Assembly (NCBI RefSeq): GCF_963676685.1
Contig: NC_092347.1
Coordinates: forward strand, 81,282,001-81,346,000
From: Mytilus edulis
Lineage: Eukaryota
DNA length: 64,000 nt
Direction of reading: 5' to 3'
In this document: one piece after another, positions 1 through 64,000 of the stretch
Position numbering within the stretch: the stretch's first letter is position 1
How the letters are laid out: the number at the start of each line of letters is the position of its first letter
The notes under the pieces: generated by a model
Seen by the model: only the letters and a program-made list of their open reading frames with translations
Told to the model about the DNA's origin: nothing
Databases searched by the model: none
Position numbers and translations under genes: made by a program

Positions 1-454
1 CCATTTATTCCGTTAGGAACTTATACTGTAATATTTATTCCTGTGGAAATAATATTCCAGAATATTTCTTCCTTTTGGAACTTATATTATGAAGGAACTT
101 CTATTCTGTGACAGTACTAAGATAAACCTACGACTGAGAAAATATATTTGGTCATATTAGCCATATTTGTGCTTGTAGTTACAAGTGTAAATGTACTAAT
201 TATAAAAAAAAGAAGATGTGGTATGATTGCCAATGAGACAACTCTCCACAAGATACCAAAAAATGACACAAAAATTTACAACTATAGGTCACCGTACGGC
301 CTTTAACAATGAGCAAAACCCATACCGCATAGTCAGCTTAAAAGGCCCCGGAATGACAATGTAAAACAATTCAAACGAGAAAACTAACGGACTAATTTAT
401 GCATGTATAAAAATGAACGAAAAACAAATATGTAACACATCAACAAACGACAAC

Positions 455-558
455 CACTGAATTATAGGCTCCTGACTTGGGAAAGGCACATACATACAGA
501 ATGTGGCGGGGTTAAACATTATAGAGGGATCCCAACCCTCCCCATACCCGAGACAGTA
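455..558 (-). ncRNA. Twister ribozyme, P5-type (family A)
   Basis: Minus strand: GGGU AU GGG GAGGG ... UAA CCC CGCC ACAU..AUGU G CCUU UCCCAAGU CAGG A GCCU. Predicted scissile bond U514/A513. One P4 mismatch in this copy. Confidence 0.68.
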
Positions 559-753
559 CAACATAAAAACGAACTATAAAAATCAGTTGAAAAAGGCTTA
601 ACTCATCAGATGGATAAAAATACAAATGGACGTGTACGGGTACTTGCACATCCCAACAACAAAAAGACATTAGATACAGATCTGAGAGTAATCGCAGTTA
701 ACTGACAACTAGTTCAAAGCCTCTAACAACTTATAAAAAACTTATGCATCTAA

Positions 754-821
754 GACTAAATTATCAATCCGTTCACATCCAACATCCAATGGATTTTGTG
801 TAAAGACGTCAAAAAACAGTC
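754..821 (-). promoter_or_regulatory. Type II SECIS-like element (family A)
   Basis: Minus strand: UGAC at 811-808; 12 nt to AAA at 796-794; ministem UCCA/UGGA; 9 of 11 positions paired in helix II; UGAU at 766-763; helix I GACUG/UAGUC. The base before UGA is U rather than the canonical A. Confidence 0.6.
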
Positions 822-1109
822 AGAGAAAAACATGGCATTGTGCAATGCCAATACAGGTATCGACAGATTGTAGATCCATGAATATGTATCTATATTTCTC
901 TAATTCTATGGAAATTATCCCTTTCCGAACCCATTGTACAAAAAAAATTGATCAACATGTGGTTGCCGGTGATCTCAAAAGATCATTGGACGATTTTAAG
1001 GGTCATAACCTTTTTAGCTAACTGGATTGATCACACAATATGCTAACAGGCGTTAATGAAATTGACAACTCAGAAAAAGAAAAAAATATTTTTTAATCAT
1101 TAGAGAAAC

Positions 1110-1250
1110 AGATTCTTAAATAGCTACTCGTGGATTATCGGATTTATCCAATCTCGATAGTTAAATTATAAATTTTAAAGTCCTCGAATTGATAATTTAA
1201 CTATCGAGATTGGATAAGTCCGATAATCCACTGGTATCAATGTAAGAATC
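1110..1250. repeat. Palindromic element, about 40-bp near-perfect arms
   Basis: GTGGATTATCGGATTTATCCAATCTCGATAGTTAAATTAT and its near-exact inverse. Confidence 0.85.
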
Positions 1251-1984
1251 TATATGTAACACTCAAGTAATATTTTATAGTTAGCCTTTAATTTACTGAT
1301 AACAAAATCAATATATTTATACTAATAAAAACAATATTCAATGATCTTATTACAGTGTTGAATAATGTTTGCTACGCTCAGAGAATATATAATCAGGAAG
1401 CGAATTTTTGCTCTACACGGACTACGAACTCGTATATGATCAAAGGCCTAGCAAACGTAAGATCATCATCTAATATATTAACCAAGGTCGTGTTTTATTG
1501 ATCTCTTCTGTTCATCTCGGCGTAATATCTTCTACTGAAGACTAACAAAAAATAATGAATATGGACCTCTTCTGGAGATATTATGAAGAAGAAGCAATAA
1601 AACACAACGTCATTTTGGCGTCGGATAAAGTAAAACTTTTTATGTTGGATGACATAACTGAACTTTACTATTATTTATTAGAAATTGAGTTACGTCAGCA
1701 TATTCGAGAGACTTAACTGTAATAGTCAGTGTGCTCTCTTTTTGCATTGAATTATAAATTATTATAAACTCGAAGTCGAAAATACGAAAACACGGAAGTC
1801 GAAAACACGAAAACGCGAAATGCCGCCACGGTTTCATTTCTTGATTTCGCGTTTTCGACTTCCTATAGAATATGAAAGGCAAAAAGGTACAATCGCGCAA
1901 ACTCGAAATAGTCTTAACCTGCCTGACACCATGAAAAGTAAAATCACAAAATAAAAACACAGTCAGGCTGAGGACTTGAAAATT

Positions 1985-2132
1985 CAAAACGGATAGTCCC
2001 TAAGTCATCAAATGGCAAAATCAAACTGAGCTCAAACACATCAAACGGTTTCGCATGATCGATAACAACTGTCATATTCCTGACTTGGTACAGGCATTTT
2101 CTTATGTAGAAAATGGTAGACCCTTATTAAAC
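1985..2132 (-). mobile_element. Fragment of a third related family (C) with a partial twister core
   Basis: Minus strand: UACC AUUUUCU-ACAUA-AGAAAAU G CCUG UACCAAGU CAGG A. P3 and P4 intact; 5' part disrupted. Confidence 0.5.
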
Positions 2133-2705
2133 TGACCATGATACTACCTTTTTACGGGTGTTTTTAGAAAGTCAATGTAAGTGGCATCTTGAGCTTACAT
2201 GATTAGACATATTTCTATCAGAAACTGGATATTTACAACCATAATTCTTTTTTGGTTGCGATTGATTAATCAGCGTATGTTGGTGGCAGTTCAGTGGTGT
2301 TTTCAGTTGGAATTGCATTCTCATTCTCAGAGTCTATATATATGTCTCTCTTTCTATAAGTGAAATTTTTTCTTATTTTTTTTTTTGCATAAACGTTTAA
2401 CATCTCATCATTTATAAACTTTGCAAGTATTATATGATTTATGATATTGCGTATTGGTACTCAAAGGTCCGTAATCGTGTTTTGTTATTTTAAAATTGTT
2501 ATGTGGTGCTAGGTTGACATCCAATTAAAATTTGGCGGGAAAAAAGAAGGCATCTCCCGAAGATTTGTTCCCAATATTTGTCTACACTGGCGACGACCAA
2601 AAGTATAAAAGTTAGTTAACAGGTCACACTTCAAATATTCAACATTTTAGACCAGTGTCTGAGAACAGTTAAAAAAATGTCAAAGATGTCAACTTCAAAA
2701 AGCCA

Positions 2706-4498
2706 TTTTTTTAGCTCACCTGGCCCAAAGGGCCAAGTGAGCTTTTCTCATCACTTTGCGTCCGGCGTCCGTCGTCCGTCGTCCGTCGTCCGTCGTCGTC
2801 CGGCGTTAGCTTTTACAAAAATCTTCTCCTCTGAAACTACTGGGCCAAATCAAACCAAACTTGGCCACAATCATCATTGGGGTATCTAGTTTAAAAAATG
2901 TGTGGCGTGACCCGGTCAACCAACCAAGATGGCCGCCATGGCTAAAAATAGAACATAGGGGTAAAATGCAGTTTTTGGCTTATAACTCAAAAACCAAAGC
3001 ATTTAGAGCAAATCTGACATGGGGTAAAAATGTTTATCAGGTCAAGATCTATCTGCCCTGAAATTTTCAGATGAATCGGTCAATCGGTTGTTGGGTTGCT
3101 GCCCCTGAATTGGTAATTTTGAGGAAATTTTGCTGTTTTTGGTTATTATCTTGAATATTATTATAGATAGAGGTAAACTGTAAACAGCAATAATGTTCAG
3201 CAAAGTAAGATCTACAAATAAGTCAACATGACCAAAATGGTCAGTTGACCCGTTTAGGAGTTATTGCCCTTTATAGTCAATTTTTAACCATTTTTCGTTA
3301 ATTAAAGTAATCTTTTACAAAAATCTTCTCCTCTGAAACTACTGGGCCAAATTAATCCAAACTTGGCCACAATCATCTTTGGGGTATTTAGTTTAAAAAA
3401 TGTGTGGCGTGACCTGGTCAACCAACCAAGATGGCCGCCACGGCTAAAAATAGAACAAAGGGGTAAAATGCTGTTTTTGGCTTATAACTCAAAAACCAAA
3501 GCATTTTGAGGAAATCTGACAGGATAAAAATGTTTATCAGGTCAAGATCTATCTGCCCTGAAATTTTCAGATGAATCGGTCAATCGGTTGTTGGTTTGCT
3601 GCCCCTGAATTGGTAATTTTGAGGAAATTTTGCTGTTTTTGGTTATTATCTTGAATATTATTATAGATAGAGATAAACTGTAAACAGCAATAATGTTCAG
3701 CAAAGTAAGATCTACAAATAAGTCAACATGACCAAAATGGTCAGTTGACCCCTTTAGGAGTTATTGCCCTTTATAGTCAATCTTTAACCATTTTTCATAA
3801 ATCTAAGTAATCTTTTACAAAATCTCCACTGAAACTACCAGGCCACAATCATCTTTGGGGTATCTCGTTTGAAAAATGTGTCCGATGACCTGGCCATTCA
3901 ACCAAGATGGCCGCCACGGCTAAAAATAGAACATAGGGGTAAAATGCAGTTTTTGGCTTATAACTATGAAACCAAAGCATCTAGAGCAAATCAGACAAGA
4001 AGTTAAATTGTTAATCAAGTCAATATCTATCTGCCCTGAATTTTTCAGATGAATTGGACAACTGGTTGTTGGGTTGCTGCCCTCCAATTGGTAATTTTTA
4101 AAGAAATTTTGCCGTTTTTGGTTATCTTGAATACTATTATAGATAGCGATAAACTGTAAACAGCAATAATGTTCAGCAAAGTAAAATCTACAAATAAGTC
4201 AACATGACCTAAATGGTCAATTGACCCCTTAAGGAGTTATTGCCCTTTATAGTCAATTTTTAACAATTTTCATTAATTTGGTAAATTTATGTAAATTTTT
4301 ACCAAATATAGTTCTCTGTTACTAATGGGCAAAGTTCATTATAGATATAATTGTAAGAAGCAAAATCGTTCAGTAAAGTAAGAACTTCAAACACATCACC
4401 ATCACCAAAATACAATTTTGTCATGAATCCATTTGTGTCCTTTGTTTAATATGCACATAGACCAAGGTGAGCGACACAGGTCTTTAGAGCCTCTAGTT
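2706..4498 (+). mobile_element. Non-autonomous Helentron-type element (HINE/pearl-like) with about three 500-bp internal tandem repeats
   Basis: T-run; 5' hairpin GCTCACCTGGCCC-AAA-GGGCCAAGTGAGC; (CGTC)-type microsatellite; repeat units starting near 2811, 3313 and 3813; 3' subterminal inverted repeat CCAAGGTGAGC; small terminal palindrome; TT end. Confidence 0.82.
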
Positions 4499-4714
4499 CA
4501 GCTCTACACTACTACAAACTAGTGCCGGTAGTGGCTTGATAGTCGAGTTTGACACCGTTATTGCTAAGATTCAGATTTCAAACTCCTTTGCATACAGTTA
4601 TACAAACACTAGCTGTAAGACCGCACATGTGTGTGTTACTATTTACCGGGTTAACTATCCAATGAAACTCCCACTTTTTTAGGGTTCCTCTTAGTCCTAT
4701 AATGAATCTATAAT

Positions 4715-4925
4715 GAGGGGGGCAATAGGGGGTCCGTTAACATGTTAACAACACCTCAATTTTGGCAAAAACAGTTAACAAAAAATGCAAAAATGCTGAT
4801 AACAGTTAACAAAGTGGGTTGAAAACAGTTAACAGCTTTTAAAATTGATCTCAGATAACAGTAAACAACACCTTGAAAAGGGCCATAACAGGTTAACACA
4901 AAAAGGTATTGCCCCCCCCCCCCTC
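4715..4925. mobile_element. Small MITE with AACAGTTAAC internal repeats
   Basis: GAGGGGGGCAATA / TATTGCCCC..CCTC termini; TATAAT on both flanks; nested in another palindromic repeat (about 4683-5150). Confidence 0.7.
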
Positions 4926-6447
4926 TATAATATGAGACTTTGGAGTTTCATATCATTCAACATTGACAGTAAAAAAAAAATCTGATAAAAAACGTTGAAT
5001 GTAAATGATATGAAACTCCGAAGTCTTATATTGGCCAAGGATCCTTGTATTCGTGTTTCAACATTGACAGCTAAAAAAAATTATCCGATAAAAAACTTTG
5101 AATGTAAATGATATGAAACTCTGAAGTCTTATATTATAGGACTAGGGTTCCACTTTGAATTTAATACATGTAGTATTTAAAACCTGGCAAATAGTAACAA
5201 ACCTCTGTGGTTCCATCAATGATTTGTCAATATACAAATCATTTGTCCATAATTTGCAACTATTAAATTTTAAAATTCTGTTTATATGAGTTAGTAGGAC
5301 ATACTTTAGAGGCCCCAGAACCACTGGTGTCAACGTGATGATCATAACTGCAATTACTATCATCCCAATATAAATAAATTTGGTGTACTCACTATCTTCT
5401 GATTGGTTTAAAGTATTATTTTTATTTCTAATGTTTTAAATTTTATGGCGACACGCCCACTCTAATATGTCAACATGTGTGTACATTGTTATTTTTAATA
5501 TGAATAATATAAAATGTTCCTTGAGCCTTATTTTTGATAGAAATTTATTTATAATGAATGTCAATAATTTATTTTGAATTTATTGAACCATAAAATTAAT
5601 TTTTGACTTTTCACATTTTACATAATCCGCTTATATTTCCGAATATTTCAATATTTAGCATAGAACATTCTCCATTGTTCAAGAAGTGTTCTGCCCCAAT
5701 TTGAGTCTTTGATTTATTTTTGTATCCTCTTCAAATTTGGATAAAAGTTTGATCTGATCAAAATCTAAGATTTGTTCGATTATCACACAATTCTGAAACA
5801 AAACAAAAAAAAAACACTTTAGGAGGGGATAATGAAAATACCACATTAGTTCTTGTCTCTCTGATAATTTCATCAAAACCTCTGCAAATGTATAAGAAGG
5901 TGTCCACTCATCCAAGCCCAATATATCACTCAATAATCAGGAAAAAAAATTGTTTAGGATTTGTTAAAATAAATTTCTATTAATATTAATAGTAAGGAAT
6001 TTATTGTTTGTTACACCAAATCAGCAAAGGTTATTTAACTTGTATAAACATTTATAAACTTGTAAAATCCGTTAAAATCTAAATTTTAACTAGCAATTTG
6101 CCAGCTGGCTAGTGTTAGGTCCTGATATACCATCTACATATGTAGCTGTTATATGATTACAAACATACTTTGTGTTAATTTAAAAAAAATAATAATTTGT
6201 TTTTGTTATAGATATATATAAGCCAAATATTTTAGATTTCTAAAGAAGGATAATACATGTTTATATTTTGAACCATGTCAAATAGTTTTATAATGGATTA
6301 ATTACATTCTTCCTTTAAACTATTGTTTGGATACAATACACTGTAGAAATTAATATGTATTATACTGTAGTTATGTAAATTACCATACAATAGATTTAAG
6401 TTTAATAAGTGTGAAATAATATATTATTTAGATTTATATTGTTTTAG

Positions 6448-6564
6448 GGAGACCATGACATAATTATCAAGATAAGAGAAAAGGTCATTAACTCTATGAG
6501 TAGACAATTACAGCAAGAGCTCAGCAGATACCATGGGAGTCTGAACAAGGAACTTTACAAGTAG
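6448..6564 (+). CDS. Probable terminal coding exon of an unidentified upstream gene (GDHDIIIKIREKVINSMSRQLQQELSRYHGSLNKELYK*)
   Basis: gttttag| acceptor and a 39-codon purine-rich open frame ending in TAG, within very AT-rich flanks. AATAAA at 7416. No upstream exon recognised in the window. Confidence 0.5.
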   Translation, partial: GDHDIIIKIREKVINSMSRQLQQELSRYHGSLNKELYK

Positions 6565-7207
6565 GGGGAGTCTGAACAAGGAACTTTACAAGTAGGGGGA
6601 GTCTGAACAAGGAACTTTACAAGTAGGGGGAGTCTGAAAAAGGAACTTTACAAGTAGGGGGAGTCTGAACAAGGAACTTTACAAGTAGGGGGAGTCTGAA
6701 CAAGGAACTTTACAAGTAGGGGGAGTCTGAAAAAGGAACTTTACAAGTAGGGGGAGTCTGAACAAGGAACTTTACAAGTAGGGGAGTCTGAACAAGGAAC
6801 TTTATAAGTAGGGGGAGTCTGAACAAGGAACTTTATAAGTAGGGGGAGTCTGAACAAGGAACTTTACAAGTAGAGGGAGTCTGAACAAGGAACTTTACAA
6901 GTAGGGGGAGTCTGAACAAGGAACTTTACAAGTAGGGGGAAACAAGGAACTTTACAAGTAGGGGGAGTCTGAAAAAGGAACTTTACAAGTAGGGGAGTCT
7001 GAACAAGGAACTTTACAAGTAGGGGGAGTCTGAACAAGGAACTTTACAAGTAGGGGGAGTCTGAACAAGGAACTTTACAAGTAGGGGGAGTCTGAACAAG
7101 GAACTTTACAAGTAGGGGGAGTCTGAAAAAGGAACTTTACAAGTAGGGGAGTCTGAACAAGGAACTTTACAAGTAGGGGGAGTCTGAACAAGGAACTTTA
7201 CAAGTAG
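6536..7207 (+). repeat. 31-bp minisatellite, about 22 copies (CTGAACAAGGAACTTTACAAGTAGGGGGAGT)
   Basis: Head-to-tail near-identical units with no spacers; variation mainly in G-run length and C/A or C/T substitutions. Confidence 0.97.
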
Positions 7208-8596
7208 TTGCCATGGTAATGATTTGTAAGAACGACAGATTGATGGTCGAAGTGTACATATTTTCAATTCCAGAAACTTAAAATATAATATTAAAAAGTT
7301 GCATCCAGAAAGAAAATTGTATATATGTATTGCACATAAAATGGCTTTGATAAATTTTTTAATAATATTTATCTTTATATAACATTTAGTTGTTTTGACT
7401 TTGAAAAATGAACAGAATAAAGTCAGTTCAATAAGTTGATTTCAATTGACGAAAACAGAAATAGCCTCCAACAAATGCAGAGTTCATGAATGCTGTCAGA
7501 ATATCAGCTTGGATTATTCCCCTTTGATTAAGATGAACTTCATTTACCTGCAATTTATTGGATAATAACATTTTATCATACCCTTAAGAGAATATTTATG
7601 TAAGTAGTTGACTGAATAGGACCAAATGCAATATAATAAGTAATTTAGTATGAATATTTGATAAGGTTTATTGGTCAATTAAGATAAGCCACGATTTTTT
7701 ACCTGAGGTGAGATGACAAATAGACCCTACAAATTAGTAGTCTTTGATGTGTAAATTGTCCATTAATTTCTGTGCAAAGTGGAATTTTACGTGTTGTCCA
7801 CTTTATTTGTAATTTATAATTTCCCCATAATACCAAGTAGAAGTGTTAATAACATGGTTTTACTGTTTGAAGGTTTTAGAGAAAAAAGTCAGTTGACTGG
7901 AAGAATATATCAATTGTCTGGCCTTAACTATTCCACAAACAACTGAATTGTAGTGAGAAATAATGGTGTTTTTTTTTGCATTTTCATTTTCAAAAGTTGA
8001 TTAGCTATCTGATTACTAATTATTATTTACCCTGTTCGAGTAAATTGTACATCATTGTTCATATAAAATGATAGACACCTTCACAGAGATGTACGTCAGT
8101 GAATTGGTCATCCATGAAAAATAGGTCACATTAACCTACTTTAAAAAAAATATAGTAACTGATGGAGCCAAAAATTTAATCTATGAAAACTACTTTCTGT
8201 TACCTTTTCTAAATTACCTGAAATATGATCAGCATTGATCCATCTTTGGACTAGGGTACAATGTTGTAATTTGAGTAAAACTTCTATGCTCTGAATTGAT
8301 TTTCTTGTGCTGTCCCATTGTTTGCTGATGCAGCCACTGCATAATATATTATCATGTATTCATTTAATCAATGGGTTAATTAAACAGATTTTGAACCTTT
8401 CTATTGATCAGTTTAAGGATCTTGATATTTTGTACATCAAAATTAGATTTCTTACATTGAAGCAAATTTGTATAATTTGTTTACAAATCTCATTGAATTG
8501 AAAACTTGTATCATAACATTTCAAAATATAAGCTTGAAAATTGAATACACAAAAAGTCTTTTATTTTTAGCATTAATCCACAATTTATCTTTCAAA

Positions 8597-10190
8597 CACT
8601 ACACGAAAAGGCAGATTTACAACAATTTGGACAGTCATGTAAATGTTTGACAAATGTAACTACTTTTCTGCAAGATAAATTTGCAGACCTGCTAATGTGT
8701 ATGTAAATGAATTATTCCTTTGACATTATTTAGGAGGTCGTCAAAGATATGCTAAAGATAATTATTTTATTTCCATAGCTTTAGTCATTCTTCAAAGATA
8801 TGTAAAGAAATGCCATAGATTTGCATGCACTTTCCAAGATAGGAGATATATGCAAAGTTTAAAATTTGCATAACTGATTTACAGAGGTGTGGGCAGTTTT
8901 GAGAGACCGCGGTTTATAAAACATTTACGACCAATGTAAATGCTGACAAATGTTTGTGTTATATTTGCAAACGTTTGTCGATATCGTTCATGTATGTAAA
9001 GCAATGTATTTTATTTACTAATACTTTCCAGTATTATAGTTATTTGGATAAATATTGTTATTTGCAACATATCTTTACAGACGTATGCAAAGTTTTGAGA
9101 GACCGCGGTTTATAAAACATTTACAACCAATGTAAATGCTGTCAAATGTTTGTGTAATATTTGCAAACGTTTGTCGATATCGTTCACGTATGTAAAGAAA
9201 TGTATTTTATTTACTAATACTTTCCAGTATTATAGTTATTTTGATAAATATTGATATTTGCAACATATCTTTACAGACGTACGCAAAGTTTTGAGAGACC
9301 GCGGTTTATAAAACATTTACAACCAATGTAAATGCTGTCAAATGTTTGTGTAATATTTGCAAACGTTTGTCGATATCGTTCACGTATGTAAAGAAATGTA
9401 TTTTATTTACTAATACTTTCAAGTATTATAGTTATTTTGATAAATATTGATATTTGCAACAAAGCTTTACAGACGTACTCAAAGTTTTGAGAGACCGCGG
9501 TTTATAAAACATTTACAACCAATGTAAATGCTGTCAAATGTTTGTGTAATATTTGCAAACGTTTGTCGATATCGTTCACGTATGTAAAGAAATGTATTTT
9601 ATTTACTAATACTTTCAAGTATTATAGTTATTTTGATAAATATTGATATTTGCAACAAAGCTTTACAGACGTACTCAAGGTTTTGAGAGACCGCGGTTTA
9701 TAAAACATTTACAACCAATGTAAATGCTGTCAAATGTTTGTGTAATATTTGCAAACGTTTGTCGATATCGTTCACGTATGTAAAGAAATGTATTTTATTT
9801 ACTAATACTTTCCAGTATTATAGTTATTTTTATAAATATTGATATTTGCAACATATCTTTACAGACGTACGCAAAGTTTTGAGAGACCGCGGTTTATAAA
9901 ACATTTACAACCAATGTAAATGCTGTCAAATGTTTGTGTAATATTTGCAAACGTTTGTCGATATCGTTCACGTATGTAAAGAAATGTATTTTATTTACTA
10001 ATACTTTCCAGTATTATAGTTATTTTGATAAATATTGATATTTGCAACACATCTTTACAGACGTATGCAAAGTTTTGAGAGACCATGATTTATAAAACAT
10101 TTACAACCAATGTAAATGCTGTCAAATGTTTGTGTAATATTTGCAAACGTTTGTTGATATCGTTCATTTATGTAAAGAAATGTATTTTAT
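8597..10190 (+). mobile_element. CACTA-like left end carrying a 196-bp satellite
   Basis: Starts CACTACACGAAA; subterminal region leads into the tandem array. Confidence 0.6.
8897..10190 (+). repeat. 196-bp tandem repeat, about 6.6 copies
   Basis: GAGAGACC motif at 8901, 9097, 9293, 9489, 9685, 9881 and 10077. Confidence 0.97.
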
Positions 10191-10230
10191 CAACTCCCAA
10201 AAAATTAGAAAGTGTCTTACATATTATAAG

Positions 10231-10814
10231 AAAGGAGTAGGTCCGGTAAGGACCAATTTTGGCCTCAAATTTCAGGTTCATCTGACGAAAGATTTTGACC
10301 ACTTTTTAAACACTTAAGTGTCTATTTCATTTGAATCAATTAGTTTATGTGAAAGATTTTAACTGATTTAGTCTTTAAAAACGATGCTATTCAAGCTCAA
10401 ATGTGAAAAATCTACCAAATATGCCGAAAAATGTCAATTTTCAGATGGTTTTTGTCAAAAACGAAAGTGGCCGCATCCGTGTTCATCCTCAACCTTTATA
10501 TATTTTATGTATTATCATAAAATACAACTTACAATTTAATATTAAGGATGAACACGAATGCGGCCACTTTCGTTTTACACGAAAACCGTCCAAAATTTAA
10601 CTAAAATGCTAGAATTGTGAAGATTTCAGTAATTTAGCATGACTTTATGGTGCTAGTACCCGATATATGTGCATTGTATTGTCAAAAACAGCTCATATTT
10701 ATGTAGCAGAAGCATTCTACTGTCCAATGAATAACTAAAAGTTAACATTTTAACAATTTTGTAAAACTGCTATATTTTGGGGCCAAAAAGGGGTCTTACT
10801 GGACCTACTCCTTT
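10231..10814. mobile_element. MITE with terminal and internal inverted repeats
   Basis: AAAGGAGTAGGTCC...GGACCTACTCCTTT termini extending imperfectly inward; internal inverted pair GAAAGTGGCCGCAT/ATGCGGCCACTTTC. Confidence 0.85.
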
Positions 10815-12960
10815 TACGTATTGATGGTTTCAGAGACCGTGAAAATATTTGAATTGATTAAGTAGATATTGTTCTTCCCCAATCCAAACCAGAACTTTTT
10901 GAAGTTATGATATTAAAAATGGCAGGGTGCTTTTTAAATGTCGGACCGATGATATTTTTTTCTATTTGAATGGTTAAGAAAATCTTCAAAGCTTTTATCC
11001 AGAACCAAGGAAACTATTTAAAACTTGAGTGAGGATTTTTTAAGATCTTGCTGGTATAAAAACACAAATGGTTTAAAATGTATTTATCTTTCCTTACATC
11101 AGGGTTTACAATTCGATATGCTTGTTGTATCAGAACGGAAACACTACCTCAATCGACGCATTGTAATAGTAAATTGATACTTTTTTTTATAGCTTAAAGA
11201 CACATAATGAATGGGTTGATAGATTGATTTGTGTAAACGTCCAGCTACAAATGCTACACGAATCTCAGGTGTAGGGAGAAATGCACTAATATAATAACAC
11301 TGTACTAAATTATAAGCAGCATTACTTTATTACTTTTTGTACTTCAAATATGAAAAAAAGACGACGTAATTCAATGACATTATAATTATTAGAATAAACT
11401 CTAAACCAGAATAAATAATGATCAAATCGATAAAAGCGGTACGTTTTCTCAACCCAATGATATTGGTGTGGAAAAAGTTAGTTTAGTTTCTGCTTATTTG
11501 TGATCTTTTCTTATTTAAATCAAGAGAATAATTGAATTTTTTTTTCTTCAATATAACTTAAGCCAAGGCGTGTGTTTTCAATGTTTTGCATGATCGTATA
11601 ATTTGAAAATACACGAGTATGCACATACATGTACATGTATTTTATCATAATGATTATGATAACAATTGAAAATGCCTAATAATACAATAAAAAAAGAAAG
11701 AGCATTAATCAAGTATCCCTCAATAGGTGGTAAATATGTCACTTGTATGTAAATGAATGGATTTTCCCGACTGTGAAATGGTTCATCTTTTAGCACTACA
11801 GGGTTCCTTAAAAGGAAAACCGTATGTGTTAATTACCAAAATTGATCTAATAACGCTAATTGGGTATAATAAAATCCAGACGTTCTAAAGAGATTAATAA
11901 TATAAACATGTACAAATCATGCCAATTATACGCAAGCCAAGAATATGGCAGATAAAGACATCGGGATTATTTTTATAATTAAACATGCAGTTTGTATTCA
12001 TGAAAATGTGTTAATACTTTGAAAAAGGCAAATAATTTAAAAGTTTACATGCTAAAAAATTAAAGAAGAAATTAGAACAGTAGCATTGTATCTGAATGCT
12101 GTTGAGGATAAACACCATTTCATATTTAAAAGTAGAATGTACACGTTTACAAGCTTATTATATAGAAATATGTTGAAATTATATTTACAGTAAAAGTATT
12201 TTAAAACAATTATCTTTTGTATATAAAAACAAGCATTCTCGTTTCCTCGCTTCTCATATATAGCAGATTTAATAAATTCGATGCAAAGCAAATAATTTAA
12301 CCTTTGAATTGAATATAATCTCTGTATTTCGTGTTTCAACAAGAATAAAAATGACCAACATTAATGGAAAAAAATACATCAATTTCCATAAACTTCCTTC
12401 TATTATATTAATCTGATTATACAGTTATATATGAAAATATTTATTCAATTCAGAATAGATATAGAAAATATTTGTCCTTTTTGTTTTCCAATCTTGACTT
12501 TATCCTATTTAAAGATATAATGATCTCAAGAAATATTCCCATGCAGTACATGTATTTGTTCCAATCGAAGGCTCCAAATTTTTAAAACATTTAATCATTT
12601 CAAAGTTATATAATGTTGTTGCTGAATGATGTAAATGTTAATCGCCAATATCGAAATCTACCTCCATTTTGTCATAAGTAACAACATATTAAAATTTGAA
12701 AACCTTTGGATGAAAGGTTCGTAGATTATCGAACGGAAACGATTGAAGCAGCCCGCCCGCTCGTCCGCAGTACATCAATAAATCAATAACGGGACTGGAA
12801 ATCCCAAAGAAAAAAAATAGCAAGTCATAAATAAAGGTAAAATACATCCGGTTTACTGTCATCCTCATGTATATGTAGTATACTTGTTTTAAAACTGGTG
12901 TTTGTCTTTGAGTCTCTTTTTGTTTTTACTCAATGTCATCAGAAGTGTGTCGACACTGAT

Positions 12961-13089
12961 CAGTGGCGGATCCAAAGAGGGGGGGGGGGTTCCGGGGGTT
13001 GGAACCCAACTTTTTTTGCCGATCAATGCATTTGAATGGGAGCAATATAGTTGGGACCCCCTTTTTTTAAATGGCTGGATCCGCGCCTG
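12961..13089. mobile_element. Short MITE with CAG termini (hAT-like)
   Basis: CAGTGGCGGATCCA / TGGATCCGCGCCTG imperfect TIRs; no TSD seen. Confidence 0.6.
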
Positions 13090-14245
13090 CTTATATAACA
13101 AGACTAGACGGAAGGACAGACACCCTGTATTTCTATGTTCCCATCGACGCGTCGCGTGGGTGACAAAAATCCAACGACATCTTAAAATCATTTTGAATTT
13201 AGATTCATATTAATTTATACTTTGGTCTTCGGGGATGTGTGTGTTTTTGGTGTTTTGAGTTAGATATACTGAACAGGCCTGGCACAGCTGGTTAAAAACG
13301 CACCTTTTCACAAAGTGGGGAGGCAAAACGAGTCAAGGACGATTAGCAAAGTTGCCTTTTTGTGGGGGGCATTTTGGTCACATAGGCGTCAGAAAAAGCA
13401 AGAGAGTATTCACAATCTCTTATAAGGAGTTTTCTTACAAGTATACAAGTGTTTATGTAAATCAAAAGGGTTGCTATTTCTTTATTTACATAAATAGAAA
13501 TGTGGGATATACACAGCAACCGGCCAATTAACGACAATCAAAACCAAAGACATATAGATAACACGTGACTAATGCAGGATGGACAACAACATAAGAGTAT
13601 ATTTTACTGCTAATCTGTTACAGTATATTTTTTGTAAAGATTCGTTGGTCTCTTGAATATGAAAGATAATAAGTATATTAAGTATTGCAAGTATGAAATC
13701 TATCAAATTATAAAATCACATGTTCACAACAATAACAAAGTTCAATCTCCTTAGACTCCTAGAACGTATTTGTTTGTCTTGATTAAAATCAAACCATTAT
13801 AACATAAGGAGATGTCATATGATTGCTAATTAAACAATTTTCCATCAAAGACTAAATGACGTACATATATATTTGAGGTCTCCAAATTACCATCCCACTA
13901 ATACTATGGACTGCTTATACAAAAAGATATTTTGTCAATAAATGATTTATTATAATTTATAAAATAGAACATCATTATATATGCTAAATAAATTGTGTAC
14001 CCTTGGCTAAATACTGGGATAATATTGTTTTACCGGTGTCCTTTCGACAGTTCGTCCCGCACTTGGTATACTAGCATAGGTTAATATACGGATTATTTCG
14101 TCGGATTATGTACAGTTTTTAAGCTTTAACTTTTAAACAATGTACCTGGTGTTAGTACATACACTAAAAATTCGCATCTTGTCACTTTTTTCTCTTTTCG
14201 ACATATTGATAAATTTGACATTTTGAAATATATTGCGCCGGTTTA

Positions 14246-14731
14246 TTTTTATGCCCCACCTACGATAGTAGAGGGGCATTATGTGTTCTGGTCTGTGCGT
14301 TCGTTCGTCTGTCCGTCCGTCCGTCCGTCCGTTCGTTCGTTCATTCGTCCGTCTGTCCCGCTCCAGATTAAAGTTTTTGATCAAGGTAGTTTTTGATGAA
14401 GCCGAAGTCCAATCAACTTGAAACTTAGTACACATGTTCCTTATGATATGATCTTTTTAATTTCAAAGCCAAATTAAACTTTTGTCATCAATTTCACGGT
14501 CCACTGAACATACAAAATGAAAGTGCGAGTTTCAGGTGAAAGTTTTTGGTCAAGGTAGTTTTTGATGAAGTTGAAGTCCAATCAACTTGAAACTTAGTAC
14601 ATATGTTCCCTATGGTATGATATTTTTTATTTTAATGACAAATTAGATTTTTTACCCAATTTCACGGTCCATTGAATATGGAAAATGATAGTGCGAGTGG
14701 GGCATCCGTGTACTTTGGACACATTCTTGTT
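14246..14731 (+). mobile_element. HINE-type element with two 169-bp core repeats
   Basis: ATGCCCCAC...GGGGCAT 5' hairpin; (GTCC/GTTC)n; duplicated core; 3' GTGGGGCAT plus small palindrome and TT. Confidence 0.8.
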
Positions 14732-15253
14732 AAACCTATATTGAGGGTGCACATACATATAATATGTATATTCTCAAGACCATTTTTTCTTTAATGACTT
14801 TTCACGGACGACATAATGTTGAACTTGGTGTATTTGAGTAAAATTTTGCATACAGTTTGCAAGGTTTGTCCGACTAATTACGCACACAACCCACACGTTT
14901 ACATCATACAGAGTATCCTGTATTTTGTATTAGGATGTTGATTTTCTTTTTAATTTTCACAACTAACAGAATGTTTTATCTTTCTTGACTGCTGCACAAT
15001 TTTTTTTGTCAGACACAACAATTCAAATTGCACTGTATCGTCCTATAAATGCATAAAATATTTGCCACCGGACTTTGAGCAATCATCTATCACTCAATTC
15101 AAATTGTACCTCAATATCAATGTTTACCAAATTACGTTATTCCGTAACGTCACAGGTTTTCTGCCAAATTCTAAGCGTATCGGTCAACTTTGAAGCAATG
15201 TATATAAAAAAAAACAAGGACGATGACACATGTGTTTCTATATATATATATAT

Positions 15254-15790
15254 AAAAATAAGGGGATGTGGTTTGATCGCCAACTCTCCACAAGAGACCA
15301 AATGACAATGAAATTTACATCAATAGGTCACTGAACTGCCTTCATCAATGAGCAGAGCTCGTATCGCATAAAGTCAGCTATAAAAGGCCCCGAAATGACA
15401 TAATATTTATGTAAAACAATTCAAACGAGAAAACTTACGAACTAATTTATGTCCAAAATAATGAACGAAAAACAAATATGTTACATAACAACAAACTGAT
15501 TTACAGGCTACTTGACTCGGGACCGGAACATACACAATGTGGCGAGGTTAAAACTCGTTTAAAGGAGCCAATCCTACCCTAACCTTGGGCATAAACTGGA
15601 TCCATGTTGTGTTCACTTATCTCATCAGATGAATACAAATTGAATACATCTTAGAAAAACAGAGTGGACATGGAAGGGTACTTTTACATCCAAACAACCA
15701 AAAGACTTTAAGTACAGATATTGGACTACTCGTAGTTACTGACAATTAGTTGAAAGTAATAACAACTAATACAAAAAGCATGCCTCTTAG
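15254..15790 (-). mobile_element. Family A copy, diverged, next to (TA)n
   Basis: Colinear with 204-750; decayed twister at about 15503-15590; abuts a TA microsatellite. Confidence 0.8.
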
Positions 15791-15799
15791 ATGCATGGA

Positions 15800-17102
15800 T
15801 TCAGTATACAATCCTGGATATTACGTTAGTTTTTAGTCTTTCTCCGTATAAAAGAACAAAACCATCTATTGAAAAATATAAAAAAAAACTCCTGGTATGG
15901 ATCAATTAATATTTTAAGGGAAAAAATGTCAGGCATAGAAAAGCATATTCCTGAAAAAATATTCAACATTTAAACTACACTGTGGTCAGATTGTTAAGGG
16001 ATACTATACTGCATTGTGGAAAAAACAGCTAGATATACATAAACATGGTAAACTACGAACTTATGTAATATTCAAGTGCAACGTCGGTTTTGAAAATTAT
16101 TTGTCAATAATGACACATTTTGAGCAAAGGAAATGTATAACTAGATTAAGAATATCTGCTCACAAATTGCAAATTGAATCTGGTAGATACCAGGGTACTC
16201 TTCGACAAAACCGAATTTGTCTCAGGTGCACCTCGGGTGAGGTTGAGGATGAAGTTCATTTTTTATTTAAATGTGACACGCATTTATTAAAAAGAGAGGA
16301 ATTGATGCAAAATATATTAAAATCATGTCCAAACTTTCAAAATTTAAATATTAATAACAAATTAGTTTGTATAATGAATAATGAGGATCCCAATGTACTA
16401 TTTGCATTTTATAAATATATAGAAGATATATACTAATAATTGAAGGAAAACATAATCTACAATAATTAATTTCAATATAACTCTTTAATATGAATTTGGA
16501 TACCCTGTTAAGCCTGCACAGATCATAAGAAGAATTTCAAATTCTCTGGTACCGTCCCTTGATGATCCTTGCTGGGTGGACCCAGAATCTATAATCCTAA
16601 ATATATGTTTTTAAAATATTTTTAAAATAATGTAGGAGTTTGACTCATCTGCATTACGTACAAGTAGGGACTTCCCTTTAAGCACCGACTCTTGGTGCTT
16701 TCTGCAGATAAGTCATACTAAATATCCTTTATTAAATAATACTTGTTATTTGCAGTATACCTCATGGTCAAATCTGCGATTGCTTAAATTGTTTTTTTTT
16801 TTATTTTTTTTTATTTTCTCCCCAAAAACTACTAATGCCTCTTGTTGGTCTTTTCAAAGTGAAAATACACTTACCGGGTGCACTTAAGTCACTGAATTAA
16901 ACATAGTATTCATTGATTAATAATACATTGCTACTTTTACTTTATTATTTTGTTAACACTTGTTATATATATATTGTATTGTCTGTGTATTTCATATGAT
17001 ATTGTTTATAATAATATTGTCTGTATGCTATATGCCCTCCTGGGGCCCTTATTTGGTTAATAAAAATATTCTATTCTATTCTATCCTATTATATTCTATA
17101 TT
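15800..17102 (+). mobile_element. 3' end of a non-LTR retrotransposon (LINE; possibly RTE-X-like)
   Basis: ORF 16014-16436 has KLRTY..FK, RLRISAHKLQIESGRY and the CxxC...EDExHFLxxC zinc knuckle typical of LINE ORF2 C-termini. 3' UTR ends in AATAAA plus a (TATTC)n tail. Confidence 0.85.
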
Positions 17103-18766
17103 ATAGTCTAAGTATATAATTGACCAATGTGGACCTTATTTTCGCAATTCCATAGATTGCTTTGACGTTACGCGGGATGTTCGTACCGTTTACGTTTTTT
17201 GTATGTTTTGTGGGTAAAACTGTGCTGCAGGTGCAGAAAAAAACGTATTTCAATTAAAACAAAGATATCATTGTGCTGGATATAAATTTCCTTGTTCATT
17301 TATCTTCCATAAAACAATATAAAACGCATTTGTTCGAGTTGTTATGCATTTGATTATGGATTATAGAAAAATAATGGGCTGTCCCGGGTAACATTTCACA
17401 ACGAAAACTGAAGCATAAGCCTTCTTATCGACTTTTATTTTGCCGATTTTCATTATTTTTTTTTTGGCCGCGAATGGCCATGAAATAACAACCCATTATG
17501 ATATATTTGTTTGACGGCTAATGGCGTCTTATTCTGTTACGCCAGGCAAATCTGCAAAGTTTCATTGTGTCCCATTTCCATTTTCGAAACTACCTTAAAG
17601 AAAAAAAGTTAAAAAATACAGATAAATGATATCATCAGGTGAGAAAATGATATAGCTATTATAATGTTGTTTTAATTAATTTATTAATTTCAAACGCAAA
17701 ATCGGTCAAACACAAAAACAAAAAAGATCCTATTTTTTTTTAAATTTGGTGAATAAAATGTCACACGTTCAATTTTGGCAAAAACGTTGTGAACCGTCGT
17801 TATCAAAGTAAACTATGTTTAGTTTTTCACTAGATTGTCGACAATGAAATTCTTATATAGACATGTTATTTTTCTAATCTTTTCAAAATATCTATATTGA
17901 TCTCCATAGCATTCGTACTTTCCGAGAAAAAAATGTTTGAAACTTGGTGAAAAAGATGTCGCACGCATCAAATTTCTTACGGCGGCAACCTGACGTTGTT
18001 TCGAATAGCCAAAACAACCAGAAACGCAGTGCCATAAAAACACACAGAACAAGCGCACAACTAGTCGATTGTCGGTGCATGTATTGTTCAACTACATAAT
18101 TGACGCCCGTCAAGCAAAAACCACCCTTATCGCGTTTGACGTCGTTGTCGGTAGTCAACGCTAGAATGCAACGTAGAACAAACCGATAAATTGCACGTTG
18201 AAATTGAGATATTTTTTCTAAACATAGCGTTATCCATGCGAACTGAATAGTATATTCTTATATTACATATAAATACTTTTGTAAAATAATGCCGTTTTTA
18301 CGATTTATATTTAATTTTGTGATAAATTTTTATTCAAACTTTTCAAATACTTGTTTTGACATACGCTGTATATTCTTATTGTCTTGAGAGGAATGATTTA
18401 TAAACAATATAATAAAATCCCAAACATCACCATGTCTCATTAATACATAGTACCACGATATGTGATGATACACGTATTAACCTTCTACAATATATAAACA
18501 ATACCAATGTTGTGTAAAAAAAAAACCACTTAAATATTTTCTAAAAGTTTTTTTCCGCAGCTGGATTTCTTTTATACTTTTAATACGGCAAGTTATTGTA
18601 TGAAGAACCTAAGAAAATAATTTAATATTTGGCGCAACATTATGCATGCCAAATGCGGAAAATCTTGCATGGTTAATCACACGAGAGAGTTTGCTTACAA
18701 GTAATTAAGTACGAAAGAGAAGAAAGTCTGTCTGAAATTTTTCGTCTTTTATTTTGCCACGCTTTA

Positions 18767-18949
18767 AGAAACATGTGTACTAAGTTTCAAGTTGATTAGA
18801 CTTCAACTTCATCACAAACTACCTTGACCAAAAACTTTAACCTGAACTTGGACGAACGAACGGACGAACGAACGGTACGACGAACGAACGAACGGACCCA
18901 TAGACCAGAAAACATACTGCCCTCTACTATCGTAGGTGGGGCATAAAAA
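18767..18949 (-). mobile_element. Partial copy of the 14246-14731 HINE family
   Basis: Reverse complement of about 14246-14440. Confidence 0.85.
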
Positions 18950-18997
18950 TTTGCAATGCGTTTAAAACTGTTAGTATGAAACAAATATCAGTTCATA

Positions 18998-19268
18998 ATT
19001 ATATCACTCACTTTAAAAAAAGTTGGGGTATACTGTTTAACCTCTGTCTGTCCGTTAGTCAATCCATCCGTTCGTCCCATGAATATATTCGTCGCATATC
19101 TCTTAGGAACTACATTACAAGGATTTCTGAAATTTGGTTTCAGGGTTTATATAATTCAGTAATATCGTGCGATGCGTTTTCAGATTCATCACTCAACAAC
19201 TTCCTGTTTACCGAAATATTTCGGCGGAGGTATCATCAGTAAGCAGTAACTCAATGTTTCACTTGTTT
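18998..19268 (+). mobile_element. Short decayed HINE-like element
   Basis: 5' hairpin, GTCT/GTCC microsatellite and terminal ...CACTTGTT. Similar remnants near 37690-37815, 45870-46012 and 50350-50580. Confidence 0.5.
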
Positions 19269-21153
19269 TATAAATGCTTTAGAAGTTTACTTAAATCTCC
19301 TACAAAAATCGCCAAAATCGGCTTTAGAGATCCCGGCCACTCATCTTCTAAGTGGAAAGGGGGTGGAATTAACTCGGTTCATACGACACAAAAACTATAA
19401 TAAACATAAAATTCGGTTCTTTGGCCAGGATGTTATCTTTTTGACAGATTCTGCATTTCCTTTCTCAATTTTATTCAGGACAAGTTTTATCTTAATTCTT
19501 GTTTTACATTTTCTAAAAGTAAACAAAATATAGGTGTTCTGCATCCATTCGAAAACAAATATTTTAATCTTTTATTCTTAAATGGTCTGTGTGGTAGGCC
19601 ATGAAGAAACAAAACAACAAAGAAAGGAAGAAAAATCATCAGTGATCATTATAAAATAAAAAATGCTAAAGGCTTGAGCTAATTCGAAAAATGATTAACA
19701 ATTTTGGATGCATACACGAGATTGTTTGAGCTGGTAATCATTGTTACAATGTTGTCAAATATATGTATACTATTTCAGTAATGGTCACAGTTCAATTTCG
19801 TTATATTAATTTTCTTTGATTGTGAATAAAATGAGATGCGGCATATTGTTTGACATATACTGAGTTGTTAACTTGATTGAAATAAATATGCAACTCTAGT
19901 ACTAAAGGTTATACAACGACGAGAAGACATTTTTTAAATTGATGATTTTGACTTAATGATCAGGAGTCATTGACTGTATCACCCGTCGTGTAAATCTCTA
20001 AATTCACGGATAGATAAGGTTAACAATCCGATAATAAACTTTCAATGGTATTTTTTAACGCCATGTAAAATCAGAAGCAGAAACAAATGCAATTTTGCAA
20101 TGTTGCGTTAATTTTCAAAAAAGATGATGCTGGATATATTACAATGATCTGTAAACATGAGGCAAGGACTAATGGAGGTAGTACAAGCTGGAAAAAAAAC
20201 ACATATAATTAGATCACATCAAATAATCTTGTTGTTCTTCATATTTTTTTCAATCTGGAAATGTCATACTATAGATGTTAAAAAACAATCTATTTTACTT
20301 TTGCATAATATTGAAATTTTCAAGTTCACTTCGAATCAAATTTCTCTGATAAGGGATATCCAGGCGAAACTTATTATAATTATAGTAATACATAAAAATA
20401 GTTGATATTTATTACGAACACGGACAGATTGAAATTTCGCACTTGAGATATATTTTTAATGTTATTTAATAAAGTTTTCAAATGTTATTTTTCGTTTCAA
20501 TCACTTTTAGTTTAACGTGGATTTTATTTTGTTTTGTAAACATTAACATACGTATATATTTATTGCAAGAAATATATCTGAAACGGATGAAATTGCACAC
20601 GCAGCTGCAGTTCTCATTTAACGATAACATTGAAGATAATACATGTAGAAAATTAGTCGGTTAACACTGTAAGCAAGAGAACGATGAAACTACTTAGAAA
20701 ATGGAGAGATTAGAAACCAATTTTATCTGTTTTGATTAAACCTATTCTATGGTATCAGAAAGTACCATTATTTCATCGTTGCTCATGATAAATCAGAAAT
20801 TAATTTAAAAAAAAAAATGAACAAAATAAAAAGAAATAGATACTCGTCATCGTCCTTTTTAATAGTTCGGTAAGTTGGCTCGTCCTGTAGTTATTCCTGC
20901 AGCCAGAATTGCACGTGCTAGGTAGGAACATCTATATTAAAAAAATCGTCCATATGCTAGGAAGGGATATCAGGCTACATTTTGTCAAGCACCAGGAGAA
21001 GAGTAAAGTAGTAAATTGCTGCAAACTTAATTCGGCGTCAAAGTGTATGATTCCAACGTTACGTTGAATTTTACGTTACATGTAGAACACATTTCATGTG
21101 TTACCAAAATTGAAATTTCTCAACTAATTTTTCACCGATCTATATATATATAG

Positions 21154-21441
21154 AAACTAGTCAAAACATTTACTAAATTTTATCATCGGTATAAAGACAT
21201 CATTCGTAAATATAGCTCAACATGCAGACTTCTAATACGTTCAGGTATTTCACATCCAATTTTTTATGGTAATATTCTTTATAAAGCACAAAGGTGTCAG
21301 TATTCACCTCAGAAACTTACAAAACCTTTAAATAGACTTATTAAGAAGGGATATAATTACGATACTGTTGTCAAGTCATTAAAGATTGCATATTTTGGCG
21401 TAAATATTGAGTCACTGATAAGGTCTTTGCATCGGAACTAA
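21154..21441 (+). pseudogene. C-terminal fragment of a retroelement ORF (KLVKTFTKFYHRYKDIIRKY...GISHPIFYGNILYK...LIKKGYNYD...LHRN*), probably PLE RT thumb/C-terminal extension
   Basis: Uninterrupted 95 codons with no start codon, so absent from the ORF track. The KLxKxFxKFYxR and GISxPxFYG motifs resemble the C-termini of invertebrate Penelope-like RT proteins (recognition from memory). No C-terminal GIY-YIG domain follows. Confidence 0.65.
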
Positions 21442-21483
21442 ACACATTTATTCTAAAAAAAAACAGTTGTTGGCATGACACGG

Positions 21484-21574
21484 GTTATGTTCTTCTCATA
21501 TATGTTATGATTGTATGATACTAAACCCCTAACGGGAAGGATTGTGCCTGATGTTCATATGATGAAATCATAAT
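21484..21574 (+). promoter_or_regulatory. Type II SECIS element (family B)
   Basis: AUGA at 21507-21510; 12 nt to AAA at 21523-21525; apical ministem CCC/GGG; helix II GUAUGAU/AUUGUGC plus CU/AG; 3' UGAU at 21549-21552 completes the GA/GA quartet; lower helix present. Starts about 65 nt after the ORF stop. Confidence 0.72.
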
Positions 21575-21757
21575 CTTTCAGTCAGTTTAATTGAAGTCTG
21601 GAGCTGGCATGTCAGTTAACTGCTAGTAGTCTGTTGTTATTTATGTATTATTGTCATTTTGTTTATTTTCTTTGGTTAAATCTTCTGACATCAGACTCGG
21701 ATTTCTCTTGAACTGAATTTTAATGTGCGTATTGTTATGCGTTTACTTTACTACATT

Positions 21758-21848
21758 GGTTAGAGGTATAGGGGGAGGGTTGAGATCTCACAAACATGTT
21801 TAACCCCGCCGCATTTTTGCGCCTGTCCCAAGTCAGGAGCCTCTGGCC
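21758..21848 (+). ncRNA. Twister ribozyme, P5-type permutation (family B)
   Basis: P5 GGUUAGAGGU/GCCUCUGGCC; P2 GGG/CCC; GAGGG at 21775-21779; U21801-A21802-A; CGCC; P3 GCA/UGC; G; P4 CCUG/CAGG with loop UCCCAAGU. Matches the twister core UAA-NNN-YGCC...G-P4-UCCCAAGY-P4...NNN-GAGGG. P1 is non-canonical. Confidence 0.72.
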
Positions 21849-23009
21849 TTTGTTAGTCTTGTATTATTTTAATTTTAGTTTCTTGTGTACAATTTGGAAA
21901 TTAGTATGGCGTTCATTATCACTGGACTAGTATATATTTGTTTAGGGGCCAGCTGAGGTACGCCTCCGGGTGCGGGAATTTCTCGCTACATTGAAGACCT
22001 GTTGGTGACCCTCTGCTGTTGTTTTTTATTTGGTCGGGTTGTTGTCTCTTTGACACATTCCCCATTTCCATTCTCAATTTTATATGTTACTGATTTTTTT
22101 GGATTCTTTTTGTTATTCCGTGATATTGATAAGTATTGCTCTCAACCCGGAACAGATTGCATTTTTTATTTCTACTCGCAAATTTTAAATTAAGTGCAGA
22201 ACTTGCAAAGGTTTTAAAACGAGTAAAACTTCGGAGCGTAATTGTACCAGCATTTCTTTTGCTTTTCCATCTTATAGCACTAAAGAGGCTTCTTTAAAAT
22301 TTACGAACAAAATATGTTTCGGATGATGCTGCCAATTCATTAATGAACGAATATATTACAGTGAAAACTACAAAAAAAACTTGTAAAGAAAAGTTTGAAC
22401 TTCAACAAACTTATTTTCAGCGCAACGAGGTATTTTTGTGTCCGTTATTTTTCGACATAGAGCTAGACGGAGTAGAAAGTTTGCCGGATATTTCATGTAT
22501 TATCACTTTATATTATCGGTTCAGTATAAGTCACGAAATTATTTTTGAATGTTAGTAAACCGACATTTGTTTCAAACGCGGATATGAAATTTTCGTGAAT
22601 GGAACCTTAGGACGCAGCCGGGGGCTTTTTAAAGAATCAAGTAGACATAGATTTTTTTTTCGGGGGAACGAAATAATACAATCTGCGGTAGATCTTTTTA
22701 AATATTGCGGGAAACATTTGAACGACACTAAGTTACTGTATTGTAAGCGCCAAATATTTAGATATGATGAGAGTATAGATCGTGACACAATATCTTTAAA
22801 ATCGTTCCTAATATTAAAAGTCTCTAGTATCAAGTTATTTTCATCTTTGGACGATGCTTAATTGACAATTAGGTACCTGTCATGTTATTCTTGTGAAAAC
22901 TATTTGGTTGGTTCTTACAAAGACTGCATAAATAATTCCATTTGAAGTATAAGGCAACCATACCCACAGTTGTCGGGAAAAACTGAAGCCGCAATTGGGG
23001 TCCCGCAGT

Positions 23010-23325
23010 AGATGTGGTATGATTGCCGATGAGACAATTAGCTCTCCACAAGAGACCAACATAACACAGAAATTAACAACTATATAGGTCAACGTACGGG
23101 CTTCAACAATGAGTAAAGCCCATACCGCATAGTCAGCTATAAAAGGCCCCGCAAAGACAATGTAAAACAAACGGGAAAACTAAGAGCCGTATTTATTTTA
23201 AAATGAATGAAAAACAAATATGTAACACATCAACAAAAGACAACCACTGAATTACGGGCTCCTAACTTGGGACAGGCACATACATAAATAATGTGGCGGG
23301 GTTAAAATGTTAGCGGGATCCCAAC
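23010..23325 (-). mobile_element. Family A copy, truncated within the twister
   Basis: Colinear with 213-536; ends at CCCAAC followed by TA-rich sequence. Confidence 0.85.
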
Positions 23326-26300
23326 TATAAATATATACATGTAGTCTACAGCACTAGACAAAATATCTGTTTCATTCCGATGTAACTCGATTCAAAGTAA
23401 AAGTGTGTTAAAAAAAATTAGAAATCGGGAGATATGCCATTCAGTATCGTGTTATCTTGATATTAGTACACAGCTGTGGAAAACAAAGAAAAATTGACCA
23501 ATTGCAGGGGAACACGAAACTGCATTGAAAATGAAAAAAATAAAGAATAGAAAAGAAAAAGATAGGTTAACAATTTAAGAATAAAGAATAGTGGGCTTCT
23601 AGAATATAAAGAATAGAGAATAACGTGCAAAATTTGTATAGAATAAAGAAAACATGGCGTAAATAATATTAAGAATTAAAGAACACCCACCTCCCTCCTT
23701 TTCTTGACCCTCTTTTATCCTATGACTCTTTAAAGAAAGAAGCGCCGTAATTCATAGGAACAAATAGATTTGGAATATATTATTTTCTCTAGCATTTTTC
23801 ATTTCTGTACTTTTGTCTTTGTGTTGTTAACATTCAAACTTATTTATTTGTGTAAATGGTTAATGAAACTTGGTTGATAAAAACGAAGCACTCAGTCTGT
23901 CATAAATTAGTTTTGGCACAATCTTAGTGCTAAAGATTATTCTTATCTGCTAAGAGTGTATCTAGTAGCAATCTTAGAAGGATTGACAGCCCTTAAACTC
24001 ATGTTGCGCTTGCAACCCTTAGAGTACTCTTTATCCTTCTCGGAACGCTCGGTTAATTTTTATTTGATGTACTTGAATCTTCTTTGAATTCTCATAGCAT
24101 ATGATGTGTGTCAACATTCTTTTTTTACTGAAAAATTGTAATAGTGGTCAGGGGCATCCCAATATTTATCTTAGTTGATGAAAATAGCAACTGCATTTTT
24201 TTTCGAGCGCACAACTGTTGTCCTAACAAACTAGACCATAAGTTCACCAAACTTAACAAGCTGATGCATCACAGGAAAGCAGTATTTTACAGCCCCCCGC
24301 CCCCCATCCCCCCTCAAAGAAAAACAAAAAACACACACACACAAAATTACAATAAAAAAACACTATTGCTAGTACAAATGTATCTGGACAATGACATGCG
24401 ACCCCCAATGCTAGTTAACACGGGTGCAGTACTAGTCCATAACTTATGTGCATTGATTATAAGTAGATACAATCGTGAAATGAGTGTGCGTCTTTTGCCA
24501 AAAGCAATTCACTTTAACATTTCTTTTTACAATTGAACACACTATATTTTGGTAGCATTCTTTACAGTGACTTTTAATTTATGAACACTTTGAATAGTTA
24601 TTTGAATATATATAGGCATTGGCATCGATAGATTCTGCCAGATTTGCAACTTGCATAATTAACTAATTAAAAATTATAGTAATTAAATTCTAAAGGTCAC
24701 GCTTGGTACCCAAAGAACTACAGCTTCAATAGATAAAGATTGAAGTTCAACCTGCATACTAGGTATTACAACATCGTGAACGGAAGAGTTGTACGTAAAA
24801 AAAATATGTTGTATGATAGCCAACGGGACGAATACTTATATCCACCAGGTACCAAAGCATGATGCAAGTTAAAGATTGAAAATCAGAAATGTGCCTTGAT
24901 ATATTCATAGACACAGAGGCTTGTCACTTTTTTGTTTTATCTTTTTATTTGAAAATATTCTTTAATATATCAATTTATTTAAAGTTTTAAACATTTATCA
25001 ATGCGATTTAACTATAACGATAGTTTATGTATTTTGCCCCTCTTTCCTTTTTTCCCGCCTGTATGGAAAGCAAGTACAATGATATATGTTTCCACTGTTA
25101 AAGGACAAATAAGACATGTAGTTATTTTAAGACTTTGCGTAAAATATGTCTAAGAAAGAAGTGCAAGATATTGCTTTGTTCAAACACGAATCATATACAT
25201 TTCCGCTAAGACTATAAGTCTAGACTTCGTCTTGTTGTACAGGGTACAATTGCCTTATATCTTTTAAAGATATGTTTTCCATGTTTTTTTGTAAGATAGG
25301 GTTTTGTACCTTCTGTTTGAGTAAGTTACATGTACTTGTATTATGACTGTCATTTGTTTTTTGTGTTGTGTGTACAGTTTATGTTCTGTAGACCTGTAAG
25401 TTTTTGAGATGCTGATCCAAGCCTAAAAGATGTTTTATATACTTTTCTTTTGTTTGAAATTTGCCAGAGAGAGATTCAAAAGATTGAAGAGTAATTGTAA
25501 TATGTATTTGTCGTTTACAAATCTTCTTGAATTATGTTAAAACAAAATGACTTTGTCACATCGATTTTTGTTTCAATGTTATTTCAATTAAAAAGTATGC
25601 AAAGTATGTTAAATGTAATTATTGCAGAAAAAATAAAAAATAAAAAAAATAAAACTTATTTGATCATGACAGAAAAAATGCGATTCCTGTCAAAGTACAT
25701 ATGGGAGCTGTAAAATTTTAGGATGGAATAGGCGATCAATGAGATATCGAATGACTGATCGTTCGATAACTTATTTTAGTTTTGCGTATTTAAAAACAAC
25801 ACAATCAAATGACAACGGGAGCATTGTTTTAAGACAATGTATGATGTTATTAATGATAAAGAAATGATAATTGTTTGTGCCTTATATTGACGGATATTGA
25901 TACTAGCGGTGGTCTTCTATTGATCTTTTCGGACCAGATCTTTCTGTAAAAGGTGATAATTGTCACATTTAACTGCTGATAAACCCCGTTGATCGGAGGA
26001 AGGGCGACATCTCGTCGATGGAAAGATATTATCTATCGATTTTGTTTGATTTCATTGGTAAATTGTGTGTCAATTATGACACGTGACTCACTGGTTCTTT
26101 GTTTGTAGTGTTTAACTTTCATTCTCACACACAAGAACGTTTTTGCAGAGAGAGCTTCATGAAGCACACGGAGTTCAACATCTCGTGACTGGACTTAACG
26201 GATAAGGAAAACTCATATTACAAAACTGAAATATTCGTCAATAGATTTAACGTTTAAGTATGTGTGCAAACTAGCCGATTCTTAAAAAAAAAACATTCTC

Positions 26301-26510
26301 TCAAGATGTGTTTTGTGTCAAATATTATGTGATAACTAATCTACCAATGAAGGAATATTTCTATTTCAGAAACTTGGACTTTTTATAAAAACTTGATAAA
26401 TCGATCGATAACCTTCCGAATGGTACCGATTTAAATTTAAAATGAGGCCGCATATCTAAAATTGTTCAGGCTTAATTTGTATATATGTATTATAACTACC
26501 AGTAACCAGA

Positions 26511-26513
<3 letters not shown>

Positions 26514-26542
<29 letters not shown>
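26514..26542. repeat. (TA)n microsatellite
   Basis: Seen directly. Confidence 0.95.
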
Positions 26543-26548
<6 letters not shown>

Positions 26549-26959
26549 GTACAACTCGTCTTAAACATCAACCCAAAAATGTTAGATCTGTAAATTTGCT
26601 TTCGCAATTTCAGACGTACTTATATATATATATATATAGTATATATGTCTCTGCAGTAACATATATAATACATATTGTAGTATATGTCTCTTTCAAAAAA
26701 AATATATGTTTTATAAACAGAGTGAATTATGACTCGTGCAATTCCAGAAGTTTCAAAGCGATACTCGAAGGAAACGATCGTTTTATGCGAATGAGCCATC
26801 ATAACTTACCGAGAAACAAGATTTTGATGGATAAAGAAATTTACGCAGTACACCAAACAGAGCTCGAGAAGAGATCAATAACCGATTATGTTGAACCGAT
26901 TTTTTTATTTTTTTTTTATTAAAACGAAATTATTAAAATACATGTATAATAAATGATAT

Positions 26960-28026
26960 TACCAATATGCCAAAACCAATCCCAAAGCAGCTATATTTGT
27001 CATATCATAGCTTGACCACTAAAGCTATGGAAATATTTGTCAATATATTCTGCACCTTTCAAATATAGTTGCAAATTAAAAGCAAATATATCTATTTACC
27101 ATACATTTCTAGCTGTCTGAAATATCTTTCTTTATCATTTCTTTGTATATGTATTCAAAGTTACATATGCCCAATATATTTACACATACATTTCTAGCTG
27201 TCTGAAATATCTTTCTTTATCATTTCTTTGCATATGTATTTAAAGTTACATATGCCCTATATATTTATACATACATTTCTAGCTGTTTGAAATATCTTTC
27301 TTTATCATTTCTTTGCATATGTATTTAAAGTTACATATGCCCAATATATTTACACATGTCATTGATATTATCATTTGACCACATTTCTCAGTTAAACAAA
27401 TTGTCTGCAAATCCATGTATTTACCATACATTTCGAAATATGTTCAAAGGCTTTTGATATGTTCTGATTTGACATACATTTCAGCCGACAATAAAGACTT
27501 ACAAAATTATTCCTTTACAATACATTTGACAGGTCTCTGTAGATTAAAGGAAATGATGCTTTACAACCCCCTATAAAGTTCTCGTTTTGAATTGGTTTAC
27601 TTACCAGGAAAATGTAGATGCACCTTACACTTTATAACCCATATAAAATCATTTGAATGATGATGCTTTACTACCTAGACAAAGAAACACATTTGCGGAT
27701 AAATTTACATCATAGAAAAATACATGACAAAGGTTTCCATTTGCAGAGGTATACAAATACATAAGTTTGCAAAAGTTTTGCGGCGGTCATAAATATATAT
27801 AAATTCTTAACTGCAAAATGGTTTGATTAGGTGTTAATATATTTTATAAACCGCGGTCTCTCATAACCGCCCATAGGAGGGTATAGCACAAGAAATATTA
27901 ATATTTACAACATGTAAAGACAAGATAAACTAAATGCAGCGGTTTATAAATATATGTAAATGTCGGTCTCTGAATACATTTACATAACATTTGCATACCT
28001 CTTCAAATCCGGGATTTCGTGTAGTG
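26960..28026 (-). mobile_element. CACTA-like right end
   Basis: Ends TTTCGTGTAGTG (inverse of 8597-8608). Contains TTTTATAAACCGCGGTCTCTC, the inverse of the 196-bp satellite motif. Left boundary approximate. Confidence 0.6.
27100..27356 (+). repeat. 85-bp tandem repeat, 3 copies
   Basis: ATACATTTCTAGCTG at 27101, 27186 and 27271. Confidence 0.95.
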
Positions 28027-30544
28027 AAAGTTTTAAATCTGAATAATTGAATTATGATTCATTCAATAAGTAATCTAATTGTTGATTTGAATGAGATCCA
28101 ATTTGTTAAAATTTGGAACAGAGAGTTGATTTTCCTTATGACAGGATTAATATGTAGATTAATTTTGGAATTCTATAACATTGTGTACTTAATGATTAAC
28201 ATAATTTAAAATCCAATTCATAAATGTTTAAAGTTGATATTCGAACCCATCTACCTAAATATTTTAATTACTTAAATTTTTTGGGTGATCTTAAGCTGTT
28301 TGCCAGGAGAATTCCAAGTTCATTAAGCATTTTAATAAATTACTCTTCAAAGAAAAAATAATACTATTTATTTGCAATTAACAACTTTCTATTTTTATCA
28401 AGTGTTATGTTTGTTGACGCCATCCTCTAAATGAATAGAACTTTAAAAGGATTGTTGACAAACTTGTCTGGACATGCATGAGTTAACGGGTAGTATACTA
28501 CTGTACCGTAATCGTCCAACCGAGACCATCAATATTGAAATGATTAACACATTAACTAGGCTATTACATATTGTAGGATATTTCTGGCAGTAGTTCAACT
28601 TTTTATCCAATTTGACATATTGATCAGTGCACAGTTTTGAAATTTCAGCTGATTTTGAAGAGTATGGAGGATTTATACCTGTAATTTACACCTGGACAGG
28701 TAAAAATTCAGGTAAGTAATAAATTGGTCAATTCATTTGTTTTATTGATTTCTGCAGATAAAAGTTTACCATTAAATACATAACTTCCAACAAAGTTGTG
28801 TCAATACACATTTTACTAGGATATTGTACAACATGTTAAGGTACGCTTTATTTTCATTAATTCAGTTTTGCATCATCATTTGAACTTTAAAATGTGTAAA
28901 AAGAAAAGATTAAATTTGTGCTTTTAAAGTTTCACTTATTAAAAGAGATGGTTTTTGAAGGGTTTTTCTTACAGGAAAAGAGGGGGGGGGATTTGTGAAG
29001 CCTGTAGAATTGACACAAACAAATTAAATGGAAAGCAACTGGAGGGAGTTTAATATAACTATATTAAAATTATGAAGCATTTTTACGTACTAAGAGGATT
29101 ATTTTACATGTACATGTTTTTAAAAATTGAGTGGGGATGGTCAAAAGAATGTTTATCCATTTAAATTGAATTTAAGTTCTTTTGAAATAAGTGCAGCAAT
29201 TAAGTACCGGGTAAATTAAAGAAGAAAAATAAATCACATTTTTTTGGAGGCATTATGCATGAGATTTCTTCTGCATAATCATCAATCAAAATATTAAGAG
29301 ATGATTATGTGTTAATAGTCTGAGAAAAGAAATTCTTACATAGTTTAAAAGTTCTTATTGAGATTCAAGAATGAATTAAAAACATTCTCTTGCATGTCAA
29401 CAAACTGAAGAAGACAGAACATATCATCATGCTGTATCAATTAACGTCCTGTAGTGATCAATATAGAACAACTTGTTTATAATGTTGTCTTGGGACAAAA
29501 TAAAATAAGTATTTTTTCTATTAAAAATCAACCAAAATATATATTAAAAAAAAGATAAGATTTACACATTACATGGCATACATGACATACAGAATGATCT
29601 GTTAGAGTTTTTTGGAAATCAATACAGATGTTTAGAGGACAGTGATATTGTTGGCTTTTTTCAAAACTACCTCTACCCTTTTTTATTGGGAAAATATGTG
29701 TCATTTTTATCAAATTGGGAAATTTATAATGAGATGAATTAGACTGGAATTTCAATTTGCAGACCCCCTTTCAAGAGGTAAACCTTCATTTGAAATAAGA
29801 CCCCTTATTGTCAGTGATGATATATAAATAGACCCTCTAATCTGAACATATAGTCATCTCAGGCAGGAAAATGGTTTAAATGATTGTTTTTAAGTGTGTA
29901 TTCATGCATAATTACTACTGACATGACTGAGACTGCACTGTTTTGGAAAAAGTTGTCTTTTTGGGAATAATTTTAAGCCCTTTTTATTCAAATTGGGATT
30001 ATTCTCCAGGGGAAAAAGCCTGTATTCTCCATTAATTTAAGGCAAACAATATCACTGGAGGATATACAGATATAAGATGTTAAAATGTATATGAAGACAG
30101 ACAAATGAATTCCCTTGTTTTTGCTACTTGTGGTATACAAACATTAGAAGAGTCCGTACATCAGTTATTTTCATAACTGTTAAATTAAATTTATGAAAGA
30201 TTGGCATTAAGACATAAAATTTTGTTGACTTTATTGTTTAACATTTTGTATGTTTATAGATTTATGGATTAGATTCACAAAAATAGACATTATTCTTTTC
30301 TAATATGAAAATATTTGTTTATTGTTATATTTCAAAAGAATTTAATATTTGGATAAAATATTTAACAAACGTCTTTGTTTGTTTCATGTATATCAGATTT
30401 AAGCTTTTGACACAACTTACTTGTGGCATATACTACAAACATACTTTCATATGTGTACAAAGATATAAACTTGTGGGGCATATAAAAGACAGTGTGCTTC
30501 ATTGGCAGAGTGACCATTTTCACTGAAATAGTACACATTTTTAT

Positions 30545-30686
30545 GTAGGGGCTAGCCAAGATCCACCTCTGGGTGCAGGAGTTTCTCACTGCATTGAAGA
30601 CCAATTCGTGGCCTTCGGCTGTTATCTGCTCTTTGGTTGGATGTTTGTCTCTTTGACATATTCCTCATTTCCATTCTCAATGTTAT
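30545..30686 (+). mobile_element. Family B 3'-end fragment
   Basis: Colinear with 21943-22083. Confidence 0.8.
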
Positions 30687-32266
30687 GCTACTCGTAAATT
30701 TTGTTGATAATCATAGAAAATACATATATATTTTACTTGCCCAGTAGATAGGTAATTTATTTTATGATTTAGGTAGTTCTAAAATAGTAGCTAAATATGT
30801 TTTGGTATAGGTCAAATGGAACAAAGCCCTTGGTCAGCTAGAACAGCAAAGTAACAAGAAATTTCAGGGAAAAAACCAATAACACTTGTATTAGTTGTCT
30901 GAATCATTTTGTTTTCTTAATATAGTTTTTCTCAGTTTTAGAAATACCAAGAAAAGATCTTAAGGATTTGAATACAAGTAGTATAATGAATATATTATAG
31001 AATATCCTTTCATGGTAGTATATGATGGGTGGATTAAAATATTTTACTTCAAAGATTATCTCTTTTTCACAATTATAACAATTTTCAACCTATAGCTATG
31101 ATTAACATAGTTTTATAGATGAAAAGATGTTATTTGTAATCATAGTGTTATTATATATGTAGCATTATTTTAGCATACAATAAATAGGGAGTATAAGCAC
31201 ACATGTTTTTATCACACAATAAATTGGGAGTAAGCACACATCATTCTTGCCTATGTAGAAAAAATGAGCAAAAAATGTTTATTTTACATAACACTATTGT
31301 ACTTTCATCATGTGAGTTCTGTTTCCAGATACTGTTTTTTGTTCATATATTTTTTTTGTAGCAGTTAAAATGATGATGTCTTTATAAAGTGGTTTAATAA
31401 TAAAATACTTTCGATAAAATGAATGGTATAAAGGTCATTTGTCCATAGTGATATGACAATATATAGTGGAATTCCAGTTGTCAAATAATATATGCAGACC
31501 ACCTATAATTGATACAGAAATTTAATGGTATTTTGTTGTACATATATAGAACTACACTATACCTATGATTACTTAGTGAATGAAATCTAACATACATTCC
31601 CTTGTCTGTGTACTTTGTTAAGACATGCTTTTCCATGGATGGGGTTATTAAGTGCACAAAATGTTCACTCAATGTAAGCTGACTTTTACAGCACATATTA
31701 AAATTGATGAATGATGTGAAGATGGTACAGAGAAGAAATGTGATTCTGAACCTTTCAAAAACCCTCAGAATGAGTGATTTATTTGGAAAATCATTGATAT
31801 TTTTACAGTGCTAAAATAAATGTAAATGAATAGTAGGTCTTTCGATTAGTTTGGAAGGAGTTTTGGAAAAAAATATATGATCACAAGATTATAATATATA
31901 TAATGCGAACAAAGTGAAAACAACATGTAATAAATTTCATGCGTTCAAAGCACTTTTCTGGAATGTTCAAAGCAGAATAATTGAAAGCCAAGGATGTATT
32001 AGTACCAAATAAGAAAACATGCTAAAAGGACAATGCTTCATGTTTAAAAAATTGTCTAAAAACAGACCGCCAGCAAACTTATCAGATTTAATGCCTTGAG
32101 TCTATTTAACTTTTAACAGATATAAGTATATTGATATTTATTTTACATTTAATAATACCAGACAATACAATTATATTTATGTACTTTAATGGACTATGTT
32201 CAAATATTGTTTATTTTTCAGGTCAGCTAAAGTGTAGTTTTTTATTGTGATAATGGATAAATAACC

Positions 32267-32555
32267 ATGGAAACAGAATTTCTTCCATCAAATATGGAGT
32301 TTGTGGAAGGAGAACTAGAAGAAATAGATGCAAGTCCCGAGTTTGAAGGAGATGAAACCATTAGTCTTTCAGACATTCTGTCATCTAGAGATTTTTGCTT
32401 GTCTGAGGAAGAGTTATGGGCCTTGTGTCGTGAATGTTGCCTTGTACTGGATGTTGTAAAGAGTTCACCAGAAATGTTCCAAACATTGTGCATTACACCA
32501 GACACCGTAGCTTTTGATGGTTCTGGAAACGTCTGCTTTTTAGACTTGGAAACAG
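32267..32555 (+). CDS. KNDC1: KNDC1/very-KIND orthologue, first coding exon (N-terminal part of KIND domain 1)
   Basis: Acceptor tttttcag ends at 32221; ATG in accATGG context; donor ACAG|GTATGG (phase 1). The peptide ISLSDILSSRDFCLSEEELWALCRECC...LCITPDTVAFDGSGNVCF closely resembles vertebrate KNDC1 KIND1 as I recall it (VSLADILSLRDRGLSEQEAWAVCLEC...LCITPDTLAFNTSGNVCF). Confidence 0.92.
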
Positions 32556-35500
32556 GTATGGTACAAAATCGACAACTGTCGTATCTATGTTTGTAGTGGT
32601 TATAACATATTGTAGAGAGATTAGTTTGTTGCAAAATTTTTGCCGAAATTAATAACGAACATTTTTCATGTTGCATGATATTCATTAACCAAATAATATT
32701 GTCAGATTTTTCTTCAATTCTATATTAAAAATTTTTGTTGTGATTTATATATTACCAGTAAATATACTAAGTACATCTACTGACAAGGTTTTTTTTGGTT
32801 GAAATTTAAAAAAAAAAACCAGCCAAGAGGAGGGACAAAAGAGTGCTAAAAAGTCAGGAGATTTTGACTCCTGTCTCAAGAATCACATGTATTTTACTTT
32901 CCAATGGAAAATGCTTCAACAGTGTATCAGCATAGACATTAGAACACAGTTGTCAGACCACCAATTGGTATAAAATTAAAAAGATCTGCCATAAATGTTG
33001 TGTCTGAAAACATGATATTAAAACCATTGATAAAAAAGCTTAAATAGGATGTCATGTTTTATCTGCTATCATTATAAGTCATCAACAGCCATTTATAAAG
33101 TTGAGCTGGGCGACTCTAAAGGAATATATGGTTTTAAATTTCTTTTTGGGTCTAATTTCAGACTGTATCTTTTTGACAGGTTTTTAACAGATATTGTAAA
33201 TGTTTTTACCGCCATTCTGTTTTGATTAAGTAAAACATGCTCATCAAGTTTGCATGTTAAAATATAATTTTAAAATTTGTATTTATGAAATAAATGAAAA
33301 GCTAATTCAAAGGTGACAAATTTTTTTCAATATTCAATGTGCACCTATTCAAAGTTAAATTATATTTAAGGAGTTTCAAATTATTGTCACCTATCCCTTT
33401 TGCTGTGTGGGCTAATAACATTAGAATTGCATGCATCCAACCTAAAGAATTTGTTGAATATTAAACGTATGTTCCTGTTTCTTTTATTATGGTTAAGGTT
33501 AATCATGTTTTCAATTCATATATAAAAGTTGGAATGATAGGTATATTTTGTACACATGTGGTGTCAATGTATTGTTAGAAAATTTGAAAAGCTTTCGTTT
33601 ATATCTTAAAAGTAAGTTTCCAAAATAGTTCTTAAAGTACACAAAGATTTTGTAAAATTTATTACATCAGCACCTTTTGATGAAGTTATCTTAACATTTT
33701 TGAAAAGGAAAGGAACTGGAATGGTCACCATTAAGGAATTCATGTTAAAAGGGCAAGAAGAACCAAAACAGTCATTTATGTAAAAACCAATATTAACGTA
33801 AATTTCAGTTTCATTTAAATTTTTCGCTTTTTCCCATTGAAAAATACTAATCATTTCAAATATAAGCTGCATGAAGTATTTGAGTGAAAGTGAATTGATC
33901 CTCCGTAGAATAGGTCTCTATTGTCCCAGACATCATTAGTAAGTAGACGTACTTGTGTCCCTATTGTCAGCGAAAAGCCGATTAAATGTCTACAAGATAA
34001 TGTGTTTACAGAGTATGAAAATCTGATGGATCTTATAAATGATAATAAAATTTTAAATTTCAAATCAATGGTGTTCAATTAAAATGGTGATTTTAATACA
34101 ATTAAGGCTCTTGTTTTGTAATAGTAAGCTACTCAATGTCATTAGGTCATATTACCTCTAGAGTAGTTGGGTCATATTACTGATAAGCTTTAAAGAAAAT
34201 TTTGTATAAACTGTTGATGGCTACATCAAATTGGGGGGTTTAATAATATATATATTTTTCAAGGAACAGCATAATATTCAAGAAAGAAGAAGTTGGAAAA
34301 GTCCAGCAAACTGAACTTCTTTGAAGTGTAAAAATTTACTCTTGTTTGGATCTTAGATTTTTTTTATTAAAGCTTATAATAAAGAAAAAAAAGATACTGA
34401 TATTCTGATCGTGTTTTCTTCATAACTATTTTGAATGATATCTTGATGTCATAATACAGATTTAAAATTTTGTCTGCCGTCTTTAAGTTTTGCAACATAC
34501 CTATTTAAAGTATTATAAAGTCATTATATAAAACAGCCATTATCATTATCCACTTGTCAATAATTTGGGAAGAATTTTTTCCTTGATAATGCTGATGCAT
34601 AGTATAGAGAAAGATTGACAATCAGAAATCTTGTCGTTATATTCAAGGAAACCTTGGATGCATGGAAAGTTGTCTCATTGGCACTCATACCACATCTTCT
34701 TATTTATATTTATCACTAAAGGTTCTTGCCATGATCTCTTTGTTCTTAAAAATTTGCCAATTTAGAATGATGTATAGTTCTATTTCATCATTTGCTATCA
34801 AGGGGCAATTTGACACTGTTTTTTTTAGAAAGTTCAACAAAGTTTAGAATAAATTAGTATTGACTCCTAGGTTATCAATTCACATGTACTGAATATTTTG
34901 GTATCCATTCAGCAATGTTTGTTTGATCCTACTGTTGATTCTGATAGGTAAAAGTTTGAATGTTTTGTGTTTAAATAGCCTGACTTTTATAACATAAGTT
35001 ATTGTGTAAGTAAATATCATTAAAAGTTTTTATGTACAGTGTCAAGTTCAGATTTTGTAATAAATTGTCATGCCAAAGGGATAATTGACCACTAAAAAGG
35101 AAATTACAAGAAGTTATTCAAAACTTTAGCTGATTACAAGGAAGACATAACTAAATGGTATAAAGAAAAGAATTAATCATTTGTAAAAAAAAATCTTCCC
35201 TCCCCCTAAATACAGATATTATTTTGGTACATGTATGTTGTACTCTAATATCATTATACCATACTGTTTAAAAGAAATACTATTAGTAGAAAGAATAATG
35301 CCAAATATAAATAAAAGGAGTTGTGGTAGTTTTCAATAAGACAGCAAGTCAACAACACAATTCAATCAATTAAAACATCAAGAGGTCACCAAAAGATTTT
35401 CAGCAATAGATACTTGTAATTCATTTGTACTATTAGATGTCTTTTAAAAGCTCTTGATTGTCCAAATAGTGAATTATCGACTTCAAAAGTACTGTCATTT

Positions 35501-35569
35501 ATAAAGATATCAAAATGAAGACACAAGGGACCAATGCAGCAAATCCGTAAACATAAAAAAAGAATTTTT

Positions 35570-35802
35570 GGTGTTAATGCCACTTTTAAGCACCACATTT
35601 AGGCTATTTCGTGGGTGCCAGTTTTTATTGGTGGAGGAAGCCGGAATTCCGGAGTAAACCATGACCTTTGATAGGAAAACTGACAATCCTAGTCAATCAA
35701 GATTGATAGCAAGCTTGAGCAGGGGTTCAACTCACAACCTCAGTGTTGACTGGCTAGTGATTACAGTAGTAACTACTTACACCACTCAGCCACCAAGGCT
35801 CC
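35570..35802 (-). mobile_element. tRNA-derived SINE
   Basis: Minus strand: A box TGGCTGAGTGG and B-box-like GAGTTGAACCC, followed by the CCGGCTTCCTCCACCAATAAAAACTG central region. Confidence 0.72.
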
Positions 35803-37115
35803 TATCTTTTCTGTGTTGGATTGATGCACTATATTGGCCATTAGGGTTTGGGGATGGAAACAGAGTTCAGTAATATGGTCTAAGGTCTTTTATTTTAAAT
35901 TTTTTGTTACCGGTATAATTTTACTCAAAAAGTCTGATGGGTTTAAAGAATATTTTGTTTGAAATATTTGACTGGAAAAGAACTTATTGTCTGACAATCT
36001 AAATACAACCTGACTGTTCATTATTAAGTGTTCTTGATTTAAGAAACATAATATTTGCATTCATGAACATGCATTATTCAATTTGAGGCAGTGTAAAATT
36101 CAAATTAGAAAAACCTGAAGTGTAAAACTTATGCATTGTATCTATTATAATATGGATGCTTTTGTTAAGACACACAATGTGACAATGATTTGCAAAATTT
36201 TGACCTCTTTAAAAAAGTTTTATTGTTAATTTTTCCAGCCAGATACATTAAATAGGTTTAATTTGTTATTATCCTGGAAACATAAAAGGGGAGCTACATT
36301 TAAGTATCTAAACATCTCTGGAGTAAGAATTTATTTCAGTAGCACACCTGTCGAGAATCAGCTGTTCACATTCTTACCTGTAAACTATTTCTCTTCATAA
36401 ATTTCTTTAAAAGTTTTATTTTGATAGTCTTATAAATTCATAATATTTTACTTAGCATTGCATACACTGCAGTAACACTGTGTTACAAATGTTAGATAGC
36501 TTTTTCAAATGAGGCTTGGTTTGAACCAGTAAATCATATAGTTTTTTAAACCCTTAAATCTTCAGGCTCAGACTTACACAGAACAGATAAAAATCAGTAA
36601 GCTTTTACTCCATACAACCCAAAAGTGGATTTGGTTAAGTCTATCACCATCTCATTTTACTATGTGTACAATTAAATACAAGGACTTGAGTTATTAAAAT
36701 CTTAGATTTGGAATTTACTTTTATTCTGTTATAAATTTTGATGTAATATATTTAAAACCACTGAATGAAAATTTGAATTATGTATTATATTTTTTCAATT
36801 CATATATATATATTTAGAAGTTGTTGCCAGTTTGTCTAGATTTTCTGATTTATATGGAAAGAATTTCTGCTTAGGTTTCTTGCTATCAAAGAAAAATCGC
36901 TAGGTATCAATATAAGAGAAATACAGATTAAGATTGTGGAAATAAGAAAGACACATGTATATTTTATCAAAAATATGAAATAGACACACTAACAGTTTAA
37001 AATGCTGAAAGCAAGTAGAAAAAAACATTCCCTCATCAACATCACCCACTTTTATGCTCTAGTCATTAGCAAGCCAGTGCATTTTGTATTACACACATCC
37101 ATTCTTTTGTCCTCC

Positions 37116-37488
37116 AATAGACCACTTTCGAGTTCATCCGTCACTGGAAAAAACTCGTCAATTATACATGCCTTTATGACGTCATTTACCAGATAGAGGG
37201 GATCGCCTGTATCCCTGCACTATTAACGTTCATCAAGCATCTTAGTGATCGTCTTTGTTCAGGATAAACTAGAAATAATGGTTGTTCTGTAATTCCCTAA
37301 TGACAGCAGTGCTGATTGTCAATTTCAAGAATTCAATTTGCCAAATAATTCGTACAATATAGAATTATAGTTTTCCAACCACTCGCTCAACAATGGAATG
37401 GAAGTGACGATGCGTCAAAACGCACAAATGACGTTCACTAAAACCAGAGTTTTTGACAGAAATGCATCGAACTCGAAAGTTGTCTATT
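37116..37488. mobile_element. MITE
   Basis: AATAGACCACTTTCGAGTTC / GAACTCGAAAGTTGTCTATT TIRs. Confidence 0.78.
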
Positions 37489-40400
37489 ATTCCATAATCC
37501 TATAGTTGTCTTGACTTCTGTCAGTATGCTGCCTGTAGATATTCAAGTTTCTTTGGTTTATAACTGTATAATGGTATATAAGAGTTATAAAGTAAGTTAA
37601 CAATTCGTTATGGAGGATCTGCTTTAAGGGAATGTTTACTAGCTCTTGCATAAAGAACATTTTCTGGACAGTTACATTTCCAGAACTTTAATTCCACCAA
37701 TTAGAAGGAGGAGGGTAAACTGGTTTCCATCTGTCTGAGTGTCCATCCGTCCCATCTATTTGTTGCATTTTTAAAATTTATTTTATTAGTGAGCAATAAC
37801 TCACAGTTCAACTTTTTTAACATGCTTGCCTTCATATATTTATGGTACTTTTGGTTCAATGGTATATTATTGTGATATATTATGACTTGGCATTGCCTTT
37901 TAGGTGACCTTAGTTCGAAGGAAGTATAGAGAACACCCTTATTCTTCTGACTGACAAGGTCACTTGTATAGTTCCTTCAAATCTGGTTTTATCAAGATAT
38001 TTGTATATGCATGAATTATATTTCTATTTATTTGTCACACTTGCTATGACTATGACCTTTGTAATGTGATATACAACAAACTGACAACATCAGATCATAT
38101 TTCACAGTATGTTTTTGTATAGGTGATTTTACATAATGTTTATTGTTATGGTTTGTAAAGTGATAGGATTTTCACAATGTATATTGATAATGTATTGTCC
38201 TTGATGGCTTTTGTTGTAGGTTTGTCAAACACTGTCACTAAAACAGGAAGCTCTAAGTTTCAAATGAGTTATGCTTGTTTTCAAGACAAGTCAAGTCAAG
38301 ATGTTTCTATGTCTTGCAAAAAAGTCTGTTTTTGAAATTTTAAATTCAAATTGATCTAAGTTACTGAAAATAATTATCAAAAAGTATGTTTTATATTATA
38401 ATCAATTTACAAGCATTGAGTGGTATCTTTTATAAAAGAAGAGGTGGTCTGATTCCCACTTTCCTACTCCCTACTCTCCTATTTCCCTATCCTTACTCCC
38501 AATTGAAAATAGGTAAAAAAAAAGTTCCCATGCTAATATCTATATTTTTACTCTCCCTCTTTCATAGTTCCAGTCCCCTGTCTCCTGCTCTCCTTCTGAA
38601 TTTCTTCTAGCCCCCTCATTCCCATGTTTCCTTACCTCGGTCCACCCCCTCATGAAAGAATCTTAAAGCTTTTTGATTGTGGTTTGCTTTTTTGCTTCAA
38701 AATCAACTTAATAAGTTTCTCTCACAATAAAATATACCTGCTATCTATAAAATTATGTAGTATTTATGTTGAAGTGACTGTTTATAATTAGTTTCTAGTT
38801 AAAGAAAACTGTACCGAAGAATCTTCCAAAAATATCATTTTCACTTTCTGATAAATAACATATTTGTACTACTATGTAAAGTGTTATAAAATTAATTGTT
38901 GTTTATCTGGTGTTTTTATTGAACTGGTAAAATGACAAATTCAAAATATATTGTTTATAAATGTCGATTTCTGGACTGGAATTTAAATGCTTTGAGTCAC
39001 AGCTAAACATTGGAGAAAAACATGAAATATCCTTTAAAGAATACATAAGCTGTTTAAAATTGGGAAATAATTTATATCTCAGATTATAAGTAACAAATGA
39101 ATCAAAGTTAGCTGGACAAGTGCCAAGTTTAAAATTCCATAATAAAAGGTTATCCTTAAAACTGAAATCTCGATTAGGTTTCAACTTATCCTTTCTTGAC
39201 TTACTTACCAAATCAAGAGGCTTTATCATTTCATTACACTTTGTGATATGTATTTTAAAACTTAATTGAATAAATTTCAAACTTATTTATTATGTACTTC
39301 AAATTGTCTAAATATGTGTGCGTTTCTCAATTTTTTGTGATAAAGAATTTTTTGACAATCAGCAAAGAGAGTGTGATCAAATGTAAAGAGGGCTGATACA
39401 ATTACTTAAAACAGTCATGGGGCTAACTTTCTTTTGCAGGTATTTAGGGGAGGGGGTAAAAATGAGAAAGTGGAAGATTATTTATATTATTCCTGTCATT
39501 TTTAAAGCAATTGCTTTTATGCCGTCGCGTATGGCCATCTTTGTGACCCAGATCAGAGACTCCGCCCAGATCAAGCCATAGTATTTTGTTAAACAGGCTC
39601 CTGGTCAGTCATTCTTTAACACCTATGTATGTTTTCTAATGCAATACATAGCTTGAAACTTTAAAAAAAAAGTTAGTGGATTTAAGAAGTTTCAGAATAT
39701 GTTCTTGTAGATGTATTTTTGTATTTAAAGGGTCAACCGTTTGACTATCAAATAACATAGAAGTCCGAGTGAAAAAAAGTACATTTTTATAAATGCGATT
39801 CCGTTTTCCGCCGTTCGTACGATGTTTCAACAAAATATGGATTCATTTCAGTTGTTGATTTAGTATTGAAAATTTAACTGAATTATCTCCTAATAAATAC
39901 GTTTTTTTATGTTTAATTTGTGTTTCTTTAAGAGGTCAGGTGCTCTTGTTCATTCATAAAATTATCGTTCATTCATACATTTATCGTAAAATCAAAATCA
40001 CTACACAGGTTAATGCGTAGTGTCAAATTATTACCTGTTATCTAAAAATAGACAAACTTTATTTGCGCAAATAATTTAGCGGAACGAAACCCTTGTTGAA
40101 AACACATAACAATAAGTTCGTTTTCCTTTTCTGTCAAAACTCCGTAATATTTATCAATCACCTTACTAATGAAATGGACCCGTCCAAACGTAGTAGATGC
40201 CAAGTCGGTCCAGATGAAGAGATATTTACAATTTGGAATTTTCTAGTTTATTAATACATAGATTGAAAAAAAGTACGTCTTTTTAAATATCATGATCAAA
40301 ACTGGGTTTGCATAACAAATGTCAGATGAAACCATTATCCTCGTCTTTTCAGTGAACAAGTCTACTACGTTTGTTGACACTCGACGGTCCACCGTGTTAG

Positions 40401-40508
40401 CAATTTTATTTCACATGTTTTCGAAATATTGAAGATCATTTTTCGCAATGTTTCCTGAAAATTGATAAATATCAAAGCAATGTAGAGCTGTTTGTTCTTG
40501 TTCGTATA

Positions 40509-40700
40509 ATAAAATTGAGAATGGAAATGGGGAATTTGTCAAAGAGACAACAACCCGACCATAGAAAAACATACAACAGCAGAATTAAGGTCACCAACAG
40601 GTCTTCAATGCAGCGAAAAATTCCCGCACCCAGAGGCGTCCTTCAGCTGGCCCCTATACAATATATATACTAGTTCAGTGATAACAATTTAATGTCATGT
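40509..40700 (-). mobile_element. Family B 3'-end fragment
   Basis: Reverse complement of about 21905-22083. Confidence 0.85.
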
Positions 40701-40762
40701 TTGTCTGTGATGACCCCCCTTTTCGGGATTGCATGAGAATTGTAGTTATCTCGTACCCACAT

Positions 40763-40850
40763 GCACTTGTTTCTATCCATAGGAAGGTCGACTATCCATA
40801 TAAAACTATTTATATGGATAATCGACCTTCCTATGGATAGAAACAAGTGC
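40763..40850. repeat. Near-perfect 88-bp palindrome
   Basis: GCACTTGTTTCTATCCATAGGAAGGTCGA...TCGACCTTCCTATGGATAGAAACAAGTGC with a very short loop. Confidence 0.92.
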
Positions 40851-42989
40851 CTGTGCTCGTACCACATCAGAAGGACACATATCAACTGAGCAATAATGTT
40901 TGGAACTTAGTTTTAAAAATGATGACAAAGTAACATTATGAAAATATTTTTATTAAGCTGAAATATACATTTATTCTTTACATGTTTATGTCTTGTAAGA
41001 TATTTTATTTCTTTCCCGTTTTTTAACATTTGCGTCTGGAAAGTTGAAATGTTTTAACTTAATCATTTGTGTTAATGGTTAAATATAAATTAATAATGAA
41101 AATTGTTAAAATTAAATCAATAAAGGAAATTATTGCCAAGGAAGTTACAAACACTACCAGGGGATAATCCATGATGATTTCTTTTTGGGTTATATGTTTC
41201 AGCACATGTATATTTGACCCCAACTTTAGCCTGGTAAACGTGTTGTCTCCTTGTGAAATATAAAACATATTAAAAATGACTTTCTGCTAAAGTCTTTTAT
41301 TTATATAAAGTTAAAACCTTCTTACTTTTAACTAGACAACACTCATGTCAGGTTTAATTCTTGTATATATGTGGATGAAAAATAAAAGTCCCCAAACATT
41401 AACATGGCAGCAATTGCTTTTACAGCCTTTAAGGCTATGATTCTTGCCAGTTGAGAAGCCTGTGATGTTCAGCAAGTAGGTGCCCAATATGATTAGTGTC
41501 CAGCCATAATCCCTTCAATTTTATAAGCATATGAATAAAGTCTGTAAAAAGAGATTTTACTGATAAAGTCAACTCTTAATAATTTTCAGAGGTTTTTTTT
41601 AGAAAGATATATAGATATGAAAAGATTTCTAGAAGAATTTGTCAGAAATAACACCATGTCACATGTTACAGTTAAGTGATGTTTGACAATGTGTAGTTCT
41701 TTGTAGGAAAGGTGTGACTGTTACTGTAGTTAACAAATGGTCTTAATAGGGTCAGGGTTGAGATCTCAAATTCTAGGTTAATCCTGTCACATATTCATGT
41801 ACCTGCCCCAAGTCGTGAGTAACCTCATATTTGATTGCTTTAGTACCTACATGTATCTGAGTTCCTATATCATACCTTATGCTTATTTGGATAATTTTGT
41901 GCTGATTACAGATATTAAATCATCAGTTTCTATTTAATTTGTTATATTTAGAGTTTTTAGACATCAACAACAATACATGTACTTCTAAGAATGATTTTTA
42001 TCAAGTATACACTAGTGTATCAGTACATCATAGCTTGACCATAAGTTCTTTGATATGAAACATTTCAGTTTTTTTGTCACTCTCCCCTTAAAAGAAAGAG
42101 TGTACTTTGATCTAGAAGCTTCTTTGTTTTTCTTCTTTTTGGGGATCAAATTGCTTCACTGACTGTTTGTCAATAGGTTCTTGAATTCTGCATTGAAACT
42201 TTATTTTTCTTTCTGCCAGAAAATGTGTATCAAAGTTTTTAGAAGATGTAAAGTGGGTCAATGAATTGTTTTTAATTTGTATCTATATATGACCTGTTAT
42301 TTTAAATGCCTTTACGTCCATATTTAAACTTAACTGAGAAGCTTATTTTCCTTTACTTAGTTTATGCTTTGAGTACAAATGATCTTTATCAAATATTTGT
42401 AGCTCAAACTAATTTGAAAAGTTATAAAAGGAGACACATTCAACACCGAAGCAATTGATCAGCATTTATTGAATACTATTAGGATATGCCTTTTGAAATT
42501 GTAAATTTTATAATCAAAAAGTCTTTTTACAAAGTTTAAAAGGTGCTTTAATGACTCGTTATTAAAGTTTAAATCATTCGTTTTGAAGGATTGGACCATG
42601 GTTTGAATATGACTGGTAAATAAAGGCAATGTATGATTGGGGGGAGTGGACTAAGGTTTGGTTGTGAAAAATACTTATTACACCAAAAACATTTTAATAA
42701 AATTCCTATATATAACTAATTTGAAATACAAGAAGCAAAAAATACTTCAGTCAAACAGTTTTTGGCCAGCCATAAAGTATACATACAAATTTGTCCTTCA
42801 TTAATTAAAGCTCTAACTGTCCCAAATGGTTTAATTTGTGCTTTACTATTTATCATTTAGATCATTAAAAACATCTTCCACTGGGATATTATTGTAAAGG
42901 TCTATACATTTCAGTTGTCATATTATAGTGACTTCCAACATTGTAAATATTGTTTTTAAGATAAATATAAAACAAACTGGTTCAGTTTT

Positions 42990-43231
42990 TGGTTGCTGAC
43001 TGTCTTATTTGTTTTTGAGTTTATTAGTAATTTGGTTGTTAATCAGGCTGTTGATTTTTTTGTTGGAATTGTTAAACATTTTGTCATGTCTGAATTTTTA
43101 GTTTTTATAGCAGACTACCTGGGTTTACAGTATGAGTTTTGCTCATTGTTGAAGACCATAGTGACAATAGTTACTTTAATCCATGTCATTTTGACTTTGT
43201 TTGAGGAGTTGACTCAATACCACATCTCCTT
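42990..43231 (+). mobile_element. Family A decayed copy (sense orientation)
   Basis: TTTTGCTCATTGTTGAAGACC...ATACCACATCTCCTT is the reverse complement of the family A end. Confidence 0.65.
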
Positions 43232-46200
43232 ACTTTATATGCATAGACAAGGTTCTTGTTATTGATAACTTAAAACGGGGAGGGTGGAAATTAGATTCAA
43301 AACTTTTATTAAGATTGTCTACAGATACAAACTTGAGTTGTATCACTATTGGCCATGAAAAAACTTGACAAAATATAAGAAGGGCAGTAAATCGTAAGAT
43401 TAAACAAGACATTTGTGAAAATAAACAGGGGACTGCAACAGCATAAAAAGTGTGATGTAGCAAAGATTTAGGGGAAAAGTTATCTTAATGTTTTTATTAA
43501 TTAAGGTTTTGAAATAATACAAATGATTTCTTTTTGGAAATTGACAGGATGGGAACCATATGAAGATCGTAAGTTTCCATTATAAAGTTTGCTGTAATAA
43601 TGTACATGTATGAATGTGTGATGCATGTGTAGAAACACAACTTTCATGTGTAGACACAAAAACCTATTAAGTTTTGACACATGAAAACCCTTCTCTATTT
43701 AGACATTGGAAATATCTTTCAAAGTTAGATATTTGATTCTTTAAATTTTTAAGACACTGCAAGATGAGTTGCTTTTATTTATTTATTCTTTGCTAAAACT
43801 TGCCTAGATAATTATGGTAATTTTGAATTCTATTTTTGCACTTTTTAAGTTTTATTTTGTTTTCTTAGACAAGGTAGAGTCTAACAGTGAGTCATTTCCT
43901 TTGTAGAAAATCCTTTCCTTGTCTGTCTCGGCATCAAATTATTATGGAAACCAATTAGCTTTAACTTAAAAAATTCACATCTGTAGAATTAATGAAACTA
44001 GATAAATCTTAGATAATCTAATATACTTACTTATAATAATAGTATTCCAGATATTTTATCAAAAGTAGATTTTATACCAATGTGTAACATTTACTTTTAA
44101 AGAAAAAGCCTCATTAAAGCTAGATGGATTTATTAAATGGTAGAATTTACAGTTGTTTGCAGCATTTAAATAGAACAGCAATAACATTTGTATTGTTTAT
44201 TCATAATCAAATTGAAAATTTTAACTATTAATAACAAATGGATGCATGGTTGTTGTACCACTTGAAATAGCATGTGGATGAAAGTGTATGATTGAAACAA
44301 CCTAATAAAATGTTTTCCAATACAGGGAGATAACTCTTTAATTTAAGATTTGTTACCTTTATGTACACATTATTCCTTTGTTTTATAAGTTGTCATTGTC
44401 AAAGTTCCTAACTCTACAGGAGTGAATTACTGAGTATAGTTGTTAATTTTACTTCAGTAAATTATTTTAATTGATTAAAGTTGGTATAAGGCATTTTTCA
44501 GACACTGCAGTTTTAAGATGCTGTACAATAGGAAAAAGTAGTAAAATGGAAAAAAATATATTGTTTTTTTATTTTTTATTTCCATCAATTTCTGAAATGT
44601 TCTCCTCAATTTATGCATGATACTATATTTTTAAAGCTAGCTAAGTGATAAATCTATTAGTGAAATCTCCTTATCTTGTAATTGCATGTTTATACTGTAT
44701 ACATATAAAACATGTTGTGTTTTTATGCTTGGAGCACTTGTTATTTCGTTCAGCGGTAAATTGGGACCATGTATCAGTTATATTCATCTTAATAACGAAT
44801 AATGCTGGACTGGTGATGGAAGCTTCAGGGAGAATGACTTACACTAATTAAAGCTATGAATAATTTTATGTATGTAATCAAGATTATTGGGAAGGTAGAT
44901 ACATGTAGTACAGAATTTCAAATTGTTTATAAGATATAATCAGATCAACTCGATTCAATTTGTATTTAAATCAATTTATTGACGTCTTCTTCTTTTGGAC
45001 AGGAATCTCTTAATACACCCAGAACAACCAATTGTTATTGTGGTTTCTATCAAAACATCCGATTCATCAATTCAATCAGCCTTTTATAAGCTCATATATA
45101 GGTTGTCTCATTGGAAATCATTCAACATTTTCATATTTTTGCAAAAATGTTGCTCTTAGATGACAGCAATCAAAAACATATTACTTAAGACATGTCATTC
45201 TCTAATGCAAGTAAATAAAACAGAATTTATTTTAGGACATTTACCTTTACAAAAGAATTAAATATAATTGTAAATATTTTATCCTTTTGATAAATAAATT
45301 CTAAGTATATAGGTGTAAAACAGTTATCTTTCTTTGAATCTGTTTGAATGACAGAACAAATCATAAGGATTTTTGAGAACATTTTGTTAAAGAATGAAGT
45401 GCACTGAAATACAATAGGTACAGAAATGACCTTAACATAGCAAGTTGTATATATGTACATTTTAATCTTTGATTTGTTAAGAAAATAATCGATGCATTGT
45501 TAAACTGTTGAATAACTTAGGTTCAATGGGTTTTATATACACTATAGAACATGTTATGTTTATTATGGATATAACTATAACTGAAATAATTCATTACAAA
45601 TACATTGAAAAATCAAGGGGGTCTTTTTATCCAGATGCTTGCATTGCAAAAATTATGTAAAAGATGATACAGATCAGACTTTTTTTACATAGATTATGTA
45701 AACAACTATAGGTCACTGTATGTTAATTAACTTCATTCACCCTGAATGATAAAGGAAATATCTTAAACAATTTTCTAATATCATACATATCATATGACAA
45801 CTTAAGAATCTTACTGAATTTATACACAGTTTAGTGAGCCGAGATTTTCTATTTGATAGTTCAATTTTTTTATGCCACTGATGTAGGGGAGGGGGGCATT
45901 AAGTGTGACCCTAGACTGTCTGTCTTTCCATCCTTCTGTCTTCAATCTGTCAGTCTGTTCCATTTCAAAACTTGAGCAAGGGTATTGGTGACCTCAGACA
46001 CGTTTTACTTGTATTTTAACTTAGTTTCTTTAAGCTGTTTGGTCCTATATTTTTCATATTTCATACAATAACATGTTTTGAAATGACACAGGACAATCAT
46101 AGCATGCCCCTATAACAAATGAACATGACTCAGCTGTTTATGAAGTCATGGAATGTTGATATACTCAAAAGCTAAAATATCAATATAATCTTCTGTAGAC

Positions 46201-46288
46201 TTCATGTGAATCTTGAAGTTTAAATTCTCCATTCCAGTTAGATTATCATGATTTAAAAATATGAATTAAAGGAAATGTGTATGCATCT

Positions 46289-46732
46289 GGTCCGAGACCA
46301 CAATTGTCGTCCCTTGATTTTCGTAGTTCACAAATATAGTGTTGACATTAATTTTTATACCCCTTCCAAATTTATTTCTCCATGTTTAATGCCTCAAATT
46401 GCAAGTAGGGGAGGGGGGTGGGGGTGATGAAATTACACTGTAAAAAACATTTGGGTCCAGAATTTTAAAGGAAAGTTGTGATTTGGTCCAGCTGAAAAAG
46501 GTTAAAAATTAGCACTTCGGAAGCTGTCAAAAGATTTCAAGACGCCCTAAACATAAAATTGTCCATATTTTGAGTTAGAGCCAATGAAGTTTTCTATGAT
46601 TTTGATATAATTTGTCCCAAAAGTAGTACAACACACTGTAAAAGATTCTTTGAGAAAGCGTAGGTGGGATTTTTTAAATTTTCATTTACGTTCTAAAAGA
46701 AATGCACTACGAAATAATTGTGGTCTCAGACC
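46289..46732. mobile_element. MITE with 4-bp target-site duplication
   Basis: GGTCCGAGACCACAATT / AATTGTGGTCTCAGACC TIRs flanked by ATCT on both sides. Confidence 0.8.
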
Positions 46733-48897
46733 ATCTATTTACAAAGCTACTCAATAACACCCCAAAAAAAGCTAGAGGTCAACAAATAATCTTCAACTAT
46801 GATAATGTTGTCTCCCCTCAATGCTAAGTTAGATTTGATTGATTTTAACAGACTAGTATCAAAAAATGGTCATCAACACAAAATTCTTCCAGTGACAAAA
46901 AACAATATAAGATAAAAAGACAACAGGCTCGTAGCCAGGAATTTCCACATGGGGTTCAATACAATCATACTCAACTTTAACAGTTATAATTCAAATAGAA
47001 CGTTGACTTTCATGCAAATTTGTTTTTAAGGGGGTTTCATACAAACCCCTATACTCCCCCTTTTACCCCTTTTCCCCCTTTCCCCCTGGCTACGGGTGTG
47101 GATAAATACTGTTGAGGCTCCTAGCTCTGGACATGCATATGAACATATGGCAGGTTTGAACCATACGTTGAACAAAACAAAACACATAATTATGTACATG
47201 AATAATACTAAATTTTAGGTTTGATTGATTGACATATTTCTTCAAATCATTCAGAACCCATAGAGTTTGTCATGGTTTTGATAAGGGTAGAATGTAAGGG
47301 AATTAATCAAGCCTTTGGTGTTTATTTCAATAAGGGTTATCTTTTCAGCAGTAATCTTTGTAAACACCACATAACGTTACAACCAAGGAAAGAGTTCAGG
47401 TGTCTTTGTATGATACACTCTCAAATGATATGATCTTTTCTTCTTATTATTAAAGATCGATACATTATGAGAGCTCTTGATAAAATAATAAGTGACGTTA
47501 TTTTCAAAATATTTATTTATCTTCTAGTTAAACTCCTGGGTCAATAAAGATTAACGAAATCTCTGTGAAAACTTTGTCACCAAAATTTATACTAATTTTT
47601 TTTGGGATAATTGCAAGGTTAAGGTAAGGAGCAGAAATTGATTTTGTAAAATATTTGGTGTTGAAATTTTATAGGGATTTTTTTTCTATTTTCATGGTAA
47701 ACTTTCTTGTTGTCTTTTAAGTTTGCAATAATGGGAGAAAAATTAGATTAGAAAAGCAAAATTTTATGCAAAGTTTGCATATTATTTTGCATATTATTTC
47801 AAAATAGTCAAATTTCATTGAAACAACTGCAGCTTCTTAAATAGTAAAGCATTCATGAAAACAAAGAGAAAAATCTCTCCTGGGTTCATTGATAGTATGC
47901 TATAATAAAATTAATACATGTATAGGTAACTTTTGTATTTTATTGCAAGCATTTAACTATTCGGAAAATTAATTATTTATAAAACCTCTTTATTATTATA
48001 TTTGCTGATTGTTTATTTAATAAGATTGATATACAGTTTAAGATTTATAGCTATTGTTGTTCACTGCTAGGTTCCGTTATTACTATTTGTCAAACCTTTA
48101 ATTTATTGTGACTCGTCGAAAGAATTCAATGTGAAATCAGATATACTGGTTTATATGGTAAAAATCATAGTTCAAATCTTTTATAACTGATGATTATGTT
48201 TTATATTATTTAATATAAGATCGTTCCATTTGATGTAGGTACCGTAGTTTTTCAGTTAAACTAATCTGAGTAATTTTGATTAATTAAATAAATTCATACT
48301 TATATGATCTATTATAAGAATATTTACGACCAAAACTACTTCAAGCCACATTTAAAAAATTATTTATGAAAAAATCAAATGTTACAGTATCCTTTTAACA
48401 ATTTACATAGGTCATATGGTAGGACATTAGATTTGTTACTGTTTTATGCATTGACCTTTCTTCTTTGAATAAGTCTGCGGAAATCTGCCAAAGGAGAGAG
48501 TAATAGATACCTTATGATATAGAATGTGACGTTGTGGTCTATTGTCACACGGAATTGTTTTTATAAGGTGTATGGATCTATTGTCAAAACAAGGATATAC
48601 GTGGAATAAAAATTCTACCATGAGAGAAATTTTAATTGGGATATATTAAGAGTTTTAAAGGTAGGAATTTGTTACAAAAGTCAATGTTTTAATAAAGTTT
48701 AAAAACATTTGCATAGTCCCCATTGAAATGGCCGAACTTGAAAAACTTGGAACAGGCCTGTTACATAAATATCATTACAGTTAATCATACTAATAAAAAA
48801 CATGACAAATTATTGTAAGTAGTCTTTGAAATTTTAAATTCATAAAATCTATTGTATGCTTATTCTTGAACAACATGTTTCGATTAACAAAGCCTTG

Positions 48898-49721
48898 TTA
48901 TTGCGAACCCTATCTTAGTTTTCCATAGATTCACCTGCAAGTTACCTGTCCATTTAAACTTTTGGCAGTTCTATTGTCCCATCTAACAAATACAACAGGT
49001 ATTGTTCTCTGTTTAGTTTATTTGATGGGACCTTTAAATTTCTTCCAAGAGAAATATATCACTCATTGATTAATTTACCTGAACAAAAAATTGAACTGTC
49101 AATGAAGACAAAATAATTATACCAATACTAAGTAAGGACTCACAAAACTGCATGTGGTGTTGTATTTATTCGATACCTGGAGTAACTCGTTTTTAATGTG
49201 TTCAATATTACATTTGTAATACTGATTCAAAAATTAAAAGTTGATTTCTGATCAAATATTCAATATTTTTGTGTGTTTGATAAATAAAAATTTGAATATT
49301 ATTATTTTTAAATTAAGGTCTTCATAAACATAAGTCTATAAATGAACAACAACAAAAACATGTAAATTCATTGGAAAATACTAAAAAATGTGTCTGAAAT
49401 AAACTTTTTAATATTAAACCAGATTTTATATTGAACAGATTGAAAATATATTAATAATATTGAATAAATACAATATTGCATACAGTTTATGTGAGTTATT
49501 AGAAGTATTTCAATAAAAAAGAAGATAATTTTTTGGTCAGGTAAATTAATCAATGAGTGATATATTTCTCCTAGAAGAAATTTAAAGGTCCCAGTGAATA
49601 AACTACACAGAGAACAATACCTGTTGTATTTGTTCGATGGGACAATAGAACTGCCAAAAGTTTAAATCGACAGGTAACTTGCAGGTGAATCTATGGAAAA
49701 CTAAGATAGGGTTCGCAATAA
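48898..49721. mobile_element. Foldback-type element with about 185-bp inverted arms
   Basis: 48898-49082 is a near-perfect reverse complement of 49537-49721. Confidence 0.88.
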
Positions 49722-51363
49722 AAGTATAGTAATTGGAATGACAAATGAATTTTCTTGATTTATTTGATCAGCTTTTAACCTAAATAAAATATCCCTTTGT
49801 ACCAATATTCATAAAGGAAGACTTATAATGGTACAAAAAAGGTATTTATTATATATCACATTAGAATTTAGCTTAGAACTTGATAATTATGCCGCATATT
49901 AGAAAAAAATTAATAGATTTCATTGAAATATTTTCCTGCAACAGAAAAAAAGATCATAAATGATTGTATGAAGAGTTCACAATTTATTTATTTCACTAAC
50001 ATATTTTATATATGGCTATCCATAATGTTATTTAGAGAGCAGAGGCCATCTTTATTTTGTTGTTTTGCATAGGTCCCAAATTGAAGCCAATGTGGTGCAG
50101 GGGGGTTCGATCACATTCCCTTTTTATTGCTGTTAACTCCTGATTTCCTTATTGGCTTATTTTAATGTACTCTAATCACAAGAACTGCCAGGTTTAGTGC
50201 CCCCCCTTTTTACTAATAAAATTGCACCCCATTGAGGAGTCCTGGCTACCAGCCCTGTAAACTATGGTTAAATATTTAAAAGATTCTTCAACTTTGAAGA
50301 TGAAGTACTCTTCTATTTTACATGGTCTTCCCCTATTATATAATACATTTTTATGTCCCAGCTTTAAGAGTTGCGGGGGACATGGAAATATCGAGTACTG
50401 TCCTTCCAGTCTTGTTAGCTCTCTCAAAGGTACAAATCTTGCTAGATTTTTATAAAATTTAATACCAGCTATATATTGGACAAGTTATATTGGTGGACCA
50501 TCAACTTTTTTTAAAAGGGTTATGTCCCTTGGAAATATTAAATAAGCGCAACGTGGGGGACATTGGAACTCTGTTCTTTTATATTTAATTTTTTCTGACT
50601 CAAGGTAAAGAAAAGAAGGTGTGAAAATATAGGATATAATATTATTATATTTATCGATATGAATCCACATTCTTGTTTCATAAATTTAACATTTAAAATC
50701 AATTACGTGATTGGATTACTAATGCTAGACTTTAATTGGGAGTAAAATATATGTTATTAAATTGACTTAAAAATAATGGCAATTTTAATAATTTTAAATT
50801 TGTAATTGATTACTTTTTTCTCTCTCTCAAAGAATTCGTATATAATAAAGTCAAATTCTACTTGTGTTGACTTCCTCAATAAAAAGTAGTTTTATCGATA
50901 TGAAATTTATTACAACTAATTTACATATTTATTAAAAGGTTTTGAGACCAGTTATTTGATTTAAATTAATTGTTTAATATGTTCATATTTCCAGAAGCTG
51001 TTAACTCGTTGAATATAAATGTTATGGGGAAAAAAATAAGTGTTTTTTTTTCCCCCAGGGATTGCTAACATATGATGTTAAGGATATTCATAAAAAATAA
51101 ATTAGGAAGGTTTTTTTTCCTCAGCATTAAATTATATTTCATTGCTTGGTTTAAAGGCTTTGTGTTCCATAAATGAGATACTGTACTGAAGATAGAAAAG
51201 CAATGGTGTTTTGCATACACAAATAGATTGCTAATTTTCTAATGATGAATTGGACAGAGAAACTATGTATTGGGGGAAAAAAAGGCCCTTTTCTGTCACA
51301 TATAACTTAACCACAAATAGTCTGTTGGGTATAACTGATGTATTTACATGTTTATATTTACAG

Positions 51364-51419
51364 AACCAGAGCAGTTGTACATACCTCCAGAATATGAACA
51401 CAACGAACAGTCTTACAAG
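51364..51419 (+). CDS. KNDC1: KNDC1 coding exon 2 (56 nt; EPEQLYIPPEYEHNEQSYK)
   Basis: tttacag| acceptor and AAG|GTAAGG donor. Phase 1 to phase 0 joins the flanking exons in frame. Contains the KIND (F/Y)xPPE motif. Confidence 0.9.
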
Positions 51420-53797
51420 GTAAGGAAATTATGCAGGGGCCTAGCTAGGTATTCAGTCAACTGTAGGCACCAATCGGCAGGGGGTCTGGGGGCCACTCAT
51501 GGCCCCCAGCAGGTCCAGGGCCTCTGCCAGGGGTTCAGGTGGGCGAAGCCCCCCGACAAAACAGTTTTCAGCGTTTTAGCTGCAAAATTTAATGTGCAAA
51601 AATATCAAATTTACTAGTTATTTAATCATGATAATTATAATATACAAGATGAAAAGTTCGAAGAATTATGAATTATGTACCATAACATCAGCCTGGGGAA
51701 TTAAATAACGCAGTACAATTTGAAATATAAAAAAAAAAATTTACAATATGCATTGCCCAGCGTACATCAGCCTATGGATTACCCCTTTAATTAAGCAGTA
51801 CACCCTGTTTGGTATTATCACATCTAATTCCGTTCTGATTGATATATACGTTTAACTTAATTAATAGTACATATTGACGATTCTTCATTAAAAAAATAGG
51901 CACGTAAACACTGATATCACTATACGGTATATATAATAAAACTATCCTTTTGGCTAAACATCAACCATCAATCTTTTGAATCTTAAACCTTCACCCTAGC
52001 CACACAAACACATACACACAAAGTTGATGCCTAACAGAATTCAAGAAATTCATATTTCTTTATACCCTCTACTGTAAAATCCCTACCTGCTAAGGAATTT
52101 GAATAATTGTGGGCTGGCCATTACACGCAGATCTGAGAGTACTCAAAATTACCGGAAGCCAGTTAATTGGTTGATTTTTAAATATCCAGTGTCAAATATC
52201 TATGCAAGTTCATGACAAAAAAACAAATTTACAATAAATACAACTTGGAGCTAGGACCTGTAATAGGTGTTGTCCAGGACGAAGGTCTGGAAATAAAAAA
52301 ATGCCATGCATTGGAAAATGAGGGATTATTGGATAGGAGCCGAAATTTTGCCTTTCAGTAGACCAACTACGAACTCCTCAAAGAGTTGCATTCTCTCTAC
52401 AACCATCGGATTTAATGTCCCCATTCTGACCAGACGTGATTGTGTACCTAAAGTACCTAACGGCAGCTATGCCGCTGTTATGCGAGACCTGATTGTAGAA
52501 TATAATAAATTCTCTCCAATGAGAGATGGAATAATTATACATTTATTCCCTTTTCCAAATGATTTATGTATAAAAACTTATATATTCATACGAATGGTGT
52601 TTGAATCAGAATAAGTTTCATTTGAAGTTTAATTCTTAAATACTTAAGTGAATGTTGAAAAAGAAGCCTCAACATGAATTCAGAAACTAAACAATTAAAG
52701 CACAAATATTTTTTTAAATAACAGATAAAAGGTATGGGCACACCCTTTTTTAAACCAGATAGTAAAACCCTTTTCAATTCTATTGTTTTCAGATAATTGT
52801 CATTTAGCCATGAATTCAATATTTTTGAAACAATCAGCATAAAAATCAGTCCACATAACACATGACTTATCGGAAATGTTTTCAATGAAATCAAAAGCAA
52901 TTTAGTCTTTTCTTTATGTATTTTTTACTAATAGATCAATAGTGTGTTTAATATATTGTTTTACAAGTGAATAAAGAATAAAAGTTTTATAATATTTTTT
53001 TATTGTTGGAAGTCACATGCATCTCAGAAGTATTGACTTGACAAGATAACATTATATAATTGTAATCGTTCTATTTTGAGAATGCTTTCATGATTAAAGT
53101 GAATAGAAAATTGGATTGGAGTATTTTTAAAGACTGAAGGTGTATTAAACCAATCTAATGATGCTAGATCCATATTCTTGAACCTACAGTTTTGTATCTT
53201 TTTTTAGAAGAACAACCAACCAAGGGATTACTGATTTCATATTTTTCAAAAGTTCTTTAAATATGATTATTTAAGATATCATTTATGAAAACAAATGCTT
53301 TTTTTTTTAATAAAACTTGTCAACCAAACAAAAGCCTGTAAATCAGTATTATATTTCACAATTGAAATAAATTTCGTGTACCATGGAGGAATAGTTTTTG
53401 TAAAAATTTCATTTCAGCTTTATTTTGTTTTAATTACAGACAATTTTCAATTTGTTTTGCTTCATTTTAAAGTTTGAATGAAGACATTATTGCTTTGCTG
53501 TCTTTACTTTTTCAAAGTAAGTAATTAAAGTATTTTTCAACAATAGGTTAGTATGTCCAATTATTTTCCCTGTTGAAATTTTTATTTCAGACTTTCTACA
53601 GTCAGTATTATAAGGTATATATAAGAAATATGTCATTTTTTTTGTGTTTTGAATTTTTGAAAAGAAAAGCCTTCCATAGAGTTGGGATTCTGAAATATTG
53701 TTTGAATTCCATTGGTTGCTGGATTATGTTGATTACTTGTAGTTGATGAATTTGAAAAACAATTATAAAAATTTAAGCATAAATTTTCCATTTTCAG

Positions 53798-54562
53798 TCT
53801 CACCTGTTTTCTCTTGGGATGACACTACTGTATGCAGCAGAATATAATGGGGAACCAGGTCGTCCAGAAATCACTGCAGAACTAAGACAATTATTTGGTT
53901 ACATGACATCAGAGAAACCAAGTGACCGACCTGATTTAGAATCTCTTATAAATCAATGTGAAGAGGAACTTGTTGGAAAATCATCAGCAGATATTTGTTG
54001 TAAGATTGGTTCATTTACGGCACATTTTTCTCCAGCACCTGATGGACATTCGTCAAGTTTAGCAGATGTAACTGCAGGTTTAGCAAACTATTTACAAAGC
54101 CAGTCAAAATTGTTACCCGATTCATCAGCGTTAAACATAACTGATCCACAGCAGCATTCTACACCTGCAGTGTCACCTGACATAGTGTCGTCTGCTAATG
54201 CAGAAGAAGACATGGCACTTCGTGGAAATTACACAGGGATACCAACGGCAACTGGAAACTTAAAACAGTCATCTCCTCATAACAGGAAAAATAAAAATAG
54301 AACTTTAAGTGGTGAAAATGAGAATGACAATATTGGATTTAAACCACCAATTCCAAGAAAGCCAGACCTTAAAAAACAGTTGGATAATGATTCAGGAGTG
54401 ATTGATATGGATTTATCAAATAATAATGATAATAATAATGAAAATATGTCCAAATTTAAACCTGTGCCTCAAAAACGGAAACATTCTGATTCTGTTCAAA
54501 CTAACAAAGAAAAGTCAGATTCTAATAAATCAGAAAAGACTAATAGGTCAAAGAAACGTCAG
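53798..54562 (+). CDS. KNDC1: KNDC1 coding exon 3 (end of KIND1 plus low-complexity linker)
   Basis: ttttcag| acceptor, 765 nt, CAG|GTAAGA donor. SHLFSLGMTLLYAAEY...MTSEKPSDRPDLESLINQCEEEL resembles the kinase C-lobe-like end of KIND. Confidence 0.92.
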
Positions 54563-56135
54563 GTAAGAGATTATGCTTATATTTAATGCTTTTATTGAAA
54601 TATTTTATGTGCTGGTATTTGGTAGTTTTTTCCCCCTCCCAAAAAAAGACACAAATTAAGGGGAAAAAGCACAAGTTCAGAAGAAAAATGTTTTTATTTA
54701 AATTTGAGCCCTAGTTTTCTACTTCCTTGCTGAAACAAATTTCATGAACTGTAACTGCTCTTGTAATTAAGATCTTGAATATAGATTTAGTATATTTAAT
54801 TTAATACATATATGTAGCTACTATTGCCAAATTGTAGAATGATGTCTGAAATTTTTTACTTAGCATGTTTATATATGAACATAATTTGAGTAAACATGAT
54901 AAAGATTCCAGGACTATGTATTTATTGAATAATTCCAGGACTATGTATTTATTGAATAATTCAAGGAGTTAATAAAACAAATAATACTGTTACTGAAAAT
55001 TGGCAATGGTCAGTTGTCTGATAATTTTTATTGCAAGTGGTCAGTTGTTTGATACAGTTCTGCCAGGTCTCTTTTTATGGAAGCAAATGAGATATTATAA
55101 TACTTAAAAAATTTACAAATCTTAAAAAAAAGTTAGGTCCAGCTATATCAATTTTGGAGCTTCCATTTTTACAGCCCAAATTCTATCACAAGTTGTATAA
55201 TAATGAATTCTGTGTATTTATGGAGTTTTGTGGAGATCAATTTTGTGGATTGGTAACAATTGTATTTGTGCGGACAATATATTTTCTGTAAAATGGGATA
55301 AACTGTTATGCTTAGGGGAAAGATTATTTTGCTTAGTAATTAGCTTGTTAAAAATGAAATTTAAGCAGGCACAATGTGTAGACATTTTAATTCATCAGTT
55401 TGTATGTCAATGTACTATACTACTTGGATTAATAGTTCTGTATACAGGTGAATAGCCTATACAGTGCTAAATCTGAGGGTTTAGATTTAATTTTAAAACA
55501 CCACTTTAAAGACACTTAAAGAAAGAAGTACCTCAGAAAAAATTCAAAATAACAACCTCTAAAGTACAAAACAAACTTATAATTTAAAAACAGACCATAA
55601 AACAACAAAAGCAAAATATTCTGCAGATGTCAAATTGAAAATTCACATATAATATTGCAATATCTAAATAACCCAAAGTTCTATTTTTATTTGGTCTTGT
55701 GGTAGTTTGGTAGCCTTGAGTACAGATGGTAATTGGTTTGATCCTCACATTGGGCAAACATAAGACTTCAAAATTAATTGTTCACAATATGAGAATGTGA
55801 AAGTTTGAACAAAGACTGGCCTACTTTGAGCCAAAATAATATGTTTGAGAACCTGCTGTTTGTGTCCTGTCATTTATATAAAAACAGGGTATACTCATAA
55901 TTCATTAAAATGTTGTTGACTTGAATAGGCATGTGATAATTGCCACTGGACATCACATAGCAATGAATCAATCAATCTTAGCACAGCTTAGTCATGACTC
56001 TACTAACTCTTTCAAACAAGAACTTTCATCCAATCTTTTTAGATCTTGCAGAAAATGTGTTTCTTTGAGTTATGAGTAATCTGCAACTTGAAATTTGAGG
56101 TCTTGGATTTAAATATATGTACAATTTAATTTTAG

Positions 56136-56250
56136 GGCTATACAATCACTGAGATCTTAGAGACAATAGATAGGAATATATCAGAAGAGGAGTTGTGGGC
56201 CATTTGTAAAGAAGGTGCTTACTCTCTACAGAGAAAAAAGAAACATCTAC
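56136..56250 (+). CDS. KNDC1: KNDC1 coding exon 4 (start of KIND2; GYTITEILETIDRNISEEELWAICKEGAYSLQRKKKHL)
   Basis: ttttag| acceptor and C|GTAAGT donor (phase 1). SEEELWAIC repeats the KIND1 motif. Not in the ORF track. Confidence 0.9.
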
Positions 56251-56299
56251 GTAAGTTTAAATAAAAAGCCTTAATTATTAAATGAGTTGCCAATATATA

Positions 56300-56480
56300 A
56301 ATAAGGAGATGTGGTAAGATTGCCAATAAGACAACTGAGCACTCGAGTCCAAATGATGTGGATGTAAGAAACTTAAGGTCACCACACTGCATTCAGCAAT
56401 GAAAAATGTAAAACAATTCATCTAGAAAGCCAACAGCCTGATTTATGACAAAACAGTAAAGGAAAAATAAATTTGACCCA
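56300..56480 (-). mobile_element. Family A short decayed copy
   Basis: GGAGATGTGGTAAGATTGCCAATAAGACAACT...GGTCACC...TGTAAAACAATTCA. Confidence 0.7.
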
Positions 56481-57107
56481 GAAAAAACCCAAAGGTTATG
56501 GATATATTTCTTGTAGTTTTGGTCATTTGTTATAAATAAGCAAACTTAACTGATCGCAACAAACATACAATATTATCAAAATGGCCTATTTTGACCAGGT
56601 GAGCTAGCCATTGAGGAGGAATGATCAAACACTACCAGTTCATGTTTCTACAGCTGAAAGTGGGTTTAAGTGATTATAAAGGGGTAAAGGGGGATGACTT
56701 GAATTTAGATAATATTTGTACAATTATTCTGTTGTTATTGCTAAATAAAAGTTAGATAAATAAAAAAAGTAAAGGACTTGTGAATTTGTTTATAAAATGA
56801 ACACATGGTTATCAACTTCCTAAACAAACAAGGAAATAAAGAACAAACAATCAAGTAAATATATTTATTCATTACAAAATATGCCACATAACATTTTATT
56901 AAGTCACTGCAAGCACTTGACAATCTGACTGTCTCCAGAAAAAATTCCAGATTAATTTTTTTTCACACTCGTCCTGAAAACAGAAAAAAATACATACATA
57001 AAGCGCAGAATAACACGCAGGGTCTAAGATAGAGAAAAAAACCATGCGACTTATTTAACGATTTTAATGGTATATGGATTATTGTATTTTTTTCTTTTCA
57101 ATTTCAG

Positions 57108-57244
57108 CTGCATACCTGTCTTTAGACACACTACTTGTTCGAGATAATGGGAGTATTTCCTTTAGAGCCATACCTGAGGATAAACCACTGGAGGTTATGT
57201 TTATGTCACCTGAATTACAACAGAAAGGAGAACTCTCTGAGAAG
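57108..57244 (+). CDS. KNDC1: KNDC1 coding exon 5 (KIND2; PAYLSLDTLLVRDNGSISF...FMSPELQQKGELSEK)
   Basis: tttcag| acceptor and AAG|GTATTA donor; phases compatible with both neighbours. Confidence 0.9.
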
Positions 57245-57898
57245 GTATTAAAATGAATTAATTATGTTGTTGGGAGTATTTACTTCCCAAAATCAAACCC
57301 ATTTTCACTTTTTTGGTTGAGTATGCAAAATTTATGTTATGAAACTGAGACCTTGTTTAAATCAGTGGATGTTATCAACATTTTAGTTTAGTCTGTGGTC
57401 AAAAGTTTTTTTTAGAAGTCAATGATTGTCAGACCTTCACGGAATTTTACAAAATTTGGACAAGCTTTATTGTGACCAAAAGACAGTATCAGGGTGAAAA
57501 TTCTTAAAACACTTGACTGACGATTGGACTCATACTTAACATTTAACACTTCACTCCTACGCTGACATCAGCAATTGCAAGCAAGACACAGGGGTATACA
57601 GAATCTTATCACCTGAAAAAAACTTAACATGTATTATAACACTAATTATAACAAAATTTCAAAGGGACTTGTGTTAAAAGGAAAATTTATATATTGACAG
57701 TAGAATATGACACTTTTGAAATGGGTGAGGGGATTTTTAGGTAAATTTATTTCAAGGCAAATTCATCCATGAAAATGTTTCATATTATCTCAAAGGTTTC
57801 TCTTCTTATCTTCTTTAATAAATTACTAGACATATGCATTTTTCAGAGGATTGCCATGAGTTATATATTTACATATTCTGATATTATCTATGTTTCAG

Positions 57899-58057
57899 GC
57901 TTGTTTATATGGACTTGGAACAACCTTGAGGTGTACAGGAGGTGCTAAACATTCATCCGTTAGCTCCCTTGGTATTTCATCAGAATTAAAGGAGTTACTA
58001 TCTCAGTTAGTTCATCCAGACATGACACAGAGGCCGAGTATAGAGGATACTTTAGAG
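57899..58057 (+). CDS. KNDC1: KNDC1 coding exon 6 (KIND2; ACLYGLGTTL...QRPSIEDTLE)
   Basis: tttcag| acceptor, 159 nt, GAG|GTATTG donor. Confidence 0.88.
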
Positions 58058-58408
58058 GTATTGATAATTTCATTCAGGGCACTACAATTAGAGGTTCAGT
58101 TTCTGTTAATGTGCTGAAATATGTCAAATGCATTTTGCCAATAGCTGAGATTTAGAATTTATACTATTCCATGTAAAACAGGTGATTTATATCATGGATT
58201 GAATCACCTTTTTGTTTTTTTAATTTTGACCCCAGATAATTCTGAATTATTATATTCAATCTTGTTTAATTTCACACCAAAAATTTACTAGAAATTCCAC
58301 ATTTTATATTCCCTATAAAGCAAATTATTTTAAACAAGTTAAAAGATATTGCTTTATTAATACCTTCAAATTTATTTTATCAAATAGACTACAGAAGTAT
58401 ATAGTATT

Positions 58409-59871
58409 CAGGGATCTCCATGGCCTGTTTAACGATGGCGCCCCGCCAAATGACTCGCGCCATCGTTAAATTGTCTTGCGCCATCGTTAAATTGTCTTCC
58501 GCCATCGTTCAAAACTTCATCGTTTTTTGTAGCCCGACGCCATTTTTTTTATCAATTATAATCAAATGCATGCAATTGCATAACCCTTAGGCATTTTATG
58601 TTATAATCCAATACAGTTCTAACGCCTGAGGGATATCCGGATTTAGATCGCTAATCACTTGTACCTGAGCTTGTACAAGTAGATCAACAAACCAGACAGG
58701 AGAATACTATCTGAGGATAGACGATCCATTTGTCGAATTAATCAACGAAGTTTCAGCAAATGATTATGATAATTTAGATTAAATAAATAAATTAATAATC
58801 CAGTTACAAAGAAAACAGTTTAACAAGTCGAACATGTGCTTTATTTTGACTTACGCAATCAGCATCCCCCTTTTTTAAGAAGTACAAAATAAGACGCAAA
58901 ACAGTAAATATTATTTCATCGCAAATAACTCGAGTACTGCTGTAATGATAATTTAGAATTACTTTAAAAGTTTAAAAGTAAAAACTTAATTATTTCCTGT
59001 AAAGAAATATCGTATCGTAATTCCGAATTCATTTCAATTCAATTCAATTCAAAGCTTTATTTATAGTCGGCATGTTACATAACAAATAAACATAAGCTCT
59101 CTGAGCTTTTATAACCGACAAATGCATACATTTACATAACAAACATACACAATACAAATATTAAAACATAAAAGACATAGAACATACATTTCATGCACAT
59201 TTAGGCTGCACTATTTAAATACTATATTCTATACATGCATAAGAATAAGCACTAAAAGCAAACATAAAAACTAAAGCACAGCATTCACAAATTATATTAC
59301 AATCAAATTGATACATCCGCGTTTCCGGTTTCTATTCAGACTCGAAAGATGCATGTTGCACAGCATCAATTTGCCAGATAAAGTAATTAAAAACCTTTTC
59401 ATTTGTCAACGTTTGCTTTACAAATCTCTTTAACCTTTTACATAACCCGTATGAATCGTTTTGTTGTTGCTGCAAATCAGCCATACCGGCAATGAGTTCT
59501 GAATTTGACAGTGTCCATGAAAAATAAGCTCCACATCATATGATTTTTAACCCCCATAACAATTACCAAAAATATAAGAAATCTACATGGGGACCTTCAT
59601 GACAGCTTTTGGTCATTCTCGACTAAGGGGGGACCATGAAGACTTGGCATTTGAATGGTTAAAAGCGGCAATAAATGAAAATATTGATACTTCTAATTCT
59701 ATAATGAAAATTCAAATAAATATAACTTAAATAAGCAATGAATTAGCATGTTCACCATTCCTTGTATGGAGGGATAAAATACTTCCGATCGCGCTACACT
59801 GTACAGCGTAGACACGGTTTGTAATGGTGAAAGTTCCTCCATCGTTCAATTTTCATCCATGGAGATCCCTG
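58409..59871. mobile_element. Non-autonomous DNA transposon (hAT-like termini) with a nested LINE-like tail
   Basis: Perfect 15-bp TIR CAGGGATCTCCATGG; subterminal CCATCGTT repeats; internal (CAATT)n plus TTTATT at about 59027-59062 is a minus-strand retroelement tail. No clean 8-bp TSD. Confidence 0.78.
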
Positions 59872-59951
59872 AGTATAATGCCAAATAATAAACAAGCCAT
59901 CCTGTATAAAAAACAAAAATCACATATAAATAATATATTTATTTGTTTTAG

Positions 59952-60035
59952 ATATGTGGCATCCATGATGGTAGAACAGGGGAATCTTCAGCATTGATAT
60001 TACAACAACTCTTCCAGGATGCACAACTTAGACTG
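59952..60035 (+). CDS. KNDC1: KNDC1 coding exon 7 (end of KIND2; ICGIHDGRTGESSALILQQLFQDAQLRL)
   Basis: ttttag| acceptor, 84 nt open frame, CTG|GTATGG donor. Supplies the Cys-containing final KIND helix. Not in the ORF track. Confidence 0.82.
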
Positions 60036-60514
60036 GTATGGTTTCCTTTGAAATTAGATACAATATCTAGCTGAAAATACATGTTTCTTAAGTTGATTTA
60101 AAACAGAGTTGGAAACATTAATAATATTTAAAAAACATTCTACATCCTGTATCAAAAAGTAAAACCTCTGAATGTATATAATGACAAAAATTGTCTGTGT
60201 AACATTTATTACAAAGGAGAAGTAACATGAATTGGCTTTGGGATTTTTGAGATGTCACAAAAGTGAAGTTACTTCATATGTTAAATTAATGACAAAATTG
60301 ATTTATTTAAGCATATTGATAATTATATATGTCAACAAGAAAAACTCATGTAAACAGTATCTTATTTCAAACCATGCTCTTTTGCTAGTTATCTCTTTGA
60401 TGGTGTTTAACTCAGTTTGATGAAGCAGACATTTGATGTAACTTTGCTGTGAAAGTATAATTATTACACTAACATACATTTCGTCTTACTTCTTACTTGT
60501 CTGTATACTTACAG

Positions 60515-62244
60515 ATTGAACAAGAAGAAAATTCTAACAAACATGATGAGACACAGGAAATTGACATGGGTTCAGCTTTCCGACCAATCAAAACTACTGT
60601 GGAGTCAGCTTTTGTTCCAAAGAAACCTGTCCCAGTTAAACCTGATGAACCTTCTAAGACCATACCAACGGCTTACAGATCAACAGCAACACATTTTAAA
60701 CCTATTGTTTTACATAGAACTGAAACTCCAGTAGACAAGAAAGAAGTCAGAAAGGAAAAAAGTCCTTCCAATGATTGTCAACCAAGTGAAAAGGACAAAG
60801 AGGTTGTGAAAAAATTAAAAGAATTGAAGAAGAATTTGATGAAACATAGACAACCGTCTGGTGGGAAAGAAGATGAAGCTGAGCCTGGGACACCACCTCG
60901 GTCACCAAAACCGAAATCTAAACAGTATCATAGTCCGAAAAAATCATCAACACAGAAATCGTCAAATGATGATAGTCATGAGGATAAATCAAATAAGAAA
61001 GACGGGATGGGAGCTTTAGAAAATTTATTGTCAGAAGTTCAGAAACGAGGCACACAAGTTGATACCGATACTTTGGCTTCTGCTATTGCTCAGCATTTAC
61101 AGAATTTTATGGGTAAATCCGAACAAAAACCTTCACAAATAGATACTGCAGACTGGGTTCAGAATCAGAATAATCAGTTTATGGCGCCACAAATGCCACC
61201 ACCACAGATGTGGCCAAATTTAAATATTCCCTCCCAATATCAACAACATGTTGTAGGACAAACTGTGACATTACCACAGTATGGAGGTGGAATGGTACCA
61301 GGTGGTTACCCAATGCAGGTGCAGTTACAACAGGATCCAAGAACAGGGTTTGTGCAGTTGGTACCTGTTGGAATGCCTGTGCCATTTCAACAACCAACAG
61401 TAAATGATTATGGATATTTATCAGATTCTGCAAAAAGTCAGAAAATGCATGGAAACTTTACTGTGTTAAATCAGTCTCCTCTAAATACTAGTGGTGATAT
61501 GGATAGTTCACCAAATGCTAGTAGGTCGGGGAGACCTGGCAGAGCAGCTAAAAATCTTTTACAAAAAACTGCTAACATGAGAGCTAAGAATACAGGAAGA
61601 GTGCATAGTGCTCGACATGTTGATCATTCAGCAGAAACTAGCAATCTATGGAGATCTAAATCTGCACATATGATAAATGATGAACATTTTCATTCAGATG
61701 GTGAAGCCATAAAAAGACATTCTAGTCATCTGTCAGCATTTGAGATCAAACCTGGATCTTATGATGATACTGTTCTTCACAGGGGCAATCATCAAAACAT
61801 TCAGTTTGACTCATTACAACGTTCTAGCAATCAACACATACCTCATAAACATTCAGGGGCAGATAATCAGGTGTCTATGCAGCCACCGATTTCTGAATCC
61901 CAGTCTTCGTCTCCATCTGCCTCTAAAGACAGTGGTATTAGTAGTGTAAATGGTGCTTATAAACCTCCTGCCGCAGGAAGTATGGTTGAACGATTATTGA
62001 ATAACGTCCATAGTTCTCAACAGGAGAAATTAGGACGTGTTATTCACTTGTTAAGGGAGGAGTTTGCATTTGATGGTTATATGGAAAATGGTGTGGAGGA
62101 TTTAGCCACTGCTGAATATATAGCTTCTTTAGGAAACCTTAAGTGGGAAACCTTTGCTAGTGCAATAACTGAGAAATACTGTGACATTTATTGGGCGCCA
62201 GATTTGTTGATGAGTCTGTATGATTCAGTCAATGCATCTAACAG
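60515..62244 (+). CDS. KNDC1: KNDC1 coding exon 8 (1730 nt, mostly disordered linker with two conserved blocks)
   Basis: ttacag| acceptor and AG|GTGAGG donor (phase 2). Contains ATHFKPIVL and REEFAFDGYMENG...AITEKYCDIYW, both of which I recall from vertebrate KNDC1. Confidence 0.92.
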
Positions 62245-62261
62245 GTGAGGTTGGTTGTAAG

Positions 62262-62577
62262 ATAAGATAAGATGTGGTATGATTGCCAATGATACAACTT
62301 TCCGTAAGCTACCACACACAAGCAAGCAACTATAGGTCACCATATAACCTTGAAAAATGAACAAAACCAATACAGATAGCAAGCTATAAAAGGCCCAAAA
62401 ATCGCAGATGTAAAACAATTCAAAAAAGAAAATTGACCTGATTTATGTACCAAAAAACAATAAACAGAAAACAAATATGATATACAGGAGCAATAACAAC
62501 CTCTGAATTACAAGCTCCTGACTTGGACCGGCACATACAGAGTCGGGCATAGTTGAACATGTTGGTTGAGACCCAAC
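62262..62577 (-). mobile_element. Family A copy in a KNDC1 intron (antisense)
   Basis: AGATGTGGTATGATTGCCAATGA ... GCTCCTGACTTGG ... CCCAAC, colinear with the other copies. Confidence 0.82.
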
Positions 62578-62827
62578 TTAAGATTTATTTATACATGTCA
62601 ACTTATTTGGGGTCACTTGGAATTTTGTCACATTTGAAAAAAAAGACGAAGAGTATTATGCATCTTCATGATCATACAAAATTAAGAGCATATTATACTT
62701 ACAAGTAAGAATATATGAAATTACTAGAGACAAATTCTCACAAAATACAAACTAGTTTGTAGTTAAACTTTTTTTGCACAACAAACAGTGAATTGTAAAT
62801 AAAATATTAAACCATATTAAAAAATTA

Positions 62828-63083
62828 GATAGATTTAAGTTAGATAAAAACAAAAAGATAGATTTAAGTTAAATAAAAACAAAAAGATAGATTTAAGTTA
62901 GATAAAAACAAAAAGATAGATTTAAGTTAAATAAAAACAAAAAGATAGATTTAAGTTAGATAAAAACAAAAAGATAGATTTAAGTTGGATAAAACAAAAA
63001 GATAGATTTAAGTTAGATAATAACAAAAAGATAGATTTAAGTTAGATAATAACAAAAAGATAGATTTAAGTTAGATAAAAACA
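62828..63083 (+). repeat. 29-bp minisatellite, about 9 copies (GATAGATTTAAGTTAGATAAAAACAAAAA)
   Basis: Direct tandem units in the intron before exon 9. Confidence 0.95.
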
Positions 63084-63205
63084 ATTTATGTTTTCCAATG
63101 AAATGCACTAGATTTAAACATTAAGGAAGTACATTTTGTACCAAGTAGTTGGTTGAAAAGGAAATATAGAAATAGAAATATATCATGAACTTTTCTCTTC
63201 AATAG

Positions 63206-63893
63206 ATCACCTCAGGTTCAGCCTACTGTCTTAGAACCGTCTGTACAGGTTCAAAACCAAAGAGATCTTCCTAGTCAAAGACCATTGTCACTTCATCAAC
63301 GATTACATCAGCCTGAAACATCAGATTCCACAGACAATGAAAATTACGAAAGGAGGCGTAGACCTCGTCGTAAACATCACCACGACAAATCGAAAAATTC
63401 ATCATTTAATAATGTGTCGGAACAAAATGTGCCAAATAATATTGACAGGCTTAGTGATGATACCTTAGTGTCGGATAATTCTAATGATAAACTTAGGGAA
63501 AGGGAGGTAACTCCAAACAGGGATGTGAGTAAGAATAATATCCCAATGGAAAATAATCCCTTACAAACATTAGGAAATAATTCGGATAGTCAACGGAGTT
63601 ATCGTTCACATGAGTCAACAGAGGAAAGCAACAAATCAGATAGTCAGACGGAAAAATCAGAACATGGAATTTATCGTAAAAATAAGAAAACTAATCAAAA
63701 TCGTGTGTTTTCTGCTGATAGTGGAATGTTAAGTAAGGGAAGTAATTTGACTCGTCATCTTTCTCAATTATCGTTAGTGGATAATGTACGAACGGAGATC
63801 CCACTTCATACAAGGAAATGTAATGTTGTATACCATTATGCCACTATGCAGTTAAATTTTTCACCAGATATGGAAAAATTCGTTCAGAGTATA
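63206..63893 (+). CDS. KNDC1: KNDC1 coding exon 9 (gene continues beyond the window; RasGEF domains expected downstream)
   Basis: ttttctcttcaatag| acceptor matches phase 2; open frame to the ATA|GTAAGT donor. Confidence 0.88.
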
Positions 63894-64000
63894 GTAAGTG
63901 TTTTATTTATGATCTATTTTATTCCCATTGTAAATGAAGCAGTAGTTGTTAAAGGATCACTATGTTTTATCTACTAAAGAGTGTAGGCATCCTCCTAAAC

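What the first reader, a model, noticed from the sequence alone, without database searches (positions are those of the whole stretch)
21154..22084. Retroelement 3' cassette combining ORF end, SECIS, twister ribozyme and a structured terminus
Seen: after a (TA)n tract, a 95-codon ORF end, a type II SECIS fold (21507-21552), a P5-type twister fold (21758-21848) and a multibranch motif (21945-22018), all on one strand. Family A (204-890, minus) is clearly diverged in sequence yet has the same three RNA modules in the same order. Established: Naiad Penelope-like elements have an N-terminal GIY-YIG and a C-terminal RT, favour microsatellites, include selenoprotein-encoding lineages in clams and spiders, and were reported to lack canonical hammerheads. 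Inference: this is a selenium-dependent Naiad lineage that uses twister instead of hammerhead to process its tandem (pseudo-LTR) transcripts. Cleavage 3' of the SECIS would leave ORF and SECIS on the same product. I am not aware of this combination being described, but could not search.
Basis: partly seen in the sequence, partly recalled or inferred. Interest (0 to 1): 0.92.

Follow-up and report, generated by a model that had tools for sequence, protein, structure and literature searches.

The report
Twister-like ribozyme in selenoprotein Naiad retroelement
This stretch is a dead, front-truncated copy of a mussel Penelope-like (Naiad) jumping gene; intact relatives need selenocysteine to be translated, and their tail carries a conserved twister-ribozyme fold where other Penelope-like elements carry a hammerhead.

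Summary
Window 21154-22084 (+) is a 5'-truncated copy, next to a (TA)n tract, of an abundant Naiad-type Penelope-like element. I infer the genome is Mytilus edulis.

- **Element:** longer copies carry one reading frame of about 1005 codons, with an N-terminal GIY-YIG nuclease, CxC and DKA motifs, and a C-terminal RT.
- **Selenocysteine:** the frame has four in-frame TGA codons at fixed places. They align to conserved cysteines in relatives.
- **SECIS:** a SECIS follows the stop codon. It scores 23 bits here and 32 bits in a cleaner copy (Rfam cut-off 35). SECIS matches occur in 8 of 14 TGA-type loci against 1 of 20 Cys-type loci.
- **Twister:** positions 21758-21848 match Rfam Twister-P5 end to end at 23 bits (cut-off 37.6).
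  - All loop nucleotides match except one.
  - P2, P3, P4, P5 and both pseudoknots covary across families.
  - The same module lies downstream of the RT in 27 of 38 metagenome Naiad loci, in TGA-type and Cys-type families alike.
- **P1:** the stem is missing. Two palindromes replace it, which suggests the RNA acts as a dimer.
- **Not shown:** self-cleavage was not tested. Copies are not enriched for 5' ends at the predicted cut. The "multibranch" motif and a SECIS in family A are not supported.

Other first-stage readers flagged the same module elsewhere in this genome.

The parts
21141..21153 (.). (TA)n tract directly before the truncated copy. This is the preferred Naiad target.
   Evidence: Sequence. 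Craig et al. 2021 (PMC8557442) report a (TA)n insertion bias for Naiads.
21154..21441 (+). Last 95 codons of the Naiad EN-RT frame plus the TAA stop. The copy is 5'-truncated.
   Evidence: Translation. 90-98% identical copies continue 5' into the RT. tblastn against the RT piece.
21497..21561 (+). SECIS (form 2): AUGA...AAA...mini-stem...UGAU. This copy has one G>U change in helix II compared with other copies.
   Evidence: Rfam SECIS_1 scores 23.2 bits here and 32.3 bits in L052. Copy alignment. SECIS matches in 8 of 14 TGA-type loci against 1 of 20 Cys-type loci.
21758..21848 (+). Type-P5 twister-like fold. P5 21758-21766 / 21840-21848. P2 21771-21774 / 21804-21807. L1 GAGGG 21775-21779. P3 21810-21821. 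P4 21822-21825 / 21834-21837. L4 UCCCAAGU 21826-21833. T1 21777-21779 / 21827-21829. T2 21808-21809 / 21832-21833.
   Evidence: Rfam RF02684 23.1 bits, full model. The minimum-energy fold recovers P5, P3 and P4. Covariation.
21780..21801 (+). Linker where P1 should be. Palindrome 1 is (U)GAGAUCUC(A) at 21782-21789. Palindrome 2 is AAACAUGUUU at 21792-21801.
   Evidence: 26 of 27 distinct family sequences have a perfect palindrome of at least 8 nt here, against 9% of shuffled linkers. Variants also seen.
21801..21802 (+). Predicted scissile bond, U21801|A21802. This is inferred, not shown.
   Evidence: Position of the UAA in the Rfam alignment. Twister cleaves at U-A (PMC5408937).
21908..21997 (+). 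A 90-bp segment that holds most of the 'multibranch motif'. It is absent from one tandem locus (L046).
   Evidence: BLAST of copies against the tandem unit. Folds.
21998..22084 (+). Terminal 86-87 bp ending ...CATTCTCAATTTTA. This is the common 3' end of all copies. It recurs directly upstream of full-length copies as the last part of their longer partial upstream copies (pLTR).
204..890 (-). Family A copy, related 3'-region element. Its twister module at 471-544 is decayed: one G is missing in L1/P2 and P4 reads CCUU.
   Evidence: The family A majority form in the genome sample is canonical.
23261..23322 (-). A-type copy truncated inside the twister. It starts at the linker.
   Evidence: 32.2 bits.
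41749..41817 (+). A further, decayed twister-like module from another repeat family.
   Evidence: 34.9 bits.
15511..15581 (-). A further, decayed twister-like module.
   Evidence: 23.1 bits.

Best explanation
**Shown**
- The stretch is a 5'-truncated insertion of a Naiad-type Penelope-like retroelement.
- Full-length members are about 3.9 kb. They encode one EN-RT protein whose frame holds four UGA codons at conserved cysteine positions.
- The 3' UTR carries, in order, a SECIS, a type-P5 twister fold about 200 nt further on, and the conserved 3' end.
- The twister fold keeps the loop nucleotides, P2, P3, P4, P5 and both pseudoknots. It lacks P1, which is replaced by two palindromes.
- The module is shared by many Naiad families, whether or not they use selenocysteine.

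**Inferred**
- The UGA codons are read as selenocysteine with the help of the SECIS.
- The RNA cuts itself between U21801 and A21802. It probably does so only when two copies pair through the palindromes, either as two RNAs or as two units of a tandem transcript.
- On this reading it does for Naiads what the dimeric hammerhead is thought to do for other Penelope-like elements. A cut there leaves the ORF and SECIS on the 5' product.

The copy in this window is itself inert.
For: **Element**
- At least 40 copies, 90-98% identical, share one 3' end and have varied 5' ends.
- In L048 and L049 one frame runs from Met to TAA. It shows C-x4-U-x2-C, GIY...YVGET, CNC, PADKA and RYLDD.
- A head-to-tail array with a 3,874-bp period, and partial upstream copies.

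**Selenocysteine**
- The same four TGA positions occur in 6 of 6 copies; one copy reads CGA at the fourth.
- They align to Cys in read-through relatives.
- 27 of 50 metagenome loci have TGA at DKA+8.
- SECIS matches in 8 of 14 against 1 of 20 loci.

**Twister**
- Rfam scores 23.1 bits over the full model.
- 11,087 genome matches to a descriptor, against 0 for the reversed control.
- One P2 pair reads C-G 78, U-A 18, A-U 2.
- One T1 pair reads G-C 77, A-U 20.
- The inner 5 bp of P5 are entirely different yet paired in family C, in 1,308 copies.
- My own model hits the + strand downstream of the RT in 27 of 38 informative loci, with 35 + strand hits against 1 - strand hit.
- 89% of cells pair against 73% in shuffles (0 of 500 shuffles reach it). 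The pseudoknots were not part of the model.
- P1 is dispensable in vitro (PMC5408937).

**Palindromes**
- 26 of 27 family sequences against 9% of shuffled linkers.
Against: - Both Rfam matches are below their gathering scores. The whole-genome Rfam scan gave nothing, but it scored only 79 of 31,236 candidates.
- There is no P1 helix.
- The second T2 pair is G.U in the mussel families.
- A second flavour of the module often has a C.A or C.U mismatch inside P2.
- 5'-truncated copies show no spike at the predicted cut: about 8 of the 100 listed there, against about 6-7 of 69 at a control site 7 nt upstream.
- Upstream pLTRs start at varied places, none at the cut.
- An efficient ribozyme in a 3' UTR would remove the 3' end that the RT needs.
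- In a Poseidon element the hammerhead was not needed for insertion in vitro (PMC11167929).
- No RNA data could be obtained.
Confidence: 0.6

Rival explanations
1. The module descends from a twister but no longer cuts, or cuts only negligibly. On this reading it is kept as a structured 3'-UTR element for another job, such as recognition by the Naiad RT/EN, RNA dimerisation or packaging through the palindromes, or RNA stability.
For: - P1 is lost in every family, and the palindromes are under stronger visible constraint than any P1.
- There is no excess of copies starting at the predicted cut.
- All genomic copies keep the 283 nt 3' of the cut, so the templates were uncut.
- The type II flavour carries a P2 mismatch.
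- The PLE hammerhead is dispensable for insertion in vitro (PMC11167929).
Against: - Every loop nucleotide tied to catalysis is kept across families 34-98% related: the U-A site, GAGGG and UCCCAAG.
- Both pseudoknots covary. That is hard to explain unless the active-site fold itself is selected.
- P1-less twisters cleave at near wild-type rate (PMC5408937).
Confidence: 0.3
2. The twister resemblance is chance or a search artefact, and the region is just conserved repeat sequence without RNA structure.
For: - Both Rfam scores are below threshold.
- The whole-genome Rfam scan was empty.
- The minimum-energy fold has a z-score of only -1.8.
- Related copies inflate pair counts.
Against: - The match runs end to end over the Rfam model, with all unpaired conserved letters identical except one.
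- Compensatory changes occur in P2 (all four Watson-Crick types), P3, P4, P5, T1 and T2.
- Slid controls give 27-49% paired against 89%.
- Position and strand are fixed relative to the RT in unrelated contigs.
Confidence: 0.04
3. The in-frame TGA codons are plain stop codons or decay, and the element is not a selenoprotein gene.
For: - The SECIS is below the Rfam cut-off in this family.
- Pfam recognises nothing in the separate ORF pieces.
Against: - The same four positions are TGA in 6 of 6 copies; one copy reads CGA at the fourth. The frame is kept across them, and L048 and L049 have no other stop.
- All four align to Cys in relatives.
- 27 of 50 independent loci have TGA at DKA+8.
- SECIS matches track the TGA-type loci.
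- The same positions were published for clam and spider Naiads (PMC8557442).
Confidence: 0.05

Closest known systems
Selenoprotein-encoding Naiad elements (Naiad_Scon, Naiad_Mmer in clams; Naiad_Sdum, Naiad_Smim in spiders; Craig et al. 2021, PMC8557442)
   Same: - N-terminal GIY-YIG, then CxC, then DKA-type RT.
- UGA at the Cys before GIY-YIG, at the first Cys of the CCHH finger, and 8 residues after DKA.
- SECIS just after the stop.
- (TA)n targets, pLTRs and tails, and no hammerhead.
   Different: - A mussel family, which the paper did not report as selenoprotein-encoding.
- Four UGAs that combine the clam positions with the second Cys of the CX2-5CxxC finger, seen there only in a spider family.
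- The SECIS is form 2 by fold and lies 56 nt after the stop. The paper reports type I, 1-21 nt after the stop.
- The paper does not mention a twister.
Hammerhead ribozymes in the pLTRs of canonical Penelope-like elements, which cleave as dimers (Cervera & de la Pena 2014; Lunse et al. 2017, as cited in PMC6765202)
   Same: - A small self-cleaving ribozyme motif sits in the repeated terminal region of a PLE.
- A stem is reduced and replaced by palindromic sequence, which points to action as a dimer or in tandem transcripts.
   Different: - The ribozyme class is different: twister, not hammerhead.
- Dimer action is only inferred here, from the palindromes.
Type-P5 twister ribozyme (Rfam RF02684; Roth et al. 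2014; review PMC5408937)
   Same: - The permutation opens in P5.
- P2 has 4 bp and P4 is present.
- L1 GAGGG, the UAA site and L4 UCCCAAG are kept.
- T1 and T2 pseudoknots and an optional P3 are present.
   Different: - There is no P1 hairpin. A linker of about 21 nt with two palindromes stands in its place.
- The last L4 letter is U, which makes a T2 G.U pair.
- The score is 14 bits below the family cut-off.
- Cleavage is untested.
Twister variants at the 5' end of Perere-3/RTE non-LTR retrotransposons in Schistosoma (Liu et al. 2021, PMC8501958; also noted in PMC7761336)
   Same: Twister-class motifs are carried in thousands of copies by a retroelement.
   Different: - Those sit at the 5' end of non-LTR elements and define the RNA 5' end, with target-site duplications next to the cut.
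- Here the motif is in the 3' UTR of a PLE, and element ends do not coincide with the cut.

Membership tests
Naiad clade of Penelope-like elements | One ORF with a GIY-YIG endonuclease N-terminal to the RT | tested here: met
   L048 and L049 show ...IIYLLT-U-NKPGCGIQYVGETGRYLSKRTQEH... upstream of PADKA...RYLDD in one frame. Distant relatives of the N-terminal piece carry Pfam PF01541.
Naiad clade of Penelope-like elements | CxC motif in the linker, DKA instead of DKG, and a CX2-5CxxC finger before GIY-YIG | tested here: met
   TSCNCS, PADKAANN and C-HAKK-U-LT-C were read directly. DKA is present in all but two of the 50 metagenome loci.
Naiad clade of Penelope-like elements | RT domain recognised by profile | tested here: inconclusive
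   Pfam finds nothing in this element's own pieces. RVT_1 appears only weakly, in 4 of 31 homologues. The PDB gives nothing. The Atlas scores 0.94-0.98 to clusters carrying PF26215/PF00078. The motifs PMGTNCAP and RYLDD are present.
Naiad clade of Penelope-like elements | pLTR / partial tandem structure, tail, and (TA)n targets | tested here: met
   Tandem array with a 3,874-bp period. Upstream partial copies of 153-479 bp. (TA)n at this copy.
Naiad clade of Penelope-like elements | No canonical hammerhead | tested here: met
   No hammerhead match in the window at gathering score, in 20900-22400 at E <= 10, or in 34 Naiad loci at E <= 1.
Naiad clade of Penelope-like elements | Placement inside the Naiad clade on an RT tree; IFD insertion | not tested
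   No reference Naiad or other PLE sequences were at hand.
Selenoprotein gene with eukaryotic SECIS | In-frame UGA at positions that are Cys in homologues | tested here: met
Selenoprotein gene with eukaryotic SECIS | SECIS in the 3' UTR reaching the curated score | tested here: inconclusive
   23.2 bits in this copy and 32.3 bits in L052, against a cut-off of 35. One related family reaches 38.8 bits. SECIS matches occur in 8 of 14 TGA-type loci against 1 of 20 Cys-type loci. SECISearch3 was not available.
Selenoprotein gene with eukaryotic SECIS | Selenocysteine actually inserted | not testable with these tools
   Needs 75Se labelling, mass spectrometry or a reporter.
Twister ribozyme (type P5) | Conserved loop nucleotides of L1 and L4 and the U-A site | tested here: met
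   GAGGG, UAA and GUCCCAAG are identical to the Rfam consensus. Only the last L4 letter differs, C>U.
Twister ribozyme (type P5) | P2 (4 bp), P4 and the closing P5 helix | tested here: met
   Covariation.
Twister ribozyme (type P5) | Pseudoknots T1 and T2 | tested here: met
   T1 reads G-C or A-U by family; L065 has A-U, G-C, A-U. The first T2 pair reads G.U 12, A-U 7, C-G 4. The pseudoknots were not part of the search model.
Twister ribozyme (type P5) | P1 helix next to the cleavage site | tested here: not met
   The 21-nt linker cannot form it. P1 is phylogenetically conserved but dispensable for cleavage in vitro (PMC5408937).
Twister ribozyme (type P5) | Rfam gathering score | tested here: not met
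   23.1 against 37.6 bits. A second family gives only a partial twister-P1 match of 15.4 bits.
Twister ribozyme (type P5) | Site-specific self-cleavage | not testable with these tools
The indirect genomic test was negative.

The most novel reading that the evidence does not exclude
Naiad Penelope-like elements as a clade carry a new architectural class of twister. In it P1 is replaced by two self-complementary segments, so the ribozyme is active only as a homodimer or between neighbouring units of a tandem transcript. That would be the first obligate-dimer twister. It would also be a convergent counterpart of the dimeric hammerheads of other PLEs, and would explain why Naiads 'lack' a ribozyme.
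Probability: 0.3. Interest if true: 0.9.

Novelty: new variant of a known kind. Interest (0 to 1): 0.8.

Why it matters
- **It fills a stated gap.** Naiads were described as the PLE group without a ribozyme, and their success was taken to show that ribozymes are dispensable or parasitic. A conserved twister fold at the equivalent place would mean that PLEs as a whole keep a self-cleaving motif but swap its class. The same pattern is seen in bacteria and in circular RNAs.
- **It adds many unannotated twister-like sequences.** This genome alone holds more than 11,000. Rfam thresholds miss them.
- **It points to a testable dimer mechanism** through the two palindromes.
- **It widens the known range of selenoprotein-encoding transposons.** It adds a mussel, and 27 of 50 marine-metagenome loci have TGA at the DKA+8 position. 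This matters for repeat annotation and for how genes might acquire a SECIS.

Tried and rejected
**Searches that gave nothing**
- Rfam at gathering score on the whole window: no match.
- Rfam RF02684 on the whole genome: no match, but only 79 of 31,236 candidates were scored.
- Pfam on the ORF pieces: nothing.
- PDB by sequence and by profile: nothing useful.
- Atlas for the EN piece: no usable hit.

**Test for cleavage-defined 5' ends: negative**
- Copies whose base before AACCCCGCC... is not T number 125. About 8 of the 100 listed have unrelated upstream sequence.
- At a control site 7 nt upstream there are 69, of which about 6-7 have unrelated upstream sequence.
- Upstream pLTR starts lie at window-equivalent 21605, 21723, 21824, 21895 and 21931. 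None is at 21802.

**Claims not supported**
- Multibranch motif.
- SECIS in family A.

After that I used only pattern counts and their short printed matches.

**Other**
- One literature search was badly designed and uninformative.
All statements rest on individual copies.
Full report
**What is at the coordinates**

The window has about 31% G+C. From 21154 to 21438 the + strand reads 95 codons and then TAA. A (TA)n run lies directly before it.

The same 931 bases occur in at least 40 places in the window's genome at 90-98% identity, out of 1,136 first-look candidates. All share the 3' end ...CATTCTCAATTTTA. Most other copies continue 5' into common sequence, so the window copy is 5'-truncated.

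A database protein named for Mytilus edulis sits on a contig of 108,102,362 bp. That is exactly the length of contig C2 of this genome. I therefore infer that the genome is M. edulis.

**The element**

Longer copies extend into an RT and, further 5', a GIY-YIG-like domain. A search with the N-terminal piece found at least 189 places, many with the same 424-codon open stretch ending in TGA.

In L048 and L049 one frame runs from MKLRNGK... to ...SLIRSLHRN-TAA. It is about 1005 codons long and is broken only by four TGA codons. Read directly, it shows:
- C-x4-U-x2-C
- GIY...YVGET...EH...N
- CNC
- PADKA
- PMGTNCAP
- RYLDD

These are the diagnostic features that Craig et al. 2021 give for Naiads (PMC8557442).

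Other structural observations:
- One locus holds three head-to-tail units with a 3,874-bp period.
- Full-length copies are preceded by partial upstream copies of 153-479 bp.

Profile evidence for the domains is weak:
- Pfam is silent on this element's own pieces.
- RVT_1 shows up in only 4 of 31 homologues.
- PF01541 is on record for three distant relatives of the N-terminal piece.
- The Atlas places the RT piece next to PF26215/PF00078 clusters.

I built no consensus.

**Selenocysteine**

The four TGA codons are at the same places in six of six copies. One copy has CGA at the fourth.
- The fourth TGA lies 8 residues after DKA. It aligns to Cys in the closest read-through relatives, which are 76-80% identical.
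- The first three align to Cys in distant Naiads.
- In 50 Naiad loci from marine metagenomes, the DKA+8 codon is TGA in 27 and Cys in 23.

The only SECIS-like site in the 3' UTR is 21497-21561, at 23.2 bits. The window copy differs from other copies by one G>U change that breaks a helix II pair. A 98% identical contig scores 32.3 bits.

Across loci, SECIS_1 matches at E <= 1 occur in 8 of 14 TGA-type loci. They are always on the + strand, between the stop codon and the twister. They occur in only 1 of 20 Cys-type loci.

This is a new member, from a mussel, of the published selenoprotein Naiads.

**The twister fold**

A 1.5-kb Rfam scan missed it. A 121-nt scan gives Twister-P5 at 23.1 bits, E 0.0031, over the whole model.
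- P2 is GGGG/CCCC.
- L1 is GAGGG.
- The site is UAA.
- L2 is GC.
- P3 is a 4-bp hairpin.
- P4 is CCUG/CAGG.
- L4 is UCCCAAGU.
- P5 is a 9-bp closing helix.

The minimum-energy fold recovers P5, P3 and P4.

*Within the genome.* A descriptor with free letters at four paired positions matches 11,087 times, and the reversed control matches 0 times. I counted the first 100 matches by eye:

| Pair | Counts |
|---|---|
| P2 pair | C-G 78, U-A 18, A-U 2, mismatched 2 |
| T1 pair | G-C 77, A-U 20, G.U 1, mismatched 2 |

- These changes are family-wide. Family C alone has 1,913 exact cores.
- In 1,308 family C copies the inner P5 is UCAGA/UCUGA, against AGAGG/CCUCU here.
- The family changes favour the twister pairs over the competing minimum-energy helix.

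*In other Naiads.* I fetched 80 Naiad loci by their RT alone.
- A model built from five mussel-type cores, holding only P2, P3 and P4, hits the + strand downstream of the RT in 30 loci. That is 27 of the 38 loci with at least 600 nt of downstream sequence. Most hits lie 320-400 nt after the RT match.
- A second-round model gives 35 + strand hits against 1 - strand hit.

*Pair counts on that alignment*:

| Measure | Observed | Control |
|---|---|---|
| Cells that pair | 89.1% | 73.3% in shuffles (0 of 500 reach it) |
| Cells that pair, partners slid | - | 27-49% |
| Pairs changed on both sides | 13 of 16 | - |

- The pseudoknots were not in the model and still pair. One family has T1 A-U, G-C, A-U. 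The first T2 pair varies: G.U 12, A-U 7, C-G 4.
- The nested pairs lean towards the model, and related rows inflate the counts. The number of independent events is smaller than the number of cells.

The module occurs in TGA-type and in Cys-type families.

**P1 and the palindromes**

No P1 can form. Instead, 26 of 27 distinct family sequences have a perfect palindrome of at least 8 nt right after L1. The sequence differs from family to family: GAGAUCUC, GGGAUCCC, UGGAUCCA, UGGUACCA, UGGGCCCA, GGGCGCCC, GCAGCUGC and others. Only 9% of shuffled linkers have one.

Many families have a second palindrome of the form AAAC..GUUU that ends at the U of the cleavage site. The two central letters covary. 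A hairpin would not need that, so I read these as duplexes between two copies.

P1 is dispensable for cleavage in vitro (PMC5408937). PLE hammerheads are reported to act as dimers (cited in PMC6765202).

**Does it cut?**

This was not shown.
- Copies starting exactly at the predicted bond are no more common than copies starting at a control site.
- pLTR starts vary.

This matches what was found for a Poseidon hammerhead (PMC11167929). It leaves a non-catalytic role open.

**Other claims**
- The multibranch motif is not supported. It lies mostly in a 90-bp segment that one tandem locus lacks.
- Family A shares the twister module and the terminal blocks but shows no SECIS.

**Novelty**

Full-text searches found no paper that links twister with Penelope-like or Naiad elements. 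Twister variants are known at the 5' end of RTE elements (PMC8501958, PMC7761336). Other first-stage notes of this scan flag the same module elsewhere in this genome. I saw no checked report among them.

Noticed in passing
window 1127-1234: A near-perfect hairpin of about 108 nt (long inverted repeat). Several Rfam miRNA-precursor models hit it on both strands, well below their cut-offs. It looks like a MITE-type palindrome next to the family A copy.
   Followed up: no
window 2079-2155 (-): Another repeat family keeps only a P4/L4-like hairpin, GCCUG UACCAAGU CAGG, without the rest of the twister (16 bits with my model). It may be a relic of the same module.
   Followed up: no
L061-L063, L070, L071, L075, L078, L081, L085 (metagenome Naiad loci): A second flavour of the module: L1 GAGG-UU, L2 CC, L4 U[U/G]CCAAGG, P4 ACCG/CGGU. 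T2 is two G-C pairs. P2 repeatedly has a C.A or C.U mismatch at its second pair.
   Followed up: partly
G000:C1:6233557-6243117 and L046 (G000:C8:3784000-3793999): Head-to-tail arrays of the element. Three twister cores are spaced about 4,750 bp apart on C1. Three units with a 3,874-bp period lie on C8, and these lack the 90-bp segment.
   Followed up: partly
proteins P0125, P0135, P0167: Database proteins of Naiad N-termini have W exactly where this family has TGA. This suggests gene calling with a TGA=Trp code in metagenome assemblies, which hides selenoprotein transposons.
   Followed up: no
L055 (metagenome locus, 80% identical RT): The closest relative with Cys at DKA+8 still gives a SECIS_1 match (28 bits). 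It may keep UGA codons at the N-terminal positions. The N-terminus was not examined.
   Followed up: no
L069, L091, L092, L097, L098, L107, L110, L113, L115, L125: Naiad loci with at least 600 nt after the RT match but no full twister-model hit (L107 gives only a weak partial match cut off by the contig end). Most are among the more distant relatives of this family; L069 (50% identical) is an exception. The module may be absent there, or too diverged for the model.
   Followed up: no

Follow-up and report, generated by a model that had tools for sequence, protein, structure and literature searches.

Full-length copies of a Naiad retrotransposon in Mytilus edulis very probably recode four in-frame UGA codons as selenocysteine (Sec) through a SECIS element in their 3′UTR. 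The 64 kb stretch of DNA analyzed here (the window) contains a truncated copy of this element, hereafter family B, that retains the SECIS hairpin. Recoding of the element's own protein, which the earlier note had proposed from this hairpin, is supported at the level of sequence by TGA codons at cysteine columns, purifying selection in the segments around them, covariation within the SECIS, and tRNA-Sec genes in the host.

A SECIS hairpin in a truncated Naiad copy

The copy in the window belongs to subfamily B1; its 930 bp align with the 3′ end of the full-length copy L036 at 99.0% identity. The microsatellite at its 5′ junction is the likely target site (table), and (TA)n is described as a frequent Naiad target in PMC8557442. 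The copy is a 5′-truncated passenger without any codon to recode; as had been noted from the letters alone, the remnant of the reading frame (21154-21441, 95 codons) has no in-frame TGA. The hairpin had been placed just downstream of a stop codon in a transposon 3′UTR, and its AUGA indeed begins 65 nt past the TAA (21439-21441) of the Naiad frame. AUGA, a 12 nt spacer, AAA, the ministem, helix II, and GA were all seen at 21497-21561, in agreement with the type II assignment. The extent originally given, 21484-21574, contains the SECIS, but the element proper is narrower (about 21497-21561).

Features of the window and of loci L271 and L272 (window coordinates unless a locus is named)
Feature	Position	Strand	Basis
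5′-truncated Naiad (Penelope-like) copy, 930 bp, subfamily B1	21154-22083	+	identity to L036
(TA)6 microsatellite at 5′ junction, likely target site	21141-21152	.	sequence
Last 95 codons and TAA of endonuclease-RT frame, no TGA	21154-21441	+	sequence
3′UTR / pseudo-LTR part of element	21442-22083	+	comparison with full-length copies
SECIS element, type II shape	21497-21561	+	sequence, Rfam alignment, fold, covariation in relatives
Helix I	21499-21504 / 21556-21561	+	sequence
AUGA (ATGA), 5′ side of non-Watson-Crick core	21507-21510	+	sequence
Spacer from AUGA to AAA, exactly 12 nt	21511-21522	+	sequence
Unpaired AAA	21523-21525	+	alignment of relatives, fold
Apical ministem CCC/GGG, 3 bp, with 5-nt loop CUAAC	21526-21528 / 21534-21536	+	fold
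UGAU (TGAT), 3′ side of core, GA at 21550-21551	21549-21552	+	sequence
Family C 3′UTR fragment, SECIS-like part 749-824	199-902	-	model R1
Short matches to the element's extreme 3′ end	40509-40684 (-), 30515-30686 (+), 19417-19474 (+), 23257-23325 (-)		76-90% identity
LINE-type reverse-transcriptase remnants (presumed from motifs)	15939-16436 (+); L271 3891-8789 (-)		window piece: no Pfam match
KIND-domain host gene exons	32261-32596, 53783-54586, 57860-58117, 60473-62248, 63189-63977	+	PF16474, E 1.7e-4 for first
Tandem array of at least 13 copies of a 346-bp unit, 15-20 kb upstream of window	L272 160-4600		

The Rfam model SECIS_1 (RF00031) shares with this hairpin the AUGA/GA core, the 12-nt spacing, the AAA, the two helices, the ministem, and the 3′UTR position, and it aligned full-length to 21497-21561 with 23.2 bits (E 0.097). 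The Rfam cut-off of 35 bits is a score threshold and no functional criterion; neither the window copy nor the common B1 form of the family (32.3 bits) reaches it, and at cut-off no family matched in the entire window. Unlike the Rfam members, this SECIS belongs to a mobile element and exists in thousands of copies. The window copy carries a private G>T at 21512, which leaves a U-C at the first helix II pair. With our model R1, it scored 63.8 bits, its sequence having been in the training set. The 65-nt core folds into the type II shape with ordinary stability (z -0.57), and a longer, 97-nt stretch has a different minimum free energy structure (z -0.59); energy-based folding of the window SECIS is uninformative. 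When the 200-nt 3′ region was shuffled 2000 times, our own SECIS descriptor matched 19 of the shuffled sequences; on the + strand of the window it matched four times, compared with three times in the shuffled window. Because shuffled sequence is matched about as often, the hairpin motif by itself is only suggestive, and a single copy is no proof. The SECIS in the window is real, as decided by the evidence from the family.

About 10 kb downstream of the window copy lies the first recognised exon of a KIND-domain host gene, which we take to be likely very-KIND/KNDC1-like. On the + strand upstream of the copy, the ORF lists of the window and of the 20 kb before it contained no recognised host exon. 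Donation of the SECIS to a host mRNA by this copy was rejected, given the lack of an upstream host exon and the distance of about 10 kb to the nearest recognised gene, which is downstream. The short matches to the 3′ end of the element likely represent heavily truncated copies of related families.

TGA codons at cysteine columns and a covarying SECIS

The genome searched spans 1.37 Gb in 14 large contigs. The window copy found 978 candidates there, and the 40 that were scored were all 98-100% identical; a 25-base SECIS core had 5,248 exact matches, compared with 0 for a reversed control. The element body is about 3.94 kb. Many copies are truncated, and the 3′UTR/pseudo-LTR part is present in all truncated copies extending to it. 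The natural copy L036 has a 1002-codon frame from ATG, unbroken apart from four TGAs. A GIY-YIG endonuclease joined to a reverse transcriptase (RT) is recognised by the motifs IYLLT..QYVGET, close to the N terminus, and YLDD, within the RT. Homologs of the element protein carry PF01541 and PF00078; a Pfam scan of the element protein P0001 itself detected neither, no meaningful Pfam match was obtained for the element's proteins, and a PDB sequence search gave no match. An AlphaFold model (pLDDT 86) has telomerase RTs as its best fold matches, as would be expected of a Penelope-like RT.

According to PMC8557442, Naiads are recognised by a GIY-YIG domain at the N terminus, CX2-5CxxC and CCHH fingers, a KR-rich block, CxC, DKA, and a C-terminal RT. 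In our family, both fingers stand out as conserved columns, C50-U55-C58 (CX4CxxC, upstream of GIY-YIG) and U97-C102-H121-H138 (CCHH), and the KR-rich block, CxC, and DKA are all present, with C385, C387, D512, and K513 conserved. The body size lies within the 3.4-4.4 kb of Naiads, and 5′ truncation and partial tandems with pseudo-LTRs were likewise found, the tandem copies being 4031-4033 bp apart. Naiads lack a canonical hammerhead ribozyme, and none was among the Rfam matches at E<=5 in six loci, including full-length copies. Family B consists of two subfamilies that diverge by about 7.5%: B1, the window type, with copies about 1% apart, and B2, with 0-15 differences in 3.1 kb and tandems of 4.03 kb. 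Apart from the TGAs, the frame is open in 14/20 B1 loci and 19/23 B2 copies, although these copies were picked for long frames and give no genome-wide rates.

The earlier note had suggested looking for TGA codons in the full-length ORF, and natural full-length copies proved to have four conserved ones, each at a cysteine column. Codon 55 is the second Cys of the CX4CxxC finger, codon 86 the Cys before GIY-YIG, codon 97 the first Cys of the CCHH finger, and codon 522 the Cys eight residues past DKA. Among 121 aligned proteins (120 homologs and the query, with TGA read as C), the residues in these columns were Cys in 82/82, 81/83, 87/88, and 112/121 rows, respectively, and W in the others. Each of the four sites is TGA in all 23 B2 copies, and the picked B1 copies have TGA in 21/21, 21/21, 21/21, and 20/20. 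The corresponding counts in the top 30 loci of the endonuclease-region search were 30/30, 29/30, 27/30, and 30/30, the TGC at codon 97 being favored by a query with C; the sets counted overlap in part. Among the best 150 of 3,907 candidates of the same search, a count by eye gave exactly three TGAs in 139, fewer in 10, and four in one. Codon 97 is TGC in three of the top 30 B1 loci, and 10 of 150 matches have fewer than three TGAs; such loci (L053, L069, L079, and others) are possibly a sub-lineage that reverted from Sec to Cys.

The B2 copies (L084-L099) have an additional in-frame ATG 45 codons ahead of the main start, with a TGA five codons after it; this may be a small ORF upstream of the main one, or else a fifth site of read-through. 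A 1047-codon reading of B2 from this ATG was dropped, as B1 and family A do not have it.

Between B1 and B2, dS was 0.29 and dN 0.03 (L106 versus L088; two further B1 copies gave similar values). The dN/dS ratios were 0.09, 0.0, 0.11, and 0.11 in codons 1-54, 56-96, 98-521, and 523-1002, respectively. Selection has acted on the entire frame and not just on the part after the last TGA, and therefore UGA read-through is required.

A second family of the same genome, family A, was found by searching with the database protein P0025 and is 63% identical to B; searches with P0003, P0005, and P0045 led to family B again. Family A has the four TGAs of B and a fifth at the first Cys of CxC, and six of its loci (L126, L127, L128, L129, L131, and L133) have unbroken frames of 1002-1004 codons with all five. 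The four TGAs are retained, although A and B differ at about 76% of synonymous sites and the Cys codons common to both switch between TGT and TGC. A SECIS-shaped hairpin lies about 140 nt past the stop of family A and is unlike that of B in sequence; an Rfam search at E<=5 did not detect it. The older family C is about 75-79% identical to A, and 24 of its 25 loci had a match to model R1. The family C hairpin in the window has UUGA instead of AUGA and scored 23.4 bits with this model; the best-scoring sister copies listed have AUGA and reach up to 40.8 bits.

Relatives outside this genome comprised 80 metagenome and 6 genome-collection loci, of which 59 reached the RT end and 46 had a tail of at least 450 nt. 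None of the 115 pattern matches in viral contigs was a relative. Six loci (L240-L245) are Naiads in records titled bacterial genomes, one of them (L240) with four TGAs; their likely source is animal DNA within metagenome assemblies. A quick maximum-likelihood tree was built from 61 rows, excluding six near-duplicate loci and all loci with <330 aligned residues; all 15 TGA rows fell into one clade of 24 rows (SH-aLRT 99). The other nine rows of this clade are partial or database proteins, and none of the 37 rows outside it has a TGA. Within the clade, sites alternate between TGA and Cys. Sec is not indispensable at each site, because several families have Cys at site 522 and 3/30 B1 loci have TGC at codon 97.

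In the 46 outside loci with a tail of at least 450 nt, several of which are near-copies and not independent, the descriptor matched 12/15 TGA-bearing loci, 0/15 Cys-only loci with a visible endonuclease, and 2/16 partial loci. One of the three TGA loci without a match (L202) has an Rfam match of 33.1 bits, and two relatives exceed the Rfam cut-off (L240, 42.1 bits; L173, 38.8 bits). Among 51 loci searched with model R1, no Cys-only locus had a match at E<0.05, the nearest (E 0.052) being outside the 3′UTR, and five matches were found in four other loci (L242, L225, L212, and L169). In these sequences, the combination of TGA and SECIS is confined to one wide clade.

In an alignment of 13 SECIS elements, the U, G, and A of AUGA, the GA of the 3′ side, and one C-G pair of the ministem were present in all 13. 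All 10 pairs of helix II vary on both sides, and 93.8% of cells are paired. Covariation over the whole structure was 0.92, compared with 0.26 in shuffled controls (0/500) and 0.17-0.31 in slid ones, but this value is inflated, since most of the 13 were selected with a descriptor requiring pairing, and the loci include several near-copies. The B2 SECIS scored 30.9 bits with Rfam, under the 35-bit cut-off; in 23/23 copies the first pair of helix II is an A-C mismatch, and the minimum free energy fold of its 65-nt core is not SECIS-shaped. This first pair is open in 4/13 SECIS, including the young B2, and therefore the U-C of the window copy need not abolish function.

Probable Sec insertion and alternative readings of the UGA codons

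In the established Sec pathway, SBP2 binds the AUGA/GA core of the SECIS, and eEFSec delivers Sec-tRNA at the UGA. Host machinery reading the four UGAs as Sec would yield one endonuclease-reverse-transcriptase of 1002 residues, with SBP2 presumably bound to the family's SECIS core and eEFSec supplying Sec-tRNA at every UGA. Failure at any of them would end translation before the RT core. Three of the UGAs are in the zinc fingers of the endonuclease, and one is just past the DKA motif. Grouped by conservation, the Cys/His and Sec sites form three sets of four, C50-U55-C58-U86, U97-C102-H121-H138, and C385-C387-H399-U522; because each set contains a Sec site, the four Sec residues are probably metal ligands, and the third set is put forward here, from its conservation, as a proposed metal site. 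Protein output, and likely transposition too, would then depend on Sec supply, as the earlier note had supposed, and transposition would be under selenium control only if this supply were limiting in the germ line.

The part of the host Sec machinery seen here is the tRNA-Sec genes. Five loci exceeded the cut-off of the tRNA-Sec model, with the anticodon TCA in 3/3 checked; four of the five are clustered on contig C7 within 0.6 Mb. A tRNA-like gene with sub-cut-off matches to the same model occurs in long tandem arrays with 895-bp spacing (C10:14401393-14442259; C945). RNA covered 30/30 bins of a full-length copy in 4/4 runs (three of raw reads and one of contigs). Because the reads come from both strands and are most abundant at the 3′ end, many of them are attributed to passenger copies in other transcripts. 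One run had a single-strand excess over the 5′ half of the element, and the three raw runs contained 8, 2, and 1 reads with a tandem 3′-to-5′ junction. The RNA reads show transcription of the family sequence, not translation.

The UGAs might instead be read through with the help of the SECIS mostly as Cys or another residue, in which case transposition would not be limited by selenium. In mammals, the Sec pathway is known to insert Cys when selenium is low; nearly all homologs have Cys in these columns, and TGC or TGT at single sites in some families and copies of the clade suggests that Cys likely works. However, the four TGAs have outlasted the near-saturated synonymous distance between A and B, over which Cys codons switch, and therefore TGA and not Cys is what has been selected, which makes this reading quite improbable. 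The weak scores of the single copy in Rfam and folding, and a descriptor loose enough to match about equally often in the real window and in 64 kb of shuffled sequence, would suit TGAs that are true stops in a dead or non-autonomous family moved in trans, with the hairpin a chance look-alike or relic. Such a family would not be expected to show a dN/dS of about 0.1 downstream of every TGA, nor copies that retain all four TGAs and differ by just 0-15 bases in 3.1 kb; the TGAs are at Cys columns only, the hairpin is missing from 15/15 Cys-only relatives, and no close all-Cys helper was among the matches listed (top candidates). We regard true stops as extremely unlikely.

Decoding of UGA as Trp by RNA editing or a variant code is hardly credible either. 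It would account for the W at TGA columns in a few database homologs (2, 1, and 9 rows), but P0002 and P0040, rows with W, cluster with loci that have TGA in their DNA at these positions, and the W likely reflects gene calling or mutated copies. The frame already uses TGG seven times, Trp is no substitute for a metal-ligand Cys, and the SECIS would be left unexplained; no RNA difference was at a TGA among the 40 differences listed (490 more exist). Sec insertion thus remains the preferred reading of the four codons.

Relation to published seleno-Naiads and implications

A Sec signal in Naiads is already published (Craig et al. 2021, PMC8557442), with four seleno-Naiad families described computationally from two clams and two spiders; the families reported here are additional members, young, and in the case of B abundant and recently active. 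Comparison with the published families was by eye, over protein sequences cut to about 400 residues. The clam elements Naiad_Mmer (Mercenaria mercenaria) and Naiad_Scon (Sinonovacula constricta), whose hosts differ from the Mytilus host of B, share with B the N-terminal GIY-YIG, the C-terminal RT, and a SECIS in the 3′UTR (PMC8557442). Their endonuclease regions are alike by eye, and three Sec sites are common to both: the Cys preceding GIY-YIG, the Cys that opens CCHH, and the site eight residues past DKA. The printed start of the Naiad_Mmer SECIS resembles the SECIS of L173, L202, and L240. By eye, the clam sequences, which are outside our tree, would seem to belong to the TGA clade. In family B, the second Cys position of the CX4CxxC finger, which is Cys in both clams, is an additional Sec site, and family A has a further Sec at CxC. 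The SECIS is also farther from the stop, 65 nt to AUGA in B compared with 1-21 nt in the clams, and is type II by fold here, whereas the clam SECIS are type I by SECISearch3, a comparison between different methods (PMC8557442).

The spider elements Naiad_Sdum and Naiad_Smim, for which the same source gives a separate origin, also combine multiple UGAs at conserved Cys with a 3′UTR SECIS, and in Naiad_Sdum, as in B, Sec takes the place of the second Cys in the CX2-5CxxC finger. Unlike B, they have no Sec at the first CCHH Cys and a reduced insertion-in-fingers domain (IFD), and their sequences are distant by eye (PMC8557442). Naiad_Mcor and Naiad_Mgal from Mytilus, probably the same host group, have the Naiad architecture of B (PMC8557442, File S1), but are given without selenoprotein annotation and with Cys at the endonuclease sites (Tyr at one of them in the Mcor consensus); their finger has a 5-residue insert, and by eye they are clearly another family. 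Four motifs of families A and B had no match in the supplement of PMC8557442 in a text search in which line breaks could hide one. In literature listings, with subscription journals, Dfam, and Repbase outside their scope, only PMC8557442 was relevant to mussel seleno-Naiads.

The present families add young members with many unbroken copies in another host. Beyond the passages of PMC8557442 at hand, they add selection across the UGAs, covariation of the SECIS, and the limitation of TGA and SECIS to one clade. Annotation pipelines would label such seleno-Naiads dead. Donation of SECIS elements to host genes was raised there as an open question (PMC8557442), and the 5,248 exact copies of the SECIS core make it a testable one. 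That a highly active retrotransposon is gated by selenium through four Sec ligands, and that its more than 5,000 dispersed and partly transcribed SECIS copies are donated to host mRNAs or compete for SBP2, is a speculative and rather unlikely scenario. If true, SECIS copies in host mRNAs would give rise to new selenoproteins or UGA read-through, and the element would be a mobile source of recoding.
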